A stretch of DNA of 64,000 nt from Betaproteobacteria bacterium. Its GTDB lineage: Bacteria > Pseudomonadota > Gammaproteobacteria > Burkholderiales > SG8-41. The position numbers were made by a program, and so were the translations under genes. Below, piece after piece: positions 1 through 64,000 of the stretch. Location: assembly GCA_032123035.1 (NCBI GenBank), contig JAQBFV010000189.1, positions 243-64,242 on the forward strand. Direction: 5' to 3'. Each line of letters opens with the position of its first letter. Positions within the stretch are counted from its first letter, which is position 1. The notes under the pieces were generated by a model. That model had not been told where the DNA came from. It did not search any database and saw only the letters and a list, made by a program, of their open reading frames with translations.

Positions 1-1
1 G

Positions 2-295
2 CTCATGCTGCAGGCGAGCGCGTTCAAGACGAGCGTATCGGAGAACGTGTTCAGCGACGGGACGCTGGCGAACGCCGGCGTTGGTCTCACGGTCATGACA
101 TCAGGCAAGGTCTCAGGCGGTTCCGTGTCAGCCGGGGGGACGATTACGATCATGGGCGCGAACACCTCGACGTCTGTCGGCACCGCCGTGACGATCATCC
201 TGTCCCCCGTGATCACCGGAGGCAAAGTGATCTGGTCCTGCAGCGCTGGAAGCGTCGCGCAACACAAGTATGTCCCGCCTGAATGCCGTCATTGA
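2..295 (+). CDS. type IV pilin, C-terminal part (5' end outside window)
   Basis: ORF is open to the window edge. It has a Ser/Thr/Gly/Val-rich beta-domain and a C-terminal disulfide-loop tail WSCSAGSVAQHKYVPPECRH, typical of type IVa pilins. Confidence 0.6.
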   Translation, partial: LMLQASAFKTSVSENVFSDGTLANAGVGLTVMTSGKVSGGSVSAGGTITIMGANTSTSVGTAVTIILSPVITGGKVIWSCSAGSVAQHKYVPPECRH

Positions 296-367
296 TCTGC
301 GCGGATATCGAACCCGCGGCGATGACCGCCAGGAGTTCGTCGGACTTAGGTCCGACCAACTCCTAAT

Positions 368-486
368 GCAAAACCGGCACCGGGAAATTTGCAACAAACG
401 ATGACAGATATGCGAATTCACCCTCGCCTCCCTTCACATTCCGCCGCTTCGGCTGGGTTTTCATTGAGATTGTCATCCGGTTTTGC
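368..486. repeat. small element bounded by a perfect 10-bp inverted repeat GCAAAACCGG / CCGGTTTTGC; its left end is homologous to the element at 16822-16954
   Basis: Read directly. AATGCAAAACCG...TTGCAACA is shared with the second copy, and both copies are followed within 5 nt by a long perfect hairpin. Confidence 0.5.
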
Positions 487-490
487 TTTT

Positions 491-526
491 AGCAGCCTCT
501 CGGACTGTTAAGTCCGAGAGGCTGCT
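491..526. other. perfect 16-bp stem / 4-nt loop hairpin in the convergent pilin-moaC spacer
   Basis: AGCAGCCTCTCGGACT GTTA AGTCCGAGAGGCTGCT. There is no 3' U-tract on either strand, so it is not a classical intrinsic terminator. A related hairpin lies at 331-364. Confidence 0.6.
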
Positions 527-642
527 AGGGCAAGGCGATGCCGGAGTTGCGCTCGACGCCGACGATCCTGGGCTGGTTGAGTTTGACCGGGCGCACGATC
601 TTCTTTGCGCGCAGATAGCGCGCAATGACTTCCCAGATTGGC

Positions 643-1137
643 TCACCGCGCGCGTCGACGGGATGTCGCTTTCCAGTGGCCTGATTTCCCACCTTTCTTT
701 TCGAGCAGACGAATGTCCTGTAGCCGCATGCCGCGATCCATCGCCTTGCACATGTCGTAGATCGTGAGCAGGGCAGCTGCAACGGCGGTTAGCGCTTCCA
801 TCTCGACCCCGGTCCGTCCGACGGTCGCCACATTGACCGCGCAATCCACCGCGGAGGCCTTCCGTTTCAGCTCAAATTCGACGCTGATGTTCGTAATGGC
901 CAATGGATGGCAAAGCGGGATCAACTCGCTCGTGCGCTTCGCCGCCTGGATCGCGGCGACTCGTGCCACGCCCAGAACATCGCCTTTCTTTGAGCTACCG
1001 CGCGCGATCTGCCTGAGCGTCGCCGGTCGCATGCGGATGCGCCCACCCGCGCGCGCGATGCGCGCCGTCTCGCCCTTTGCGGCAACGTCGACCATATGCG
1101 CCTGCCCGCGCGCGTCAAAGTGGGTGAGCTTGATCAT
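643..1137 (-). CDS. moaC: cyclic pyranopterin monophosphate synthase MoaC
   Basis: 164 aa. Contains [28 protein letters not shown] and [10 protein letters not shown]...IYDMCKA...GGKSG, the characteristic MoaC motifs. Confidence 0.92.
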
Positions 1138-1211
1138 GGTCGATTCACCTCTGTGTTAAATGAAATGCAAATGAGCTAGGAACTCCGGGCCGGCAGAATT
1201 ATCATAGCACC

Positions 1212-2645
1212 ATGAGATTACGTATGTTTCTGGCAACTCTGCTGGTTGCAGGCGGCGCGGCGTTCGCCAGCGGTCTTCCCGAACTCGGCGAAATCTCGCA
1301 GGCGGGCTTTTCGCCGTCGCAGGAGCGCCAGCTCGGCGAAAGCATCATGCGTGAAATCCGCGCTGATCCGAGCTACTTCGATGACGCAGAAGCGACCGAC
1401 TACATCAACAATGTCGGCAACCGCATCGCCTCCGGTGCTCAGGGTGCGCGCCAGGACTTCGATTTCTTCCTGATACGCGACTCGCAGATCAATGCGTTCG
1501 CGCTTCCCGGGGGATTCATCGGTATCAACACCGGACTGATACTCGCCGCGCAGAGCGAGTCCGAGATGGCCGGTGTGATGGCGCACGAAGTGGCACACGT
1601 CACGCAGCGCCACATCGCGCGCATGATCGCGAAGCAGGAGTACAGCCAACTCACCAATCTCGCCGTGCTGGCAGCGTCGATTCTGCTTGCGCGTGTGGAT
1701 TCGCAGGCGGGACAAGCTGCAGCGATGTTCGGTCAGGCGGGACTCGCGCAGAGCCAATTGAACTTCACCCGGGCGAACGAACGCGAAGCCGACCGCATCG
1801 GCTTGCAGATGCTCGAGCAGGCGGGGTTTGACCCGCGGGACATGGCCGTATTCTTCGAACGGCTGCAGCGCGCCTCGCGTATTTACGGGGCCGGGGCGCC
1901 GTCCTACCTGCGGACCCATCCTCTCGAATACGAGCGCATTGCGGATATTCAGGGACGCGTCGCGACGCTGTCCTACCGGCAGGTGCCGGACAGCCTGGAA
2001 TTCCAGTTGGTGCGCGCCAAGCTCAGGGCACAGGTCGAGTCGCCGGAAAGCGCGGTGGCGTTTTTCAAGGCAAGTCTCGCCGAGCGCAAATTTCTCAGCG
2101 AGGCAGCGGGTCACTACGGTCTGGCCGTCAGCCTTGCCCGCACCAAGAATTACCCTGCGGCTGAGAAAGAGGTGGCGGCGTTACGTAAGCTCGTGCCGGC
2201 CAGCCCGATCCTGGAAACGCTTGCCTGCGGCGTGATGCAGGGGGCGGGCGATCCGGCCGCACTCGCGTGCTATCGTGAGGCGCTGAAAACGTATCCCACG
2301 TATCGCGCGCTCGTCTACGATTACACTGATGCGCTGCTGCAGGCGCACCAAGCGCAGGCTGCCCTGGGGCTCATCGACGAGCGGCTGAAGTTAATCAGCG
2401 GCGATGACCGCCTCTATGTGCTGAAAGCCCGTGCCCATGCCGCGCTTAACCAGCGTCTCGCTCAGCATCGCGCCCAAGCCGAGGCCTACGCGCGCAGGGG
2501 GGACATTGGCGCGGCGGTCGAGCAGTTGCGGATCGGCCTGAAGAGCGGCGACGGCGACTTCTACCAGAAGTCGAGCGCTGAAGCGCGCCTGCGGGAGCTG
2601 CGGCGCATACAGGAAGAGCAGCTACGCCAGGAAAAACAACCGTGA
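1212..2645 (+). CDS. bepA: M48-family periplasmic metalloprotease with C-terminal TPR region (BepA/YfgC-like)
   Basis: Signal peptide, HEVAHV (HExxH) zinc motif, NEREADRIG, and a TPR-like C-terminal half. Confidence 0.8.
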   Translation: MRLRMFLATLLVAGGAAFASGLPELGEISQAGFSPSQERQLGESIMREIRADPSYFDDAEATDYINNVGNRIASGAQGARQDFDFFLIRDSQINAFALPGGFIGINTGLILAAQSESEMAGVMAHEVAHVTQRHIARMIAKQEYSQLTNLAVLAASILLARVDSQAGQAAAMFGQAGLAQSQLNFTRANEREADRIGLQMLEQAGFDPRDMAVFFERLQRASRIYGAGAPSYLRTHPLEYERIADIQGRVATLSYRQVPDSLEFQLVRAKLRAQVESPESAVAFFKASLAERKFLSEAAGHYGLAVSLARTKNYPAAEKEVAALRKLVPASPILETLACGVMQGAGDPAALACYREALKTYPTYRALVYDYTDALLQAHQAQAALGLIDERLKLISGDDRLYVLKARAHAALNQRLAQHRAQAEAYARRGDIGAAVEQLRIGLKSGDGDFYQKSSAEARLRELRRIQEEQLRQEKQP

Positions 2646-2723
2646 TCCGAGGGGCAGCTGCTTACGCCCCGACAGGTTGGCTGGCAGCGCTCGCGCGTTT
2701 CATTGCGTCAGCGGCAGCGGTTC

Positions 2724-4136
2724 TTAGGCGCCGTTGAGCCCGGCGATGGCGGTATAGAGCAGCCCCAGGACGCCGCTGCCCACGATGACCGGCATGATCC
2801 CCAACCGGTAGCGAAACAGGGCAATCGCGGCGGCGATACCGATGATGAGCGTTGGCCACTCGAAAGCCCCGCTGAAGGGCGCCACTTCCGACCCGCGAGG
2901 CCAGAGCACCTTCCAGGCAAAGAACGCGGCAAGATTGATAACGACGCCCACCACCGCGGCGGTGATGCCGGTGAGCGGCGCCGTGAACTTCAGATTGCCG
3001 TGGGTAGTCTCGATTAGCGGCCCACCCGCGAAAATAAAAAGAAAACTCGGCAGGAACGTGAAGTACGTGACAACCGCGGCAGCGAGGCAACCCGCCAGCA
3101 GTGAGCTATCTGCGCCAAAGAGCTGGGTGCTCCAGCCGCCCACGAAGCCGACGAAGGCGACAACCATGATCAGTGGTCCGGGCGTGGTTTCGCCCAGCGC
3201 GAGGCCATCGATCATCTGGGCAGCTGTCAGCCAGCCGTAGTGCTCGACGCCACCCTGGTACACGTAGGGCAGTACCGCGTAGGCGCCCCCGAAAGTCAGC
3301 AGCGCGGCTTTGGTGAAAAACCACCCCATCTGCGCCAGGGTCCCGTCGAGGCCGAAGCGCGCAATCAGGAAGGTGATGGCGGCTCCCCACAGCACTACGC
3401 CGGTCGCGCAGATGCGCACGAGGCGCTGCCACGTGAACAGGGCATGTGGCGGCGTCGGCGTGTCATCGTCGATCAGAGCGGCGCCATAGCGCCGGCCGAC
3501 CGCGTCGTGGCCGCCACCGGTTGCGAACTTCGCCGGCGCAATGCGACCGCCGATGTAACCGACGATGGCGGCGGTGATGATGATCAGCGGGAAGGGCATG
3601 CCCAGCGCAAAGATTGCGAGGAACGCCGCAGCGGCGATCGCCAACAGGACGCCGTTCTTGAGCGTGCGCGAGCCGATACGGTAGGCGGCAAACACGACGA
3701 CGGCCGTGACCGCAGGCTTGATGCCGTAGAGGATTCCCGCGATCGCGGGCGCGCTGCCGTAGGCCATGTAGATCCAGGACAACCCGATCAGGATGAACAA
3801 CGATGGCAGCACGAACAGCGTGCCGGCGACGAGACCGCCCCGCGTCTCGTGCATGAGCCAGCCGATGTAGGTTGCGAGCTGCTGAGCCTCCGGGCCGGGC
3901 AGTACCATGCAGTAGTTGAGCGCGTGCAGGAAACGCCGGTCGGAGATCCAGCGGCGCCGCTCGACGAGGTCCTGATGCATGATGGCAATTTGTCCGGCAG
4001 GCCCGCCGAAGCTGATGAAGCCAAGCTTGAGCCAATACCAGAACGCGACGCCAAGGGAGACGGGCTGGGGCGGCCGTGCGTTGTCGCCCGGCTCCTGCGC
4101 CTGGACGGGTTGCGAGGTCGCGGTCATGGCGACCAT
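2724..4136 (-). CDS. chrA: chromate transporter ChrA (duplicated CHR domain)
   Basis: FISFGGPAGQIAIMHQDLVERRRWISDRRFLHALNYCMVLPGPEAQQL plus a second CHR half. The ORF is open back to 4265, but that would leave only 32 bp to the divergent kinase gene. Met44 (4136) or Met47 (4127) is the more plausible start. Confidence 0.8.
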   Translation of the reverse strand: MVAMTATSQPVQAQEPGDNARPPQPVSLGVAFWYWLKLGFISFGGPAGQIAIMHQDLVERRRWISDRRFLHALNYCMVLPGPEAQQLATYIGWLMHETRGGLVAGTLFVLPSLFILIGLSWIYMAYGSAPAIAGILYGIKPAVTAVVVFAAYRIGSRTLKNGVLLAIAAAAFLAIFALGMPFPLIIITAAIVGYIGGRIAPAKFATGGGHDAVGRRYGAALIDDDTPTPPHALFTWQRLVRICATGVVLWGAAITFLIARFGLDGTLAQMGWFFTKAALLTFGGAYAVLPYVYQGGVEHYGWLTAAQMIDGLALGETTPGPLIMVVAFVGFVGGWSTQLFGADSSLLAGCLAAAVVTYFTFLPSFLFIFAGGPLIETTHGNLKFTAPLTGITAAVVGVVINLAAFFAWKVLWPRGSEVAPFSGAFEWPTLIIGIAAAIALFRYRLGIMPVIVGSGVLGLLYTAIAGLNGA

Positions 4137-4297
4137 GGTAGCGACCAACTCCGACCGCAGCCACTCGGCGCCACCACGTGCATTAATACCGGCGTCACCC
4201 GGGTTCGACGAGGCGTCTCGCGCGAAGCTGTGATTCAGATCACGTCGGACGAATTCAAGTTTCACGCAAGATTACGGCGTTATGGTATTCTTTTTAC

Positions 4298-5638
4298 ATG
4301 GATATTCCCCGCGCCGGCACCGCACCCCGCGTGCAGCCTCCGATGCAGAAAATCGGCAAGTACGAGGTCATTAAGGAGCTCGGCAAGGGCGCCACAAGTG
4401 TGGTGTACCAGGCCTACGACCCGTTCCAGAACCGTCAGGTCGCGATCAAGCTCGTATTTCCTGAAGCCCTCGTCGACCGGGATCATGGGAAACGCTATCG
4501 CAAATTGTTTGTGACGGAGGCGTCGCTCGCGGGCAAGCTCTCGCATCCTCACATCGCGGCGATCTTCGACGCTGTCGCCGGGGACGATGCCAGCTACATC
4601 GTCATGGAGTACGTGGATGGCACGACGCTAGAAAAGTACGCGCGACACGACCACTTGCTCCCGATTCACAAGATTCTGGATATTGCCTACAAGTGCGCGC
4701 GCGCCCTCGATTACGCGAGCCGGCAGGGCGTCATCCACCGCGACATCAAGCCCGCCAACATCCTGCTGGCCGATCAAGCCGATATCAAGATCTCGGATTT
4801 CGGTGCGGCACTGACGCTCGCGTCGCAAACGACGCAGGTATCCGGCGTGGGCTCGCCGGCCTACATGTCGCCGGAGCAGGTCAAGGAGCAGCCGCTCACG
4901 CACCAAACGGACATATTCTCATTGGGTGTCGTCCTGTATCAGCTGCTGACGGGGCGCTTGCCGTTCCAGGGCACCAACAACTACAGCATGATCTACCAAA
5001 TTATCAACACCGATCCGCTTCCGCCGAGCCGGCAGCGTCCGGGTATTCCCGGCAATGTCGACGCGATCGTCATGCGCGCGTTGCAGAAGAACACGGCCAA
5101 CCGCTACCAGAGCTGGGAAGATTTTGCGGCGGACCTGGTGTTAGCAATGGGGGGGCAGGAAAAGGAAGATAAGGATTTTGCCGAGGCCGAGAAGTTCGAC
5201 ATGCTGCGCAAACTCGACTTCTTCCGGCGTTTCAGCGACATCGAACTATGGGAAGTGCTGAGGCTCTCGCGCTGGCACAAGCATCAGCGCGATACAGCGC
5301 TTATCGAGGAAGGCGATATCGGCTCGTCGTTTTTCATTCTCGTCGCTGGCGAGGTGAAGGTCGTCAAACAGGACCGCCTGCTCAACGTGCTGAAGGCCGG
5401 CGAGTGCTTCGGCGAGATGGCCTACCTCGGCAAGCAGAAATTCCAGCGCTCGGCGAACGTGGTGGCGCTCTCCGCGATCACTGTCATCGAGATCCGCGCT
5501 GAATCCTTGAGCAAGGCCTCCGAGCTTTGCCGCCACCATTTCCATGGCGCATTCCTCGAGCTGCTCGTGGATCGGCTGGCGATGGCGAATGTGCGATTAT
5601 CGCAGCTACTCGCCGACCGCAACATCAGCATCTTCTAA
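4298..5638 (+). CDS. Hanks-type Ser/Thr protein kinase fused to a C-terminal cyclic-nucleotide-binding domain
   Basis: Kinase motifs GKGATSVVY, AIK, HRDIKPANILL, DFG and SPEQ. The C-terminal 130 aa carry FFRRFSD...GDIGSSFFILVAGEVKV...GECFGEMAYL (cNMP-binding fold). An alternative start is at 4343. Confidence 0.85.
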   Translation: MDIPRAGTAPRVQPPMQKIGKYEVIKELGKGATSVVYQAYDPFQNRQVAIKLVFPEALVDRDHGKRYRKLFVTEASLAGKLSHPHIAAIFDAVAGDDASYIVMEYVDGTTLEKYARHDHLLPIHKILDIAYKCARALDYASRQGVIHRDIKPANILLADQADIKISDFGAALTLASQTTQVSGVGSPAYMSPEQVKEQPLTHQTDIFSLGVVLYQLLTGRLPFQGTNNYSMIYQIINTDPLPPSRQRPGIPGNVDAIVMRALQKNTANRYQSWEDFAADLVLAMGGQEKEDKDFAEAEKFDMLRKLDFFRRFSDIELWEVLRLSRWHKHQRDTALIEEGDIGSSFFILVAGEVKVVKQDRLLNVLKAGECFGEMAYLGKQKFQRSANVVALSAITVIEIRAESLSKASELCRHHFHGAFLELLVDRLAMANVRLSQLLADRNISIF

Positions 5639-5764
5639 GCGGCAGAACCGGAGCGGCGCGCAGACGAGTCCCACGCGCAGGTTGTGGCAGGGCGGGAATC
5701 CCCGTATAGAAGAGTCTTATTGTTAGCTGACCGACCGCGGTTCCATTTTTTGGATGAGGGGGGA

Positions 5765-5992
5765 ATGGATTTCGACAAGGAACTCGACGCTCGCGGGCTG
5801 AATTGCCCGCTGCCGATTCTGCGAGCGAAGAAGGCGTTGACGGACATGGCTTCAGGGCAATCGCTCAAGATCCTGGCGACTGACCCCGGTGCGGTGAAGG
5901 ACTTCCAGGCATTCTCCAAGCAGACCGGCCATGCGTTGCTGTCGTCGGAGACGACCGGCACGGAATTCATATTTTTCATGAAAAAGAAGTAG
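5765..5992 (+). CDS. tusA: TusA-family sulfurtransferase
   Basis: 75 aa. LDARGLNCPLPILRAKKAL carries the CPxP active-site motif. A purine-rich GAGGGGGG tract ends immediately upstream of ATG 5765. The upstream part of the 5684 ORF looks non-coding. Confidence 0.8.
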   Translation: MDFDKELDARGLNCPLPILRAKKALTDMASGQSLKILATDPGAVKDFQAFSKQTGHALLSSETTGTEFIFFMKKK

Positions 5993-6088
5993 CATCGTTG
6001 CGGCCAGCGGAACCGCCGCGATAACCGGCGCGCCGCGGCGGACACGAAACGCCGCCCGAGGCGCAGAACGTGAAACACTTGAGGCTGG

Positions 6089-7171
6089 ATGGGCATGGCG
6101 GAATTCTGGCGCGTCCTCGATACCGGGCTGCGGCCTGCAGCTCAGAACATCGCGCTTAACCGCGCGCTGCTCGAGGCGCGCCAGGCCGAAGAGATCCCGA
6201 GCACGTTGCGGTTTCTGCGCTTCGCGCCGTGCGCGCTGCTCGGCTATCACCAGAGCGCCGATCAGGAACTCAACCTCGATTACTGTAGCGCGACCCAGCT
6301 CACGGTGCAGCGCCGCATCACCGGCGGCGGCGCGATCTACTTCGACGAGGGCCAGCTGGGATGGGAGCTATACCTCCATCGGCGCGACTTGGGCACGGCG
6401 GACATGCAGAAGATCTCACGGCGCCTCTGCCACGCGGCGGCGGCCGCTATAAGCGCGCTGGGGGTGGATGCGCGCTATCGCTCCCGCAACGACATCGAGG
6501 TGGACGGGCGTAAGTTATCGGGCACCGGCGGCGTTTTCGACGGCGACGCGCTGCTGTTCCAGGGCACGCTACTTCTCGACTTTGACGTCGAGAAAATGCT
6601 GCGAGTGCTCCGGATATCGACCGAAAAGCTTTCGGACAAGGCAATCGCCTCGGCGCGCGAGCGGGTCACCAGCCTGAGGGACTTGCTGGGCCGCAAGCCG
6701 GACGGCGCGCTCGTGAAACGCTACCTCACCGAAGCGTTCGAGAGCGAGTTCGGCGTCGAATTCAGCGAAGGAGAGCTGACGCTCTCCGAGCACAAGCGCT
6801 TCGAGACGGCGCTGCGCGAAATCGACCATCCGGACTGGATCAACCTCGTGTCACGGCCGGCGGCGGCGTTGCCGATCCTGGAAGCCCAGCAGAAATTCGC
6901 AGGCGGGCTGCTCCGCGCGAACGTCACATTTGACGTGCTGACGCAGACGCTGCGCCAGGTCTGGTTCACGGGGAATATCTTCGTCAGCCCGCGGCGCCTG
7001 GTCGCGGACCTTGAAGCGGTGCTGAGGGATACGCCCCTTGACCGGCTCGATGGCAAAGTGCGCGGTTTCTTCCACGGGCGCCAATTCGACACGCTCGCGC
7101 TCACGCCGGACGATTTCATCACCGTCGTGCAACTCGCGCTCAAACAGCCGGTGGCGGCGCAAAATCGATGA
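6089..7171 (+). CDS. lipoate-protein ligase family protein (LplA-like catalytic domain plus C-terminal accessory domain)
   Basis: LRFLRFAPCALLGYHQ, RRITGGGAIYFDEGQLGWELY and RNDIEVDGRKLSGTGG are BPL/LPL catalytic-domain motifs. At 360 aa it is long enough to carry a fused C-terminal domain. Confidence 0.8.
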   Translation: MGMAEFWRVLDTGLRPAAQNIALNRALLEARQAEEIPSTLRFLRFAPCALLGYHQSADQELNLDYCSATQLTVQRRITGGGAIYFDEGQLGWELYLHRRDLGTADMQKISRRLCHAAAAAISALGVDARYRSRNDIEVDGRKLSGTGGVFDGDALLFQGTLLLDFDVEKMLRVLRISTEKLSDKAIASARERVTSLRDLLGRKPDGALVKRYLTEAFESEFGVEFSEGELTLSEHKRFETALREIDHPDWINLVSRPAAALPILEAQQKFAGGLLRANVTFDVLTQTLRQVWFTGNIFVSPRRLVADLEAVLRDTPLDRLDGKVRGFFHGRQFDTLALTPDDFITVVQLALKQPVAAQNR

Positions 7172-7370
7172 GCGCCGTGCGGTGCGATGTGCTAGTGGTC
7201 GGGCTGGAGCCCGCGGGCGGCTGGTTGCCGGCAGCACAATGTTTACTGGCGACGCGGCCGGGCTGACCCAACCCATCACCGAAGCGGGCATTGCAGCGGC
7301 GGTCGTGTCCGGCGAGTGCGCAGCGACGCGGTTCAGCGCCGCGGCTGGATCGCTTTTCCCGAGCACTTTA
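7168..7370 (+). pseudogene. collapsed relic of a geranylgeranyl-reductase-like FAD-dependent oxidoreductase
   Basis: ATGA overlap with the ligase stop. A 32-codon ORF MSAVRCDVLVVGLEPAGG... is a degenerate GxGxxG N-terminus that ends at TGA 7264. In another frame from 7239, MFTGDAAGLTQPITEAGIAAAVVSGECAA is the C-terminal GDAAG motif. About 250 codons between the two parts are missing. Confidence 0.55.
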
Positions 7371-7383
7371 ACGAGGAGGCAAC

Positions 7384-7572
7384 ATGCGAAAATCCGGTCT
7401 GATTTTGCTGGCAAGCTTGCTGGTCGCGGCGTGCGACAGTGGATCGAAGGCGCCGCCGCCCGACCTCTTTAAGAGCCAGCGCGAGGCGATGGAGAAGGCA
7501 AAGAAAACGGAGGCGGTCATTGACCAGGCAGCGGCGGATCGTCTCAAACGGGAGGAAAAGGAGGCCAAGTGA
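7384..7572 (+). CDS. small lipoprotein, unknown function
   Basis: AGGAGG RBS. Signal peptide with lipobox LLVAAC, followed by a charged helical tail. Confidence 0.6.
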   Translation: MRKSGLILLASLLVAACDSGSKAPPPDLFKSQREAMEKAKKTEAVIDQAAADRLKREEKEAK

Positions 7573-7810
7573 AACCTCTCTCGTTAGTCATCGTCACGTT
7601 GGCATTGGCGGCGCTGGCGTCGGGTGTAGGCGCTCGGATGCGACCTACTCGATTCGCCTCATGACGCCGGAGACGGCGCTCAAGGCCGCCCAGGCGGGGC
7701 TGAAGAAATCTCGTGATTCCGGTTACCGGTTTGTGCTGGCTGACGCCCTCACACGTCGCGCGTGGTGGTCTACAAGGCCTCGACCGGTTATACAGGCACT
7801 CGGTCACGTG
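7569..7810 (+). pseudogene. possible frameshifted and truncated relic of a secreted GlcG/HbpS-like (DUF336) protein
   Basis: Signal peptide VKPLSLVIVTLALAALASGVGA in one frame (stop at 7662). MTPETALKAAQAGLKKSRDSGYRFVLAD follows in a second frame and HVARGGLQGLDR in a third. The remainder is cut off by the convergent DUF4126 gene. Confidence 0.3.
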
Positions 7811-7813
7811 CCG

Positions 7814-8413
7814 TCAGGCGGGGTGGCCGAGCACGCGATGGATCGCGGCGAAGACGTTCCGCACGCCGCGTAGCAGCCGCGGCGCCAGCAGCACCACCAC
7901 GACGACGAAGAGCATCAGTCCGATCAGCAGCAGCACGGGGTACTTGAACGCCGACCACAGGACGGCGATTGCCAGGGCATCTTCACCGAACGATGCCGCC
8001 CAGTTGCTGAAGGGCTCGGGTGACGCGTTGATGAGCACGCGCCCGCCTGCCTTCGTGAAATGCGCTCCCGCGGCAAATACGCCACCCAACAGTCCCGCCG
8101 CGAGCGCGAGACCCTGATCCCCGTGCGCCACAGCTGCTGCGGCGAGCAAAGCGCCGCCGGGAATCCGAATGAAAGTGTGCACGGCGTCCCAGAGGGAGTC
8201 GAAACCGGGAATTTTGTCTGCGAAGAACTCGGTTATGAAGAGTAGGCCGGAGACCCCCATAACGGCGGGGTGCGCGAGCAGCTCGAGGTGCGGCGGCAGC
8301 TCGAGAACGCCGGCGTGATGAAGGATGCCGAGGAAGAAAAGAACCGCGTAGAGCCGCACGCCGCTGGCCCAGCCGAGCCCCGCGATTAATGCCACCGTCG
8401 AGAGCGCGTCCAT
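7814..8413 (-). CDS. DUF4126-type inner-membrane protein
   Basis: Start is Met72 of the 270-aa ORF, 4 nt after the valS stop. It is polytopic and Gly/Ala/Leu-rich, with FITEFFADKIPGFDSLWD. Confidence 0.65.
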   Translation of the reverse strand: MDALSTVALIAGLGWASGVRLYAVLFFLGILHHAGVLELPPHLELLAHPAVMGVSGLLFITEFFADKIPGFDSLWDAVHTFIRIPGGALLAAAAVAHGDQGLALAAGLLGGVFAAGAHFTKAGGRVLINASPEPFSNWAASFGEDALAIAVLWSAFKYPVLLLIGLMLFVVVVVLLAPRLLRGVRNVFAAIHRVLGHPA

Positions 8414-8417
8414 CGCA

Positions 8418-11400
8418 TCAGCCGAGCCGCTGCAGCTGCTCGTCCACCTTCTCGAGCGTCGCCATGGAGCGGGCGAGCCGCTCCTTTTCCTGAGCCACGA
8501 TGAGCGGGGGCGCGCGTTCGACGAAGCTCGGGTTGTCGAGTTTGCTCCGGGCCTTGTTGATTTCCACCTCCAGCCGCCCGCGCTCTTTGTCGAGCCGCGC
8601 ACGCTCATTTTCCAGATCGATCTCAATCTTGAGCATCAGCCGGTAATCGCCCACGATCGACACCGGCGAATCGATCTGCGGCAGCTCGCGCTCGGTAATC
8701 ATGACCTCGGAGAGGCGCGCCAGCGCCGTGAGATAGGGGGCAAACTGAACGAACGGCTGGCGCCGGCCCTGGACGAGAAGTGGCAGGCGCTCCCCGGGGC
8801 CAATGCCCATGTCACTGCGAAGCGCCCGGCAGGCATTGACGAGATCCTTCAGCATCGCGATCTGCCGCTCGGCGGCCTCGTCGCAGCGCTCCGGCTGGGT
8901 TTGCGGATAGGACTGCGTCATGATCGAAGGTCCGGACTTGCCGGCGAGGGTGGCCACCTTCTGCCAGAGCTCTTCCGTGATGAACGGGATCACGGGGTGC
9001 GCGAGACGCAAGGTCGTCTCCAGCACGCGCACCAGCGTGCGACGCGTTCCCCGCTGCTCCTCCTCGCTGCCGCTGGCGAGCTGCACCTTGGCGAGTTCGA
9101 CATACCAGTCGCAGTACTCGTCCCAGACGAAGCGGTAGACCGCGCTCGCCACGTTGTCCAGCCGGTATTCCTCAAAGCCTCGAGCGACCGCGGCTTCCGT
9201 GCGCTGGAGTTGACTCACGATCCAACGGTCTGCCGGCGAGAGCTCGACGGGGAGCTTCTCGTCCAGCCCGACGTCCCGGCCGGCGCAGTTCATCAGCACG
9301 AAACGGCTGGCATTCCATAGCTTGTTGCAGAAGTTGCCGTAGCCCTCGCAGCGCTTGAAGTCGAAATTGACGTTCCGGCCGAGCGTAGCATAGGCGGCCA
9401 TGGAGAAGCGCAGAGCATCAGCGCCATAAGCCGGGATCCCCTGCGGAAACTCCTTCCGCGTGCGCTCGACGATGCCCGGCGCATCCTCCGGCTTGCGCAA
9501 TCCCGTAGCGCGCTTCTCGAGGAGCAAGGGCAGAGTAATGCCGTCGATCAGGTCGACCGGGTCGATCGTGTTGCCTTCCGACTTCGACATTTTCTTGCCG
9601 TCAGCATCGCGCACGATGCCGTGGATGTAGACGTCGCGGAACGGCACGCGGCCCGTGAAATGGGTCGTCATCATGATCATGCGCGCGACCCAGAAGAAGA
9701 TGATCTCGTAACCGGTGACGAGCACGCTCGAAGGCAGGTAAAGGTCGTAGGCCGTCCCATCATCGCCCTGCGTCTCCGGCCAGCCCAGCGTCGAGTGGCA
9801 AACCAGCGCGGAAGAAAACCAGGTGTCCAGCACATCCGGGTCGCGCGTGAGGAGGGCACCACCGGCTTTCGCCTGTGCTTCCTCCTCGCTGCGCGCGACG
9901 TAGACGTTGCCGCGCTCGTCGTGCCAGGCGGGAATCTGGTGGCCCCACCAAAGCTGGCGCGAGATACACCAGTCCTGGATGTTCTTCATCCACTGGTTGT
10001 ACGTGTTCACCCAGTTATCAGGGTAGAACCGGACCTCGCCTTTCTCGACCACCTCGCGTGCCACCTGGGCGATGGTCTTGCCGGGATGTAGCGTGCCGGC
10101 AGGCGCGGGCTTCGTAACGGCCACGAACCACTGGTCCGTTAGCATCGGCTCGACCACCGAATCCGTGCGTCCGCAACGGGGGACCACCATCCGGTGCGGT
10201 TTGACGGACTCGAGCAGGCCGAATGCCTTGAGGTCATCCACAATCCGCCGGCGTGCCTCATAGCGGTCGAGACCGCGGTAGGTCGCGGGCAGCAGCTCTG
10301 CCGCCGATTTTCCGTAAACCCCGGCCGTGCTTCCGGGGTGACGTCCGCCCTCGAGGTCATCGAGCGGGGAGTCCTTGAGCCGGGCATTCTTCTTGAGAAT
10401 GCTGGGCGGGTAGGCCTGCGTGTAGCCCGCTGCCTTGAGTGTCTGGCCGATGATCGGGCGGTGCCGCAACCATATGTCGAAATCGTTGAAGTCGTGGGCG
10501 GGCGTGATCTTCAGGCAACCCGTGCCGAATTCCTTGTCTACGTACTCGTCGCCAATAACCGGGATTTCGCGCTCTGCGAGCGGCAGCACGACCATCTTGC
10601 CGATGAGCCCGCGATAGCGTTCGTCGCCGGGATTCACTGCAACGGCGACGTCGCCGAGCATCGTCTCGGGGCGGGTAGTTGCAACGGTGACATGGCCGCT
10701 GCCGTCCTTGAGCGGGTAGCGAATATGCCAGAGATTGCCGTCCTCCTCCTGGCTTTCGACCTCGAGATCGGAGACGGCGGTGAGCAGGACGGGATCCCAG
10801 TTGACGAGCCGCTTGCCGCGATAGATGAGGCCCTGCTCGTAGAGGCGCACGAACGTTTCAGTCACGACGCCCGAGAACTTCTCGTCCATCGTGAAGTACT
10901 CCCGCTCCCAGTCACACGAGGCGCCCAGCCGGCGCATCTGCTGGGTGATGGTGGAGCCGGACTGCTGTTTCCACTCCCACACCTTGTCGATGAATTTGTC
11001 GCGCCCGAGCGCCTCGCGAGAGGTTCCCTGCTGCTCCAGCTGGCGCTCCACCACGATTTGCGTTGCGATGCCGGCATGATCGGTGCCGGGCAGCCATAGC
11101 GTGTTGAAACCGCGCATGCGGTGATATCGGGTCAGCGCGTCCATGATAGTCTGGTTGAACGCGTGGCCCATGTGCAGCACGCCCGTGACGTTCGGCGGCG
11201 GCAATTGAATGCAGAAACGGTCGTTTTTGTCCGGATTGAGACCGGCTTTGAAATAGCCGTTCTCGTCCCAGAAGGAGTACCAGCGCGCCTCAATCGCTGC
11301 CGGCTCAAAACTCTTGGCGAGCTCCATCTCGGGAGGGAAGGGGCGGCTTCCGGGAAAAGCGGGAATTATACTGGAGGCAGGCAGCGCGGCTTCCGGCTCA

Positions 11401-11927
11401 GCCGGCTTCCCGCCGGCGTCTTTTTCGTCGAGCGACAGACGCAGGGTCTGCAGCCGGGCGCCCAGCGTTTCCTCGATCGAGGTGCGCACCATGTGGTTGA
11501 TGTCGGCCTTCATGTTTTGCGTGACCTTCTGCAGGGCCGTATCGAGAGCGCCACCAATATCGGGCATGACGCGCTCCCGCATCACTTCCACGATCCGCTC
11601 GTCGAGGTCGCGCTTGAGCTTCTGGTAGACGCTGTGTTCGAGGTTTTGCACCTGCACGCGCGACACGACGTTCGCCGAATCGGGCGATGGCTCAGCCGCT
11701 GGCGGAACGGCCGGGCGCCCCATGACGGGAGGATCCTCGATAATGATCTCGGTCAGCGTCGGGACGTCGGATATCCCGCCGGTATCGTTCGCCTCCGTCG
11801 GCGTCGATATCCCGGACGTTTCCGCTGCGGTCTGCGCGGTATTTGCGCCGCGGTGTCGCGCAAGCAAGGCGTCGGCCCGTTCCAGGAGCTCGTCGCCATC
11901 GTCTTTGCGGGTGGGTTCCTCAGCCAT
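8418..11927 (-). CDS. valS: valine--tRNA ligase carried in a 1169-codon ORF; the canonical ValS starts at Met201 (11327) and is preceded by a 200-aa in-frame extension
   Basis: The class I HIGH motif reads HMGH and KMSKS is present. The canonical N-terminus is [26 protein letters not shown], and a C-terminal coiled coil is present. No stop codon lies between 11927 and 11327, and the extension has coding-like GC3. Confidence 0.9.
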
Positions 11928-11937
11928 CAGCGTTCCG

Positions 11938-12055
11938 AATGCGCAATGCTGAATGATAAATGGATCCGTACCTGCCGCGCCCGGTGTGCGGGCGTTGACC
12001 GCTTTTCGCTAAGCACTAAACATTGAACATTAAACATTGAACATTAAACATTGGT
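11938..12055. repeat. inverted heptad arrays AATGNNN x4 (11938-11965) and CATTRAA-type x6 (12014-12055)
   Basis: The AATG/CATT tetranucleotide recurs at an exact 7-nt period. The holC TAA stop (12044) lies inside the right array. The left array ends 11 nt before ATG 11927. Confidence 0.8.
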
Positions 12056-12472
12056 CTTGCTCAGGTCGTGCGTGCGGATCTCGTAGCCGCGGTCGCGGTA
12101 GAAGCGAAAGCGCTCGCGGGCCTGTGCGCGATCGGCCTCGTCGAGGCCGACGATCTCGACCAGCCGCTGGAAGCGGCTGAAAAACGCAGGCCACTCCGGA
12201 CGCAAGTTGAGCAGCACATGGTCATTGAGCAGATTCTCGCCCTGGTAGTCGACGATGACGGGCGTCACCGTCGCGAGTGGGTCGTCGGGCGCGCAGTGGG
12301 GAACGAATCCGATGGCCGGTGTCGTCCAAAGCATCCGGTCGAGGCGCTGTGCGGTCCCGGCATCGGCACAGAAGACCGTGACCTTGAGGCCGAGGGCGAA
12401 GGCTTTTGAGGACAGCACGCACGCCGTGCGCAACCTGTCGGGAACGTGGGTGTAGAAATCGATTTGTGTCAT
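12044..12472 (-). CDS. holC: DNA polymerase III chi subunit
   Basis: MTQIDFYTH...LWT...FVPH motifs, and the conserved position between pepA and valS. Confidence 0.85.
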   Translation of the reverse strand: MTQIDFYTHVPDRLRTACVLSSKAFALGLKVTVFCADAGTAQRLDRMLWTTPAIGFVPHCAPDDPLATVTPVIVDYQGENLLNDHVLLNLRPEWPAFFSRFQRLVEIVGLDEADRAQARERFRFYRDRGYEIRTHDLSKTNV

Positions 12473-12537
12473 TTATCGTGAATCGTAATTCGTTAAGTGC
12501 CGCTGCGGGACCAGGATTCACCATTCACGATTTACGA
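12469..12537. repeat. inverted heptad arrays TCRTNNN x4 (12469-12496) and TTYACSA x3 (12517-12537)
   Basis: TCGT/ACGA recur at a 7-nt period. The pepA TGA (12525) is inside the right array and the holC ATG (12472) is inside the left array. Confidence 0.75.
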
Positions 12538-14027
12538 CCGCCGCGCGCGCGGTTGATGAGAAACTGTGAGAGCAGCGGCACCGGCCGGCCCGTGCCGCCC
12601 TTTTCCTTGCCGCTTTTCCAGGCCGTGCCCGCGATGTCGAGGTGCGCCCACTTGTAGCTCTTGGTGAAGCGCGCCAGGAAGCAGGCCGCCGTTATGGCGC
12701 CCGCCGGGCGCCCACCGATGTTCGCGAAATCGGCGAAATTGCTCGAAAGCTGCTCCTGGTAGTCTTCCCATAGGGGCAGGCGCCAGGCACGGTCGTGCGC
12801 GGCCACGCCGGCTCCGAGCACTTCGCTTGCGAGGGTGTCATCGTTGGCGAACAAGCCGGTTGCGACGTGGCCCAGCGCGACCACGCAAGCGCCGGTGAGT
12901 GTCGCGATATCGATCACCGCCGCCGGTTTGAAGCGCTCGACGTAGGTGAGCGCATCGCACAGAATGAGGCGGCCCTCGGCGTCGGTGTTCAGGATTTCGA
13001 CGGTCTGCCCGGACAGGCTCTTCACGATGTCACCGGGCCTGGTGGCGCGTCCCCCAGGCATGTTCTCGGTGGTCGGAATGACCCCCACGACGTTCACCGG
13101 CAGGCGCATTTCCCCGACCACCTTCATCGTTCCCAGGACGCTTGCCGCGCCGCACATGTCGAATTTCATCTGGTCCATGTCGGCAGAGGGCTTGATAGAA
13201 ATCCCCCCCGTGTCGAAGGTGGTGCCCTTGCCGACGAGCGCCACCGGCCGCGCCGTCTTGGGTCCGCCGCGGTGTTCGAGCGTGATGAACTTGGGCGGTT
13301 GCGCACTCCCGCGTGCCACGGACAGCAATGCGCCCATGCCGAGCCGCTCCATGTCGGCGCGCTCCAGTACCTCGACCTTCATGCGGTAGCGCTTCGCCAA
13401 CTCTCGCGCCTGGTCCGCGAGGTACGCTGGCGTGCATACGTTGGGCGGCAGGTTGCCCAAGTCCCGCGCCAGCGCGACGCCATGCGCTACCGCAAGACCG
13501 TGCTCGAGCCCTGCGGCGGCGCGCCGCTCAGCCGTACGATCGTTGACGCTCAATACGAGCCGGCGCAAGGCGAAGTCATTGTCCTCGCGCTTGCTTTTCA
13601 TGCGGGTGAAGCGATAGGTGCATTCGCACGCAACCATGACGGCATGCGCGACCTTCCACGCAGCATCGCGTTTGCCGAGCGCAAGCTCCGTGAGATGCAA
13701 CGAGGCTTCCTCGGCCCCGGACGCGCCCAAGGCGCGGATGGCGGCCGCCACGGCGCTGCGGTACTGCTCCTCGCTGAACTGCGCTTCGCGCCCCAGTCCG
13801 ACCAACAGCACGCGATCAGCCGCGGCGCCAGGAACCTTGTGCAGGAACAGGGTCTTGCCGAGCTTACCCTGCATGTCGCCGCGCCGCAGGACGGCGCTGA
13901 GATATCCTTTCGCAGCGCGGTCGAGCACCGCACCGGCGCGGGAAAGCTTGCGCGGCTCGAACACACCCACCACCAGACAACCGTTGCGGGCGGACTGCAG
14001 CACGCCGCTTTTTATGCTAAATTCCAC
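12525..14027 (-). CDS. pepA: leucyl aminopeptidase
   Basis: NTDAEGRLILCDALTY and GKGTTFDTGGISIKP are M17 peptidase signatures. Confidence 0.95.
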   Translation of the reverse strand: MEFSIKSGVLQSARNGCLVVGVFEPRKLSRAGAVLDRAAKGYLSAVLRRGDMQGKLGKTLFLHKVPGAAADRVLLVGLGREAQFSEEQYRSAVAAAIRALGASGAEEASLHLTELALGKRDAAWKVAHAVMVACECTYRFTRMKSKREDNDFALRRLVLSVNDRTAERRAAAGLEHGLAVAHGVALARDLGNLPPNVCTPAYLADQARELAKRYRMKVEVLERADMERLGMGALLSVARGSAQPPKFITLEHRGGPKTARPVALVGKGTTFDTGGISIKPSADMDQMKFDMCGAASVLGTMKVVGEMRLPVNVVGVIPTTENMPGGRATRPGDIVKSLSGQTVEILNTDAEGRLILCDALTYVERFKPAAVIDIATLTGACVVALGHVATGLFANDDTLASEVLGAGVAAHDRAWRLPLWEDYQEQLSSNFADFANIGGRPAGAITAACFLARFTKSYKWAHLDIAGTAWKSGKEKGGTGRPVPLLSQFLINRARGGRKS

Positions 14028-14105
14028 TGAGGGCTCCGTATTGAGTTAGCTGTCTGATTATTTGCGCATTCCTGCCGAAAAGTCAAAGCTGAGCCCGACC
14101 CTTTA

Positions 14106-15182
14106 ATGATCTTCCGCAACGCGCTTCTCCGCGAGCTGGTGATTTCCTCGCTGGGAGTTTTCTTCGTCCTGGTTGGCATCATAGTGACAACGGCGCTTGT
14201 GCGGTTTCTCGGACTGGCTGCGGCCGGTGCCATCACTGCCGGTGGCGTGGCGGCGTTGCTCGGTTTGGCGCTGGTGGGCTATCTGCCGCTCGTGCTTTCG
14301 CTCACGCTCTTCGTCGCGGTGCTGATGACACTCTCGCGCGTCTACCACGATTCGGAGATGGTCGTCTGGTTTGCAAGCGGCATGAGCCTGACCGAATGGA
14401 TCCGGCCCGTGCTCATGTTCACGGTACCAGTCGTCGTCCTGATTGCGCTGGCTTCTCTGCTACTGAGGCCGTGGGCGGTCGCCAACAGCGAGGAGCTGCG
14501 CCGGCGCATGGACAGCCGGGATGATGTATCGGTGATAACGCCCGGCGTCTTCCGGGAATCCAATCGGGCCGACCGCGTGTTTTTCGTTGAGGCGGTGTCG
14601 GGCGCCGAGAAACTCGTCGGCAACGTGTTCGTGAGCTCGGTCCAGCATAATCGGCAGGGCGTGATGGTGGCCGCGCAGGGGTATGCGGAGACCGCGCCGA
14701 ATGGCGATCGCTTCCTCGTGCTGAAGAACGGCCGGCGCTACGAGGGCGTGCCCGGCAAGGCCGTGTACAAGATCTACGAGTTCGAGCGTTATGCCATGCG
14801 CATCGCGTTGAGTGAGGCGCGCCGCGCACCCACCGAAAAGAGCGTGCCAACGGTAGAGCTGGTGCGTAATTTGACTCGCCGCAATCAGGGCGAGTTGTCA
14901 TTCCGGCTGGGCATTCCCATTGGAGCGCTGGTCCTGGCGTTGCTCGCAATCCCCCTGTCCTTCGTCAATCCGCGCGCCGGGCGGTCGATGAATCTGCTTC
15001 TCGCGCTGCTGGTGTACATGAGCTACAGCAACATGCTGTCGATCGCGCAAGCATCCATCGCGCAGTCACGCATCAGTTTTGCGGCCGGGGTGCTCGGCGT
15101 GCACGCTCTGATGTTCCTGCTGCTCCTGCTGCTGTTCTACCGCCGTCTGATGCTGTTCTCGATTTTTCGCTTGATACGATGA
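14106..15182 (+). CDS. lptF: LPS export ABC transporter permease LptF
   Basis: MIFRNALLRELV N-terminus, six-TM permease architecture, divergent from pepA, and a 4-nt overlap with lptG. Confidence 0.88.
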   Translation: MIFRNALLRELVISSLGVFFVLVGIIVTTALVRFLGLAAAGAITAGGVAALLGLALVGYLPLVLSLTLFVAVLMTLSRVYHDSEMVVWFASGMSLTEWIRPVLMFTVPVVVLIALASLLLRPWAVANSEELRRRMDSRDDVSVITPGVFRESNRADRVFFVEAVSGAEKLVGNVFVSSVQHNRQGVMVAAQGYAETAPNGDRFLVLKNGRRYEGVPGKAVYKIYEFERYAMRIALSEARRAPTEKSVPTVELVRNLTRRNQGELSFRLGIPIGALVLALLAIPLSFVNPRAGRSMNLLLALLVYMSYSNMLSIAQASIAQSRISFAAGVLGVHALMFLLLLLLFYRRLMLFSIFRLIR

Positions 15183-16252
15183 GGACGCTGCGGCGATACA
15201 TTGCGACCGAAATCTTCGTCGCGACCGCTCTGTTCACGGCCGCGCTGGTGATGCTGTTCGCGTTCTTCGACATGGTGGAGGAGGTAAAGGACCTCGGCCG
15301 CGGCACCTACACGATGCGACTGATCGCGGGTTACGTCTTGCTTTCGGCGCCGGGGCACATCTACGAACTCTTTCCGATCGCGGTCCTGATCGGCGCGCTT
15401 TTCGCGCTCGCGCAACTCGTTGCGGGATCCGAGTATACGGTCATGCGCACCGCCGGCGTATCAACCGCGCGTTTCGTTACCACGCTCGTGGGAATCGGCC
15501 TCGTTCTTGCCATGCTCACGTTCGCTTTCGGGGAATTCGTCGGCCCGCCCGCGGAGCAGTTCGCGCAGCGCCTTCGCTCGCAGGCCATTACCGGCGTGGT
15601 GGCGCAGGAGTTTCGCTCGGGCCTGTGGATCAAAGACGGCCGTAGTTTCATCAACGTGGTCGAAGTGCTTCCCGACACCAGTCTGCGTGGCGTGCGGATC
15701 TACGATTTCGACGAGCAATATCGGCTGCGCTCCATCAGTTTCGCACAACGGGGAACTTATCAAAGCGGCCGGCGCTGGATGCTCCACGACGTTGCGCGCA
15801 CGAACTTCGATGGCAAGGAAACCTCGGTGCAGAAACTGGCGCAGGCGAGCTGGCAGTCGGTTCTCGATCCCGATCTCATCAGCGTGCTCCTGGTGAAGCC
15901 TGAAAAGATGTCGGCTTCGAGCCTCTATTCGTACACGCAGCACCTCAAGGAAAACCGGCAGCGGGCGCTGCGTTATGAAATCGCGCTTTGGAACAAGCTG
16001 ACCTATCCCCTGGCCGTTGTGGTGATGGTCGTGCTCGCGCTGCCTTTTGCGTATTTTCGTGGCCGCCAGGCGGGCGTCGGCGCCAAAATCTTCGCCGGCA
16101 TCATGCTCGGCCTGGTGTTCCACTTCCTGAATCGCCTGTTCTCGTACCTTGGTCTGATCAACGATTGGCCAGCCTTTGCCAGCGCCATCGTGCCCATCGT
16201 GATTTTTTTCTCGGCGGCGGTGGGGATGATCTGGTGGCAGGAGCGAAGATAA
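15179..16252 (+). CDS. lptG: LPS export ABC transporter permease LptG
   Basis: MRTLRRYIATEIF N-terminus and a YjgP/YjgQ-type permease fold. It is translationally coupled to lptF. Confidence 0.88.
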   Translation: MRTLRRYIATEIFVATALFTAALVMLFAFFDMVEEVKDLGRGTYTMRLIAGYVLLSAPGHIYELFPIAVLIGALFALAQLVAGSEYTVMRTAGVSTARFVTTLVGIGLVLAMLTFAFGEFVGPPAEQFAQRLRSQAITGVVAQEFRSGLWIKDGRSFINVVEVLPDTSLRGVRIYDFDEQYRLRSISFAQRGTYQSGRRWMLHDVARTNFDGKETSVQKLAQASWQSVLDPDLISVLLVKPEKMSASSLYSYTQHLKENRQRALRYEIALWNKLTYPLAVVVMVVLALPFAYFRGRQAGVGAKIFAGIMLGLVFHFLNRLFSYLGLINDWPAFASAIVPIVIFFSAAVGMIWWQERR

Positions 16253-16352
16253 GGCGGAAGGCGGAAGGCGGAAGGCGAGGGGGACCCTACTTAAGAGGTT
16301 TTTCCTTCATCCTTCATCCTTCATCCTTCATCCTTCATCCTTCATCCTTGAT
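16251..16352. repeat. inverted heptad arrays AAGGCGG x4 (16251-16278) and CCTTCAT x6 plus CCTTGAT (16304-16352)
   Basis: Perfect tandem 7-mers. The lptG TAA abuts the first array. The TGA of the RDD gene (16335), and its last codons KDEG, are encoded by the second array. Confidence 0.9.
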
Positions 16353-16769
16353 GACTCGGGTGCCGGCGATCCGGTCGTGCAGGAACTGGTGATCCCGGTC
16401 CACGAGGGCCCATGCGAAGCCCGCGCCGAATGCGAGTAATCCAGCAAGAGCGAGGCAATAGCGCTGTACTGCCTGTCGCAGTGTAAGCATGCCGCCGTTG
16501 CGGTCCACCAGCCGAAGGCGCCAGGTTTTCATCGGCAGCGTCTGACCGCCGCGGCGCCATTGGCAGACGAAATACGCGCCCGCGAGGGCCACGAGATAGA
16601 GCTGGAGGAGCGGCCGCGCGACGACGTGTTCCACCGCTTGAGTCAAGGCGACGAATGGCGCTGCACCGAGCGCGAGGACTGCACACAGAACCAACGCTTC
16701 GTAGGCGAGGCTTACCAGGCGCCGCATGAGGCCTGCTGGCGGCGCGCTGTCATCATGCGCGGCAGACAT
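16335..16769 (-). CDS. RDD-family membrane protein
   Basis: Three TM segments and a C-terminal ...LVDRDHQFLHDRIAGTRVI tail typical of RDD proteins. It is the last gene of the ECF/DUF3619/DUF3106 block. Confidence 0.7.
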   Translation of the reverse strand: MSAAHDDSAPPAGLMRRLVSLAYEALVLCAVLALGAAPFVALTQAVEHVVARPLLQLYLVALAGAYFVCQWRRGGQTLPMKTWRLRLVDRNGGMLTLRQAVQRYCLALAGLLAFGAGFAWALVDRDHQFLHDRIAGTRVIKDEG

Positions 16770-16821
16770 TGGCTACGCGCTAGCGGCCTGTCGGACTTGA
16801 AGTTCCGATAGGCCGCTAAAT

Positions 16822-16954
16822 GCAAAACCGCCCGCAGAATTGCAACAGAGTGGAGTAACAACACGTGTTTTCGCTTTTAAGAAGAAGCGCAGGAGCAGGG
16901 CGGAAGTCAGGTAATTGGAATTCAAAGCCGCTGTTTGCCTGCGGGCGGTTTTGC
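16822..16954. repeat. second copy of the inverted-repeat-bounded element (16-bp perfect IR GCAAAACCGCCCGCAG / CTGCGGGCGGTTTTGC)
   Basis: Read directly. The left end AATGCAAAACCG...TTGCAACA matches the copy at 368-486. Confidence 0.5.
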
Positions 16955-16957
16955 GTA

Positions 16958-16991
16958 AGGAGGGTGTTGGGACATCGTCCGACACCCTCCT
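16958..16991. other. 10-bp perfect stem hairpin (AGGAGGGTGT ... ACACCCTCCT) just downstream of the DUF3106 stop
   Basis: Read directly. An inner GGAC/GTCC pairing extends the stem. There is no U-tract. Confidence 0.55.
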
Positions 16992-17000
16992 AGCGCGGGG

Positions 17001-17477
17001 TTAACGCGTCGTGGGCGCCGGCACGGCGGGCGCCATCAATGGTGCGGGCGGGGCTGGTGGATCCGACGGCGAAAGATCCGGCTGGGCCGCCACGGCCCGC
17101 TGATACGCCCGCCACTGTCGGGTGACCTGTCGGCGCTCTTTGGGCGGAAGACGCTTGAGCTGTTGGTAGCGCTCGCGCGCGGCGCGGCGCTGTTCGGGGG
17201 TCAGCTTCGCCCAGTCGACCATGCGCTTTTTCAGGCGCTCGCGCGCTGGCGGCTTCATCTTGGGATAACGCTTTGCGATGGCCACCCAATTCTTGCGGTG
17301 CTTCGCGTCGAGCTGGTCCCACTCGCGGGAGAGCGGGGCGAGAATCTTCTGCTGTTCGGGCGTGAGCTCGGACCACGCGGGTCGTGTGTTCCTGCCACTC
17401 TCGGATGGATTCTGCGCGGCGACGACCGGAAATGCGAGACAGAGCCAGGCGATCAACGCGACGCACGTTTTAGCCAT
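17001..17477 (-). CDS. DUF3106-type periplasmic protein
   Basis: Signal peptide. Repeated W..L.PEQ(Q/R) helical units (WSELTPEQQKIL, WAKLTPEQRRAARERYQQ) and a Pro-rich tail. Confidence 0.7.
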   Translation of the reverse strand: MAKTCVALIAWLCLAFPVVAAQNPSESGRNTRPAWSELTPEQQKILAPLSREWDQLDAKHRKNWVAIAKRYPKMKPPARERLKKRMVDWAKLTPEQRRAARERYQQLKRLPPKERRQVTRQWRAYQRAVAAQPDLSPSDPPAPPAPLMAPAVPAPTTR

Positions 17478-17842
17478 GAATCGAAGCCCTTGTCGAGATA
17501 AGCATTGATCGGCAGCTCATCGGTGAGCAAGCCGGCGTCGATGTCGGCCAGCTCGTGGGTCGGGCCGAAGCTGTTCCAGATGGCAAGACCGGTCAGGCCG
17601 AGCACAAGCGTAGTGACGGCCACCAGATTGCGAACACTATAGAAGCGATGCCCGGAAACCCGCGCGATCGCAGGTCCGGCCCACGCCAGGCCCGGGACAG
17701 GTGCGGGTTGCTCGCGATAGCGCCCAAGGGCCCGCTTGCGCGCAGCGAGCAGTCGCTCCCGCGTCGCCGGATCGAGTTGATCCACGCCGGCGTCGAGGTG
17801 CTCGACAATGCGGCGCGCCAACTCGTTCTCGGGCTGGTTCAT
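17453..17842 (-). CDS. DUF3619-type membrane protein (probable partner or anti-sigma of the adjacent ECF sigma)
   Basis: Starts at MNQPENELARRIVEHLD (Met43 of the listed ORF), overlapping the sigma gene stop in ATGA. It has a single central TM. Confidence 0.65.
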   Translation of the reverse strand: MNQPENELARRIVEHLDAGVDQLDPATRERLLAARKRALGRYREQPAPVPGLAWAGPAIARVSGHRFYSVRNLVAVTTLVLGLTGLAIWNSFGPTHELADIDAGLLTDELPINAYLDKGFDSWLKRASR

Positions 17843-18495
17843 GGCTTGATCCCCTGTTTCCCGAGCATCACGGAAAGGGCACGAGTTGCCCTTGAGCAGT
17901 GTGTTTTCACACTTCCCACGGAGCAACCCATTATTTTCGCCGCCTCGGCGACGTCCAGTTCCTCCCAATAACGCAACAAGAAGGCCTGGCGTTGACGCGC
18001 CGGCAGTTGTTCCAGAGCTTTTTCAATGAAAGCAATAACTTGTGAGCGTTCAGCCTGTTCGGCGGGGGGTTCCGAAAACTTGGAGTCGTCCGCGACTTCC
18101 AAAGTTTCGAGCGGGTCTGCGTCCTCGTCGCTCCCGCTGCCGAGAAGGCTCGAGATTGGGAGCGTCCACATCGAGCGTACCTTTTGGCGGCGATAAAAAT
18201 CGAGGATGGTGTTTTGCAAAATGCGCTGAAACAGGGGCGGGAGCTCGGCCAGCGGACGCGCGGAGTATTTTTCGGTGAGCTTCAGCATCGCGTCCTGGAC
18301 GATGTCCAATGCCAAGTGATCGTCACGCACCGCGAACAGCGCATGCTTGTAGGCGCGGCGCTCGACCTTGGCGAGAAACTCCGCAAGTTCTTGGTAGGTG
18401 GCCAGTCGTCCCGCCTTCCGGATGCCCGCGGCGACGCGCGCCCCGTCGGAGCGATCCCCTCGCACCGTCCCGCGCAGGTCGGCGCATCTTAGCAA
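17839..18495 (-). CDS. ECF-type RNA polymerase sigma factor
   Basis: Region 2 (DIVQDAMLKL, ILQNTILDFYRRQ) and region 4 (LPARQRQAFLLRYWEELDVAEAAKIMGCSVGSVKTHCSRA). The start is uncertain (TTG at 18495). Confidence 0.8.
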   Translation of the reverse strand: MLRCADLRGTVRGDRSDGARVAAGIRKAGRLATYQELAEFLAKVERRAYKHALFAVRDDHLALDIVQDAMLKLTEKYSARPLAELPPLFQRILQNTILDFYRRQKVRSMWTLPISSLLGSGSDEDADPLETLEVADDSKFSEPPAEQAERSQVIAFIEKALEQLPARQRQAFLLRYWEELDVAEAAKIMGCSVGSVKTHCSRATRALSVMLGKQGIKP

Positions 18496-18633
18496 AAAAC
18501 AAAGGCGCGCAACGCCTGGGTTAAACCGCCGGGGGGCTTTGCTCTATCTTACTGTTTAAAGGGATGTTTTACTTGACCAATGTGCGGCCAGACGGTAACG
18601 TTACCGGTTTCCGCGTTTGGGCTGGGATGGGCC

Positions 18634-20327
18634 ATGGAACTGACTGGCGCTGAGATCGTCGTGCGCTGCCTCCAGGAGGAGGGGGTCGAGCACGTGTTCG
18701 GCTATCCCGGAGGCGCCGTGCTCTTCCTCTATGACGAGATCTTCAAGCAGGACAAGTTCAAGCACATCCTGGTGCGGCACGAGCAGGGCGCGATTCACGC
18801 GGCCGACGGCTATGCGCGGTCAACGGATAAGGTAGGGGTTGCACTGGTGACGTCCGGGCCGGGCGTAACAAACGCCGTCACGGGCATTGCCACCGCCCAC
18901 ATGGATTCCATTCCCCTGGTCATCATCACGGGCCAGGTGCCGACGCATGCGATCGGCCAGGACGCGTTCCAGGAGTGCGACGCGATCGGAATCACGCGGC
19001 CGTGCGTGAAGCATAACTTCCTGGTGAAGGACGTGAAGGATCTCGCGGTTACCATGAAGAAGGCTTTCTATATTGCGGCCACGGGCCGCCCGGGCCCGGT
19101 CGTGGTGGACATCCCGAAGGACGTGACGACGGCAAAGAGCGAGTTTCGCTATCCCGAGACGATTGCGATGCGCTCGTACAACCCGGTCACCAAAGGCCAC
19201 GCCGGGCAGATCAAGAAGGCGGTACAGCTCCTCGCAAAGGCCAAGCGCCCGATGATCTACGCCGGCGGGGGTGTGATCCTGGGCGGCGCGTCCGATGAGC
19301 TCACGCAACTCGTGCGCTCGCTCGGCTTTCCCTGCACGAACACCCTGATGGGGCTTGGCGCCTATCCGGCGACGGATCGTCAGTTTCTCGGAATGCTCGG
19401 CATGCACGGCACTTACGAAGCGAACATGGCGATGCAGCATTGCGACGTACTGCTCGCGATCGGGGCGCGCTTCGACGACCGCGTGATCGGCAACCCGCGC
19501 CACTTCTTCTCCGAGGAGCGCACCATTATCCACATCGATATCGATCCCTCCTCGATATCGAAGCGCGTCAAGGTCGACGTTCCTGTCGTCGGCGACGTGC
19601 GGGAGGTGCTGCGCGAGCTCATGAAACAACTGGAGGCCGCCAAGGAAAAGCCCGATCCGGAAGCGCTCAAGACGTGGTGGACGCAGATCGAGCTGTGGCG
19701 CTCACGCGACTGCCTCAAGTACGACCGCTCGAGCTCGCTCATCAAGCCGCAATACGTGATCGAGAAGCTCTACGAAGTCACCGGCGGCGATGCTTTCGTG
19801 ACCTCCGACGTGGGCCAGCACCAGATGTGGGCGGCGCAGTTCTACAAGTTCCAGAAACCGCGCCGCTGGATCAACTCGGGCGGGCTGGGCACGATGGGCT
19901 TCGGCCTGCCGGCGGCGATGGGCGTGCAGCTCGCGCACCCGGGCGCGACCGTCGCGTGCGTCACGGGCGAGGCCTCGATTCAGATGTGCATCCAGGAGCT
20001 CTCCACCTGCAAGCAATACCGGCTGCCGATCAAGGTGGTGAACCTCAACAACAAGTACATGGGCATGGTGCGCCAGTGGCAGGAGTTCTTTCACGGCAAC
20101 CGCTACGCGGAGTCGTACATGGACGCGCTGCCCGACTTCAGCAAGTTAGCGGAGTCGTATGGCCACATCGGCGTCAAGATCGAGAAGCCCGAGGACGTAG
20201 AGCCCGCGCTCAAGGAAGCGTTCGCGCGCAAGAGCGACCTCGTGTTCATGGATTTCGTGACGGACCAGACCGAGAACGTGTTCCCGATGATACCGGGCGG
20301 CAAGGGACTTTCGGAGATGATCCTGGT

Positions 20328-20331
<4 letters not shown>
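18634..20331 (+). CDS. ilvI: acetolactate synthase large subunit
   Basis: [31 protein letters not shown]-terminus and a ThDP motif region [14 protein letters not shown]. The 18 codons upstream of 18634 look non-coding. Confidence 0.93.
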
Positions 20332-21928
<1,597 letters not shown>

Positions 21929-21945
21929 TCAACGCTGTGCGGTGA

Positions 21946-22680
21946 GTGGGGAAAGGACGGGAAGATACGGTGAATATCGAGCAACAACGAGCTGACATAG
22001 CCACGCCGGAGGCCGCTGGCCAGAAGCCGCACCGCGCGAACGGCTACCCTCATCCCATCATTGCGCGTGAGGGCTGGCCCTTCATTGCGCTTTCCGTCAT
22101 CGTGGCCGTGCTGGTCCACGCGGCTGCGGGCCTGTGGTGGGCAGCGCCGCTGTGGCTCGTGGTCGTTTTGGTCCTTCAGTTCTTTCGCGACCCTCCACGC
22201 GCTGTTCCGCTCGAACCGAAGGCGGTCCTGTCACCGGCGGACGGGCGCATCGTCACGGTCGAACGCGCTCGCGACCCGTATCTCGAGCGCGACGCCCTGA
22301 AGATGAGCGTCTTCATGAACGTGTTCAACGCGCACTCCAACCGCAGCCCGGTGGACGGCGAGGTTCGCGAGGCGTGGTACCACACGGGTAAGTTCTTCAA
22401 CGCCGCGTTGTCCAAATCGTCGTTCGAGAACGAGCGTGCCGCGCTCTGGATCCGCACGCCGGGCGGTGCGGACGTGACGTGCGTGCAGATCGCGGGGCTG
22501 ATCGCGCGGCGCATCCTCTGCTATGCCCGGCCCGGCCAGCGCCTTGCGCGCGGCGAGCGCTACGGGTTCATCCGCTTCGGTTCCCGGGTCGATGTCTACC
22601 TGCCGTCGGGCGCGCGTCCGGTCGCGGCCGTTGGCGACAAGGTCTATGCCACCGAAAGCATTCTTGCGATATTTCCGTGA
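21946..22680 (+). CDS. psd: phosphatidylserine decarboxylase (short form)
   Basis: [13 protein letters not shown], and [14 protein letters not shown] containing the self-cleaving GS site. The start is GTG at 21946, or GTG at 21970. Confidence 0.85.
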
Positions 22681-22762
22681 ACGGTGAACAGTGAACGGTG
22701 AACAGAAACCGGGACGCCCACTGCCGATGACCCACCGTTTACCGTTTACCGGTTACCGTTGA
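22677..22762. repeat. inverted heptad arrays GTGAACR x4 (22677-22704) and CCGTTTA/CCGGTTA/CCGTTGA x4 (22735-22762)
   Basis: In the + RNA, 23 of 27 positions pair, including three G-U pairs. The psd TGA is in the first unit. The pssA GTG (22769) follows the last unit by 6 nt. Confidence 0.85.
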
Positions 22763-22768
22763 CCGCCC

Positions 22769-23593
22769 GTGTACGAACCCCGCGAGAACAAGCTCTTCAT
22801 CAAGTCGCGTTTTGCGCGGCGCGGCATCTACTGGTTGCCGAACGTCTTCACGACAATCGCGTTGTTTGCAGGGTTCTACGCCATCGTGCAGGCGATGGGC
22901 GGGCGCTTCGAGCATGCGTCGATCGCGATTTTCGTTGCGCTGGTATTCGACGGACTCGATGGACGGGTGGCTCGGCTGACGCGCACGCAGAGCGCGTTCG
23001 GGGCCGAGTACGACAGTCTCTCCGACATGGTGTCTTTCGGGGTCGCGCCGGCGCTCGTGGTCTATGTCTGGGCGCTCAAGGATTTTGCGCTGATGAAGAA
23101 CATCCCGCTGTTGGGGCCGTGGCTTACCAGCAAGCTGGGCTGGATCGCCGCGTTCATCTACTGCGTGTGTGCAGCCCTGCGGCTCGCACGCTTCAACACG
23201 ACGCTCGAGATTGCCGACAAGCGGTTCTTCCAGGGCCTGCCGAGTCCAGCCGCCGCGTGTCTCGTGGCCGGTCTCGTGTGGGCGCTGAACGAATACCAGA
23301 TCGAGGGCCGCGACGTGAAATGGCTGGCGTGGGCGCTTACGGTTTTCGCGGGCCTCACCATGGTGAGCAATCTCAAGTTCTACAGCGGCAAAGACATCAA
23401 TCTCCGCAAGAGCGTGCCGTTCTCCATGCTAGTGGGGATTACCCTGGGCATTGTGGCGCTCTTCATGTTCTCGAGCACGCTGCCCGAACTGCTGTTCCTG
23501 CTGTTCTTGAGTTACGGTTTCTCGGGTTATGTGCTCTGGGCGTATGGACAGGTCAAAAAGCGGGCCGCCGACCGGGCGCCGCCGCCGCAATGA
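22769..23593 (+). CDS. pssA: CDP-diacylglycerol--serine O-phosphatidyltransferase
   Basis: DGLDGRVARL...SDMVSFG is the CDP-alcohol phosphatidyltransferase motif. The GTG start is the first possible start after an in-frame TGA, and there is no obvious SD. Confidence 0.88.
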   Translation: MYEPRENKLFIKSRFARRGIYWLPNVFTTIALFAGFYAIVQAMGGRFEHASIAIFVALVFDGLDGRVARLTRTQSAFGAEYDSLSDMVSFGVAPALVVYVWALKDFALMKNIPLLGPWLTSKLGWIAAFIYCVCAALRLARFNTTLEIADKRFFQGLPSPAAACLVAGLVWALNEYQIEGRDVKWLAWALTVFAGLTMVSNLKFYSGKDINLRKSVPFSMLVGITLGIVALFMFSSTLPELLFLLFLSYGFSGYVLWAYGQVKKRAADRAPPPQ

Positions 23594-23632
23594 AGTTGCG
23601 TGTTGTCCTGAAAGCCGTTATATTTCAGGAAC

Positions 23633-23719
23633 ATGAACGCAATGACGCAGGCCAACTCGCCCCTCGACCTTGCCAGTCTCCTGCTGGCACGCCTGCTGCT
23701 GCGCCTTCGCGGCGCATAA
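23633..23719 (+). CDS. candidate leucine-rich leader peptide for leuA attenuation (28 aa)
   Basis: MNAMTQANSPLDLASLLLARLLLRLRGA has 9 Leu in 28 codons, including LLL twice. It lies 120 nt upstream of leuA, with GC-rich pairing segments following. The SD is weak. Confidence 0.45.
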   Translation: MNAMTQANSPLDLASLLLARLLLRLRGA

Positions 23720-23839
23720 ATCCTTTATTCTCTTTCCAGTAGTAGATTAAAGCGCGGGCGCACTACGGCGCGCGGCGCGGTTTACAAACATTTGCATCGT
23801 GGCTGCGGCCGCGGTGGGCGGTAAGAATTGGAGACGGTC

Positions 23840-25381
23840 ATGGCTAAAGAGCACTTGATCATATTCGACACGACAATGCGTGACGGCGAGCAAAGCCCGG
23901 GCGCCTCGATGACTCGGGAGGAGAAGCTGCGCATCGCGCGCCAACTCGAGCGGATGCGCGTCGATGTGATCGAGGCAGGGTTCCCGGCGGCCAGCGAGGG
24001 CGACTTCGAGTCGGTAAAGGCAGTGGCCTCCATCATCAAGGACAGCACCGTGTGCGGGCTTGCGCGCGCCAACGAGCGTGACGTCCGGCGCTGCGGGGAG
24101 GCGGTAAAGCCGGCGCGCAGCCCGAGGGTGCACACCTTCATCGCGACGTCGCCGATCCACATGGAGAAGAAGCTGCGCATGGAGCCCTCACAGGTGATCG
24201 AGCAGGCCGTGCGCGCGGTGAAATGGGCGCGCGAGTACACCGACAATGTCGAGTTTTCGCCTGAGGATGCAGGCCGTTCGGACAGCGATTTTCTCTGCCG
24301 TATTTTGGAGCAGGTAATCGCGGCGGGCGCGACCACGATCAACATTCCCGATACCGTCGGCTACACATTTCCCGAGCATTTCGGGAAGCTCATCGGCACG
24401 CTGCGCGAGCGCATCCCGAATTCCGACAAGGTCATCTGGTCGGTGCACTGCCATAACGACCTTGGTCTCGCGGTTGCCAACTCCCTGGCGGCGGTGCTGA
24501 CCGGAGCGCGGCAGGTTGAGTGCACCATCAACGGGCTGGGTGAGCGGGCGGGCAATGCCGCGCTTGAAGAGATTGTGATGGCCGTGCGCACGCGCCAGGA
24601 TATCTTTCCCTGCGACACCCGCATCGATACGAGCCAGATCGTTCCGGCAAGCCGGCTTGTCGCGGGCGTCACGGGCTTTCCCGTTCAGCCCAACAAGGCA
24701 ATCGTCGGGGCAAACGCGTTCGCGCACGAGGCAGGGATACACCAGGACGGGGTGATCAAGAGCCGCGACACCTACGAGATCATGCGCGCCGAGGATGTGG
24801 GCTGGCATGCGAACCGCCTGGTGCTGGGCAAGCACTCCGGCCGCAACGCATTCCGGCAGCGCCTGCAGGAGATCGGCACCGTGCTGGAGTCTGAGGAGGC
24901 GCTGAACGCCGCGTTCAAGCGCTTCAAGGAGTTGGCCGACAAGAAGCACGAGATTTTCGACGAGGATCTCCAGGCGCTGATTACTGAGGAGAACCTCGAT
25001 CACGTCGACAGTGAGCACTACAGGCTCGTCTCGCTAACCGCCCACTCGGAGACCGGCGAGCAGCCCTTCGCCACGATCGTCGTGTCGGAGGACGGCGCGG
25101 AGCGCCGCGCCGAGGCGCGCGGTAGCGGTCCGGTCGACGCTGCGTTCAAGGCGATCGAGTCCATCGTCGGCAGCGGCGCGGAGCTGCTACTCTATTCTGT
25201 CAATAACATCACGACGGGCACGGATTCGCAGGGGGAGGTGACGGTAAGGCTGTCGAAGAGTGGCCGTATCGTCAACGGGCAAGGGGCCGACACCGACATC
25301 GTAGTGGCGTCAGCGAAGGCCTACCTCAACGCGCTGAACAAGCTGCACTCCAAGGTCGAACGCATCAACCCGCAGGTCTAA
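23840..25381 (+). CDS. leuA: 2-isopropylmalate synthase
   Basis: [37 protein letters not shown], and a C-terminal LeuA dimerisation/regulatory domain. GGAG lies 6 nt before ATG 23840. Confidence 0.95.
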
Positions 25382-25383
25382 TT

Positions 25384-25397
25384 GAGTGACGAGTGAC
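25384..25397 (+). repeat. two tandem heptads GAGTGAC GAGTGAC between leuA and the DUF2905 gene
   Basis: Read directly. Same GTGA-type unit family as the larger arrays. Confidence 0.6.
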
Positions 25398-25398
25398 G

Positions 25399-25599
25399 AT
25401 GGCGAAGTGGCTGATTACAGCCGGGATCGTGCTCGTTGCGCTGGGTCTGTTGTGGCCCCTGCTCTCAAAGCTGGGCCTCGGCAGCCTGCCCGGCGACATC
25501 AGGGTCGAACGCAAGGGGTTCACGTTCTATTTTCCGATCACCACCGGCATTTTGGTCTCGCTGGGCATCACGCTCATTCTCTGGATTTTCCGTCGCTAA
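25399..25599 (+). CDS. DUF2905-type small membrane protein
   Basis: MAKWLITAGIVLVALGLLWP...LPGDIRVERKGFTFYFPITT...; two TM segments, 66 aa. Confidence 0.7.
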   Translation: MAKWLITAGIVLVALGLLWPLLSKLGLGSLPGDIRVERKGFTFYFPITTGILVSLGITLILWIFRR

Positions 25600-25602
25600 G
25601 GT

Positions 25603-25937
25603 TCATTTTCCATACCGCCGGACATAGGCGATCGCCGCACAGAAGAAGGTGAATGCGAATGCGACCTCGGCGAGCGCGAGTTGGGCTGCGATGCCGCGTT
25701 CGCTCCATGCGCGCACGACGCCCTCCGCAAAGTAGACGAGGATGAGGAGCATCGACCAGCGGTAGGTGTAGGGCCTGCCGTGCAGGACTCCACGCAGCGG
25801 CACGAGCAGGGGCAGCGTCTTAAGGATCAGCCACGAGCCGCCGGGCCGCAACGGCGCGAGCCACAGCTCCCAGGCAAGGCAAAGTACCGTGAGGGCAACG
25901 AGGCTCCCGCAGGCGGTGAGATAGGCGGCGCGCAGGC

Positions 25938-25941
<4 letters not shown>
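25603..25941 (-). CDS. DUF2069-type membrane protein
   Basis: Four TM segments with WELWLAP...LKTLPLL...RPYTYRW. It sits in the usual position downstream of a WrbA-type gene cluster. Confidence 0.65.
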
Positions 25942-27274
<1,333 letters not shown>

Positions 27275-27311
27275 TTATATAGCCGGTATCCTCGGGACCG
27301 GAGTCACAAGC

Positions 27312-28562
27312 TTGCCGAAAAAAGCGCCATCCCTGGTCGAATTTGTGCGCATCGTCGGACAGCGGTTCGTCGAGGAGCGCTGCCTGCAGATCGCCTCGAG
27401 CCTCACGTACACGACGCTGCTCGCCATCGTCCCGATTATCACGGTGGCGCTGATACTGATCTCGGCCTTTCCCGTGTTCCGTGAGCTGATGGACCAACTC
27501 CACCAGTTCATGCTCAAGAGCATGCTGCCGGAATCGGCGGGTGCGATCGCCGGCTACGCGCAGCAGTTCACGCAGAACGCGGCCCGGCTTACCGCGGTGG
27601 GTCTGCTGTTCCTGTTCGTGACCGCGATGGTCGTGCTCCTGACGATCGACAAGGCGCTCAACCAGATCTGGCGCGTGCCCCGGCCGCGGTCACTCGTCCA
27701 GCGCGTGTTCATCTACTGGGCGCTCCTGACCGTGGGGCCGGTGCTGATCGGCGCCAGCCTCTCGCTCACCTCGTGGGTCGTCACGCTGTCTCTGGGGCTG
27801 GTGCGGGACGTGCCCTACGCGGGCCTCGTATTGCTCAAGATAGTGCCAATCCTCCTCACCGGAGGGGCCTTTGCGTTGCTCTACGTCACTTTGCCCAACC
27901 GGCGTGTCCTCGTACGCGACGCGCTCTCGGGCGGTTTTCTCGCCGCGCTGGCGTTCGAGGGAATGAAGCAGGGCTTCGCAGCCTATGTCACCCATTTCCC
28001 GACCTACACGCTCGTCTACGGGGCGTTCGCGAGCGTGCCGATCTTTCTGCTTTGGATCTACCTGTCGTGGCTGGTGGTCCTGTTCGGCGCGGTCACGGCT
28101 GCGGTGATGCCCGAATGGCGGGAGCGTGCCTCACAAGTCGAGCCGGTGCCCGGTTCGCAGTTCCTGGACGCGTTACAGATCCTGCGCCTGCTGTGGGAAG
28201 CCCACCGCGCCGGCGAAATCGTCGCGGTGTACCGGCTGCACGGTGTCATCAATGTGTCGATTGACCGGATCGAGGCCATTCTCGACGCGATGGACCGCGC
28301 TCGCTGGGTTGGGCGGGTGGGGCGCGGTTGGGCGCTCATCAAGGATGCAGCGGAGGTGTCCGTGGCCGAAATCTATCACTTGTTCGTGTTCCGGACCGGC
28401 GCCCGCGTTGCTACGCGGCAATCGGGGCGGGAACTCGACCAACTCGCACTGGAACTTGCGGGCGGAATCGAGGACGGTCTTCAGCTGTCGCTCGAAGAAC
28501 TATTCCTCAAGGCGGCCCGGGCGGAGACAACCGTCAGCCCGATGCGCGCGCAGGTGGTATGA
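27312..28562 (+). CDS. YihY/BrkB-family inner-membrane protein
   Basis: ASSLTYTTLLAIVPIITVAL, with a polytopic core and a cytoplasmic C-terminal domain. The listed ATG 27246 overlaps the divergent wrbA start codon, so the in-frame TTG 27312 (MPKKAPSLVEF) is preferred. Confidence 0.75.
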   Translation: MPKKAPSLVEFVRIVGQRFVEERCLQIASSLTYTTLLAIVPIITVALILISAFPVFRELMDQLHQFMLKSMLPESAGAIAGYAQQFTQNAARLTAVGLLFLFVTAMVVLLTIDKALNQIWRVPRPRSLVQRVFIYWALLTVGPVLIGASLSLTSWVVTLSLGLVRDVPYAGLVLLKIVPILLTGGAFALLYVTLPNRRVLVRDALSGGFLAALAFEGMKQGFAAYVTHFPTYTLVYGAFASVPIFLLWIYLSWLVVLFGAVTAAVMPEWRERASQVEPVPGSQFLDALQILRLLWEAHRAGEIVAVYRLHGVINVSIDRIEAILDAMDRARWVGRVGRGWALIKDAAEVSVAEIYHLFVFRTGARVATRQSGRELDQLALELAGGIEDGLQLSLEELFLKAARAETTVSPMRAQVV

Positions 28563-28618
28563 GGACCGGCCGCGGTTTTCGCCAAGTGATTCGGCGCCGG
28601 ACCTGACCAGGCCGCGGA

Positions 28619-29263
28619 TCAGCTTTCGGCGCGAGCGCGTTGCGCGCCCTCTGCGGACTGGGTCGAATAATTCCAGTTGCGCTGCCAGGCGCGCACCACC
28701 ATGTTGGGGTACTCGGGTCTGCCCAGGCTGCCGTTGTAGCGGCCGAGGGCGCGATAGAGATTGCCCTTTTCGATGTCCAGGTAATGGCGCAGGATCACGC
28801 AACCGTAGCGCAGGTTGGTGCGCAGGTGGAAGAGATTGTGATCCTGGTTGCCGATGAGCTTGTGCCAGAAGGGCATCACCTGCATGAAGCCGCGCGCGCC
28901 GGCGCGCGACACGGCGTACTTGCGAAAATTGCTCTCGACCTGGATCACGCCGAGCACCAGTTGGGGATCGAGGCCGGCGCGTTTGGCTTCGTAGTGCACG
29001 CTGACGAGGAACGCCTCCCGTGCGTGCTGGTCGGGCATGCGTTTAGCGAGTCGCTGCGACATCGCGCGCAACCAGTGCCGTGCCTGCGACTCGGTCTTGA
29101 ATGCGAGATAGGGGACCGCCTGATCGGCGATCGCCTTGTGAAGCACGCCCTGCACGCTCGTTGAGAGCGGCTCATACGCCTGCGCTCCGGCGCGTGCCGT
29201 TGCGGGTACGGTCAACGCGAGCGCGGAACAAATCCAGAAGATGGCGTAAGCTATGTCTCGCAC
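28619..29263 (-). CDS. lytic transglycosylase (SLT domain), secreted
   Basis: Signal peptide. [35 protein letters not shown] contains the catalytic ES motif. Confidence 0.85.
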
Positions 29264-30963
29264 ACCCTTGATTTTACGTAATTTACAACATCTGGCAAGG
29301 CAATAGTTGTCGCTTTCGCGTCGCGCCGTCCCTGATATTCGAGCTGCCCGCCCTTGAGGCCCCGCTCGCCCACCACCAAACGGTGCGGGATACCGATCAA
29401 CTCGAGGTCGGCAAACATGACACCGGGGCGCTCGTCCCGGTCGTCGAGTAGCACTTCAATGCCGGCCTGCTGTAGCTCGTGGTAGAGCCGCTCGGTGGTC
29501 TCGCGCACCTGGGCGCTCTTGCCAAGGCCGATCGGCGCCAGCGCCAGCTCGAACGGCGCGATCGCGCGGGGGAAGATGATCCCGCGCGCGTCGTGGTTCT
29601 GTTCGATAGCCGCGGCAGCAATGCGGCTCACGCCAATCCCATAGCAGCCCATTTCCATGATCTGCGATTTTCCGGCTTCGTCGAGGAAGCTCAGATTCAA
29701 TGCTTTTGAATACTTGGTCCGCAGTTGGAAGATGTGGCCGACCTCGATGCCGCGGCAAATTTCCAGCGTGCCCTTGCTGTCGGGGCTGGGATCGCCAGCC
29801 ACGGCGTCGCGAATGTCGGCCACTATTGGTTCCGGAAAGTCGCGGCCAAGGTTGGCTCCGGTGTAGTGATGGTCGTCGGTATTTGCGCCGACGACAAAAT
29901 TCGCCATGGCGGCTACCGTTCGATCGGCGATGACGGTCGCGTGGAACCCGACCGGCCCGAGCGAGCCAGGATCCGCGCCAAAGGCCTGGCGGATGGCCTC
30001 CGGCGTCGCGAACGCCACCGGCGTTTTGACTTGTGTCAGCTTGCTCGCTTTCACCAGATTGAGCTGGTGGTCACCGCGCACCATCATCAGCACGGGTCGC
30101 CCGTCAGCGCCGTCCACGCAGACCGCCTTCACCGTTCTCTCCGCCGGCACCTTCAGGAACGCGCACAGATCCGCGATCGTCTTGACGCCAGGCGTATGCA
30201 CGCGCTGCAGCTCTTGATCGGGTGCCGGACGGGGTACCCTCGGGGCCATGGCCTCGGCAAGCTCCACGTTGGCCGCATAGTCGGAGTCCGGACAAAACGC
30301 GATCGCGTCCTCGCCCGAATCCGCGAGCACATGGAATTCGTGCGAACCGGTGCCGCCGATCGCTCCCGTGTCAGCTGCGACCGCGCGGAACCTGAGACCG
30401 AGCCGGGTGAAGATCCGCGTGTAGCAAGCGTGCATTTCCCGGTAGGTCTGGTGGAGATCAGCCTCGTTCGCATGGAACGAATAAGCGTCCTTCATCACGA
30501 ACTCGCGCGCGCGCATCACGCCGAAACGCGGCCGGATCTCGTCGCGGAACTTGGTCTGGATCTGGTACAGCTTCAGGGGAAGCTGACGGTAGCTCTTAAT
30601 TTCGCGCCGCACCAGGTCACTCACGACCTCCTCGTGCGTAGGCCCGAAGCAGAAATCGCGCTGATGGCGGTCCTTGAGGCGCAGGAGCTCGGGACCATAC
30701 TGCTCCCAACGCCCCGATTCCTGCCAGAGCTCGCCCGGCTGCACGGCGGGCATCAGGAGCTCGATCGCGCCGCTCGCGTTCATCTCCTCGCGCACGATCG
30801 CCTCGATCTTGCGCAGCACGCGCAGGCCGAGCGGCATCCAGCTGTAGATGCCTCTCGCGAGTTGCCGCACCAGTCCGGCCCGCAGCATCAACCGGTGGCT
30901 GATCACCTCGGCCTCGGCCGGGTCTTCCTTGAGCGTTGCGATGAAGAACTGCGAAGCGCGCAT
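29251..30963 (-). CDS. proS: proline--tRNA ligase
   Basis: [31 protein letters not shown]-terminus, class II motifs, and an INS editing domain. 570 aa. Confidence 0.95.
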
Positions 30964-31025
30964 GCCTGTCGCCGATCGGCAAAAGCCATTATTCTACCGA
31001 ACTGCCTGATCTGAAGAGCGAACCA

Positions 31026-31820
31026 ATGGGGTTTTTTGCCAAGTGGCTACTGGGCAAGTCGACGAATGACCCGCAGTCTGTCTACGTAACCGAGCGTTTC
31101 GGGGTGCGGTCTTTGCACATCGGCAGCGATACGATCCAGAGCTCGATGCGGCTTGCGCGTCCGAACGATCTCGAGCTGGCCTACACGCGCAGCATGATGG
31201 CTTTCCTGCTCTTCAACGAGCGGCCGGGACGCGCGCTGATGATCGGCATGGGCGGTGGCTCGCTCGCGAAGTTTGTCTACCACCAGCTGCCGTCGGTGGC
31301 GATCGATGTGGTCGAGGTAAGTTCCCGTGTGGTCGTGATCGCGCGGCAGCAATTTTTTGTGCCACCGGACGACGAGCGTTTGCGGGTGCACATCGGTGAC
31401 GGGGCCGAGTGGGTTGCCCGCGTCGGGGCGGCCACGGACGTCATCGTCGTTGACGGCTTTGAGGGCGACTCGCAAGTCGAGGAACTGTCAACGCGTGCTT
31501 TCTACCAGGCATGCCTGAACCGGCTCGCGCCGCGCGGCGTACTGGTCGTAAACCTCTGGGGCTCGGACCGGCGGTTTCACGAGTATCTCGAGCGCATCGA
31601 GGCCGCGTTTCCCGCTGGCACGCTGTGCCTGCCCGCCGAAAAGCCGGGCAATGTCATCGTATTCGGCTTTCGCGACAGTCCGGGCAATCCCAATTGGGAT
31701 GAGCTGGAACGCAAAGCCATTGAGCTGCGGGAGTGTTACGGGCTCGAGTTTCCCAAGTTCGTGCAAGGTCTGCGCAAGATGAACCGCTGGGATGAGCACC
31801 GGCTCTACGCCCAACTGTGA
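31026..31820 (+). CDS. spermidine-synthase-like SAM-dependent transferase
   Basis: ALMIGMGGGSLAKF (SAM GxGxG), VEVSSRVV, and DVIVVDGF. Confidence 0.6.
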   Translation: MGFFAKWLLGKSTNDPQSVYVTERFGVRSLHIGSDTIQSSMRLARPNDLELAYTRSMMAFLLFNERPGRALMIGMGGGSLAKFVYHQLPSVAIDVVEVSSRVVVIARQQFFVPPDDERLRVHIGDGAEWVARVGAATDVIVVDGFEGDSQVEELSTRAFYQACLNRLAPRGVLVVNLWGSDRRFHEYLERIEAAFPAGTLCLPAEKPGNVIVFGFRDSPGNPNWDELERKAIELRECYGLEFPKFVQGLRKMNRWDEHRLYAQL

Positions 31821-31898
31821 TGCGTGCGCAAAAGCCTATCGTTCCCCGCTAAACTATGAAAAAATCGTTGCAACTGACAGGGCAGCAGGGGATTTCCC

Positions 31899-32432
31899 AT
31901 GATCGATCGTGACGGCTACCGCCCGAACGTCGGCATTATTGTATGTAATTGGAAAAATGAGGTTTTCTGGGGTAAGCGGGTCAAAGAGCATTCATGGCAG
32001 TTTCCGCAAGGTGGCATTAAACCCGGCGAAAGCCCGGAAACGGCGATGTACCGCGAGCTCGAGGAAGAAGTAGGCCTCCATCCACGGCATGTGCGGATAC
32101 TCGGGCGCACACGCGAATGGCTGCGTTATGAGGTGCCGGAGCAGTGGCTGAGGCGCGAGTGGCGCGGGAATTACCGCGGACAAAAGCAGATCTGGTATTT
32201 GCTGCTGCTCATCGGCCGTGACTGCGATGTCCGGTTGCGCGCGTCGGCCAAGCCTGAATTCGACGCTTGGCGGTGGCACGACTACTGGGTCCCGATGGAC
32301 GCCGTGATCGAATTCAAGCGCGGCGTCTACCAGCGGGCACTCGAGGAGCTCGCGCCATTGTTGCGCCGCCGCCAGGGTCAGCGCGGGCCCGCCCGGGGGC
32401 GTGGAGCCGCGAACGCCGTCGAGCGAGGATGA
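31899..32432 (+). CDS. rppH: RNA pyrophosphohydrolase (Nudix)
   Basis: [17 protein letters not shown]...[28 protein letters not shown] is a Nudix box with the RppH-type N-terminus. Confidence 0.9.
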
Positions 32433-32470
32433 TCCCGCTCCTCAAGCGTCCCGCGCGCAGCGTCTATTAA

Positions 32471-32700
32471 TTGCCACGCACCGGACCCGCGGTGTGGTAC
32501 CTCGCCGATAACGAAGGCGGCGGCGTGTTGATCAACACGCCGCCGTTCTCGCTCAAGCTGGCCCCCAACTCAAGAACGTCGCTCACCCTCGCTATGTTTT
32601 CATTCCCAGCTGCATGGATTTGCGTTTTGCGCCTCGCGGGCCCATCCGTGTTGACAGCCTGAATAGCCATCACTATACTCAGTTCACAGATTAGACTTAG
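32471..32700 (+). pseudogene. possible degraded 5' fragment of an MBL-fold hydrolase gene
   Basis: AVWYLADNEGGGVLINTPPFS resembles the first beta-strands of an MBL-fold protein. The continuation (RYVFIPSCMD) appears only after a frameshift, and the ORF then dies. Confidence 0.25.
32651..32679 (+). promoter_or_regulatory. near-consensus sigma-70 promoter of the rubrerythrin operon
   Basis: TTGACA - 17 nt - TATACT, about 105 nt upstream of ATG 32788. Confidence 0.7.
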
Positions 32701-32705
32701 TCTAA
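32691..32705. promoter_or_regulatory. perfect 7-1-7 palindrome TTAGACT T AGTCTAA (candidate operator)
   Basis: Read directly. It starts 12 nt after the -10 hexamer, so it overlaps the predicted early transcribed region. Confidence 0.5.
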
Positions 32706-32787
32706 AGCCTGTCTCGGCAGAGCAAAGTAAGTCAGTGCTTCCATACCGGTATATCATTGTTAACTCGTTGATTTAAAGGAGAAGGAT

Positions 32788-33207
32788 ATGCAACTCAAGG
32801 GATCCAAGACCCACGATAACCTGAAAGCGGCGTTTGGCGGCGAGTCCATGGCGAACCGCCGTTACTTGTACTTCGCTGCGAAGGCAGACGTCGAAGGCCA
32901 GAACGATGTCTCGGCTGTTTTTCGCTCCACGGCGGAGGGGGAAACAGGGCACGCGCATGGCCACCTGGAATATCTCGAAGCCTGCGGCGATCCCGCCACC
33001 GATCTGCCGTTCGGCAAGACCCGTGAGAACCTGAAGGCAGCGATCGCGGGGGAAACCCACGAGTACACCGATATGTATCCGGGCATGGCGAAGGCCGCGC
33101 GTGGAGAGGGTTTCGCGGAGATCGCGGACTGGTTTGAGACTCTCGCGAAGGCGGAACGCTCGCACGCGAACCGCTTCCAGAAGGCGTTGGATGCCCTAGT
33201 GGACTGA
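32788..33207 (+). CDS. rubrerythrin-family diiron protein (ferritin-like four-helix bundle, no rubredoxin domain)
   Basis: Duplicated E...ExxH motifs (GESMANRRY...[10 protein letters not shown]; AGETHEY...AERSHANRF). AGGAGAAGG RBS. Confidence 0.85.
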
Positions 33208-33304
33208 CGGGATCCGCGCGTAACGGGTGATGGGGAGGGGGACGGGAAATCCTCCTCCATTGGTCACGCTGGGTCCCCTCGCGCGCGCCCCTTTTGCATT
33301 TCAT

Positions 33305-34633
33305 ATGACCCTACGCGAAGGAAGCCTCGAGGCGCCCACCCGGCATCCGCTCGAGTGGAAGTCGCCGGAGTTCTACGACGAAGCCCGGCTCAATAAGGAA
33401 CTCGAACGGGTCTTCGACATCTGCCACGGCTGCCGCCGCTGCGTGAACCTGTGTACGGCGTTTCCCACCCTCTTCGACCTGGTGGACGAGAGCGCGACGA
33501 TGGAGGTCGACGGCGTCCCGAAGGAGGATTACCGGAAGGTCGTCGACCAGTGCTACCTGTGCGACATGTGCTACATGACGAAGTGCCCCTACGTGCCGCC
33601 GCATCCGTGGAACGTGGACTTCCCGCACCTCATGCTGCGGGCGAAAGCGGTAAAGTTCAGGAAGGACGGCGCCAGTTTCCGCGATCGCGTGCTCTCCAGC
33701 ACCGACGCGCTGGGGAAGCTCGCGAGCATTCCGGTCGTGGTGAAATTTGTTAATGCCGCAAACCGGAGCGGTTTCGCGCGCGGGTTGATGCAGCAGGCAC
33801 TCGGCGTGCACAAGGAGCGCGTGCTGCCGGAGTACTCGAGCGCGAAGTTCCGCAACCGCGCCCGCCCCAACGGCTCGCTCGCCGTGCGCGACGGCAAGAA
33901 AACGCCCGGCAAGGTCGCGCTCTTTGCGACCTGCTACGTCAACTATAACGAGCCCGGGATCGGCCACGATCTGCTGAAGATCCTCGAGCACAACGAGGTT
34001 CCGGCAACGCTGGTCGAGAAGGAAACCTGCTGCGGCATGCCCAAGTTGGAGCTCGGCGACCTCGAAGCCGTTGCGCGCAATAAGGAGCTGAATATTCCCG
34101 TGCTGGCCCGGCTCGCCCGCGAGGGCTACGCGCTCATGACGGCGGTTCCGTCCTGCACACTCATGTTCAAGCAGGAGTTGCCGCTGATGTTTCCGGACGA
34201 CGCGGACGTCAAGCTCGTCGCCGACGCCATGTTCGACCCCTTCGAGTATCTGGTTCTGCGCCACAAGGACGGGCTGCTCAAGACGGAATTTCGCACTGCG
34301 CTGGGCAAGGTGTCTTATCACATTCCCTGTCACCTCCGCGTCCAAAACATGGGTCAAAAGACCCGCGAGCTGCTCGAGATGATCCCTGATACCAAGGTAA
34401 CAACCATTGAGCGTTGCGCGGGCCACGACGGAACTTGGGGCGTCAAGGCGGAATATTTCGAGAACTCGATGAAAATCGGCCGTCCGGTATTCCGGCAGAT
34501 GGCGGAAGCGAGCCCGGATTACGTCAGCTCGGATTGCGCCATCGCAGGCCGCCATATTCTCCAGGGGATGGGCGAGACGACGGCGCGCAAGCAGCACCCG
34601 ATCACCCTGGTACGAATCGCCTACGGATTCTGA
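33305..34633 (+). CDS. HdrD/GlpC-like (Fe-S)-binding oxidoreductase with two CCG domains
   Basis: CHGCRRCVNLC and CYLCDMCYMTKCP are ferredoxin-type clusters. Two Cys-rich CCG-type regions are present (ATCY...CCGMP; VPSC...IPCH). The start is at Met27 of the listed ORF. Confidence 0.8.
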   Translation: MTLREGSLEAPTRHPLEWKSPEFYDEARLNKELERVFDICHGCRRCVNLCTAFPTLFDLVDESATMEVDGVPKEDYRKVVDQCYLCDMCYMTKCPYVPPHPWNVDFPHLMLRAKAVKFRKDGASFRDRVLSSTDALGKLASIPVVVKFVNAANRSGFARGLMQQALGVHKERVLPEYSSAKFRNRARPNGSLAVRDGKKTPGKVALFATCYVNYNEPGIGHDLLKILEHNEVPATLVEKETCCGMPKLELGDLEAVARNKELNIPVLARLAREGYALMTAVPSCTLMFKQELPLMFPDDADVKLVADAMFDPFEYLVLRHKDGLLKTEFRTALGKVSYHIPCHLRVQNMGQKTRELLEMIPDTKVTTIERCAGHDGTWGVKAEYFENSMKIGRPVFRQMAEASPDYVSSDCAIAGRHILQGMGETTARKQHPITLVRIAYGF

Positions 34634-35235
34634 TGCAGCGGAACTCGACGATGACCCATCTCAGTCGTGACAGCATCATGACGCTGGAACGCTACGCAAA
34701 GGAACGCCCCCAGTTCCGCGCGCGCGTCATGGCGCACAAGAAGAACCGGACGGTACACTTTGGCGAGCATGTCATGCTAATTTTCGAAGACGAGCTCACC
34801 GTCCGCTATCAAATTCAGGAGATGCTCCGCGTCGAGCGCATCTTCGAGGAGGAGGGAATACAGGACGAAATCGATGCTTATGCGCCTCTCATTCCCGATG
34901 GCGCCAACTGGAAGGCAACCATGATGATCCAGTTCCCCGACGGCGACGAGCGCCGGCGCATGCTGGCACAGCTCATCGGCGTCGAGGACCGGGTCTGGGT
35001 TCAGGTCGCGGAGCATGATCGTGTCTACGCGATCGCCGACGAGGATCTTGCGCGCGAGACCGCGGAGAAAACCTCATCGGTCCACTTCTTGCGGTTCGAA
35101 TTGGCTCCCACGATGGTGAGCGCGCTCAAGCACGGCGCCGTTGTCGAGATGGGAATCGATCATCCTGCCTACAGCGTCTCGGCCGATGTTGCCCCGGCAG
35201 TACGTGACGCTCTCGCGGGAGACCTTAAGGGCTGA
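34633..35235 (+). CDS. DUF3501-type protein
   Basis: ATG overlaps the TGA of the Fe-S gene (alternative ATG at 34651). MTHLSRDSIMTLERYAKERPQFRARVMAHKKNRTVHFGEHVMLIFEDELTVRYQIQEML. Confidence 0.7.
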   Translation: MQRNSTMTHLSRDSIMTLERYAKERPQFRARVMAHKKNRTVHFGEHVMLIFEDELTVRYQIQEMLRVERIFEEEGIQDEIDAYAPLIPDGANWKATMMIQFPDGDERRRMLAQLIGVEDRVWVQVAEHDRVYAIADEDLARETAEKTSSVHFLRFELAPTMVSALKHGAVVEMGIDHPAYSVSADVAPAVRDALAGDLKG

Positions 35236-35279
35236 GCCAGCGTTGCGCGCCGCGATCCTCCTCGAGGGAAGGCTGTGCT

Positions 35280-36503
35280 ATGCTGATCAGTTCAATGCTC
35301 ACCTCGCGCCTGCTTAGCGAATTCGAGCGTCGCCTCAAGGCTGGCAATCTGCCGCTGGCCGTGCGATTGTGGAACGGGACGACGCTGGTCAGCCAGGTGC
35401 CGCCGCAAATGACGGTCGTGGTGAACACCCCGCGTGCAGTTGCCGCGCTCGCCGAGCCAACCATGGGCAGCCTCGCGCGCTGCTATGTCGAGCAGCAGAT
35501 CGACGTAGAGGGTAGCGCGCGCGACATCGTGCGCATGAGCGAGGCGTTCTCCGACGCGGTCGGAGCGGTGCGCGGCGGTGGGTGGCATTTGCACGGCTGG
35601 TTCCAGCATACCCGGCTCTTCGACCGCGAGGCGATCCAGAGCCATTACGACGTCGGTGACAACTTCTTCGGGCTCTGGCTCGACCCGAACCGCGTCTACT
35701 CCTGCGCTTACTTTCGCCGTGCCGATGACACGCTTGAGATTGCCCAGGAGCAGAAGCTTGATCATATCTGCCGGAAACTGCGGCTCGCGCCGGGCGAGCG
35801 CTTCCTCGATATCGGTTGCGGGTGGGGCGCGCTTGTCGTCAGAGCGGCTCAGTGCTTCGGCGTGAACGCTCTGGGCATCACGCTTTCCCAGAACCAGTAC
35901 GATTACGCGCGTGCGAGAATTCGCGAGCTGGGGCTCGACGGGCGCTGCGAGGTGCGATTGCTCGACTACCGCGATGTGCCGGAAGAAGGCGGTTTCGACA
36001 AGATCGCGAGCGTGGGCATGTTCGAGCATGTCGGTCTCAAGAATTTTCCGCTATATTTTGGGAAGATATTTCGCCTGCTTAAGCCCGGCGGACTGGTCAT
36101 GAACCACGGCATTACGCACAACCGACCCGGGCAACGCGAGCTCGACAGCGACATGAGCGAGTTTGTCGAGCGCTACGTGTTTCCCGGGGGCGAACTGACT
36201 CATATCGCACAGGTGCTCGCCGCCATGTCGAACGAGGGCCTCGAGCCGTGGGACGTCGAAAGTCTGCGACCGCACTACGCCCGCACGCTGTGGGAGTGGG
36301 CTGATCGGCTCGACAAAAACCGCACGGCGGCGGTCGCCTCGGTGGGGGAAAAACTTTACCGCGTCTGGCGCATTTACATGGCGGGCTCAGCCCATGCGTT
36401 CGAGCGCGGGTGGCTGTCCGTCTACCAGGTGCTGGCGGGTAAACCCCGCGCCGACGGCGCCCTGGAGCTGCCACCGACGCGGGAGCATATCTATGCGGCC
36501 TAG
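35280..36503 (+). CDS. cfa: cyclopropane-fatty-acyl-phospholipid synthase family methyltransferase
   Basis: HYDVGDNFFGLWLD, LDIGCGWGAL (SAM motif), and SVGMFEHVG. Confidence 0.85.
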   Translation: MLISSMLTSRLLSEFERRLKAGNLPLAVRLWNGTTLVSQVPPQMTVVVNTPRAVAALAEPTMGSLARCYVEQQIDVEGSARDIVRMSEAFSDAVGAVRGGGWHLHGWFQHTRLFDREAIQSHYDVGDNFFGLWLDPNRVYSCAYFRRADDTLEIAQEQKLDHICRKLRLAPGERFLDIGCGWGALVVRAAQCFGVNALGITLSQNQYDYARARIRELGLDGRCEVRLLDYRDVPEEGGFDKIASVGMFEHVGLKNFPLYFGKIFRLLKPGGLVMNHGITHNRPGQRELDSDMSEFVERYVFPGGELTHIAQVLAAMSNEGLEPWDVESLRPHYARTLWEWADRLDKNRTAAVASVGEKLYRVWRIYMAGSAHAFERGWLSVYQVLAGKPRADGALELPPTREHIYAA

Positions 36504-37023
36504 TGCGCTCGCATGGCTCGCGTTCCTGGCATTTCCGGCGGCGGCGCAGTGGAGCGGCTGGGATTACGACAATGACCGGCCCAAGGAGAAATGGAAGGAG
36601 CAGCGTGAAGTCAAGCTCCCGGCATTTCCCGAGGAGGAGAATCTGCTTCAATTCGAAGCAGGGGCGGCTAGCCCGAACCGCTTCTTCGTCGACACGAAGG
36701 CCCTGTCCATCGGTACCGATGGCGTCATTCGTTATACGTTGGTTGTTAAGGCCGCGGGCGGCGCGACCAACGTCTCATACGAAGGGATGCGCTGCGGGCC
36801 TCCGCAGGTCAAGGTCTACGCTGCGGGCCGTAAGGAGGGGGATTGGATGCGAGCGCGAGACCCGCAGTGGCGCCGTATCGAGAACCGAAACATCAGCCAC
36901 TATCATAGCGTGCTACGACGCGACTACTTCTGCGCGGGCGGGTATGGATACGTTCCGGTCGCGAGTGTCGAGGAGGCGCTGCAGCTTTTGCGCTACGGGC
37001 CGCGGGAATCTATCACGGACTAG
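36493..37023 (+). CDS. CNP1-like periplasmic protein
   Basis: Signal peptide MRPSALAWLAFLAFPAAAQ. Contains FFVDTKALSIGTDGVIRYTLVVKAAGGATNVSYEGMRC. It overlaps the cfa 3' end by 11 nt. Confidence 0.55.
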   Translation: MRPSALAWLAFLAFPAAAQWSGWDYDNDRPKEKWKEQREVKLPAFPEEENLLQFEAGAASPNRFFVDTKALSIGTDGVIRYTLVVKAAGGATNVSYEGMRCGPPQVKVYAAGRKEGDWMRARDPQWRRIENRNISHYHSVLRRDYFCAGGYGYVPVASVEEALQLLRYGPRESITD

Positions 37024-37070
37024 AACACCGCCACCGCCGCGCATCGCCACGGTAACACTGCGGCCCGCAC

Positions 37071-38189
37071 CTAGAGCAGCACCAGGTTGTCGCGGTGGAT
37101 CAGTTCCGGTTCATCGACATAGCCGAGCTTGGCCTCGATCTCGCTTGAGGGCGTTCGCAGAATGCGCCGGGTCTCCGCGGAGCTGTAGTTGATCAGTCCC
37201 CGCGCGATCTCGTGGCGCTTCTCGTCGAGGCATCGCACCGCCTCGCCGCGCTCAAACTCTCCGGCGACTTCGTGGACGCCGATCGGCAACAGGCTCTTTC
37301 CGCCGACGCGGAGCGCGTTGACCGCCCCGGCGTCGAGAACGAGGCTGCCGCGCACCTGCAGCTGATCGGCGAGCCATTGCTTGCGTGCGGCCATGGTGGG
37401 CTTCTCGGCGATGAGTCGCGTGCCGAGCGACTCCCCGCGCGCGAGCCGGGTAAGGACATCATCATCCCGGCCCGAGGCAATCACGGTGTGAGCCCCGCTG
37501 CTTGCAGCGCGTCTCGCCGCCAGCACCTTGGTCAGCATGCCACCCAGCGCGTAAAGGCTGCCGGCGCCGCCTGCCATCCGCTCCAGCGCGGGATCGGCGG
37601 CCTGCGCTTCCGCGATGAGCTTCGCCGTCGGGTCCTTGCGCGGGTCCTTGTCGTAGAGCCCTGCCTGATCGGTCAGGATCACGAGCGCGTCGGCTTCGAC
37701 GAGGTTGGTGACCATCGCCGCGAGCGTATCGTTGTCGCCGAAACGGATCTCGTCGATCGCGACGGTGTCGTTCTCGTTGATGATGGGAATCACGCCGAGC
37801 GCGAGAAGCGTGCGCAGGGTCGAGCGCGCGTTGAGGTAGCGCTTGCGGTCGGCCAGGTCCTCATGCGTGAGGAGAATCTGCGAGGTCATCAACTGGTGCT
37901 CGCGGAAACACGACTCGTAGGCCTGGATCAGGCCCATCTGGCCGACCGCCGCCGCGGCCTGCAGCTCGTGCAGCGCGTGCGGGCGCCGCTTCCAGCCGAG
38001 CCGCTGCATGCCGGCGGCGATTGCCCCGCTCGACACCAGTACGACCTCACGCCCGTTGTGCCGGAGGCCTGCAATCTGGCCCGCCCAGCGCGAAAGCGCA
38101 GCGTGATCGAGGCCCTGACCCTGGTTCGTGACCAGGCTCGAGCCGACCTTGACGACGAGCCGCTTCGCGTTTGCTATGACGTTTGACAT
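37071..38189 (-). CDS. proB: glutamate 5-kinase
   Basis: [21 protein letters not shown], and a C-terminal PUA domain. Confidence 0.95.
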
Positions 38190-38226
38190 TCGTCACCGCA
38201 AAAACGCAGAGCCACAGGGAAAATCC

Positions 38227-39360
<1,134 letters not shown>

Positions 39361-39400
39361 TTAGCGGCTCGCGTTCTCTTGACGTCCTGTTCGTTCAAAC

Positions 39401-39429
39401 AAAAAAGGCCCTGCCGTTCCGGCAGGGCC
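39401..39429 (-). terminator. intrinsic terminator after rpmA
   Basis: On the minus strand, a 10-bp GC stem GGCCCTGCCG/CGGCAGGGCC with a 3-nt loop is followed by TTTTTT, 22 nt after the rpmA stop. Confidence 0.8.
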
Positions 39430-39450
39430 TTTGCGCTGAATTCGCTCGGC

Positions 39451-39708
39451 TCAGGCGGGAACGACGTTCACCGTCTTGCGGTTGTCCGGCCCCTTTTGGG
39501 CGAACTGGACCCGTCCCGTGACCTTCGCGAACAGCGTGTGGTCACGGCCCATGCCGACGTTCTCGCCTGGGTGAACCCGTGTTCCGCGCTGGCGCACGAT
39601 GATGCTGCCCGCGGGGATAAGCTCGCCACCGAAGCGTTTTACGCCGAGGCGTTTTGATTGTGAATCGCGACCGTTGCGTGAACTGCCGCCTGCTTTCTTG
39701 TGTGCCAT
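39451..39708 (-). CDS. rpmA: 50S ribosomal protein L27
   Basis: [24 protein letters not shown]. Confidence 0.98.
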
Positions 39709-39720
39709 GCCGCTTTCTCC

Positions 39721-40032
39721 TTACGCCCCGATGCCCAGGATCTCGATCTCGGTGTAGTTCTGCCGATGGCCCTGACTTTTGCGATAGTGCTTGCGGCGGC
39801 GCATCTTGAAGATCCGTATCTTGTCGCCGCGTCCCTGCGAGAGCACCTTTGCCTTTACCGTAGCCCCCGCGATAAGCGGTGTGCCCATCGTGACGTCTTC
39901 GCCGGCGCCGACGAGGAGGACCTGGTCAAGCACGATTTCCTGGCCGACCTCGGCAGGAATCTGTTCTATCCGGAGTTTTTCACCGGCTTTGACCCGGTAC
40001 TGCTTGCCGCCTGTCTTGACTACCGCGTACAT
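39721..40032 (-). CDS. rplU: 50S ribosomal protein L21
   Basis: [14 protein letters not shown]...[14 protein letters not shown]. Confidence 0.98.
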
Positions 40033-40253
40033 GATGCGACCCGATTCACGTGGCTGGGAGAGCCGCGCATTCTACCGAAAGAGCACGGGTTAGTCAAAGT
40101 AGGACACGGCCCCCGGGCCCGGAATGGTACTTTCGCATCAGGTAGTTAACCTGTTTCGGCGTCTGGTCACCGGGAGGCGCGGTACGCCGGAGCGCGGCGG
40201 GGACGCCGCGGGATTGCTGGTATGATCACGCTCTTTTTCGGCGGGTTTTAACC

Positions 40254-41222
40254 GTGTCCATTGAAACCATCCGCGACTTCCTTGCGGCGGACATGCGTGC
40301 CGTGGACGCCGTGATCCGCGCTCGCCTCAGCTCGGACGTGGTGCTTATCCGGCAGGTCGCCGAGCACATCGTCGGCAGCGGCGGGAAACGCCTGCGCCCG
40401 ATGCTGCTGCTCCTTTCTGCGGGCGCATTCGGCTATCGCGGGCGCGATCACCACGAACTGGCCGCGGTGGTCGAGTTCATCCACACCGCGACGCTGCTGC
40501 ACGATGACGTGGTGGATGAATCCGCGCTGCGCCGCGGACGCGCCACCGCCAACTCGCTCTTCGGCAATACCACCGCAGTACTGGTCGGCGACTTCGTCTA
40601 TTCCCGCGCGTTCCAGATGATGGTTACCATCGACAGCATGCGCGTGCTGCAAGTGCTGGCTGATGCGACCAACGTGATCGCGGAAGGCGAGGTGATGCAG
40701 CTCATGAACTGCCATAACGCTGATATCGACGAGGCGGGCTATCTCGAGGTGATACGCTGCAAGACCGCGAAGCTGTTCGAGGCGGCAACGCGCTTGGGCG
40801 CGATTCTCGGTGGCGCGACGCCCGCGCAAGAGGACGCCATGTCCGACTATGGCATGCAGCTCGGCGTGGCATTTCAGCTGATCGATGACGTGCTCGACTA
40901 TTCCGGCGACCAGGCGGTGATTGGCAAGAATCTCGGCGACGACCTCGCCGAAGGCAAACCGACGCTCCCGCTCATTCATGCGATCAGGCATGGCACGCCG
41001 GACCGGGCGAGCGCCGTGCGCGGCGCAATCGAGCAGGGAGGGCGGGACGATCTGGCGGCGGTAATGGAGGCAATCCACGCTACGGGTGCGCTCGACTACG
41101 CGCGCGAGCAAGCCCGCGGTGCATCCCGGGCGGCATGCGCTGCGGCTGCGTCCATCCCAAATTCAAAACATCGTGATTATTTGCTACAATTGGCCGAATT
41201 CGCGGTGACGCGTTCGTATTGA
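40254..41222 (+). CDS. ispB: octaprenyl diphosphate synthase
   Basis: DDxxD motifs LLHDDVVDES and QLIDDVLDY. GTG start. Divergent from rplU, as in many proteobacteria. Confidence 0.9.
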   Translation: MSIETIRDFLAADMRAVDAVIRARLSSDVVLIRQVAEHIVGSGGKRLRPMLLLLSAGAFGYRGRDHHELAAVVEFIHTATLLHDDVVDESALRRGRATANSLFGNTTAVLVGDFVYSRAFQMMVTIDSMRVLQVLADATNVIAEGEVMQLMNCHNADIDEAGYLEVIRCKTAKLFEAATRLGAILGGATPAQEDAMSDYGMQLGVAFQLIDDVLDYSGDQAVIGKNLGDDLAEGKPTLPLIHAIRHGTPDRASAVRGAIEQGGRDDLAAVMEAIHATGALDYAREQARGASRAACAAAASIPNSKHRDYLLQLAEFAVTRSY

Positions 41223-41233
41223 TGTAGTGATCG

Positions 41234-41266
41234 GGGGCACGGTAGCGCGTGCCCCTCGTCTTTTCT
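41234..41266 (+). terminator. intrinsic terminator after ispB
   Basis: GGGGCAC / GTGCCCC stem followed by TCGTCTTTTCT. Confidence 0.65.
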
Positions 41267-41272
41267 GCGAGT

Positions 41273-41349
<77 letters not shown>

Positions 41350-41452
41350 ATTCTCGCGCTGCTTTGGAGGGTCTACCAGCTCCGTTGCCGTTGGTCCGCA
41401 CGCACGCTATCAGTTCCGGGCGCGTCGCCTTTCTGCGCATGAGATCGGACGC

Positions 41453-41920
41453 ATGCCCAAATATTGCCAGAATCTGCTCAATGCGCCGCCCGTTGCCGAG
41501 GGTTGGCTCAAGCTGTTCACGGCGCTGCGCCAGCAGGCTACGCTGCGCGGGGACTATCGCGAGCTTGCCATCTTGCGCCTTGCGATCATCAACGGGGCCG
41601 AGTACGAATATCGCGCGCACATCCCGTTCGCGCAGTGCGAGCGCGTGACTGAAACGCAGATCGACGCGCTCAAGGACTGGAGCGCATCGAACGCTTTCAC
41701 GGACGCACAACGCGCGGCGCTGGCGTACACTGACGCCATGACGCGCGAAGTCCACGTTTTCGATGGCGTGTCCGATGCGCTCCGACTCCATTTCAATCAG
41801 CGCGAGCGGGTCGAGCTCAGCGCAACGATTGCCGGTTACAACTTCGTCTCCCGCTTCCTAGAGGTGCTCGGGGTCGATCCCGAGGCCGCGCACGCCCAAA
41901 CCCGCCAGCGCCCCGCCTGA
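41453..41920 (+). CDS. carboxymuconolactone decarboxylase (AhpD-like) family protein
   Basis: RELAILRLAIINGAEYEYRAHIPFA and LSATIAGYNFVSRF. The start is ATG 41453, and the upstream part of the listed ORF overlaps the tRNA. Confidence 0.7.
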   Translation: MPKYCQNLLNAPPVAEGWLKLFTALRQQATLRGDYRELAILRLAIINGAEYEYRAHIPFAQCERVTETQIDALKDWSASNAFTDAQRAALAYTDAMTREVHVFDGVSDALRLHFNQRERVELSATIAGYNFVSRFLEVLGVDPEAAHAQTRQRPA

Positions 41921-42003
41921 TCGCTCCCCCGCGCAACTTTCGACCTCGACGCTTGAGCGCCATTGCGGCACACTAGGCCGTCGCACGTTGCGTGAGGTTT
42001 TGA

Positions 42004-42225
42004 TTGGCGAAAATCATTCTGGTGGTTCTCGGCCTGCTGCTTGCCTACTGGCTTCTGAGGGGTTACCGGCGGCACATCGAACGCGGTAATGCGCCCTCTG
42101 CGGGGACGACCGAGGACATGGTCCGCTGCGAACTCTGTGGTGTGCATCTGCCGCGCAGCGAGAGCGTGGTTGCGCGAGGCAAGCATTACTGCTCGGTCGA
42201 GCACCGCGAGCAACAGCCCGGATGA
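42004..42225 (+). CDS. PP0621-type small membrane protein with a C-terminal Cys/His zinc-ribbon-like motif
   Basis: One TM (AKIILVVLGLLLAYWLL), then CELCGVHLPRSESV...HYCSVEH. TTG start. Its stop overlaps the kinase gene start. Confidence 0.6.
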   Translation: MAKIILVVLGLLLAYWLLRGYRRHIERGNAPSAGTTEDMVRCELCGVHLPRSESVVARGKHYCSVEHREQQPG

Positions 42226-43847
42226 TGTCAATGAGCCGAGCCCGTATGGAGCAGGCGGAGCGCCGGGCGCCGGGGGCGGCAAGCAGCACCGGCGCACACC
42301 CAGCGCCGTACTGGCGCTCACTCTTCCTGTTCAACGTCTACCGCCTGGTCGTTGGGCTGCTGCTATTACTCGGGGTCGGGCTATGGGGCGAGAACATCAT
42401 GTTCGGCTCACAGGACCGCACGCTCTTCCTGTTTGCCGACATCGCCTACATCGTGTTCAGCGTCGCGTGCTTCGTGACGATCGAGACGCGCCGGCACTTC
42501 AACCTGCAGCTCATGACGCAGGTGGTCGCCGACATCGTGTTCATCGCGCTTCTGATCGCCGCCAGCGGCGGAATTTCGAGCGGGCTGGGCCTGCTGCTGC
42601 TGACCACACTGGCCGGCGCAGGGCTTATCAGCCGGGGCCAGCTGACGCTGTTCTTCGCCGCGCTCGCCGGCATCGCAGTGTTGCTCGAACAAACGTACCA
42701 GGTGCTGGCCTACGACGCTCCGGTGGGGCAGTACGCGCAGGCCGGTCTTCTGTCCGCGGCCTATTTCGCCATCGCATGGCTTGCCCACGCGCTTGCCAAG
42801 CACACGCTGGCGAGCGAGGAGCTGGCGGCACGTCGCGAGGTCGACCTCGCGAATATGGAGCAGGTGAACGCGCTCGTCATCCGCGACATGCAGGACGGGG
42901 TGTTGGTAGTCGACGGGCGCGGCGTCATCCGGCAATCCAACACGCGCGCGGAGCAGCTGCTGGGACCGATCCGCCGCGATGCCGGGGAAGTGACGCTCGC
43001 CGGGTACGCCCCGGCACTGGGCGCTCGATTTGAACAATGGCGCAGCCAAAAGGGTGCGGACACGGCGGGTGTCAGGCCTTTCAGCAGCGCGGTCGGCGCG
43101 CGTTTCGTGCCGATCGGCAGGAGCCGCCAGATCGGAGCCGTCATCTTTCTCGAGGACCAGAGCCGGATCCAGTCGCAGGCACGCCAGTTGAAGCTCGCAG
43201 CGATGGGGCGGCTCACCGCCAACATCGCGCACGAGATTCGTAACCCCCTTGGGGCCATCAGCCACGCCGCCGAACTCCTGCGCGAGGAGCCGACGATCGA
43301 TGCGACCACCCAGCGCCTGATCACGATCATCAACGAGAACACGCGGCGCCTGGACGGCATGGTGAACAACGTGCTGCGGCTGAGCCGCGGCGACCAGGCG
43401 CATCGCGAGCGCTTCAAGGTAGTGAATTTTCTCAAGACGTTCGTCGGGGAGTTCACGCAGATTGAGCGCATTGACCCCGAGATATTCTGGCTCGAGCTCA
43501 CCGGAGACGCTGAGGTGCTGTTTGATCGCAGCCATCTGAACCAGGTCATGTGGAATCTGTGCCGCAACGCGTTGCGGCACAGCCGGCGGGAGCCGGAGAG
43601 CATCCGCATCCTCGTCGGCACGACGCACTCCGACACTGTTGTAAAATTGGACGTGGTCGATGATGGACCGAGCATCACTCCCGAAGTGCGTGCCCGTCTG
43701 TTCGAGCCTTTCTTTACGACCGCGGCCGCCGGAACCGGCCTCGGTCTGTATATTGCGCGAGAAGTGTGCGAGGCGAATGGCGCGACCCTGGACCACGTGG
43801 AGACGCCCTCGGGCACGCAGTTCAGTGTACTTTGTCGTGTGGCCTGA
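42222..43847 (+). CDS. PilS-like sensor histidine kinase (polytopic N-terminus, PAS-like linker, HisKA, HATPase)
   Basis: About six TM segments. H-box is AHEIRNPLGAI. The N-box region is NLCRNALRHS and the G-boxes are DDGPSI / GTGLGLYIARE. Confidence 0.85.
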   Translation: MMSMSRARMEQAERRAPGAASSTGAHPAPYWRSLFLFNVYRLVVGLLLLLGVGLWGENIMFGSQDRTLFLFADIAYIVFSVACFVTIETRRHFNLQLMTQVVADIVFIALLIAASGGISSGLGLLLLTTLAGAGLISRGQLTLFFAALAGIAVLLEQTYQVLAYDAPVGQYAQAGLLSAAYFAIAWLAHALAKHTLASEELAARREVDLANMEQVNALVIRDMQDGVLVVDGRGVIRQSNTRAEQLLGPIRRDAGEVTLAGYAPALGARFEQWRSQKGADTAGVRPFSSAVGARFVPIGRSRQIGAVIFLEDQSRIQSQARQLKLAAMGRLTANIAHEIRNPLGAISHAAELLREEPTIDATTQRLITIINENTRRLDGMVNNVLRLSRGDQAHRERFKVVNFLKTFVGEFTQIERIDPEIFWLELTGDAEVLFDRSHLNQVMWNLCRNALRHSRREPESIRILVGTTHSDTVVKLDVVDDGPSITPEVRARLFEPFFTTAAAGTGLGLYIAREVCEANGATLDHVETPSGTQFSVLCRVA

Positions 43848-43853
43848 CAAACC

Positions 43854-44051
43854 GGTGAATGGTGAATGGTGAATGGTGAATGGTGAATGGTGAATGGTGA
43901 ATGGTGAATGGAGAATGGTGAATGGTGAATGGAGAATGGTGAATGGTGAATGGTGAATGGTGCGTCGAAACAGCAGGGCTGCTTGAGAATGTCTTCGCGA
44001 GTTATGGGGTGCGAACCACCACTCACCACTCACGAATCACGACTCACGGCT
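43854..44051. repeat. largest heptad locus: 15 tandem units GGTGAAT (two are GGAGAAT) at 43854-43958 plus a degenerate 16th, a spacer of about 50 nt, then 5 inverted units CACCACT CACCACT CACGAAT CACGACT CACGGCT at 44017-44051
   Basis: Counted unit by unit. The pilS-like TGA lies 7 nt before the first unit, and the pilR-like ATG lies 8 nt after the last. Confidence 0.95.
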
Positions 44052-44058
44052 TCTTGAG

Positions 44059-45447
44059 ATGAGCGCAAACAGCCAAGTACTCGTCATCGACGACGAGGCC
44101 GACATCCGCGAGCTTCTGAGCCTCACGCTCGCGCGCATGGGGCTTGAGGCGCATTGCGCCGCGAATACGACAGAGGCGTACGAGTTGCTTGTAAAGAACA
44201 CGTACAACCTCTGCCTGACCGACATGCGGCTGGCCGACGGCGACGGACTCGCCGTCGTCGAATACGTCAGCAAGAATCATCCCGACCTGCCCGTTGCGGT
44301 CATTACCGCGCACGGCAGCACGGAGAACGCGGTTGCGGCCCTGAAGGCGGGTGCGTTCGATTACCTCGCGAAACCGGTATCCCTCAATCAGCTCCGCGCT
44401 CTCGTGCGCTCGGCATTGAAACTGCCCGCGCCGGGCGGGGACCAATCGCAAGAAGACGAGGCCCCGGCCCAGGGGCTGCTGATCGGCGAATCCGCGCAGA
44501 TGCGGGCGACGCGCGCGATGATCGAGCGGTTGGCGCGCACGCAAGCGCCGATTCACGTCACGGGCGAATCGGGCAGCGGCAAAGAGCTCGCCGCGCGGCT
44601 GATTCACACCAAAGGCCCGCGTAACGACGGGCCGTTTGTGGCGGTCAATTGCGGCGCAATACCGGAGAACCTGATGGAAAGCGAGTTCTTCGGTTACCGG
44701 AAAGGCGCTTTCACGGGCGCCACTGCTGACCGCGACGGCTTCTTCCAGGCCGCGAGTGGCGGCACGCTTTTCCTCGACGAGGTCGCCGACCTGCCGTTGC
44801 CCATGCAGGTGAAGCTCCTGCGGGCAATTCAGGAAAAAAAGGTCCGCAAGGTTGGCGCCACCGGCGAGGAAGCCGTGGATGTGCGCCTGATCAGCGCCAC
44901 GCACCGCAATCTTGGCGATGAGGTGAAAAGCAGTAATTTCCGGCAGGATCTCTATTACCGTCTCAACGTGATCGAATTGCGGATGCCGTCGCTGCGGGAG
45001 ATGCACGCGGACATACCGCTGCTCGCGGAGACGTTCTTCGCACGCCATGCCAGCGCTGGAAGCGGCCCGGTCCCGCGCCTCTCGGAGGAAGCGCTGAACC
45101 GGCTGCAGCACTATGATTTTCCCGGCAACGTACGCGAGCTGGAGAACGTGCTCGAGCGCGCGTTAGCCCTTGCCGCCGAACAGGAGATTCAGCCCGAGGA
45201 CTTGCAGCTCGGGCCGGTGCGCGCATCGGTAGCCACGGTTGTCGACGAAGAGGAGCCGGTCGCTGCCGCGGGCTTGCCGCTCCAGGAGCGGCTGGACTCG
45301 GTCGAGCGACAGGCGATACTCGACGCGCTTGCGCAGACGCGCTACAACCGCACCGCGGCGGCCAAAGTGCTCGGCATCACCTTCAGGGCGCTGCGCTATC
45401 GGATGGAGCGGCTCGGGATCACGGATGAGCTCGACTCGAAGGACTGA
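44059..45447 (+). CDS. sigma-54-dependent response regulator (PilR/NtrC family)
   Basis: REC domain (VLVIDDE...DMRLADGDG), AAA+ domain with GESGSGKE and GAFTGA, and a C-terminal Fis-type HTH. Confidence 0.92.
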   Translation: MSANSQVLVIDDEADIRELLSLTLARMGLEAHCAANTTEAYELLVKNTYNLCLTDMRLADGDGLAVVEYVSKNHPDLPVAVITAHGSTENAVAALKAGAFDYLAKPVSLNQLRALVRSALKLPAPGGDQSQEDEAPAQGLLIGESAQMRATRAMIERLARTQAPIHVTGESGSGKELAARLIHTKGPRNDGPFVAVNCGAIPENLMESEFFGYRKGAFTGATADRDGFFQAASGGTLFLDEVADLPLPMQVKLLRAIQEKKVRKVGATGEEAVDVRLISATHRNLGDEVKSSNFRQDLYYRLNVIELRMPSLREMHADIPLLAETFFARHASAGSGPVPRLSEEALNRLQHYDFPGNVRELENVLERALALAAEQEIQPEDLQLGPVRASVATVVDEEEPVAAAGLPLQERLDSVERQAILDALAQTRYNRTAAAKVLGITFRALRYRMERLGITDELDSKD

Positions 45448-45522
45448 AGCGCCGTAAGCGGCAAGCTAAACACGGCCTGCGCTCGTGGCCCGGCCAGAAA
45501 CTCACTGCGGTACTGTCGAGGC

Positions 45523-46188
45523 GTGAGACTGAAACTCACTGACGAAGGGATCCTCGAAGGGGTGCGCCACGTCGCGTCGCCCAACTGCGACGAGCGCCCT
45601 GCTGCCTGCCGCGTTGAGCTTATCGTCATCCATTACATCAGCCTGCCGCCGGGTGAGTTCGGCGGGCGGGCCATCGAGGAATTTTTTACCAACCGGCTCG
45701 ACCCCGGGGCGCACCCGTTCTTTGCGACGATCGCGGGTTTGAAGGCATCTGCGCATTTTCTGGTGCGCCGCGACGGTGCGGTCATCCAGTTCGTGCCGTG
45801 CGCGAAGCGCGCGTGGCACGCGGGAGAGTCGAGTTGGAAGAGGAGATCGCGATGCAACGATTTCTCGATCGGCATAGAGGTCGAGGGCGATGAAGAGGTG
45901 CCGTTCACGGCGGCCCAATACCGGCGCCTCGCGACACTCACGCGGGCGTTGACGGCGCGCTATCCGATTGCGGAGATCGTCGGGCATAGTGATATCGCGC
46001 CGTCGCGCAAGACCGATCCCGGCCCGCAGTTTGACTGGGCACGCTACCGGGCGATGGTGGGGATGAACCGCCGCGGTGCCAACGAAGAAGCCGGAATGAC
46101 CGTGCGGGAGCGCAACGCGCGCGCGGGAAAAACAAGCGCTCTCGCTGCTCGGCCACGGCGACGCCGGAAAACACCCAAGCGCACCTGA
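45523..46188 (+). CDS. ampD: 1,6-anhydro-N-acetylmuramyl-L-alanine amidase AmpD with a 45-aa basic C-terminal tail
   Basis: SPNCDERP, IVIHYISLPPGEFGG, AWHAG, and GHSDIAPSRKTDPGPQFDW. GTG start. Confidence 0.88.
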   Translation: MRLKLTDEGILEGVRHVASPNCDERPAACRVELIVIHYISLPPGEFGGRAIEEFFTNRLDPGAHPFFATIAGLKASAHFLVRRDGAVIQFVPCAKRAWHAGESSWKRRSRCNDFSIGIEVEGDEEVPFTAAQYRRLATLTRALTARYPIAEIVGHSDIAPSRKTDPGPQFDWARYRAMVGMNRRGANEEAGMTVRERNARAGKTSALAARPRRRRKTPKRT

Positions 46189-46232
46189 GGTACAGCGGCT
46201 CGATGAGTCCTGCGGTCGGGCAGGCGGCCACG

Positions 46233-46260
46233 ACGGGCACCAGAAGGTGCCCGTTTTTCT
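46233..46260 (+). terminator. intrinsic terminator after ampD
   Basis: ACGGGCACC AGAA GGTGCCCGT followed by TTTTTCTT. Confidence 0.85.
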
Positions 46261-46318
46261 TGTGCCGTCGCCACGAAACAGCGCATTCGACCCCCCAAAC
46301 CCACCGCGGGCCTCAGTC

Positions 46319-46334
46319 TGTGACAAATGTCACA
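46319..46334. promoter_or_regulatory. perfect CRP-family half-site palindrome TGTGA-N6-TCACA
   Basis: TGTGACAAATGTCACA read directly. It lies 265 nt upstream of the nrdA ATG. Confidence 0.45.
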
Positions 46335-46447
46335 TGCGAACTTAGGGCGCTGCTCATTTTTTGAGCAGAGAAACTCCTTGTTTTCCGTAGGTTGCCAAGA
46401 GGTTTTCCCAATTTAGACGAACAGTTAACCGCATCTTCAAAAATCTG

Positions 46448-46476
46448 TTGCGTTCACCAACCCACAACACTAGAAT
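46448..46476 (+). promoter_or_regulatory. candidate sigma-70 promoter of nrdAB
   Basis: TTGCGT - 17 nt - TAGAAT. Confidence 0.5.
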
Positions 46477-46513
46477 TTGTTTAAAACGGCCAACGAACCA
46501 CAAGATATTGTGG
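46467..46513. promoter_or_regulatory. tandem NrdR-type boxes (box 1 at 46467-46482, weak; box 2 at 46498-46513, strong)
   Basis: Box 2 is CCACAAGATATTGTGG, a near-perfect 16-bp palindrome of the acaCwAtATaTwGtgt type. Box 1 is ACACTAGAATTTGTTT and overlaps the -10. The centres are 31 bp apart. Confidence 0.6.
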
Positions 46514-46598
46514 TCGCTCGCTGGTTAAGCGGCGGGTTTTGAGGGGAGGGGGTCTCCCCTTGAGTGAGAAAATACTTTTAACTCAAGGAGTTGAATCT

Positions 46599-49454
46599 AT
46601 GCAGGTCGGCACCGAGACGGCTCGCGTCGCACCCGACACCAATCTGGCCCTTGCCGACACTCCCGCCAGTAATGAGGAGCGCTTCGCGCAACACAAGGTG
46701 ATTCGCCGGAACGGCGCGGTCGTCGGATTCGAGCCCTCGAAAATTGCGATCGCGATGACCAAGGCGTTCATCGCCGTGAATGGGGGCACTGGCGCAGCCT
46801 CGGCGCGCGTGCGCGAGCAGGTGACGACGCTCACCGAGATCGTCGTAAGCGCGCTGATGCGCCGCCATCCCACGGGCGGAACATTCCACATCGAGGAAAT
46901 CCAGGATCAGGTCGAGCTCGCGCTTATGCGCGGGGGCGAGCACAACGCGGCGCGCGCCTACGTGCTCTATCGCGAGGAGCGTGCTCAGGAGCGAGCGAAG
47001 GAGCGCCGGGCACAGGACGAAAAGCGCGGCCATTCGACCATCACGGTCAAGGACGGCGAGGTCGAGAAACCGCTCGACCTCGTAGCGATCACGGCACTGG
47101 TGCGCGATGCGTGCGATGGCCTCGGGCGCGAAGTTGGCCCCGAGCCGATCATGCAGGCGATGCAGCGCGATCTCTACGACGGCGTGCCGATGGCGGAGGT
47201 CCGCAAATCGCTGATTCTCGCCGCGCGCGCGCTAATCGAGCAGGATCCGGGCTACAGCTACGTCACTGCGCGCCTGCTGCTGCACACGTTGCGGCTCGAG
47301 ACACTGGGCGAGGAGGTGACGCAGGCGAAAATGCACCTGCGCTACACCGACTATTTGCCGCGCTTTGTACAGGCCGGAATCGAGGCCGAACTCCTCGACG
47401 AGCGCCTCGCGAATTACGACCTGAAGTGCCTCGGCGCCGCGCTCGACGCGAACCGGGACCTGAAGTTTACCTACCTTGGCCTGCAGATCCTGTACGACCG
47501 CTACTTTCTCCACGTGCAGGGCCGTCGCATCGAGCTGCCGCAGGTCTTCTTCATGCGCGTGGCGATGGGGCTTGCGCTGAACGAGCCCGAGGACCAGCGC
47601 GAAGCGCGCGCGATCGAGTTCTACAACGTGCTCTCGAGCTTCGACTTCATGAGCTCGACGCCGACGCTGTTCAACTCGGGAACGCGGCGCTCGCAGCTCG
47701 CGAGCTGTTACCTCACCACGGTCTCGGACGACCTCGACGGCATCTACGAGGCGATCAAGGAAAATGCGCTGCTGCAGAAATTCGCGGGCGGCCTTGGCAA
47801 CGACTGGACACCCGTGCGTGCGCTCGGGGCGCACATCAAGGGCACCAATGGCAAGAGCCAGGGCGTCGTGCCGTTCCTGAAGGTGGTCAATGACACCGCG
47901 GTTGCCGTCAACCAGGGCGGCAAGCGCAAGGGCGCAGTGTGCTCTTACCTCGAGACCTGGCACCTCGATATCGAAGAGTTCCTCGAGCTGCGAAAGAACA
48001 CCGGTGATGACCGGCGCCGCACGCACGATATGAACACCGCCAGCTGGGTGCCGGACCTGTTTATGAAGCGGATCATGGAAAACGGAGACTGGACCCTGTT
48101 CTCTCCGTCCGATGTGCCCGATCTGCACGAAAAGTACGGCAAGGCCTTCGAGCGCGCCTATATCGAATACGAGCGCCGCGCCGCGACGGGCGAGCTGAAG
48201 CTGTACAAGAAGATTCCCGCGACCCAGCTGTGGCGCAAGATGCTGTCGATGCTGTTCGAGACCGGGCATCCGTGGATCACATTCAAGGATCCCTGCAATA
48301 TCCGCAGCCCGCAGCAGCACGTGGGCGTGGTGCATAGCTCCAATCTCTGTACGGAGATCACGCTCAATACCGGCCCCGACGAGATCGCCGTCTGCAATCT
48401 GGGATCGGTCAACATGCCTGCGCACCTCGATTCCTTGACCGGGCGCATGGACATGGAAAAGCTCAAGCGCACCGTGAGCACCGGGATGCGCATGCTCGAC
48501 AACGTGATCGACCTCAATTTCTACTCGGTCAACAAGGCGCGCAACTCCAACTTCAAGCACCGTCCCGTGGGGCTCGGGATCATGGGCTTCCAGGACTGCC
48601 TGCACGGGCTGCGAATCCCGTACGGCTCGCAGGCGGCGGTGGAGTTTGCCGACCGCTCGATGGAGGCGATCGCTTACTGCGCCTTTTCGGCCTCGACCGA
48701 TCTCGCCGAGGAGCGCGGCACGTTCTCAACTTTCAAGAACTCGCTATGGGACCGCGGGATATTGCCGGCGGACACGTTGCGGTTGCTCGCGGAGGAGCGC
48801 GGCGGCTTCGTCGAATGCGACCTGTCCATGACACTCGACTGGGACCGCTTGCGCAAGCGCGTGCAGCAGGTCGGCATGCGTAACTCGAACTGCATCGCGA
48901 TTGCGCCGACCGCGACCATCGCGAATATTACGGGTCTCTCGCAGTCGATCGAGCCGACTTATCAGAACGTTTACGTCAAATCGAATCTGTCGGGCGAGTT
49001 CACGGTGGTGAACGACTTCCTGGTGCGGGATTTGAAGGAGCTCAATCTCTGGGATGAGGTGATGATCGCGGACCTCAAATATTTCGACGGCTCGCTTGCC
49101 AAGATCGACCGCATCCCGCCCGACGTTCGCAGCCTCTACGCGACCTCCTTTGAAGTCGATCCAAAGTGGCTGGTCGAGTGTGCTGCGCGCCGGCAGAAAT
49201 GGATCGACCAGTCGCAATCACTCAACATCTACATGGCGGGCGTCTCGGGCAATAAGCTCGACGAGGTCTACAAGCTCGCCTGGGTGCGCGGACTCAAGAC
49301 CACCTATTACCTGAGGACGCTTGGCGCGACGTCTGCGGAGAAGTCCACGGTCACCACCGGGCAGTTGAACGCCGTGGCAGCGGACGGCGGGCTGCCGGCG
49401 ACGAACGCAACGTTCTGCTCGATCGACGATCCTGAATGCGAGTCCTGCCAATAA
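46599..49454 (+). CDS. nrdA: class Ia ribonucleotide reductase alpha subunit
   Basis: ATP-cone (VIRRNGAVVGFEPSKIAIAM), catalytic NLCTEI, and a C-terminal CxxxxC... tail ending CESCQ. AAGGAG lies 8 nt before ATG 46599. Confidence 0.96.
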   Translation: MQVGTETARVAPDTNLALADTPASNEERFAQHKVIRRNGAVVGFEPSKIAIAMTKAFIAVNGGTGAASARVREQVTTLTEIVVSALMRRHPTGGTFHIEEIQDQVELALMRGGEHNAARAYVLYREERAQERAKERRAQDEKRGHSTITVKDGEVEKPLDLVAITALVRDACDGLGREVGPEPIMQAMQRDLYDGVPMAEVRKSLILAARALIEQDPGYSYVTARLLLHTLRLETLGEEVTQAKMHLRYTDYLPRFVQAGIEAELLDERLANYDLKCLGAALDANRDLKFTYLGLQILYDRYFLHVQGRRIELPQVFFMRVAMGLALNEPEDQREARAIEFYNVLSSFDFMSSTPTLFNSGTRRSQLASCYLTTVSDDLDGIYEAIKENALLQKFAGGLGNDWTPVRALGAHIKGTNGKSQGVVPFLKVVNDTAVAVNQGGKRKGAVCSYLETWHLDIEEFLELRKNTGDDRRRTHDMNTASWVPDLFMKRIMENGDWTLFSPSDVPDLHEKYGKAFERAYIEYERRAATGELKLYKKIPATQLWRKMLSMLFETGHPWITFKDPCNIRSPQQHVGVVHSSNLCTEITLNTGPDEIAVCNLGSVNMPAHLDSLTGRMDMEKLKRTVSTGMRMLDNVIDLNFYSVNKARNSNFKHRPVGLGIMGFQDCLHGLRIPYGSQAAVEFADRSMEAIAYCAFSASTDLAEERGTFSTFKNSLWDRGILPADTLRLLAEERGGFVECDLSMTLDWDRLRKRVQQVGMRNSNCIAIAPTATIANITGLSQSIEPTYQNVYVKSNLSGEFTVVNDFLVRDLKELNLWDEVMIADLKYFDGSLAKIDRIPPDVRSLYATSFEVDPKWLVECAARRQKWIDQSQSLNIYMAGVSGNKLDEVYKLAWVRGLKTTYYLRTLGATSAEKSTVTTGQLNAVAADGGLPATNATFCSIDDPECESCQ

Positions 49455-49594
49455 GGAGATAGCTCACTCACGAATCAGGGGTTTCTGAGGAATGATTCAT
49501 CGGCACCCATAGCCGCATTACCCATGACAACCATAAAAATGCGGTGGCAGTGCCGAAAAGTGTCCACCCAAAACACCCATAAAGGAGACTGAAG

Positions 49595-50707
49595 ATGTTG
49601 CAGTTCGAGGAGCAGCAGGCAGTGAGCGCAGGCGCCGGCCTGGCGGTGGATCCCGCCGTGGCGCGGCAGCAGGAAGAGGAGGCCGAGTTCCGGCGGGTCA
49701 ACGTCGCCGACAAGCGCATCATCAACGGCCGGACCGACGTCAATCAGCTGGTGCCGTTCAAGTACAAGTGGGCCTGGGAGAAATACCTTTCAGCGTGTGC
49801 CAACCACTGGATGCCGCAGGAAATCCAGATGAGCCGGGACATCGCGCTGTGGAAGGACCCGAACGGACTCACCGAGGACGAGCGCCGCATCGTCAAGCGC
49901 AATCTCGGCTTCTTCGTAACCGCGGATTCCCTGGCGGCCAACAATATCGTGCTGGGCACCTACCGCCATATCACGGCGCCGGAGTGCCGGCAGTACCTGC
50001 TGCGCCAGGCGTTCGAGGAGGCGATCCACACCCACGCTTATCAATATATCGTCGAGAGCCTGCAACTCGACGAGGGCGAGGTGTTCAACGCCTACCGCGA
50101 GATTCCGTCGATCCGCGCCAAGGACGAGTTCCTGATCCCGTTTATCGATACGCTGACCGATCCGTCGTTCCAGACCGGCACGCCTGAGAGCGACCAGAAG
50201 CTCCTGCGCAGCCTCATCGTGTTCGCCTGCATGATGGAGGGACTTTTCTTCTACGTCGGCTTCGCCCAGATTCTCTCGCTCGGGCGTCAGAATAAGATGA
50301 CCGGCTCGGCGGAGCAGTATCAATACATCCTGCGCGATGAGTCCATGCATTGCAATTTCGGCATTGATCTGATCAATCAGATCAAGCTGGAGAACCCGCA
50401 CCTGTGGACGACGGAATTCCGCGAGGAGGTGCGCGAGCTGTTCCGCAAAGCGGTGGCGCTCGAATACCGCTACGCGGAGGACACCATGCCGCGGGGCGTG
50501 CTGGGGCTGAATGCCTCCATGTTCAAGGAATACCTGCGTTACATCGCGAACCGCCGCTGCCAGCAAATCGGCCTGGACGTGCTGTATGAGGGCGCGAGCA
50601 ATCCATTTCCCTGGATGGCTGAGATGTGCGACCTCAAGAAGGAGCGTAATTTTTTCGAGACGCGCGTCATCGAGTACCAGACCGGCGGTGCGCTCACCTG
50701 GGACTAG
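49595..50707 (+). CDS. nrdB: class Ia ribonucleotide reductase beta subunit
   Basis: Diiron/tyrosyl motifs EEAIHTHAY and RDESMHCNF. The C-terminal acidic tail ends in W-D. Confidence 0.95.
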
Positions 50708-50810
50708 AACGGAGTTGTTGGGCGAGACAGGGCTTTTTAACGAGCATGGGAGGCGCCATCTCTTGGGTTCCAGCCTGCTGAACCGACGTTACCGCAGCCG
50801 CAGAGGAAAC

Positions 50811-51071
50811 ATGAACCACTCCATTACCGAATGTCGCGCCGAGGACAACTACACGCTCTGGCTCCGTTTCGACGACGGTCTGGAGGGGCGCGTCTATCTC
50901 GGTGACCTGGTATCGACGATGTCGTATAGCGCGATTTCGGACGCGGCAAGCTTCAGCCGGGTGGCGATCGACCCCGTGTCGAATGGCGTGACCTGGGGAG
51001 GCGGGATCGATCTGGATCCGGAACTTTTGTACCGCGATCTGGCCACCAAGTCCCAGGCCGCTCTGCATTAG
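50811..51071 (+). CDS. DUF2442-type small protein
   Basis: ITECRAEDNYTLWLRFDDGLEGRVYL...VSNGVTWGGGIDLDPELLY. GAGGAA RBS. Confidence 0.6.
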   Translation: MNHSITECRAEDNYTLWLRFDDGLEGRVYLGDLVSTMSYSAISDAASFSRVAIDPVSNGVTWGGGIDLDPELLYRDLATKSQAALH

Positions 51072-51165
51072 GGCGGGGCGCGAGAAAGGGCCGGCGCAAG
51101 CGGCGGCACAAGGTTCCCGGCCCTGTCGTCCCTGTGTTGCTTGGGCAATGTGACAGGAGGTGCGA

Positions 51166-51459
51166 ATGCCGAAAGCGAGGAAGAAGTCGGGCAAGAGGAA
51201 ATTGAAGAAAACGAAGAAACTGGCAAGAATGCGGCCGGCGAAACACAAAACAAGAAAACGCCCGGGCACACGCAAGCCGGCACGCAGGAAGGCGGTACGG
51301 CGCAAGAAGGCAGCACCGCGTAAAAAGATTGCGCGGCGCAGGAAAGCGGCACAGCGCAAAAAGACTGCGCGGCGCAAAGCGGCGGCAGTAGCCCCTGTGG
51401 CTCCGCGGCCGGTGGCAGTTCCGGGCGCCTGGCCCTTCCCGATGGGCAGCCGACCTTAG
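51166..51459 (+). CDS. small, extremely basic Lys/Arg/Ala/Pro-rich protein (histone-H1-like composition)
   Basis: AGGAGG lies 5 nt before the ATG. The sequence is MPKARKKSGKRKLKKTKKLARMRPAKHKTRKRPG...RRKKAAPRKKIARRRKAAQRKKTARRK. A strong intrinsic terminator lies 74 nt downstream. Confidence 0.6.
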   Translation: MPKARKKSGKRKLKKTKKLARMRPAKHKTRKRPGTRKPARRKAVRRKKAAPRKKIARRRKAAQRKKTARRKAAAVAPVAPRPVAVPGAWPFPMGSRP

Positions 51460-51532
51460 CACGATGGCGGAGGTGAGCGCAGGACGCACTGGCCAAGAGG
51501 CGGCGCTCCTGCCTGGCATCCTTTTCCCATAG

Positions 51533-51579
51533 CCGCGGTGCGGCGCTTTCCTCCTCCGGCGCCGCATCGCGGTTCTTTT
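51533..51579 (+). terminator. intrinsic terminator after the basic-protein gene
   Basis: 14-bp stem CCGCGGTGCGGCGC / GCGCCGCATCGCGG (one G-U pair), a 12-nt loop, then TTCTTTT. Confidence 0.8.
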
Positions 51580-51694
51580 CGGCCCTGCTCTTCTACGCAC
51601 GCGGTGCGCATGGCCCCTGCGCACCGGCCGCTCACGTTTCTATAGCCTTTTTCGGTAGATTTCCAGCAGGCGGGGCCGCTGGGCGAGGCTGTCT

Positions 51695-52726
51695 CTAGTC
51701 CGGTTTCCAAAGGCTCTCGATGGCGCTTACTGCCGTGTCGACATCGGCTGGCCCGATGTGCCGGTGGGTAACGAAACGCAGCGTGTAGCTGTCTGCTGGC
51801 GCGACCAGCACGCCTTTTGCCTTGAGATCCGCCGACCACTGCGCGGCGCGGCGTCCGCTCGTCGTCACGTCGACGCGCACGAGGTTGGTCTCGACGTCAC
51901 GCGGATCGCACAAGCTCGTGTCGATCCGATTAAGGCTCTCTGCAAAACGCTTCGCGGTTTGGTGATCCTCAGCGAGCCGATCCACCATGGTCTCGAGCGC
52001 AACGATGCCGGCCGCCGCAAGCGGACCCGCTTGGCGCATATTGCCGCCAACCATCCGGCGGTAGGCGCGCGCCCGTTCAATGAACTCTTTGCTTCCGGAA
52101 AGGATCGATCCGACGGGGGCAGACAGTCCCTTCGAAACACAGAAGCAGACCGAATCGGAATATTGAGCAATTTCGCTCGGCGACACGGCGAGCGAAATTG
52201 CTGCGTTGAAGATCCGCGCGCCGTCTAGGTGTACCGGTATCCCGCGTTCGCGAGCGAGGTCGTATATCGCTCCCATGTGGGCGAGCGGCAGCACGGCGCC
52301 GCCGGCGCGGTTATGCGTATTCTCCATCCAGATCAACGCCGTGCCCATGTGGTAGCGAGTCGTCAGCCGGATGGCCTCGCGCAAGGCGTCGAGATCCATG
52401 GCGCCGCGCTGTCCGGGGACGCCGCGGTAGAAGAGGCCGGCCACGCCGGCGATGCCGCCCAGCTCGGCGTTAAGCGTGTGCGAACCTTCCTCGAGCAACA
52501 CCTCGCCCCCGCGGCCCCCGTGCGCGAGCATCGCGACGAGGTTCGTCATGGTGCCGCTCGGCATGAACGCGCTGGCTTCCTTGCCGGTGCGCTCGGCTGC
52601 CATGGCCTCGAGCTTCTGCACGGTGGCGTCGCCCTCGCGGGAGTCGTCGCCGAACGTCGCCTCGCGCATCGATTCGAGCATGGCCTCGGTCGGTCGGGTG
52701 ACGGTATCGCTTCGCAAATCGATCAT
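51695..52726 (-). CDS. ltaE: low-specificity L-threonine aldolase
   Basis: MIDLRSDTVTRPTEAMLESM...FGDDS...PSGTMTNL. The start is at 52726, and the listed 513-aa ORF is a spurious 5' extension. Confidence 0.88.
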   Translation of the reverse strand: MIDLRSDTVTRPTEAMLESMREATFGDDSREGDATVQKLEAMAAERTGKEASAFMPSGTMTNLVAMLAHGGRGGEVLLEEGSHTLNAELGGIAGVAGLFYRGVPGQRGAMDLDALREAIRLTTRYHMGTALIWMENTHNRAGGAVLPLAHMGAIYDLARERGIPVHLDGARIFNAAISLAVSPSEIAQYSDSVCFCVSKGLSAPVGSILSGSKEFIERARAYRRMVGGNMRQAGPLAAAGIVALETMVDRLAEDHQTAKRFAESLNRIDTSLCDPRDVETNLVRVDVTTSGRRAAQWSADLKAKGVLVAPADSYTLRFVTHRHIGPADVDTAVSAIESLWKPD

Positions 52727-52727
52727 G

Positions 52728-53336
52728 TCAGCAGCACTCTGGCTGGCCGGCTGGCTGGACGGGGCGCGCGATGAAGCAGAAGCGCCCGGGTACGGTGGTG
52801 GAACGGATCGGCTCGATCTTGATGTTGCGCTGTCGAAACGTGAGCCATAGCGCGACAGACTGGCCGCTTTCCACGACCTTGAGCAGCGCGTCGAGGGCGG
52901 TTTCATCGAGAGAGGTTCCATTCGCATCGACGAGCGACGGGAGGAGCCGGTCGAGGTCGCCGTCATGGATGGTGCCGATACCGTGCTCGGTTTCGACCAG
53001 AACGACACCCATCTCGTCGATCCAGGCGCCGCTGACGGCCGTGACCGGTTTGCCGACATGCGCCTCGATTTCGAGCGCGGCGTGCTCGGGATTCCCGATG
53101 CGATAGATGAATGGCGCGTAATCGAGCGCAACGAACACTCGTTGCGGGCCGTTCTGGAAGAACCAGCGGCCTTGTTCGTCGTGCGTGTAGTTGCGGCCAA
53201 TGAAGGCGATGACGCCGGGGTTAGTGATCCGATCACCCTTGATCAGCCAGTGTCCGCGCCGGTCGAGCGAGAGCCAGCCGTAGACTGCAGGCACGTCCGG
53301 CCACTTCGCCATCCCGCGCAGGACGATCTCATCCAT
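52728..53336 (-). CDS. conserved hypothetical protein (family not recognised)
   Basis: Coding-like composition. WPDVPAVYGWLSLDRRGHWLIKGDRITNP...FFQNGPQRVFVALDY. It is packed tightly between the EF-G-like gene and ltaE. Confidence 0.6.
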   Translation of the reverse strand: MDEIVLRGMAKWPDVPAVYGWLSLDRRGHWLIKGDRITNPGVIAFIGRNYTHDEQGRWFFQNGPQRVFVALDYAPFIYRIGNPEHAALEIEAHVGKPVTAVSGAWIDEMGVVLVETEHGIGTIHDGDLDRLLPSLVDANGTSLDETALDALLKVVESGQSVALWLTFRQRNIKIEPIRSTTVPGRFCFIARPVQPAGQPECC

Positions 53337-53350
53337 CGTGCCACTTTATG

Positions 53351-55405
53351 CTAATCCTCTTCGACGTGGACCGCTGTCTTGGCGTGGTGCGCGGTCAGGT
53401 CTTTCTGGAGGTTCGGAGGCACGGGGTCGTAATGCGAAAACTCTATGGAGAACGACCCTTGGCCGGCGGTGACCGACTTCAGCCGCGCCTGGTAGTTGTT
53501 GAGCTCGGAGAGCGGCACGCGACCCTTGATGAGCAGCATCCCCGGTCCGAGCGCGTCGGTGCCGCTCAGCTGGCCGCGCTTGGACGAGATGTCGCCGGCG
53601 ATATCACCCATGTTGGCTTCCGGCGCGGCGACCTCGATGTTCACGATCGGCTCGAGGATGATCGGGCGCGACTTGCCGATCGCGTCCATGAACGCGCGCT
53701 TGCCAGCCGCAATGAAGGCAACTTCCTTCGAATCCACAGGGTGGTGCTTGCCGTCGTACACGCTCACCCGCACGTCGTGCACCGGGTAGCCCGCGACCGG
53801 GCCGGCGTCCAGCACCTGGCGCACGCCCTTCTCCACAGCGGGGATGAACTGGTTCGGAATCACGCCCCCTTTGCTCTCGTCGCGGAATTCGAAACCCGTC
53901 CCCCGCCTTAACGGCTCGACCCGCAGGAAGACCTCGCCGAACTGGCCGGCGCCCCCCGTCTGCTTCTTGTGCCGGTGGTGGCCCTCGGCCTTTGCAGTGA
54001 TGGTCTCGCGGTAGGGGATGCGCGGCGGTTTGGTCGCGACTTCCACGTGGTATTGGCTCGTCATGCGATCCAGGATGTAGCGCATATGCAGGTCGCCAAG
54101 TCCGCTGATGATGGTCTGGTTGACCGTCGCATTGTGCTCAATTCTGAACGTGGGGTCCTCGGCCGCGAGCTTGTGCAGTGCATCCGAGATCTTCTGCTCG
54201 TCACCGCGGCGTTTGGTCTCGATCGCGAGGCTATGCATCGGCGTGGGGAACTCGAGCGGCACCAGATGAATGTGGTCCTCATCATGCGAATCGTGCAGCA
54301 CGGTGTCGAACTGGATTTCGTCCACCTTGGCGACCGCCCCTATGTCGCCGGGCACGAGCGCATCGGTCTCGACCAGCTCCTTGCCCTGCATCAGATAGGC
54401 GTGCCCGACTTTGAAAGCCTTCCGGCCCTCACCAACGAAGAGTTGCGTGTCCTTGTTGATGGTGCCCTGATGCACGCGAAATACGCCGATCTTGCCGACG
54501 AAAGGGTCGATGATCACCTTGAAAACGTGAGCGAGGACGTGCTTCTTCGGGTCCGGCTCGGCTCGGATGGGCTGCGCCTGTTCGCCCTTTCCCTTGAGCA
54601 GCTGCGGTGAATTGCCCTCCGTCGGATTGGGCATGAGTTTGACCAGCACGTCGAGCAGCTCTGCGACGCCTGCGCCATTGCGTGCGGACACGAAGCACAC
54701 CGGGATAAGATGCCCCTCCCGCAGCGCCTTCTCGAACGGCTCGTGCAGCTCGTCGGGCGTGATCTCCCCTTGCTCGAGGTACTTCGACATCAGCGCCTCG
54801 TCCACCTCGACTACCTGGTCGACGAGCGCGCTGTGGGCTTCCTCCACGGACGAGAAATCGGATTCGCCGGAGGGGTTGAAGAAGCAGTCCACGACACGCT
54901 TGCCGCCGTCGGCGGGCAGGTTGATTGGCAGGCACTCCTTGCCGAAGGCGGCCTGTATTTTTGCGAGCAGGCCGGGCAGGTCGATGTTCTCCGCGTCGAT
55001 CTTGTTCACGATAATCATGCGGCAGAGGTCGCGCTTTGACACCCATTGCATCATTCGGCTCGTGATCATCTCGACGCCGTTTTGAGCGTTCACGACAATC
55101 GCGGCCGTTTCGACGGCGGGCAGGGCGCCGATCGCGCGCCCGATGAAATCGGGCAGGCCCGGGGTGTCGATGAGGTGCACGCGCGTGCCGGCATGCTCGA
55201 GGTGCACGACGGCGGCGTTCAGCGAATGCTGGTACTGCTTCTCGAGGGCATCGGAATCACAAACGGTCGTGCCCTTTTCCACGCTGCCTGCCGTGTTGAT
55301 CGCGCCAGCCTTGGCGAGCAAGGCTTCGGTGAGCGTGGTTTTGCCGGCGCCGCCGTGTCCGACGAGCGCAATGGTGCGAATGGCTTCGGGGGAAAACTTG
55401 GACAT
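53351..55405 (-). CDS. elongation factor G paralogue (EF-G-like GTPase)
   Basis: G1 is GHGGAGKTT, G3 is DTPG and G4 is NKID. Domains II-V are present. GGAGGAG RBS. The start is at 55405. Confidence 0.88.
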   Translation of the reverse strand: MSKFSPEAIRTIALVGHGGAGKTTLTEALLAKAGAINTAGSVEKGTTVCDSDALEKQYQHSLNAAVVHLEHAGTRVHLIDTPGLPDFIGRAIGALPAVETAAIVVNAQNGVEMITSRMMQWVSKRDLCRMIIVNKIDAENIDLPGLLAKIQAAFGKECLPINLPADGGKRVVDCFFNPSGESDFSSVEEAHSALVDQVVEVDEALMSKYLEQGEITPDELHEPFEKALREGHLIPVCFVSARNGAGVAELLDVLVKLMPNPTEGNSPQLLKGKGEQAQPIRAEPDPKKHVLAHVFKVIIDPFVGKIGVFRVHQGTINKDTQLFVGEGRKAFKVGHAYLMQGKELVETDALVPGDIGAVAKVDEIQFDTVLHDSHDEDHIHLVPLEFPTPMHSLAIETKRRGDEQKISDALHKLAAEDPTFRIEHNATVNQTIISGLGDLHMRYILDRMTSQYHVEVATKPPRIPYRETITAKAEGHHRHKKQTGGAGQFGEVFLRVEPLRRGTGFEFRDESKGGVIPNQFIPAVEKGVRQVLDAGPVAGYPVHDVRVSVYDGKHHPVDSKEVAFIAAGKRAFMDAIGKSRPIILEPIVNIEVAAPEANMGDIAGDISSKRGQLSGTDALGPGMLLIKGRVPLSELNNYQARLKSVTAGQGSFSIEFSHYDPVPPNLQKDLTAHHAKTAVHVEED

Positions 55406-55809
55406 TGAACTCCTCCACCCTCGTATGGAATCGACCCTGCAAGGCCGCGGGTGCGCGCCGCAGGTAACTCCGGGTGCGATTTCGGGAGCGAGCCGTGCCG
55501 CGCGACGTTCCATGCAGTCAGTAAATCGGCGACAACACCCGCCCCGATCGCTCCGTTCCGCCAAGATGCGGCCAGAAAGCGCGTCTGCGTCGCGGGTTGC
55601 CCGGCCATAACGGCCGACTGCATCGGCTTCCCGCCCAGCACCCGGCGCTTTTTGGCTGCAACGCGCTACGCGTGGGCTTGCAGGAGAGATTCGTTGAGGT
55701 CAGCCCAGTATAGCGACGGGTTTGGGGGGGTTCAAGCTAACCCCATTGGCCGGATGGCCACGTTTATAGGAAGAGCATCGTCTGGATGCGTAACCCCAAG
55801 GAGAGAATC

Positions 55810-56709
55810 ATGAACTGGAGAGCAATCGCGGCAGCAGCCCTGCTGTGGAGTATCGCGGGAACGGCCGCCGCCGCCGGCCGGATGGCCGATGTCACGTTGT
55901 ATGATCGCGGCGCGGGGCGCTCCCTGCCGGTGTACCGGCACGAGGGCCGCTTCTACGCCGTTGGCAAGCCCGGTAACGAGTATCAGATACGCATTCGCAA
56001 TCGCACAGGCGCCGAGATACTGGCGGTGGTGTCTGTCGACGGCGTCAACGCCGTGAGCGGAAAGACGGCGAACTGGCACCAGACGGGCTACGTGCTCGCG
56101 CCACACCAGATGCTGGCGGTGAAGGGCTGGCGCAAGAGCCTGGAGCGGGTCGCCGCGTTTTACTTCACCGAGCACGCCAGTTCGTACGCGGCCCGCACGG
56201 GGCGCCCGCAAAACGTCGGCGTAATCGGTGTGGCGCTGTTTCGCAAGCGGGCGCAGCCGGACGCGCGCATGGACCAGCGGCCGCCGCGAGCCCAGAGGTG
56301 GGGGTCGGCGAACGAGAGTCCTTTCCCGGATGATGGGGATGCGGCACGCGAAAGCCATGGGGGGTGGGACGGTTCCACGGAGCGCGCCCCGTTCGACGAC
56401 TCCAAGCGGGAAATGGGCGATGCGGCCGCAGGCGCCCTGCCGGAGGCCGCGCGGCAGGATGAGCCCCGGGCGCGTCGCCGTGCGCCGGAGCCGTACGCGG
56501 CGAAGAAATCGTCTTCGCTCGGAACTGGTCATGGCCGCCGCCGGACCTCGCATGCGCGCTACACGTCCTTCGAGCGGGCGACTGACAGCCCGGCGGAAGT
56601 CGTGGCGATCCACTACGACACCTACCAGAACCTGGTCAGGCTGGGCGTCATCGGGACGCCGCGGATGGCGACTCCCTTCCCCGGGCAGTTTGTCCCGGAT
56701 CCCAGGTGA
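55810..56709 (+). CDS. secreted protein of unknown function with a central low-complexity charged linker
   Basis: AAGGAG RBS and signal peptide MNWRAIAAAALLWSIAGTAAAA. There are beta-rich N- and C-terminal parts. Confidence 0.65.
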   Translation: MNWRAIAAAALLWSIAGTAAAAGRMADVTLYDRGAGRSLPVYRHEGRFYAVGKPGNEYQIRIRNRTGAEILAVVSVDGVNAVSGKTANWHQTGYVLAPHQMLAVKGWRKSLERVAAFYFTEHASSYAARTGRPQNVGVIGVALFRKRAQPDARMDQRPPRAQRWGSANESPFPDDGDAARESHGGWDGSTERAPFDDSKREMGDAAAGALPEAARQDEPRARRRAPEPYAAKKSSSLGTGHGRRRTSHARYTSFERATDSPAEVVAIHYDTYQNLVRLGVIGTPRMATPFPGQFVPDPR

Positions 56710-56826
56710 GCGGTAAGCGACGAGCTGGCGCGCCGGGTTGCGGTGAACAGCCCGCCAATCGCCGCTCGTTGCCTGCCAACGTCGGGTTGTCGGTATGCGG
56801 ACGCTGCCGCATACTCACAACCCGTC

Positions 56827-57396
56827 ATGTCTTGGGGCGCAAGTTCGAGCGATGAGGAGCTTATGCTCTGCTATCGCAATGGCGATGCCGGGGCGTTCGA
56901 CGTCCTCTACGGGCGCCACCGGGGCGGCGTCTATCGCTACTTCCTGCGCCAGTGCCGCGATGCCGCGGTCGCCGAGGAGCTGTTTCAGGACGTATGGATG
57001 AATCTCATCCGGGCGCGCGTGGCTTATACCGTCCAGGCGAAATTCAGCACCTACCTCTACCGGCTGGCGCATAACCGCCTCGTCGATCACTACCGCCAGC
57101 GCCGGCCAACCGCGGTGGGCTACGGAGAGGTGGACGGCGATGTGCTCGAGAGCATTCCGGACGAGCGCGAGCAGCCGGCGGAGGTGTTGATCGATCTCAA
57201 GCAGCAGGCAGCGCGCTTGATGGCGTTGATCGCGGAGCTCCCCGAGGCGCAGCGCGAGGCCTTCCTTCTGCAGCAGGAGGGGGGGCTGAGCATCGAGGAC
57301 ATCGCGAGCGCGACCAACGTTACGCGCGAGACGGCGAAAAGCCGGCTGCGTTACGCGCTCGCGAAACTGAGGCAGGGGATGGCCCCATGGCGCTGA
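56827..57396 (+). CDS. ECF-type RNA polymerase sigma factor
   Basis: Region 2 is FDVLYGRHRGGVYRYFLR...ELFQDVWMNLI. Region 4 is LPEAQREAFLLQQEGGLSIEDIASATNVTRETAKSRLRYA. Confidence 0.85.
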   Translation: MSWGASSSDEELMLCYRNGDAGAFDVLYGRHRGGVYRYFLRQCRDAAVAEELFQDVWMNLIRARVAYTVQAKFSTYLYRLAHNRLVDHYRQRRPTAVGYGEVDGDVLESIPDEREQPAEVLIDLKQQAARLMALIAELPEAQREAFLLQQEGGLSIEDIASATNVTRETAKSRLRYALAKLRQGMAPWR

Positions 57397-58274
57397 ACGA
57401 GCGCAACACGGACGGCCTGGAGCGCGACCCGCTGCTTGACCGGCTCTACCCCCAGACGGGCCTTGAAGAGCCCGGGGCCGGGCTCGATGCGACGATTCGC
57501 GCCGCGGCGCGGCGGGAAGTGCAGGCGCGGCCTCATGCCCTGGGTGCGCGGCTGCGCAGATGGCGGCTGCCGATTTCGATCGCGGCCGTGGTCATGCTGT
57601 CGGTAAGCGTGGTGACTCTGATGCGCGAGGAGGGCGCTGATCGTTTCGAGGAGGGTCTTCCACCGACGATGGTGGAGCCAAGGGCCCCCACTGCCCGCCC
57701 GGGCGGCGACGCCGATCTGAAGGCCAAGGAGAGCGCCGACTCCTTGGGCCGCGCGCAGGTGCCAGAACCCCAAGCATTGCCAGCGCCAGCCGCGGGGTTG
57801 ACTACCCCCTCTGCTGAAGAGGCGCGTCGGACGCGGCGGCTTGACGCCCCCGCTACCAGGCAGGTCAAGCCCGCCGAGCCTTCCACTGCGGACATCCGGG
57901 AGCGGGCCGCTGGAGCGGCAAACGAATCCACGTCGCAGCGACCGGCGTCGTCGGCACCTGCAAAAAGACCGGCGCCGAGCGCCGCGCGCGTCTTGAGGGC
58001 GCCCGCGCCGAGCACCAAGGAAGCGCTGGTTGAGGCGAAGGAGGACAGTGCCGGGAAGCGGGCACTCAAGAAAAGTGAGCGCACGCTAACGGACAGCCAA
58101 GTCAATGCGCTGATCCGAGAACTCGAGGGAGCGTCGCCGGAAGCATGGCTGGAGAAAATCGAGCGGCTACGCCGGGAAGGGAGGAACGAAGAGGCGGATG
58201 ACTTGGTGGTCGAGTTCAGGCGCCGGTTCCCTGAGCACCCCATGCCGGTGCGGGAGGGCGTGCGTGGCAACTGA
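57387..58274 (+). CDS. single-pass membrane protein, probable anti-sigma factor
   Basis: Overlaps the sigma gene stop by 10 nt. It has one TM (LPISIAAVVMLSVSVVTL), an Ala/Pro/Arg-rich periplasmic region and a short helical C-terminal module. Confidence 0.6.
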   Translation: MALNERNTDGLERDPLLDRLYPQTGLEEPGAGLDATIRAAARREVQARPHALGARLRRWRLPISIAAVVMLSVSVVTLMREEGADRFEEGLPPTMVEPRAPTARPGGDADLKAKESADSLGRAQVPEPQALPAPAAGLTTPSAEEARRTRRLDAPATRQVKPAEPSTADIRERAAGAANESTSQRPASSAPAKRPAPSAARVLRAPAPSTKEALVEAKEDSAGKRALKKSERTLTDSQVNALIRELEGASPEAWLEKIERLRREGRNEEADDLVVEFRRRFPEHPMPVREGVRGN

Positions 58275-58568
58275 CGCACCTGCGTTTCCTCCAGGGGGCG
58301 GCGGTCGGCCTGAGCCGCCAATGAGCCGAGGCTCGAAGACTGTTGCCGCAGCGGCTGTGATCCCTGCGATTCGATCGCGACTATGAGGCGCTGGAGCGTT
58401 ATTGGTAAGCGCTCCGCCTATGGCAGTTGCAGCATCCCGCGGCAATCGATCGAGTGTTTCGAGACGGCTTGGAATCGGGACGTTAAGGTATTATTTTAGA
58501 GACAGTTTTTCTGGGTACCGGGACGAGAGCGGGCCTGCTTACAGGGTCTCGTAATCCCTTGGGAACAG

Positions 58569-58589
58569 AAAAATGCTGCGTCGCAGCAT
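58569..58589 (-). terminator. possible minus-strand intrinsic terminator with no annotated gene upstream
   Basis: On the minus strand, ATGCTGC GAC GCAGCAT is followed by TTTTTCT. Confidence 0.35.
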
Positions 58590-58615
58590 GTCTCAGGCCA
58601 ACTTGTTCACAGCCA

Positions 58616-58644
58616 TTGACAAAGCGACTGAAAGAAAACATAAT
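58616..58644 (+). promoter_or_regulatory. near-consensus sigma-70 promoter in the 58.3-58.9 kb non-coding island
   Basis: TTGACA - 17 nt - CATAAT, about 230 nt upstream of the SLT gene ATG. Confidence 0.55.
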
Positions 58645-58876
58645 TATGCCTATTGCTTTGCAGCATCCCGCTCCTGACCCAGGCGGCGCGGCGGATCTCC
58701 GACAGTGGGAGATTCCAGCCATTGACCTCGCCCACTATAACTAGTCAAATTCCTGGTCTGATCCCCAACCTATTGGGGTTGGCTTCAGGCATTGTAATTG
58801 CGGGGGACTGATATCGAGACGGTAGCGGAGGCTGGCGCCAGACGGAGCCGGCAACACAAAAAATGGAGGTTTTGCC

Positions 58877-59644
58877 ATGATTGCAAAATCAACCCTGAGC
58901 ATTGATGGTTTCGGCACGGCAGGGACGGGGCAGCGGGGACGCCACCTCGTCTCCACCTTCGTACTCGTCGCGAGCCTGCTGGCACTCTTGTTGATCGTGC
59001 ACACGCATTACGGCCCGCTACAGGTCCGGAATCCGTTCCAGCCCGGCCTGCCGCTGGTGGCTATCCAGGCCGACCGGCCGGTCCGCCTTGCCCCGCCTGT
59101 GTTGGCCTTGTCGCCCGCCGAGGAGAGCCGCTACCGCGTGCTTTCGGAATATTTGGCCAAGCGTTACCGGGTCTCCCAACAAGTCATCTTTGAGCTGGTG
59201 ACGCTGGCACATAAGGTCGGCCGCCAACATAAGCTCGACCCACTCCTGATCATGGCCGTGATGGGGACCGAGTCGAGTTTCAATCCCATCGCCGAAAGCA
59301 ACATGGGCGCCAAAGGCCTTATGCAGATCATCCCCAAATATCACGATGACAAGTTGCAGCCGTTTGGGGGCGAGAAGGCTATCTTCGATCCCGCGGCCAA
59401 CGTGGTCGTGGGGACCCAGATCCTGAAGGAATATCTGCGCCGTACGGGTAACCTCGGCATCGCGCTGCAGATGTACGCTGGCGCGCTCGGCGATAGGAAC
59501 GATTTGTATACGCACAGGGTCTTGACTGAACGGCAGCGCCTGCACAGGGTGCTGGCCCGCTCGTCTGCCCCGGGCACCCCTGCGAGGCGCACTCCCGCGA
59601 GGACGGCTTCGGCAAAGACGACGCTGTTGACCCGCTTCCGCTAA
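58877..59644 (+). CDS. membrane-anchored lytic transglycosylase (SLT domain)
   Basis: GGAGG RBS and an N-terminal TM. LDPLLIMAVMGTESSFNPIAESNMGAKGLMQIIP. Confidence 0.85.
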   Translation: MIAKSTLSIDGFGTAGTGQRGRHLVSTFVLVASLLALLLIVHTHYGPLQVRNPFQPGLPLVAIQADRPVRLAPPVLALSPAEESRYRVLSEYLAKRYRVSQQVIFELVTLAHKVGRQHKLDPLLIMAVMGTESSFNPIAESNMGAKGLMQIIPKYHDDKLQPFGGEKAIFDPAANVVVGTQILKEYLRRTGNLGIALQMYAGALGDRNDLYTHRVLTERQRLHRVLARSSAPGTPARRTPARTASAKTTLLTRFR

Positions 59645-59663
59645 TCCGGTCGCTCCGACGCCC

Positions 59664-60038
59664 ATGGCAAGGATTCGGATTGCCTGGGGCGGCGGGGCCA
59701 TCACCGCTGAGCTGCGGGACACGCCGACGGTCAAGGCGTTGCTTGCCGCGCTGCCGTGCCAGGCGAGCGCCCGCACCTGGGGAGAGGAGGTCTACTTCGA
59801 GTTGCCCGTAAAAACGGTGCTCGAACCCGATGCTCAACAGGTGGTGGAACCCGGGACAGTATGCTTTTGGGTTCAGGGCAGCGCACTCGCCTTGCCCTAC
59901 GGTCGCACGCCTGCGTCGAAGGGCGACGAATCCCGTCTCGTTACCCGGTGCAACGTCGTGGGCAAGGTCGCGGGCGAACCGCGTCAGCTGCAGAGCATCA
60001 AGGACGGGGCGGCGCTGCGCGTCGAAATCATTCCGTAG
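59664..60038 (+). CDS. cyclophilin-like-fold small protein
   Basis: ITAELRDTPTVKALLAALP...WGEEVYF...PGTVCFW...ALALPYG is the pattern of the cyclophilin-like DUF family. Confidence 0.5.
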   Translation: MARIRIAWGGGAITAELRDTPTVKALLAALPCQASARTWGEEVYFELPVKTVLEPDAQQVVEPGTVCFWVQGSALALPYGRTPASKGDESRLVTRCNVVGKVAGEPRQLQSIKDGAALRVEIIP

Positions 60039-60047
60039 GGTCGATGC

Positions 60048-60602
60048 TCAGCGGGAGGCCTCCCGCGCCAGCGCAGGCAACCAAGCGCCTAAATACCCGG
60101 TGATGTCCTCCGCCGTTTGATAGGGTGCGAGGCGCACCTGCTCCGGGAATTCCTGTTCCAGTTGCAGCACGTTCGTCAGGTTGATGCGACGCTTCGCCGG
60201 GTCGGCCGCGTAGAACCCGAGGAGCGGTTTCTTCGCCTGCAAAAAGCGCATGACGTTGATCCCCGAACCGATTCCAGCCTCGTCGAAGCAATAGATCGCG
60301 GTCTGTGCCTCAGATCGGAAGCGGGCATCCCGCTCCATCACGAATTGCGTCACCAGGGCGGTTTCCGACCTATCGCTGCGACCGCGGTGCGGCGGCCACT
60401 CCTTGTCGTAATACTCGATGGGATCGCACACCAGGCGGGCCAGCCGCGCCGGATCGAGTTCCGGGAACTGTGCGCGATAGTGGCGGTAGCGCGTATCGTA
60501 GCCGAGACCGCTCGCCTCGAGCCAATCGATTACCAGCGTCTTGAAAACGCGCGTGGCGTCCGTGGCGAACATCCCGGCACCGCTGACGTAACAGGGAATC
60601 AA
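60048..60602 (-). CDS. hypothetical protein, possibly a nucleoside 2-deoxyribosyltransferase-like Rossmann fold
   Basis: Coding-like composition. Its start overlaps the upstream gene stop (ATGA). The family is not recognised. The fold guess rests only on the pattern IPCYVSGAG ... AIYCFDEAGIGSGINVMRFLQAKKPLLGFY. Confidence 0.5.
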   Translation of the reverse strand: MIPCYVSGAGMFATDATRVFKTLVIDWLEASGLGYDTRYRHYRAQFPELDPARLARLVCDPIEYYDKEWPPHRGRSDRSETALVTQFVMERDARFRSEAQTAIYCFDEAGIGSGINVMRFLQAKKPLLGFYAADPAKRRINLTNVLQLEQEFPEQVRLAPYQTAEDITGYLGAWLPALAREASR

Positions 60603-61054
60603 AGTTTGTGGCTGCCGATCATGAGGCGCTTGAATACGGAATAGCGCTCACCGACGCCGTCAGGGCTCGGCTCGCGCTTCACCGTGATCCAGACGTCCGG
60701 CGGAAAGCCGGCTGCAAGATCGGCGGTATAAGCGCATTCCTCCCCCGCTGCTGCTTCGGCAGCTTCGGTCGAAGGCGCGCCGAGCGCTTCGAGAAAGTGC
60801 CGCGCGAGAAGCGCCATCACCCCTTCATAGGCAGGCGCATCAATCTCGACTACTTCGGCAATCGTGCAACGCCTTTGCGAGCCCGCGACGACGAAGGTGG
60901 TGTCACAGTGACAGCGTGGTGCGCGGTGACCCTGGGCGAGGTCGCAAACCGCGTACCCGCCTGACACCAGCCACTCGCCGTCTTCCGCGGCGCCTTCCTC
61001 GGCCAGCACGCGCTGGTCCGAGTCGTCCAACCGCACCGCTCGCAGGAATTTCAT
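60599..61054 (-). CDS. hypothetical protein (family not recognised)
   Basis: 151 aa, MKFLRAVRLDDSDQRVLAEEGAAEDGEWLVSGGYAV.... It is translationally coupled to the downstream ORF. Confidence 0.5.
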   Translation of the reverse strand: MKFLRAVRLDDSDQRVLAEEGAAEDGEWLVSGGYAVCDLAQGHRAPRCHCDTTFVVAGSQRRCTIAEVVEIDAPAYEGVMALLARHFLEALGAPSTEAAEAAAGEECAYTADLAAGFPPDVWITVKREPSPDGVGERYSVFKRLMIGSHKL

Positions 61055-61125
61055 TTTTTCCTCCGGTCCGCCTGAGTCCTGCTCATATAATAGAGGCGTC
61101 GGGGACCACGGGATAGGAGGAGAAA

Positions 61126-61392
61126 ATGGCGCAGCAACCTGAGTTGCCGAAGGACATGTTCGAGTTCATGCAAAAGATGTGGAATCCGCTCAACTTCCCG
61201 CTCCCCGGCATGTTCACGCCAACCGTGAACCTCGAGGACATCGAGAAGAAGATCACCGAGTTGAAGACGGTGGAGACCTGGCTCACCATGAACATCGGCT
61301 TCGTCCAGATGACGATCAAGACGCTGGAGATGCAAAAGACGGCGCTCGAGTCGCTCGCGGCTGCGGCGCCGAAGGCCGATAAGGAAAAGTAA
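61126..61392 (+). CDS. small PhaM-like (PHA granule-associated) protein
   Basis: PTVNLEDIEKKITELKTVETWLTMNIGFVQMTIKTLEMQKTALESL matches my recollection of the conserved PhaM-family core. GGAGGAG RBS. Confidence 0.45.
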   Translation: MAQQPELPKDMFEFMQKMWNPLNFPLPGMFTPTVNLEDIEKKITELKTVETWLTMNIGFVQMTIKTLEMQKTALESLAAAAPKADKEK

Positions 61393-61537
61393 CGCGCTCC
61401 CGCGCGGCAAGCCGCCGCTCAACCGGCGGCGTACCGGGTGCGGCGCGCCGGATCAAGTCATCGGCTCGAACTGGACAGCAGCCTGTCGTCCAACCGGGGG
61501 CTGTATGTCCGTAGTCGCATTTTCAAAGGAGCTAACC

Positions 61538-61954
61538 ATGGCTACGACCATACGCAAGACCGCCTACTTCAGCATGAAAACACCGAATCGCGCGGGCCAG
61601 GGCGCGCGGTTGCTTAACGGGCTTGCCGCGCACGGGGTCAATCTGCTGGCATTTACGGGCTTTCCCAATGCCGGAGGCGCGCAGGTCGATTTTGTCCCCT
61701 ACAACGTCACCAAATTCACGAGCGCAGCGCGCAAGCTGGGGCTGAAGGTAAGCAAGAAGAAGACCGTATTTCTGGCGCAGGGCGCCGACAAGGCCGGCGC
61801 AATCGCGGCCATTTGCGGCAAGCTCTCCAGGGCCGGAATCAATATGGTGGCGATGGATGCGGTGACGACCGGCCGCGGCCGCTTTGGGGCAATCTTCTGG
61901 GTGAAGCCGAGCGATGTCGCCAGGGTCTCGCGGCTGCTGCTGCGCGCTCGGTAA
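61538..61954 (+). CDS. hypothetical protein with a duplicated ACT-like pattern
   Basis: AAGGAG RBS. The start is at ATG 61538 rather than 61505. The pattern G.GARLL..LA..GVNL / GAIAAICGKLSRAGINM is repeated. Confidence 0.5.
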   Translation: MATTIRKTAYFSMKTPNRAGQGARLLNGLAAHGVNLLAFTGFPNAGGAQVDFVPYNVTKFTSAARKLGLKVSKKKTVFLAQGADKAGAIAAICGKLSRAGINMVAMDAVTTGRGRFGAIFWVKPSDVARVSRLLLRAR

Positions 61955-62165
61955 CGTCGGATAACCACAGAGACACAGAGCCCATAGAGGAAAACCGTTG
62001 TTTCTCAGAGCCCTTTGTGGCTCTGGGGTGAAGGGCATTGCTGTTTGAGCGTGCCGAGTTCGTCACGCGAATCCACGAATTGGATGGTCCACCCGGCGGC
62101 GCGTCGCGAAAATGTGGTTAAATCACGCGCTCTGATCGTTGTCAGTCGAAACCAGGAGAAACCCC

Positions 62166-63137
62166 ATGCCCCATGCAATGCGAATTCATGAACACGGCGG
62201 AGCCGAGAAAATGCGCTGGGAAGCAGTCGAGGTGGGCGATCCGGGGCCGGGCCAGGTGCGGGTGCGGAACACCGCAGTTGGACTGAACTTTGTCGACATC
62301 TACCAGCGTAACGGCCTCTATCCCATGCAGCTGCCGTTCACCCTGGGCTCCGAGGGCGCTGGTATTGTCGAAGCCGTCGGTCCCAAGGTCAAGGAGTTGA
62401 AGGTGGGGGATCGTGTCGCCTATGCCGGTCCACTCGGCGCCTACGCCGAAGTATTGCTGCGGCCCGCGGACCGCTTGGTGAAGATTCCGGCGGGCGTGGA
62501 CGACAAGACGGCGGCTGCAATGATGCTGAAAGGCTTGACCGCCCACTACCTGATCCGGCGCACTTATCGCGTGAAGAAAGGCGACACGATCCTCATGCAC
62601 GCGGCTGCAGGCGGCGTTGGCCAGATTCTTTGCCAATGGGCAAAACACCTGGGAGCGACTGTGATCGGCACCGTGGGCAGCGATGAAAAGGCCGAGCTCG
62701 CGAAGAAGGCCGGTTGCAAGCACGTCATCGTGCTCTCGCGCGAGAAGTTTTCCGAGCGCGTGAAGGAAATCACCAAGGGCAAACGCGTGCCGGTCGTCTA
62801 CGACGGCATCGGCAAGGACACCTTTATGGATTCGCTCGACTGCTTGCAGCCCATGGGACTCATGGCGAGCTTCGGCAATGCCTCTGGCGCCGTGCCGCCG
62901 TTCAACGCGGGCATCCTGGCGCAGAAGGGATCGCTTTTCCTCACGCGCCCGACGCTGGTGCACTACTCGGCATCGCGCGAGGACCTCGTGAAAGGGGCGC
63001 GCGAACTGTTCGCCGTCGTGAAAAGCGGGGCGGTGAAGATCCGCGTCAACCAGACCTACCCGCTGCGCGAAGCGGCGCAGGCGCAGAACGATCTGGAAGC
63101 GCGCAAGACGACGGGATCAACCGTGTTGATCCCGTAA
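62166..63137 (+). CDS. qor: NADPH:quinone oxidoreductase (zeta-crystallin/MDR family)
   Basis: GLNFVDIYQRNGLYP and HAAAGGVGQILCQWAK. AGGAGA RBS before ATG 62166. Confidence 0.85.
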   Translation: MPHAMRIHEHGGAEKMRWEAVEVGDPGPGQVRVRNTAVGLNFVDIYQRNGLYPMQLPFTLGSEGAGIVEAVGPKVKELKVGDRVAYAGPLGAYAEVLLRPADRLVKIPAGVDDKTAAAMMLKGLTAHYLIRRTYRVKKGDTILMHAAAGGVGQILCQWAKHLGATVIGTVGSDEKAELAKKAGCKHVIVLSREKFSERVKEITKGKRVPVVYDGIGKDTFMDSLDCLQPMGLMASFGNASGAVPPFNAGILAQKGSLFLTRPTLVHYSASREDLVKGARELFAVVKSGAVKIRVNQTYPLREAAQAQNDLEARKTTGSTVLIP

Positions 63138-63195
63138 CGGGCTCAAAGAGGAAGAAACGGGGTCCTGCCTTCGTTCCAGCCCCGGCAGTACAGCT

Positions 63196-63248
63196 CGCCG
63201 TTCGCCGTGGCGAACGGCGTCAATCGGCGTTGAGTATCAACGCCGATT
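63196..63248. other. two adjacent perfect hairpins in the convergent qor/pip spacer
   Basis: CGCCGTTCGC CGTG GCGAACGGCG (63196-63219) and AATCGGCGTTGA GTA TCAACGCCGATT (63222-63248). The second overlaps the pip stop. Confidence 0.6.
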
Positions 63249-64000
63249 CTTGAACTGCTCGGTTGCTTTCACCAGTTCCGCGCTGATGCCGGGTTCCCAT
63301 GCCGAGTGCCCCGCGTCGGGGACCGCGATGTAGGTCGCCTGCGGCCAGGCGCGGTGCAACTCGTCCGCGGTCACGATCGGGCAGACGGCATCGTAGCGTC
63401 CCTGCACAATGGTGCACGGCAGTTGGCGGATACGCCCGACGTTTTCAAGCAGCGAATTCTCCGGCAGGAAGATGTTGTGGCTGAAGTAGTGCGCTTCGAT
63501 GCGCGCGAGCCCCAGCGCCACGCCGTCCGCCGCAAAATAGGACACCGTCTCCGGACTGGGAAGCAGCGTCGAGCATGCACCCTCGTAGGTGCTCCAGGCC
63601 CGCGCGGCTGGCACATGCACGTTGGGGTCCGGGTCGGCCAGGCGTTTATAGTAGGCGGCCAGGAGGTTCCCGCGCTCGTCCTCGGGGATCAATGCCGTGA
63701 ATGCCAGCCAGGGCTCAGGAAATAGGTTCCGCAGCCCGTAGAGAAACCATTTGATCTCGCTCGTGCGGCAGAGGAAAACGCCGCGCAGGATGAAGCCCGT
63801 GCACGATTCGGGATGTGCCTCGCCGTACGCAAGCGCCAGCGTGCTGCCCCACGAGCCGCCGAATACGAGCCAGCGCCCGATTCCCAGGTGGACGCGCAGA
63901 CGCTCGATATCGGCGATGAGGTGAGGTGTCGTGTTCTCCTTCAACTCTCCGAGCGGCGTCGAGCGCCCGGCGCCCCTCTGATCAAAGACCACGATGCGAT
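63237..64000 (-). CDS. pip: prolyl aminopeptidase (proline iminopeptidase), C-terminal part; 5' end outside window
   Basis: FDQRGAGRSTP and the nucleophile elbow GGSWGSTLALAY. The ORF is open to the window edge. Confidence 0.85.
   Translation of the reverse strand, partial: RIVVFDQRGAGRSTPLGELKENTTPHLIADIERLRVHLGIGRWLVFGGSWGSTLALAYGEAHPESCTGFILRGVFLCRTSEIKWFLYGLRNLFPEPWLAFTALIPEDERGNLLAAYYKRLADPDPNVHVPAARAWSTYEGACSTLLPSPETVSYFAADGVALGLARIEAHYFSHNIFLPENSLLENVGRIRQLPCTIVQGRYDAVCPIVTADELHRAWPQATYIAVPDAGHSAWEPGISAELVKATEQFKNRR

Follow-up and report, generated by a model that had tools for sequence, protein, structure and literature searches.

The spacer between psd and pssA in the stretch of Betaproteobacteria DNA analysed here (64,000 nt, hereafter the window) consists largely of two complementary arrays of seven-nucleotide units, and an initial annotation read them as a hairpin that sets the psd stop codon opposite the start of pssA. 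This raises the question of whether the hairpin is itself a regulatory device, or whether some other part of the spacer matters for pssA. The parts of the locus are listed below.

21946 to 22680, + strand: psd (phosphatidylserine decarboxylase), an ORF with stop TGA at 22678-22680 and a C-terminus that aligns with relatives
22677 to 22704, + strand: 5' arm, units GTGAACG GTGAACA GTGAACG GTGAACA, a period-7 array with an inverted-repeat partner
22691 to 22762, + strand: longest spacer ORF, opened by the unit 3 GTG (23 codons) and in the same frame as ATG 22727
22705 to 22734, + strand: loop of 30 nt that contains GATGA, placed from alignment A1
22727 to 22762, + strand: uORF of 11 codons (MTHRLPFTGYR) plus TGA, starting in the loop and coded by the 3' arm
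22735 to 22762, + strand: 3' arm, units CCGTTTA CCGTTTA CCGGTTA CCGTTGA, with no stop in the three sense frames before the final TGA
22763 to 22768, + strand: linker CCGCCC separating the uORF stop from the start of pssA, without a Shine-Dalgarno (SD) sequence
22769 to 23593, + strand: pssA (CDP-diacylglycerol--serine O-phosphatidyltransferase), an ORF with a GTG start

Both gene assignments agree with domain hits, as PF02666 was found on psd in 99.9%-identical contigs and PF01066 on pssA in near-identical contigs, and the PssA N-terminus MYEPRE is kept among relatives. The spacer is identical in 10 contigs from separate samples or sequencing runs; these were assembled separately and agree, so the repeat hairpin is not an assembly artefact. 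Contingency-locus behaviour was not seen at the site: unit number is constant in these contigs (99.7-99.98% identical), and it likewise does not differ between the window and the related lineages L096/L103.

The pairing described in the initial annotation is real, and its count needs only a small correction. TRF reported one period-7 array of 3.9 copies at 22677-22703 and another of 4.6 copies at 22734-22765, with 88-90% matches, and an inverted-repeat finder matched 22677-22703 with 22737-22763 over 27 nt (78% Watson-Crick), the arms lying 33 nt apart. By script, 24 of the 27 positions pair (21 Watson-Crick and 3 G-U), instead of 23 as first given, and the psd stop does lie within unit 1, GTGAACG. 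A region of 131 nt has a predicted fold of -43.1 kcal/mol (z = -3.4; 0 of 200 shuffles equal), and the stem register originally described has -30.2 kcal/mol. The stem is register-degenerate, however: the summed pair probability of this register is 9.4 versus 9.9 for one shifted by 7 nt, and the MFE structure takes the shifted register and leaves the psd stop unpaired.

The register problem bears directly on the idea that the hairpin holds the psd stop opposite the pssA GTG and lets ribosomes re-initiate across the stem base. In one register the geometry fits (22677 pairs with 22763, and pssA starts 6 nt past the last unit), and, as had been claimed, heptad hairpins bridge a stop and the following start at other loci too, namely at 12473-12542 of the window and between ilvC and psd of L003, L028, and L011. 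Moreover, all three window genes that follow a 3' arm lack an SD. Yet the two registers are equally populated, a ribosome at the psd stop must already have opened the stem base, and re-initiating ribosomes would come more simply from the uORF stop, 6 nt from the pssA start. Comparison of the window with L103 found no compensatory change (0 double changes among 9 differing pair positions), no juxtaposition exists in L094 and L100, which start at the same SD-less GTG, the L091 spacer is unrelated, and unit numbers of the two arms are unequal in other heptad elements (15.6 vs 4.6; 3.9 vs 6.7). We consider such a stop-opposite-start device very improbable.

The three G-U pairs had been taken as a sign of complementarity at the RNA level rather than the DNA level, an argument that fails on closer inspection. 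All three share one unit position (G3 of the left units against A3 of the complemented right units), two of them fall in two identical CCGTTTA copies, and one A.C mismatch of the stem is a G-U pair on the opposite strand. Antisense folding of the spacer is in fact the better (-36.0 vs -30.8 kcal/mol for sense), and 19 comparable heptad spacers have no strand preference (sense better in 10, antisense in 8, one near-tie). Compensatory pairing and better folding of the transcribed strand, by which a conserved structured cis-regulatory RNA is recognized, are thus both missing from the psd-pssA hairpin, which is no dedicated, conserved RNA device.

Several other identities were searched for and set aside. 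Rfam returned no family at E<=1 on 20000-26000 and none at gathering scores over the whole window. The stem is followed by CCGCCCGUG with no U-tract and is therefore no intrinsic terminator, and no terminator-like site was found in 22300-23100. A bacterial SECIS element, with readthrough or selenocysteine insertion at the psd UGA, is excluded because the frame beyond it is closed seven codons on by TGA 22699-22701, and a CRP-type GTGA...TCAC operator by its wrong spacing. A predicted 8-bp helix around the spacer (22661-68 with 22781-88) uses conserved Leu-Ala and Arg-Glu codons; the third base of the Ala codon varies freely in relatives, so this helix is probably a coding coincidence. No promoter was predicted in the psd-pssA spacer, where a separate pssA promoter had been named as evidence against coupling of the two genes.

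The hairpin is a quasi-palindrome of heptanucleotide simple-sequence repeats (SSRs), one member of a family of operon-spacer arrays that share period 7 and a GTGA/TCAC core. Arrays of at least 3 copies number 7 for period 7 in the window and 0-2 for each of the remaining periods between 2 and 15. Allowing up to 2 mismatches, GTGAACGGTGAAC was matched 16 times (1.24 expected), and the GTGAAYG unit recurs at three unlinked loci. Such arrays occupy many spacers in the window and in related uncultured Burkholderiales, with GTGA or TCAC in 31 of 45 arrays (5% expected) and a complementary array at most 150 nt away for 14 of the 45 (2 in the direct-orientation control). Paired stems measure 3-4.6 units (21-32 bp). 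Between strains with identical PssA, the leuA-DUF2905 array changes in 7-nt steps, from four units in L100 to six in L101 and from three in L096 to seven in L098. An orientation rule for lone arrays (sense strand G-rich, avoiding Rho loading) was set aside for want of independent loci.

Dispersed imperfect palindromes between co-transcribed or convergent genes are familiar from enterobacteria as REP/BIME elements, some of which start a few nucleotides from a stop codon, and REPs are copies of one roughly 35-nt consensus. The present family, unlike REPs, has no palindromic consensus of about 35 nt in many copies: its arms grow by unit, the loops of the four heptad elements in the window are unrelated, and the 7-nt unit alone recurs. 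As no loop sequence is common to different elements, a mobile hairpin element (MITE or REP-like) was rejected as well.

A repeat family this widespread in the window, with variable copy number and unequal arms, is what would be expected if the hairpin and its uORF were incidental to heptad slippage in a tolerant spacer, with pssA starting de novo and without reliance on either, e.g., with the help of protein S1. The missing covariation and strand bias point the same way. By identity, the window groups with L103/L096 (86.5%), next with L094/L100 (83.5%), and next with L091 (78.6%). L094 and L100 have a single GTGAACG unit and then 28-45 nt of non-hairpin sequence before their GTG; in alignment A1 the left arm of the window is 14 nt (two units) longer than theirs, and its 3' arm aligns gap-free with their non-repeat sequence. 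L091 has GGAGG and an ATG in its own spacer, and psd and pssA of the relatives L106, L113, and L187 meet in a classical TGATG overlap. These alignments indicate an ancestral spacer of about 70 nt in which the psd stop was followed by a single GTGAACG unit and pssA already began at a GTG lacking an SD. On the branch to the window and L096/L103, two units (14 nt) were added to the left side, and the right side turned heptad-periodic with its length unchanged. The hairpin of four plus four units is accordingly a derived state, as sister lineages with one unit or none keep the SD-less GTG start.

Conservation of the spacer speaks against the incidental reading. Window and L103 are identical at 73 of 86 spacer positions (85%), above the 171 of 249 (69%) four-fold degenerate sites of the flanking psd and pssA, and their arms differ by no 7-nt indel, whereas other arrays, including neighbouring ones, differ between strains. 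The constancy of the arms is what would be expected if the 3' arm has to remain in frame. In the central spacer, GATGA is the sole 5-mer common to the window, L094, and L100, and GATG is present in all five sequences of alignment A1.

Translation of pssA was assigned to GTG 22769, 6 nt after the last unit and without an SD, and this assignment stands. Independent gene calls on the 10 near-identical contigs chose the same codon, and Met-Tyr-Glu opens PssA of relatives there. Its duplex energy with the anti-SD is -2.9 kcal/mol vs a window median of -5.7; similarly weak scores occur in about a quarter of window genes, a point in favour of the incidental reading. The TGA at 22760-62, in frame with this GTG, had been noted only as the in-frame stop that precedes the start; its role as the stop of a conserved uORF was missed. 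In-frame stops exclude an N-terminal extension of PssA, and the uORF is out of the pssA frame in L103/L096 and the L007 group.

This uORF runs from ATG 22727 in the loop to TGA 22760-62, with an alternative start at GTG 22691 (unit 3), and L103 and L096 share the resulting 23-codon ORF. In the window, L103/L096, L094, and L100, an 11-codon ORF that opens with ATG ends 4-6 nt before the GTG. L007, L104, L107, and L110 instead have a 19-codon uORF that begins at an ATG exactly at -62 and leaves a gap of 2 nt; in their ungapped alignment, invariant runs of at least three bases are confined to the ATG, a 3'-arm CACGG, and the start of pssA, and the flanks of the ATG vary. Two long spacers fetched later as a test gave a 20-codon uORF with a 2-nt gap (L183) and no uORF (L186). 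L108, the spacer of which is heptad-free, has a 33-codon uORF with a 1-nt gap; L004 has no uORF, and that of L091 ends 19 nt upstream of its SD-equipped ATG. In total, uORFs ending 1-6 nt before the pssA start were found in 10 of 15 clade lineages, which are not independent and amount to roughly three groups plus L183 and L108, and in 4 of 36 long spacers of more distant betaproteobacteria.

By dinucleotide shuffling, the 11-codon uORF has a probability of 0.019 and such ORFs a chance of 0.6-6.8% per spacer, although this null overstates the significance, because the heptad design (start-rich 5' arm, stop-free 3' arm) favours them. That ORFs arise from heptad arms by construction, and that similar ORFs occur in 11 of 36 spacers of more distant lineages, again speaks for an incidental origin. 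Against it stand the ATG and stop, which are invariant between variable flanks in two separate groups, and a uORF length that is constant within each group (11 and 19 codons). On balance we regard a purely incidental hairpin and uORF as somewhat unlikely. The uORF does not encode a conserved small protein, as its peptides are unrelated and the differences between window and L103, compared by hand, fall mostly at codon positions 1 and 2. What the comparisons bring out as the conserved part of the spacer is the short uORF and not the stem, with a stop a few nucleotides from the downstream start and with both start and stop conserved, as in a re-initiation uORF.

Coupling of translation by termination and re-initiation at overlapping or adjacent stop and start codons (ATGA, GTGA, TGATG) is well established. 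As in the classical cases, a uORF stop 2-6 nt from an SD-poor start would supply ribosomes here, and every GTGA unit is such a junction; unlike them, a separate mini-cistron, possibly a chain of 5-codon ORFs, lies between the genes inside a repeat hairpin. We hypothesize that the uORF probably passes ribosomes on to pssA. Ribosomes on the uORF would melt the 3' arm and terminate beside the SD-less GTG, and re-initiation there would couple PssA synthesis to upstream translation. They could enter the uORF by initiation at the loop-exposed ATG, which lacks a good SD (GGGA lies 12 nt upstream), or from the psd stop via the junctions TGA22678/GTG22677, TGA22692/GTG22691, TGA22699/GTG22698, and TGA22728/ATG22727; GTGA in each 5'-arm unit is an overlapping start and stop, so that TGA and GTG are present in all three frames of the arm. 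The hairpin itself would be a by-product of repeat growth that modulates how accessible the uORF and the start of pssA are, with no part as a stop/start juxtaposition device. In support of the uORF explanation, relay ORFs of like design run up to or into the following start in the window element 43845-44064 and in the ilvC-psd hairpins of L011 and L003; against it, re-initiation in several steps would be inefficient. On computational evidence, we give an SSR-derived hairpin over a uORF that couples pssA to upstream translation through termination-reinitiation a chance only a little short of even.

A bolder extension of re-initiation would make GTGA-core heptad arrays in general ribosome relay tracks that preserve translational coupling across expanded spacers. 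Each unit would act as a GTG+TGA junction, with 5-codon mini-ORFs hopping 14 nt each; as 7 is no multiple of 3, every frame of an array contains both a stop and a codon for restarting, and the complementary 3' arm, open in all frames, would let the final uORF reach the SD-less start of the next gene. We consider this general relay speculative and improbable. If it were true, unit gain or loss and hairpin length would adjust how strongly adjacent cistrons are expressed relative to each other, and the excess of heptanucleotide repeats in bacterial intergenic DNA would have a functional reason. The heptad units are also more SD-like than random heptads, and GGUGA units are complementary to UCACC of the 16S rRNA 3' tail, for which a role may be suggested.

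A stem of about 24 bp, i.e., at least two helical turns, might alternatively be cut by RNase III or block 3' exonucleases and so set the psd:pssA mRNA ratio, in the manner of REP stem-loops. Stems in the family are of this length, the lack of a U-tract argues against transcription ending there, and RNase III has been shown by experiment to cleave a long 5'-UTR hairpin with one heptameric SSR arm (PMC12721329). Nevertheless, the strand bias and covariation expected of a selected RNA stem are both missing, sister lineages do without the stem, and cleavage here would be by analogy, which makes a processing or stability element doubtful. Such processing would be compatible with the uORF explanation.

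Repeats of the same period are known from other bacteria. Intergenic heptanucleotide long SSRs (Mrazek et al. 2007, as cited in PMC4679880 and PMC4692102) are over-represented, with Burkholderia among the richest genomes, and as described there they resemble the psd-pssA family in their tandem 7-nt units, intergenic location, and 7-nt steps between strains. The psd-pssA arrays likewise have at least 3 head-to-tail copies and lie in a window with a period-7 excess; unlike heptanucleotide SSRs in general, the family has a GTGA/TCAC core and frequent complementary partners and spans the full distance between stop and start codons in operon spacers. TAACTGA repeats of marine Beggiatoaceae and cyanobacteria, for which a translational role was proposed, also lie just upstream of starts, often over the upstream stop, with stops in three frames and in place of an SD (PMC4679880). 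They differ in unit (GTGAACR and CCGTTTA here, which excludes a TAACTGA-type repeat), are almost never inverted (1 of 170 sets), and have no uORF or relay described (PMC4679880). In the 5'-UTR of H. influenzae hmw1A, an (ATCTTTC)n hairpin is processed by RNase III, controls expression, and is phase-variable (PMC12721329). There, as in our case (its transcription being presumed from operon context), a heptameric SSR supplies one arm of a long hairpin ahead of a gene, but the other arm is G-rich and non-repeat, and a promoter precedes the 5'-UTR that contains the element (PMC12721329); the psd-pssA element lies between two cistrons, is built of heptad arrays in both arms, and showed no change in unit number. 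Xanthomonas GGGAATC and Nostoc GGGGAYT heptamers, G-rich and proposed to form G-quadruplexes, share with our arrays their presence at the same gene junctions in related species, their variable length and sequence, and some inverted pairs that give stem-loops (PMC4692102), whereas the GTGA units have no G-tracts. In the literature we found no account of GTGA-core heptads or of intercistronic paired heptad hairpins.

Heptanucleotide repeats are the most over-represented class of long SSRs in many bacteria, and their function is not agreed. The sub-family described here has a GTGA core, frequent inverted partners, and stop-to-start placement within essential operons, and the conserved feature beneath one of its hairpins, a uORF abutting an SD-less start, leads to the hypothesis of relay re-initiation. 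In soil MAGs, these arrays are likely sites of assembly and strain-level variation. Start-codon calling is also confused by them, as Psd was called with 235, 236, or 244 aa and DUF2905 starts were placed inside arrays.

The genes and spacer parts at the psd-pssA locus are as follows; independent calls for psd and pssA came from contigs 99.7-99.98% identical to the window.

20912-21928, + strand: ilvC
21946-22680, + strand: psd (PF02666 in the calls on near-identical contigs)
22677-22704: 5' arm, GTGAACG GTGAACA GTGAACG GTGAACA
between the arms: loop, 30 nt
22735-22762: 3' arm, CCGTTTA CCGTTTA CCGGTTA CCGTTGA, then CCGCCC, then GTG
22769-23593, + strand: pssA (PF01066, GTG start in the same calls)
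23828-25381, + strand: leuA

The spacer is 88 nt long and has three parts, i.e., the 5' arm, the loop, and the 3' arm with its linker. The four-plus-four heptad arms described in the initial annotation are present, with both arrays and a 27-nt inverted repeat recovered by TRF and a repeat finder, and the psd TGA does lie inside unit 1. Pairing had been put at 23 of 27 positions, three of them G-U; the G-U number stands, and a scripted count gave 21 Watson-Crick plus 3 G-U pairs of 27. The predicted fold beat 200 of 200 shuffles (z = -3.4), with a slippery stem in which this register shares the population about equally with one displaced by 7 nt. Because the identical spacer occurs in ten contigs whose assemblies came from separate samples or runs, it is no assembly artefact. 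GTG 22769, proposed as the sole pssA start, is the only plausible one and indeed has no Shine-Dalgarno (SD): TGA 22760-62 lies in frame upstream, relatives open PssA with a conserved Met-Tyr-Glu at the matching codon, the next in-frame start codon would cost conserved residues, and the gene calls on the near-identical contigs use the same GTG. The stop/start geometry is established. A predicted 8-bp helix (22661-22668 / 22781-22788) encloses the entire spacer and the pssA start codon, pairing psd Leu-Ala codons (CTTGCG) with pssA Arg-Glu codons (CGCGAG); it is probably a coding coincidence, as the Ala third base in 22661-22668 varies freely among relatives.

This hairpin belongs to a repeat family and is no one-off device. 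The window holds 7 period-7 arrays with three or more copies, and any other period gives 0-2. The heptad elements are:

12017-12053: heptad element
12478-12500 / 12515-12537: inverted pair between two minus-strand genes
16251-16277 / 16303-16349: heptad element
22677-22763: the psd-pssA hairpin itself
25384-25399: heptad element between leuA and the DUF2905 gene
43854-43962: (GGTGAAT)x15.6, with partner at 44017-44048

The GTGAAYG unit recurs at three unlinked loci (16 matches vs 1.24 expected). When the window and related loci were pooled (45 arrays), GTGA or TCAC occurred in 31 arrays (5% expected) and TGA in 34 (19% expected), and 14 had a complementary array at most 150 nt away, compared with 2 in the direct-orientation control. 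Heptad units also exceeded random heptads in complementarity to the 16S rRNA 3' tail.

The window lineage belongs to uncultured Burkholderiales, and ilvC-leuA identity to the window is 86.5% for L103 and L096, 83.5% for L094 and L100, and 78.6% for L091 (L-numbers denote loci of related lineages). Their psd-pssA spacers compare as follows:

L103, L096-99: orthologous 4+4 heptad element, only 20/26 paired
L094, L100: 70-74 nt, one GTGAACG unit, same SD-less GTG
L091: unrelated, 93 nt, with GGAGG and ATG
L003, L002, L106, L113, L184, L187: up to ~15 nt, or TGATG overlaps
L001, L007, L104, L107, L110, L111, L183, L186 (other clade members): heptads of other sequence (CGTGAAT/TCACGAC, GGCTCAC, GGAAATA/CCCCATT)

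In the spacer alignment with relatives (A1), the left arm shows a 14-nt gain and the right arm aligns gap-free to non-repeat sequence of L094 and L100; judged from this alignment, the 4+4 hairpin is therefore derived, by expansion of a simple-sequence repeat (SSR). Whole-unit changes in a neighbouring array, that of the leuA-DUF2905 spacer, separate strains with identical PssA (L100 x4 vs L101 x6; L096 x3 vs L098 x7).

The G-U pairs had been taken to indicate RNA-level complementarity, a claim that fails. All three arise at one unit position, at which the left units have G3 and the complement of the right units has A3; the CCGTTTA copies, identical to each other, supply two of the three, and one A.C mismatch in the stem becomes G-U on the opposite strand. 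The antisense spacer folds better than the sense one (-36.0 vs -30.8 kcal/mol), and over 19 comparable heptad spacers there is no strand preference (sense more stable in 10, antisense in 8, one near-tie). Between the window and L103, none of the 9 differing pair positions showed compensatory change. That the hairpin itself acts by juxtaposing the psd stop and pssA start, as initially proposed, appears quite unlikely, even with the geometry in place.

Between the window and L103, identity was 73/86 (85%) in the spacer, and four-fold degenerate sites in psd and pssA reached 171/249 (69%), an excess for the spacer of ~3 SD by our normal approximation; by this sequence comparison the spacer has changed less than neutral sites. 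The invariant pieces, GATG(A) in the loop and TGA ahead of the pssA start, bound a conserved short reading frame (uORF) of 11 codons from ATG 22727 to TGA 22760-62, whose stop lies 6 nt before the pssA GTG; begun at GTG 22691 (unit 3), it has 23 codons.

uORF length and gap to the pssA start
Window, L094, L100: 11 codons, 6 nt
L103/L096: 11 codons, 4 nt
L007, L104, L107, L110: 19 codons, 2 nt, ATG fixed at -62
L183: 20 codons, 2 nt
L108: 33 codons, 1 nt, spacer without heptads
L001, L111: GTG-started versions
L091: 12 codons, 19 nt, ending upstream of its SD
L186, L004: none

Dinucleotide shuffles gave a chance uORF in 0.6-6.8% of trials per spacer, though the lineages are not independent and the make-up of heptad arms itself makes such ORFs likelier, since the 5' arm is start-rich and closed in all frames and the 3' arm open in all frames. 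An ATG-started equivalent occurred in only 4/36 long spacers of more distant betaproteobacteria. A purely neutral repeat, with pssA initiating independently, is a serious but minority possibility. Because uORF peptides are unrelated between lineages, what counts would be that the uORF is translated, not what it encodes.

All functional roles of the spacer we infer computationally. In the proposed mechanism, ribosomes translating the uORF would open up the 3' arm and, having terminated at TGA 22760, re-initiate 6 nt further on, at the SD-less GTG. They may enter at the loop-exposed ATG or, alternatively, from the psd stop via overlapping stop/start junctions read from the sequence, through either TGA22678/GTG22677, TGA22692/GTG22691 and the 23-codon ORF, or GTG22684, TGA22699/GTG22698 and TGA22728/ATG22727. 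The hairpin would then be a modulating by-product of this relay. The same ORF logic is found in the L011 and L003 ilvC-psd hairpins and at 43845-44064, where the last 5' units hold the starts of 35- and 39-codon ORFs that stop 1 nt short of ATG 44059 or overlap it (ATGA).

That heptanucleotide SSRs are over-represented has been published, and Burkholderia genomes rank among the richest in them (Mrazek 2007, as cited in PMC4679880 and PMC4692102). TAACTGA repeats (PMC4679880) share with the psd-pssA arrays a position upstream of starts, overlap of the upstream stop, stops in three frames, and a replaced SD; Xanthomonas GGGAATC repeats (PMC4692102) include inverted pairs. The hmw1A (ATCTTTC)n hairpin (PMC12721329) is a heptad-SSR RNA hairpin characterised by experiment, and a comparable RNase III processing or stability element at psd-pssA, which would be compatible with the uORF relay, seems unlikely. 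In the literature we found no account of a heptad family with a GTGA core, of heptad arms that pair to bridge two cistrons, or of a heptad arm that carries a uORF.

Other spacers carry related arrangements. In the leuA-DUF2905 spacers of the window (25384-25399), L096/L098 and L100/L101, a lone (GAGTGAC)/(GCGTGAT)/(GGCGATG) array sits between the leuA stop and the DUF2905 start, which gene callers place within it. The ilvC-psd spacers of L091, L094, L100, and L109 hold (GTGATGA)n arrays, each unit with TGA, ATG, and GTG; those of L003, L028, L009, and L011 hold full heptad hairpins from ilvC stop to psd start, with (CCCTTCA)x5 in L003 ending 3 nt ahead of ATG, and the window junction keeps only a 17-nt remnant (21929-21945). 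At 43854-44061, (GGTGAAT)x15.6 and its inverted partner (44017-44048, CACCACT/CACGAAT/CACGACT) form very unequal arms that fill a spacer of 211 nt ahead of a response-regulator-like gene (44059). At 12473-12542, GTGAATC-type inverted heptads (12478-12500 / 12515-12537) fill a 52-nt spacer between minus-strand genes, with the upstream gene's TGA inside the 5' arm and the downstream ATG (12472), without SD, 2-5 nt after the 3' arm. The (AAGGCGG)x3.9 and (TCCTTCA)x6.7 arrays at 16251-16349 are complementary at only ~5/7; in the orthologous L094 121-229 the arrays, between convergent genes, are kept with different unit numbers. (TAAACATTGAACAT)x2.6 at 12017-12053 overlaps the stop of the minus-strand gene 12044-12472, and a degenerate complementary xAATGxx tract (11944-11964) lies ~50 nt upstream. 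Outside the heptad family, 51297-51378 is an 18/36-nt tandem repeat, ACGGCGCAAAAAGACTGC, of 2.2-4.6 copies, and a tRNA gene (41273-41346) is the only Rfam match at gathering score in the window.

Follow-up and report, generated by a model that had tools for sequence, protein, structure and literature searches.

In an uncultured Burkholderiales bacterium of soil or water, the gene for a PilS-type sensor histidine kinase and that for a PilR-type sigma-54-dependent response regulator are separated by a spacer of 211 nt which, as read from the sequence, is filled by an array of heptanucleotide units (heptads) and an inverted partner array. The question raised by this arrangement is how such an element came to lie between the two genes, and whether the number of its units has any bearing on the amount of regulator produced. 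It was addressed within a 64-kb stretch of DNA that contains both genes (hereafter, the window), and by comparison with relatives, with other assemblies and with metagenome contigs.

The two genes were assigned on the basis of their Pfam domains. The kinase gene (positions 42222 to 43847, forward strand) codes for 6TM_PilS (E=9e-38), HisKA and HATPase_c domains and ends in a TGA stop codon at 43845-43847; the regulator gene (44059 to 45447, forward strand) codes for Response_reg, Sigma54_activat (E=3e-68), AAA_lid_14 and HTH_8 domains. The element fills the whole gap between them, starting 6 nt after the pilS stop codon (the intervening bases are CAAACC), and seven bases separate its far end from the ATG of pilR at 44059. 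Its 5' arm (43854 to 43958, forward strand), delimited by reading of the sequence and by TRF, consists of 15 in-phase heptads, 105 bp in all, in the order eight GGTGAAT, one GGAGAAT, two GGTGAAT, one GGAGAAT and three GGTGAAT, i.e., 13 GGTGAAT units and two GGAGAAT variants, the latter at units 9 and 12. The arm is free of C and carries TGA in all three forward frames. On the same strand it is followed by a decayed terminal unit, GGTGCGT (43959 to 43965), which is identical across all other assemblies, and then by a unique centre, or loop, of 51 nt (43966 to 44016), in which the predicted folds place a weak hairpin of 4-7 bp around 43969-43988. The 3' arm (44017 to 44051, forward strand) comprises five heterogeneous C-rich heptads, CACCACT (twice), CACGAAT, CACGACT and CACGGCT. 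The heptad composition, the decayed unit, the central spacer and the five CAC-heptads had all been described in the initial annotation, and were borne out base by base.

TRF reports 15.6 copies for the array, with 96% matches and a score of 204, the highest within the window, in agreement with its earlier description as the largest heptad locus. The longest run of period-7 identity is 51, whereas none of 100 Markov simulations produced a run longer than 11, and seven period-7 runs of at least 10 were observed in the window versus 0.16 expected. Period 7 alone is enriched; there is essentially nothing in the window at tandem periods of 4-6 and 8-12. A coding function for the array was rejected in view of the TGA codons in the three forward frames, the 541-aa ORF which passes through the array on the minus strand being antisense to pilS. 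The element is not an artefact of assembly, since both flanks and both ends of the array are reproduced by independent assemblies.

The distance between the stop codon of pilS and the start codon of pilR was compared among 78 relatives. The median is -4 nt (an ATGA overlap), and the largest positive gap is estimated at about 90 nt, the start-codon picks being approximate; in the closest relatives (L001-L007) the gap is about 0-24 nt. A heptad array between pilS and pilR is found in none of the 78. The nearest named relatives, as judged by PilR, are uncultured Burkholderiales and other Betaproteobacteria, with 60-77% identity. The impression that a spacer of 211 nt is unusual for such a pair is thus upheld. 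Because the gap is short or overlapping in the 78 relatives, and devoid of an array, the tight pilS-pilR spacing is the ancestral state and the 211-nt module is specific to this lineage; the ancestral genes were probably also translationally coupled. As the spacer is present in 0 of the 78 relatives, analyses of conservation and covariation are not applicable to it.

The inverted heptad element is not special to the pilSR operon. The window contains four inverted heptad pairs, including that of pilSR, and one lone array. Sister locus B (12474 to 12537, minus strand) reads, on the minus strand, CGTAAAT CGTGAAT GGTGAAT, a loop, and TTAACGA ATTACGA TTCACGA. The whole interval from the stop codon of a pepA-like gene, itself situated inside the first arm, to the start codon of a holC-like gene is taken up by this locus, which is identical in a second contig (L096). 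Sister locus C (16249 to 16353) is composed of four GGAAGGC units, a loop and seven TCCTTCA units, the second arm being polymorphic, and is located between convergent lptG-like and RDD-domain genes. Sister locus D (22675 to 22760, forward strand), with four units of GGTGAAC/AGTGAAC, a loop and four ACCGTTT units, fills the gap between psd and pssA, and the TGA stop codon of psd lies inside its first unit. The lone array (12017 to 12053) is a heptad/14-mer repeat, (TAAACAT TGAACAT) x2.6, located between convergent gene ends and lacking a partner arm.

An identical PilR protein is encoded in seven other assemblies, namely an NCBI MAG contig (L081; GCA_032125385.1) and six short-read (Logan) assemblies. 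The MAG contig carries the same kinase gene, with a called product of 538 aa, and shares 99.8% identity with the window over 7.8 kb, but its array contains 11 units rather than 15, with the proviso that this allele stems from a MAG assembly, where a collapse of the array during assembly is in principle possible. One GGTGAAT of the first block and one GGAGAAT-GGTGAAT-GGTGAAT block are missing from it. The 3' arm is of the same length in both alleles, and exhibits a single A/G substitution in the MAG contig. The six short-read contigs with pilR all break inside the array, because the repeat exceeds the assembler k-mer, and provide no copy number; the pilSR array alleles on record are two, of 15 and 11 units. 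The right-hand end of the array is identical in all six short-read samples. The available assemblies indicate that the copy number is not invariant.

Variation of the same kind is evident at locus C, where the TCCTTCA array (16299-16353) has seven units in the window versus three in two contigs whose flanks are approximately 100% identical. This 3-unit allele is real, since k-mers of the two contigs reach from one flank to the other. Two heptad loci that are short and interrupted are invariant, locus B in one other assembly and locus D in seven. Change by whole units in the long pure arrays, together with fixity of the short impure ones, is the signature of replication slippage, which is thereby supported at both polymorphic loci, as is the earlier proposal of a recent slippage expansion. 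The unequal size of the two pilSR arms likewise suggests recent expansion of the 5' arm beside an older, decaying partner, because the former contains 13 identical units and the latter five heterogeneous ones.

Examination of other genomes and metagenomes revealed that heptad pairs are not confined to this organism. In unrelated betaproteobacterial MAGs (L009, L014 and L047), such pairs lie directly after the pilR stop codon, with units of a quite different kind, such as AGGAGTG/CCTCACG, AGTGCTG/CAGGACT and AGGGGCG/CGCCCCT. Arrays of at least four GGTGAAT units occur in at least 120 metagenome contigs, which range from 31 to 70% GC. Among the matches listed, a partner similar to (ATTCACC)3 is present no more than 200 nt downstream in 29-34 of the 96 arrays with enough sequence; among the same matches, an ATTCACC partner is present upstream in none of the 112 arrays for which upstream sequence is available. 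The same polarity, with the G-rich arm first, characterizes five of the six pairs in unbiased loci and, among the other heptad families, almost every skewed pair. By gene context, as counted with a conservative heuristic ORF caller, seven of the paired elements lie between convergent genes, three between co-directional ones and none between divergent ones. In 56 of the 78 cases, the gene located 5' of the G-rich arm points towards that arm. As a rule, the array starts between -19 and +12 nt from the stop codon of this gene, and often supplies the stop codon itself. In several metagenome examples (among them L203, L128, L212 and L218), canonical intrinsic terminators are found in or beside the loop.

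Stop codons were rejected as the general cause of the polarity, since GGAAGGC, AGGGGCG and GGGAATC are stop-free yet show the same polarity (for GGGAATC, see PMC4692102). A specificity for the GGTGAAT motif was also rejected: in viral contigs, arrays of at least three units numbered 36, versus 28, 21 and 2 for control heptads of the same composition. Because such control heptads form arrays at comparable rates, the class is defined by its period and architecture and not by its motif. By these sequence features, the pilSR element is one of the convergent heptamer pairs that make up a widespread class situated, in untranslated DNA, at the 3' ends of genes.

Several known repeat systems resemble this class in part. 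REP and BIME elements are enterobacterial imperfect palindromes, which can set the relative output of the flanking genes of an operon; in a given genome, REPs consist of one conserved sequence of 35-40 nt, and they are associated with RAYT transposases. Unlike REPs, the heptad loci of the window have only their period and architecture in common, and not one conserved sequence. They share with REP/BIME elements, and with intercistronic stem-loops (PMC9045158, PMC4423207), the form of an imperfect palindrome in 3' UTRs or between cistrons; intercistronic stem-loops, too, can set the relative output of the upstream and downstream genes.

In Xanthomonas, Rehm et al. (2015; PMC4692102) described approximately 70-75 convergent pairs of GGGAATC arrays per genome, at a mean distance of 28 nt from the ORF upstream, with a depletion between divergent genes. 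The length of these pairs varies between strains and species, they occur beside genes of all functional classes, and no regulatory role was identified for them (PMC4692102). Like the Xanthomonas GGGAATC and the Nostoc GGGGA(C/T)T repeats, the pilSR element consists of intergenic 7-nt arrays on opposite strands, which converge such that each strand has the G-rich arm on its 5' side. The heptad class described here also agrees with the Xanthomonas pairs in its location near the end of the preceding ORF (the pilSR copy, which occupies the entire gap, is not clearly nearer to pilS than to pilR), its depletion between divergent genes, its variability between strains and its occurrence beside housekeeping genes. 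The pilSR element differs from the Xanthomonas and Nostoc repeats in having GG instead of GGG, in its uncultured Burkholderiales host, in its position inside a two-component operon and in its arms of 15 versus 5 units.

The hmw1 locus of H. influenzae (NAR 2025; PMC12721329) provides the nearest functional precedent for tuning by copy number. There, a long hairpin in the 5' UTR, with a transcribed (ATCTTTC)n repeat as its left arm, is cut by RNase III; expression is inversely related to the repeat number, and changes in repeat number require both transcription and the hairpin (PMC12721329). As in the 5' UTR of hmw1A, the pilSR heptanucleotide repeat may be viewed as one arm of a long imperfect hairpin whose partner lies just upstream of a gene. 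In both cases the number of repeats varies and the structure saturates above a threshold repeat count, although for pilSR the saturation is a prediction only. Unlike pilSR, the repeat arm of hmw1 is pyrimidine-rich, its partner is a non-repetitive G-rich tract and the polarity is opposite; the hmw1 repeat is also located behind its own promoter, rather than between cistrons, and both the effect on expression and the RNase III cleavage were demonstrated experimentally.

Mrazek et al. (2007), as cited in PMC4679880 and PMC4692102, reported that in many bacteria, with Burkholderia, Xanthomonas and cyanobacteria among them, long repeats are most often built from heptanucleotide units, and proposed polymerase slippage to explain them; Burkholderia is one of the genera richest in such repeats. 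Like these SSRs, the STRR heptamers of cyanobacteria and the TAACTGA repeats of Beggiatoaceae, the heptad arrays described here have a period of 7 and are intergenic, multi-copy and strain-variable. The pilSR array is a tandem repeat beyond chance expectation, is non-coding, has counterparts at several loci and varies by whole units (given the MAG-derived 11-unit allele). The descriptions of Mrazek-type repeats concern direct arrays, however, and the TAACTGA repeats are found mainly just upstream of start codons, with one inverted case in 170 sets. Our literature searches found no paper on heptad palindromes in Burkholderiales or in pilSR.

The arms of the pilSR element, of 31-36 nt, can be aligned in some 11 alternative registers, with a complementarity of 77-81%. 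The best of these has Watson-Crick pairs at 26 of its 35 positions and a G-U pair at one, and four are A-C in the plus-strand RNA; the latter four become G-U pairs in the minus-strand RNA. This strand asymmetry had been noted initially, as A-C mismatches in one RNA and wobble pairs in the other, and both the count of the best register and the folds confirm it. Relative to shuffled controls, the fold of the minus strand is exceptional (z = -6.4) and that of the plus strand is not better (z = -1.1), because the A-C mismatches of the plus-strand RNA are G-U pairs in the minus-strand RNA. The computed energies of the arm duplex are approximately -33 kcal/mol in the mRNA sense and approximately -40 in the antisense, compared to -82 for a perfect complement.

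Partition-function folding (ViennaRNA) of a pilS'-spacer-pilR' segment with 0-25 units was used to assess the effect of copy number. The predicted probability of pairing between the 3' arm and the array is 0 with 0-1 units, 0.55 with three and 0.65-0.74 from four upward; it saturates at 4-5 units, with no trend beyond. Whatever the copy number, zero units included, most of the pilR start region is predicted to be paired, and its predicted state shows no graded change between 5 and 25 units. A scan of positions 43700-44200 detected neither a sigma-70 promoter nor an intrinsic terminator on either strand of the spacer, and no antisense promoter. The spacer contains no match to a sigma-54 -24/-12 site, and neither arm is followed by the T/U tract which, together with a GC-rich stem, characterizes an intrinsic terminator. 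At Rfam gathering thresholds, the sole match in the whole window is a tRNA-Pro, and there is none at the heptad element.

The explanation that we consider the more probable one, with some reserve, is that the pilSR copy is a hypermutable heptanucleotide repeat palindrome, the lineage-specific insertion of which uncoupled pilR from pilS. In this scheme pilR would still be transcribed by read-through from pilS, the simplest assumption because the spacer has no promoter or terminator. In the mRNA, the 3' arm would pair with any five of the 15 units, giving a long, mismatched, multi-register stem with the energy of about -33 kcal/mol computed for the sense strand. Such a stem would abolish the stop-start coupling of the two genes and bury the 40 nt that precede the pilR start codon, and PilR synthesis would then depend on melting of the stem or on processing of the RNase III type. 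The output of PilR would be lowered relative to that of PilS, and the two would be decoupled. The remaining 10 or so units are most likely a neutral surplus of slippage and not a graded dial, because only about five can pair at once. The hairpin in the mRNA may be weak or irrelevant, given the z-score of the plus strand, and a specific effect of the element on the translation of pilR is uncertain, because the start region is predicted to be paired even at zero units.

In the alternative put forward in the initial annotation, unit copy number would tune the kinase-to-regulator ratio, the repeat, once transcribed, folding with its partner arm into a hairpin in the 5' UTR of pilR. Such a rheostat has a precedent in hmw1, where expression is inversely proportional to the number of (ATCTTTC)n repeats (PMC12721329), and would agree with the difference in copy number between near-identical strains and with the proximity of the 3' arm to the pilR start. 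We nevertheless judge it unlikely, since neither the predicted pairing nor the predicted accessibility of the start is graded beyond 4-5 units. Furthermore, the sister elements lie beside housekeeping genes (psd-pssA, pepA-holC, lptG), elements of this class are mostly located between convergent genes, where there is no downstream gene to tune, the right-hand end of the array is the same in all six short-read samples, and the comparable repeats of Xanthomonas were not found to have a regulatory role (PMC4692102). Alternatively, the element could act as an attenuator or insulator, either as a terminator lacking a U-tract that reduces read-through from pilS to pilR, or as an antisense hairpin that blocks antisense transcription into pilS. 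The enrichment of paired elements between convergent genes and their absence between divergent ones would be expected from such a function, as would the canonical terminators in or next to the loop in some metagenome examples and the exceptional minus-strand fold, and intercistronic stem-loops are known to set operon stoichiometry elsewhere (PMC9045158, PMC4423207). We consider this alternative slightly more doubtful than the rheostat: the T/U tract is absent after either arm and a terminator-like site is found on neither strand of the spacer, and strong termination would silence pilR, for which no separate promoter was found. The antisense version is confronted with the lack of any antisense promoter in the scanned region. 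Moreover, sister elements occur upstream of pssA and holC, housekeeping genes the expression of which could hardly be lost.

A very unlikely alternative is that the array serves as a landing pad for ribosomes or for cold-shock-domain proteins, at about 7 nt each, the C-rich arm being an anti-SD mimic. The 3' tail of 16S rRNA contains UCACC, to which GGTGA is complementary, and the phasing is visible in the sequence, where each GGTGA precedes by 7 nt the AUG of a six-codon mini-ORF (MVNGEW-stop; GGTGAAT GGTGA ATG GTG AAT GGT GAA TGG TGA). Many 5'-arm heptads from elsewhere are also SD-like (AGGAGTG, GGAAGGC, AGGGGCG), and binding of heptamers by CspB is summarised in PMC4679880. The resemblance to an SD is confounded with G-richness, however, such that any G/A-rich heptad would look SD-like; in addition, heptads of the same composition display no motif specificity (the 36, 28, 21 and 2 matches given above), and most arrays follow the last gene of a transcription unit. 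The least likely of the explanations, in our estimation, is a mobile or templated element (MITE- or REP-like) or a G-quadruplex former. Related units (GGTGAAT, CGTGAAT, GGTGAAC) do recur at several loci of one genome, the location at the 3' ends of genes is REP-like, and G-rich heptads form G4 structures in Xanthomonas (PMC4692102). Yet the loci share neither flanks nor loops, lack terminal inverted repeats other than the heptads, and differ in their units between loci and between genomes. A target-site duplication of the MITE type was rejected, as the only candidate, the 7-nt CTTGAGA found at 43982 and again at 44053, is no more than chance would give. With regard to G4 formation, GGTGAAT provides only GG tracts, and thus at best a weak two-tetrad structure rather than one based on G3 tracts; the same applies to the sister units GGTGAAC and CGTGAAT. 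A far broader proposition would regard heptad palindromes as pan-bacterial, self-expanding 3'-UTR elements of transcription-dependent origin, with a polarity that is obligatory on both strands (a G-rich, C-free arm first and a C-rich arm second), and the pilSR copy as a captured, evolvable valve on PilR synthesis. The polarity might then be created by RNA-mediated repeat expansion, as in hmw1, or by selection that hides C-rich RNA from Rho. We hold this proposition to be improbable, on a par with the attenuator.

With insertion of a hypermutable palindrome into a formerly tight gene pair as the preferred reading, the extent of what is demonstrated at the pilSR locus itself is hypermutable non-coding DNA. 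The noteworthy aspect of the locus is the presence of a heptad pair inside a two-component operon, the class as such having already been noticed and being functionally unexplained. The convergent-heptamer architecture described in Xanthomonas is extended here to metagenome contigs of 31-70% GC, with a strict polarity and an adjacency to stop codons, and these two properties, which the class displays across phyla, are what is of most interest among the by-products of the analysis. A neglected class of bacterial repeats thus looks rule-governed and experimentally approachable. For the bacterium in question, PilS-PilR controls the expression of type IV pilin and the kinase-to-regulator ratio affects signalling, and it is plausible that, in this lineage, an insertion that breaks the translational coupling of pilS and pilR acts as a lever on the expression of pili.

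The heptad pairs have a fixed arm order. Among the matches listed, arrays of at least four GGTGAAT units were counted in metagenome contigs (L103-L222); 29-34 of 96 had an ATTCACC-type partner array within 200 nt downstream, and an upstream partner of this type accompanied none of 112. Among these matches, therefore, the G-rich arm always lies 5' on both strands, a polarity that is also obeyed by other heptad families. In one of the contigs (L110, 3100-3300), two different heptads are nested in a single palindrome, in the order (GGGGATT)n, (GGTGAAT)10, loop, ATTCACC-like units and (AATCCCC)n.

The only C-rich-first "pair" found is that of L016 (1465-1619), a relative whose PilR is 66% identical; there, three TCACCGC units lie on one side of the tRNA-Pro gene that precedes pilS, and three GGTGAAT units on the other. 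This apparent exception probably represents two independent arrays. The tRNA-Pro(CGG) gene of the window (41273-41349) has no adjoining heptads.

Both in the metagenome contigs and in the window, the upstream gene often has its stop codon within the heptad array. The array start precedes the stop, with recurring offsets of -5, -12 and -19 nt in L103-L222, so that the TGA of the array itself, which occurs in all three frames, ends the ORF. In the window, the stops of psd (22678-22680) and of the pepA-like gene (12525-12527) both lie inside the first arm of their heptad elements. In L203 (~805-1000), L128, L145, L212 and L218, GGTGAAT arrays have canonical intrinsic terminators in their loop or immediately 3' of the array. 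These consist of a GC stem and a T tract, and some are bidirectional, being flanked by A and T tracts. This arrangement suggests that heptad arrays grow within the interval between stop codon and terminator.

Throughout the array between pilS and pilR (43854-43958), an ATG follows each GGTGA by 7 nt, and GGTGA is complementary to UCACC, which belongs to the 3' tail of 16S rRNA. A mini-ORF of six codons (ATG GTG AAT GGT GAA TGG TGA; MVNGEW) starts at each such ATG, and ~13 overlapping copies of it extend across all three frames. In the loop, CTTGAGAATG (43982-43991) recurs as the pilR start context CTTGAGATG (44053-44061). The repeat might be what is left of the original junction, or a chance match, the expectation for such a 7-mer repeat being roughly one per 200 nt.

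Elsewhere in the window, an 18/36-nt tandem repeat (CGGCGCAAGAAGGCGGCACAGCGCAAAAAGACTGCG, 2.2 copies; 51297-51378) would, in one plus-strand frame, specify a tail rich in lysine and alanine, and no plus-strand ORF of at least 100 aa covers it. A 10-nt indel, CGGAGCGCGG (40188-40197), distinguishes the window from MAG contig L081, which is 99.8% identical to it; the indel is intergenic, upstream of a polyprenyl synthetase gene.

In a few other lineages, pilS and pilR are separated by 55-90 nt (L014, 3868-3959; L059; L046), and these spacers contain ordinary GC-rich hairpins without heptads. They were gained independently in these lineages, and uncoupling of pilS and pilR has therefore occurred more than once.
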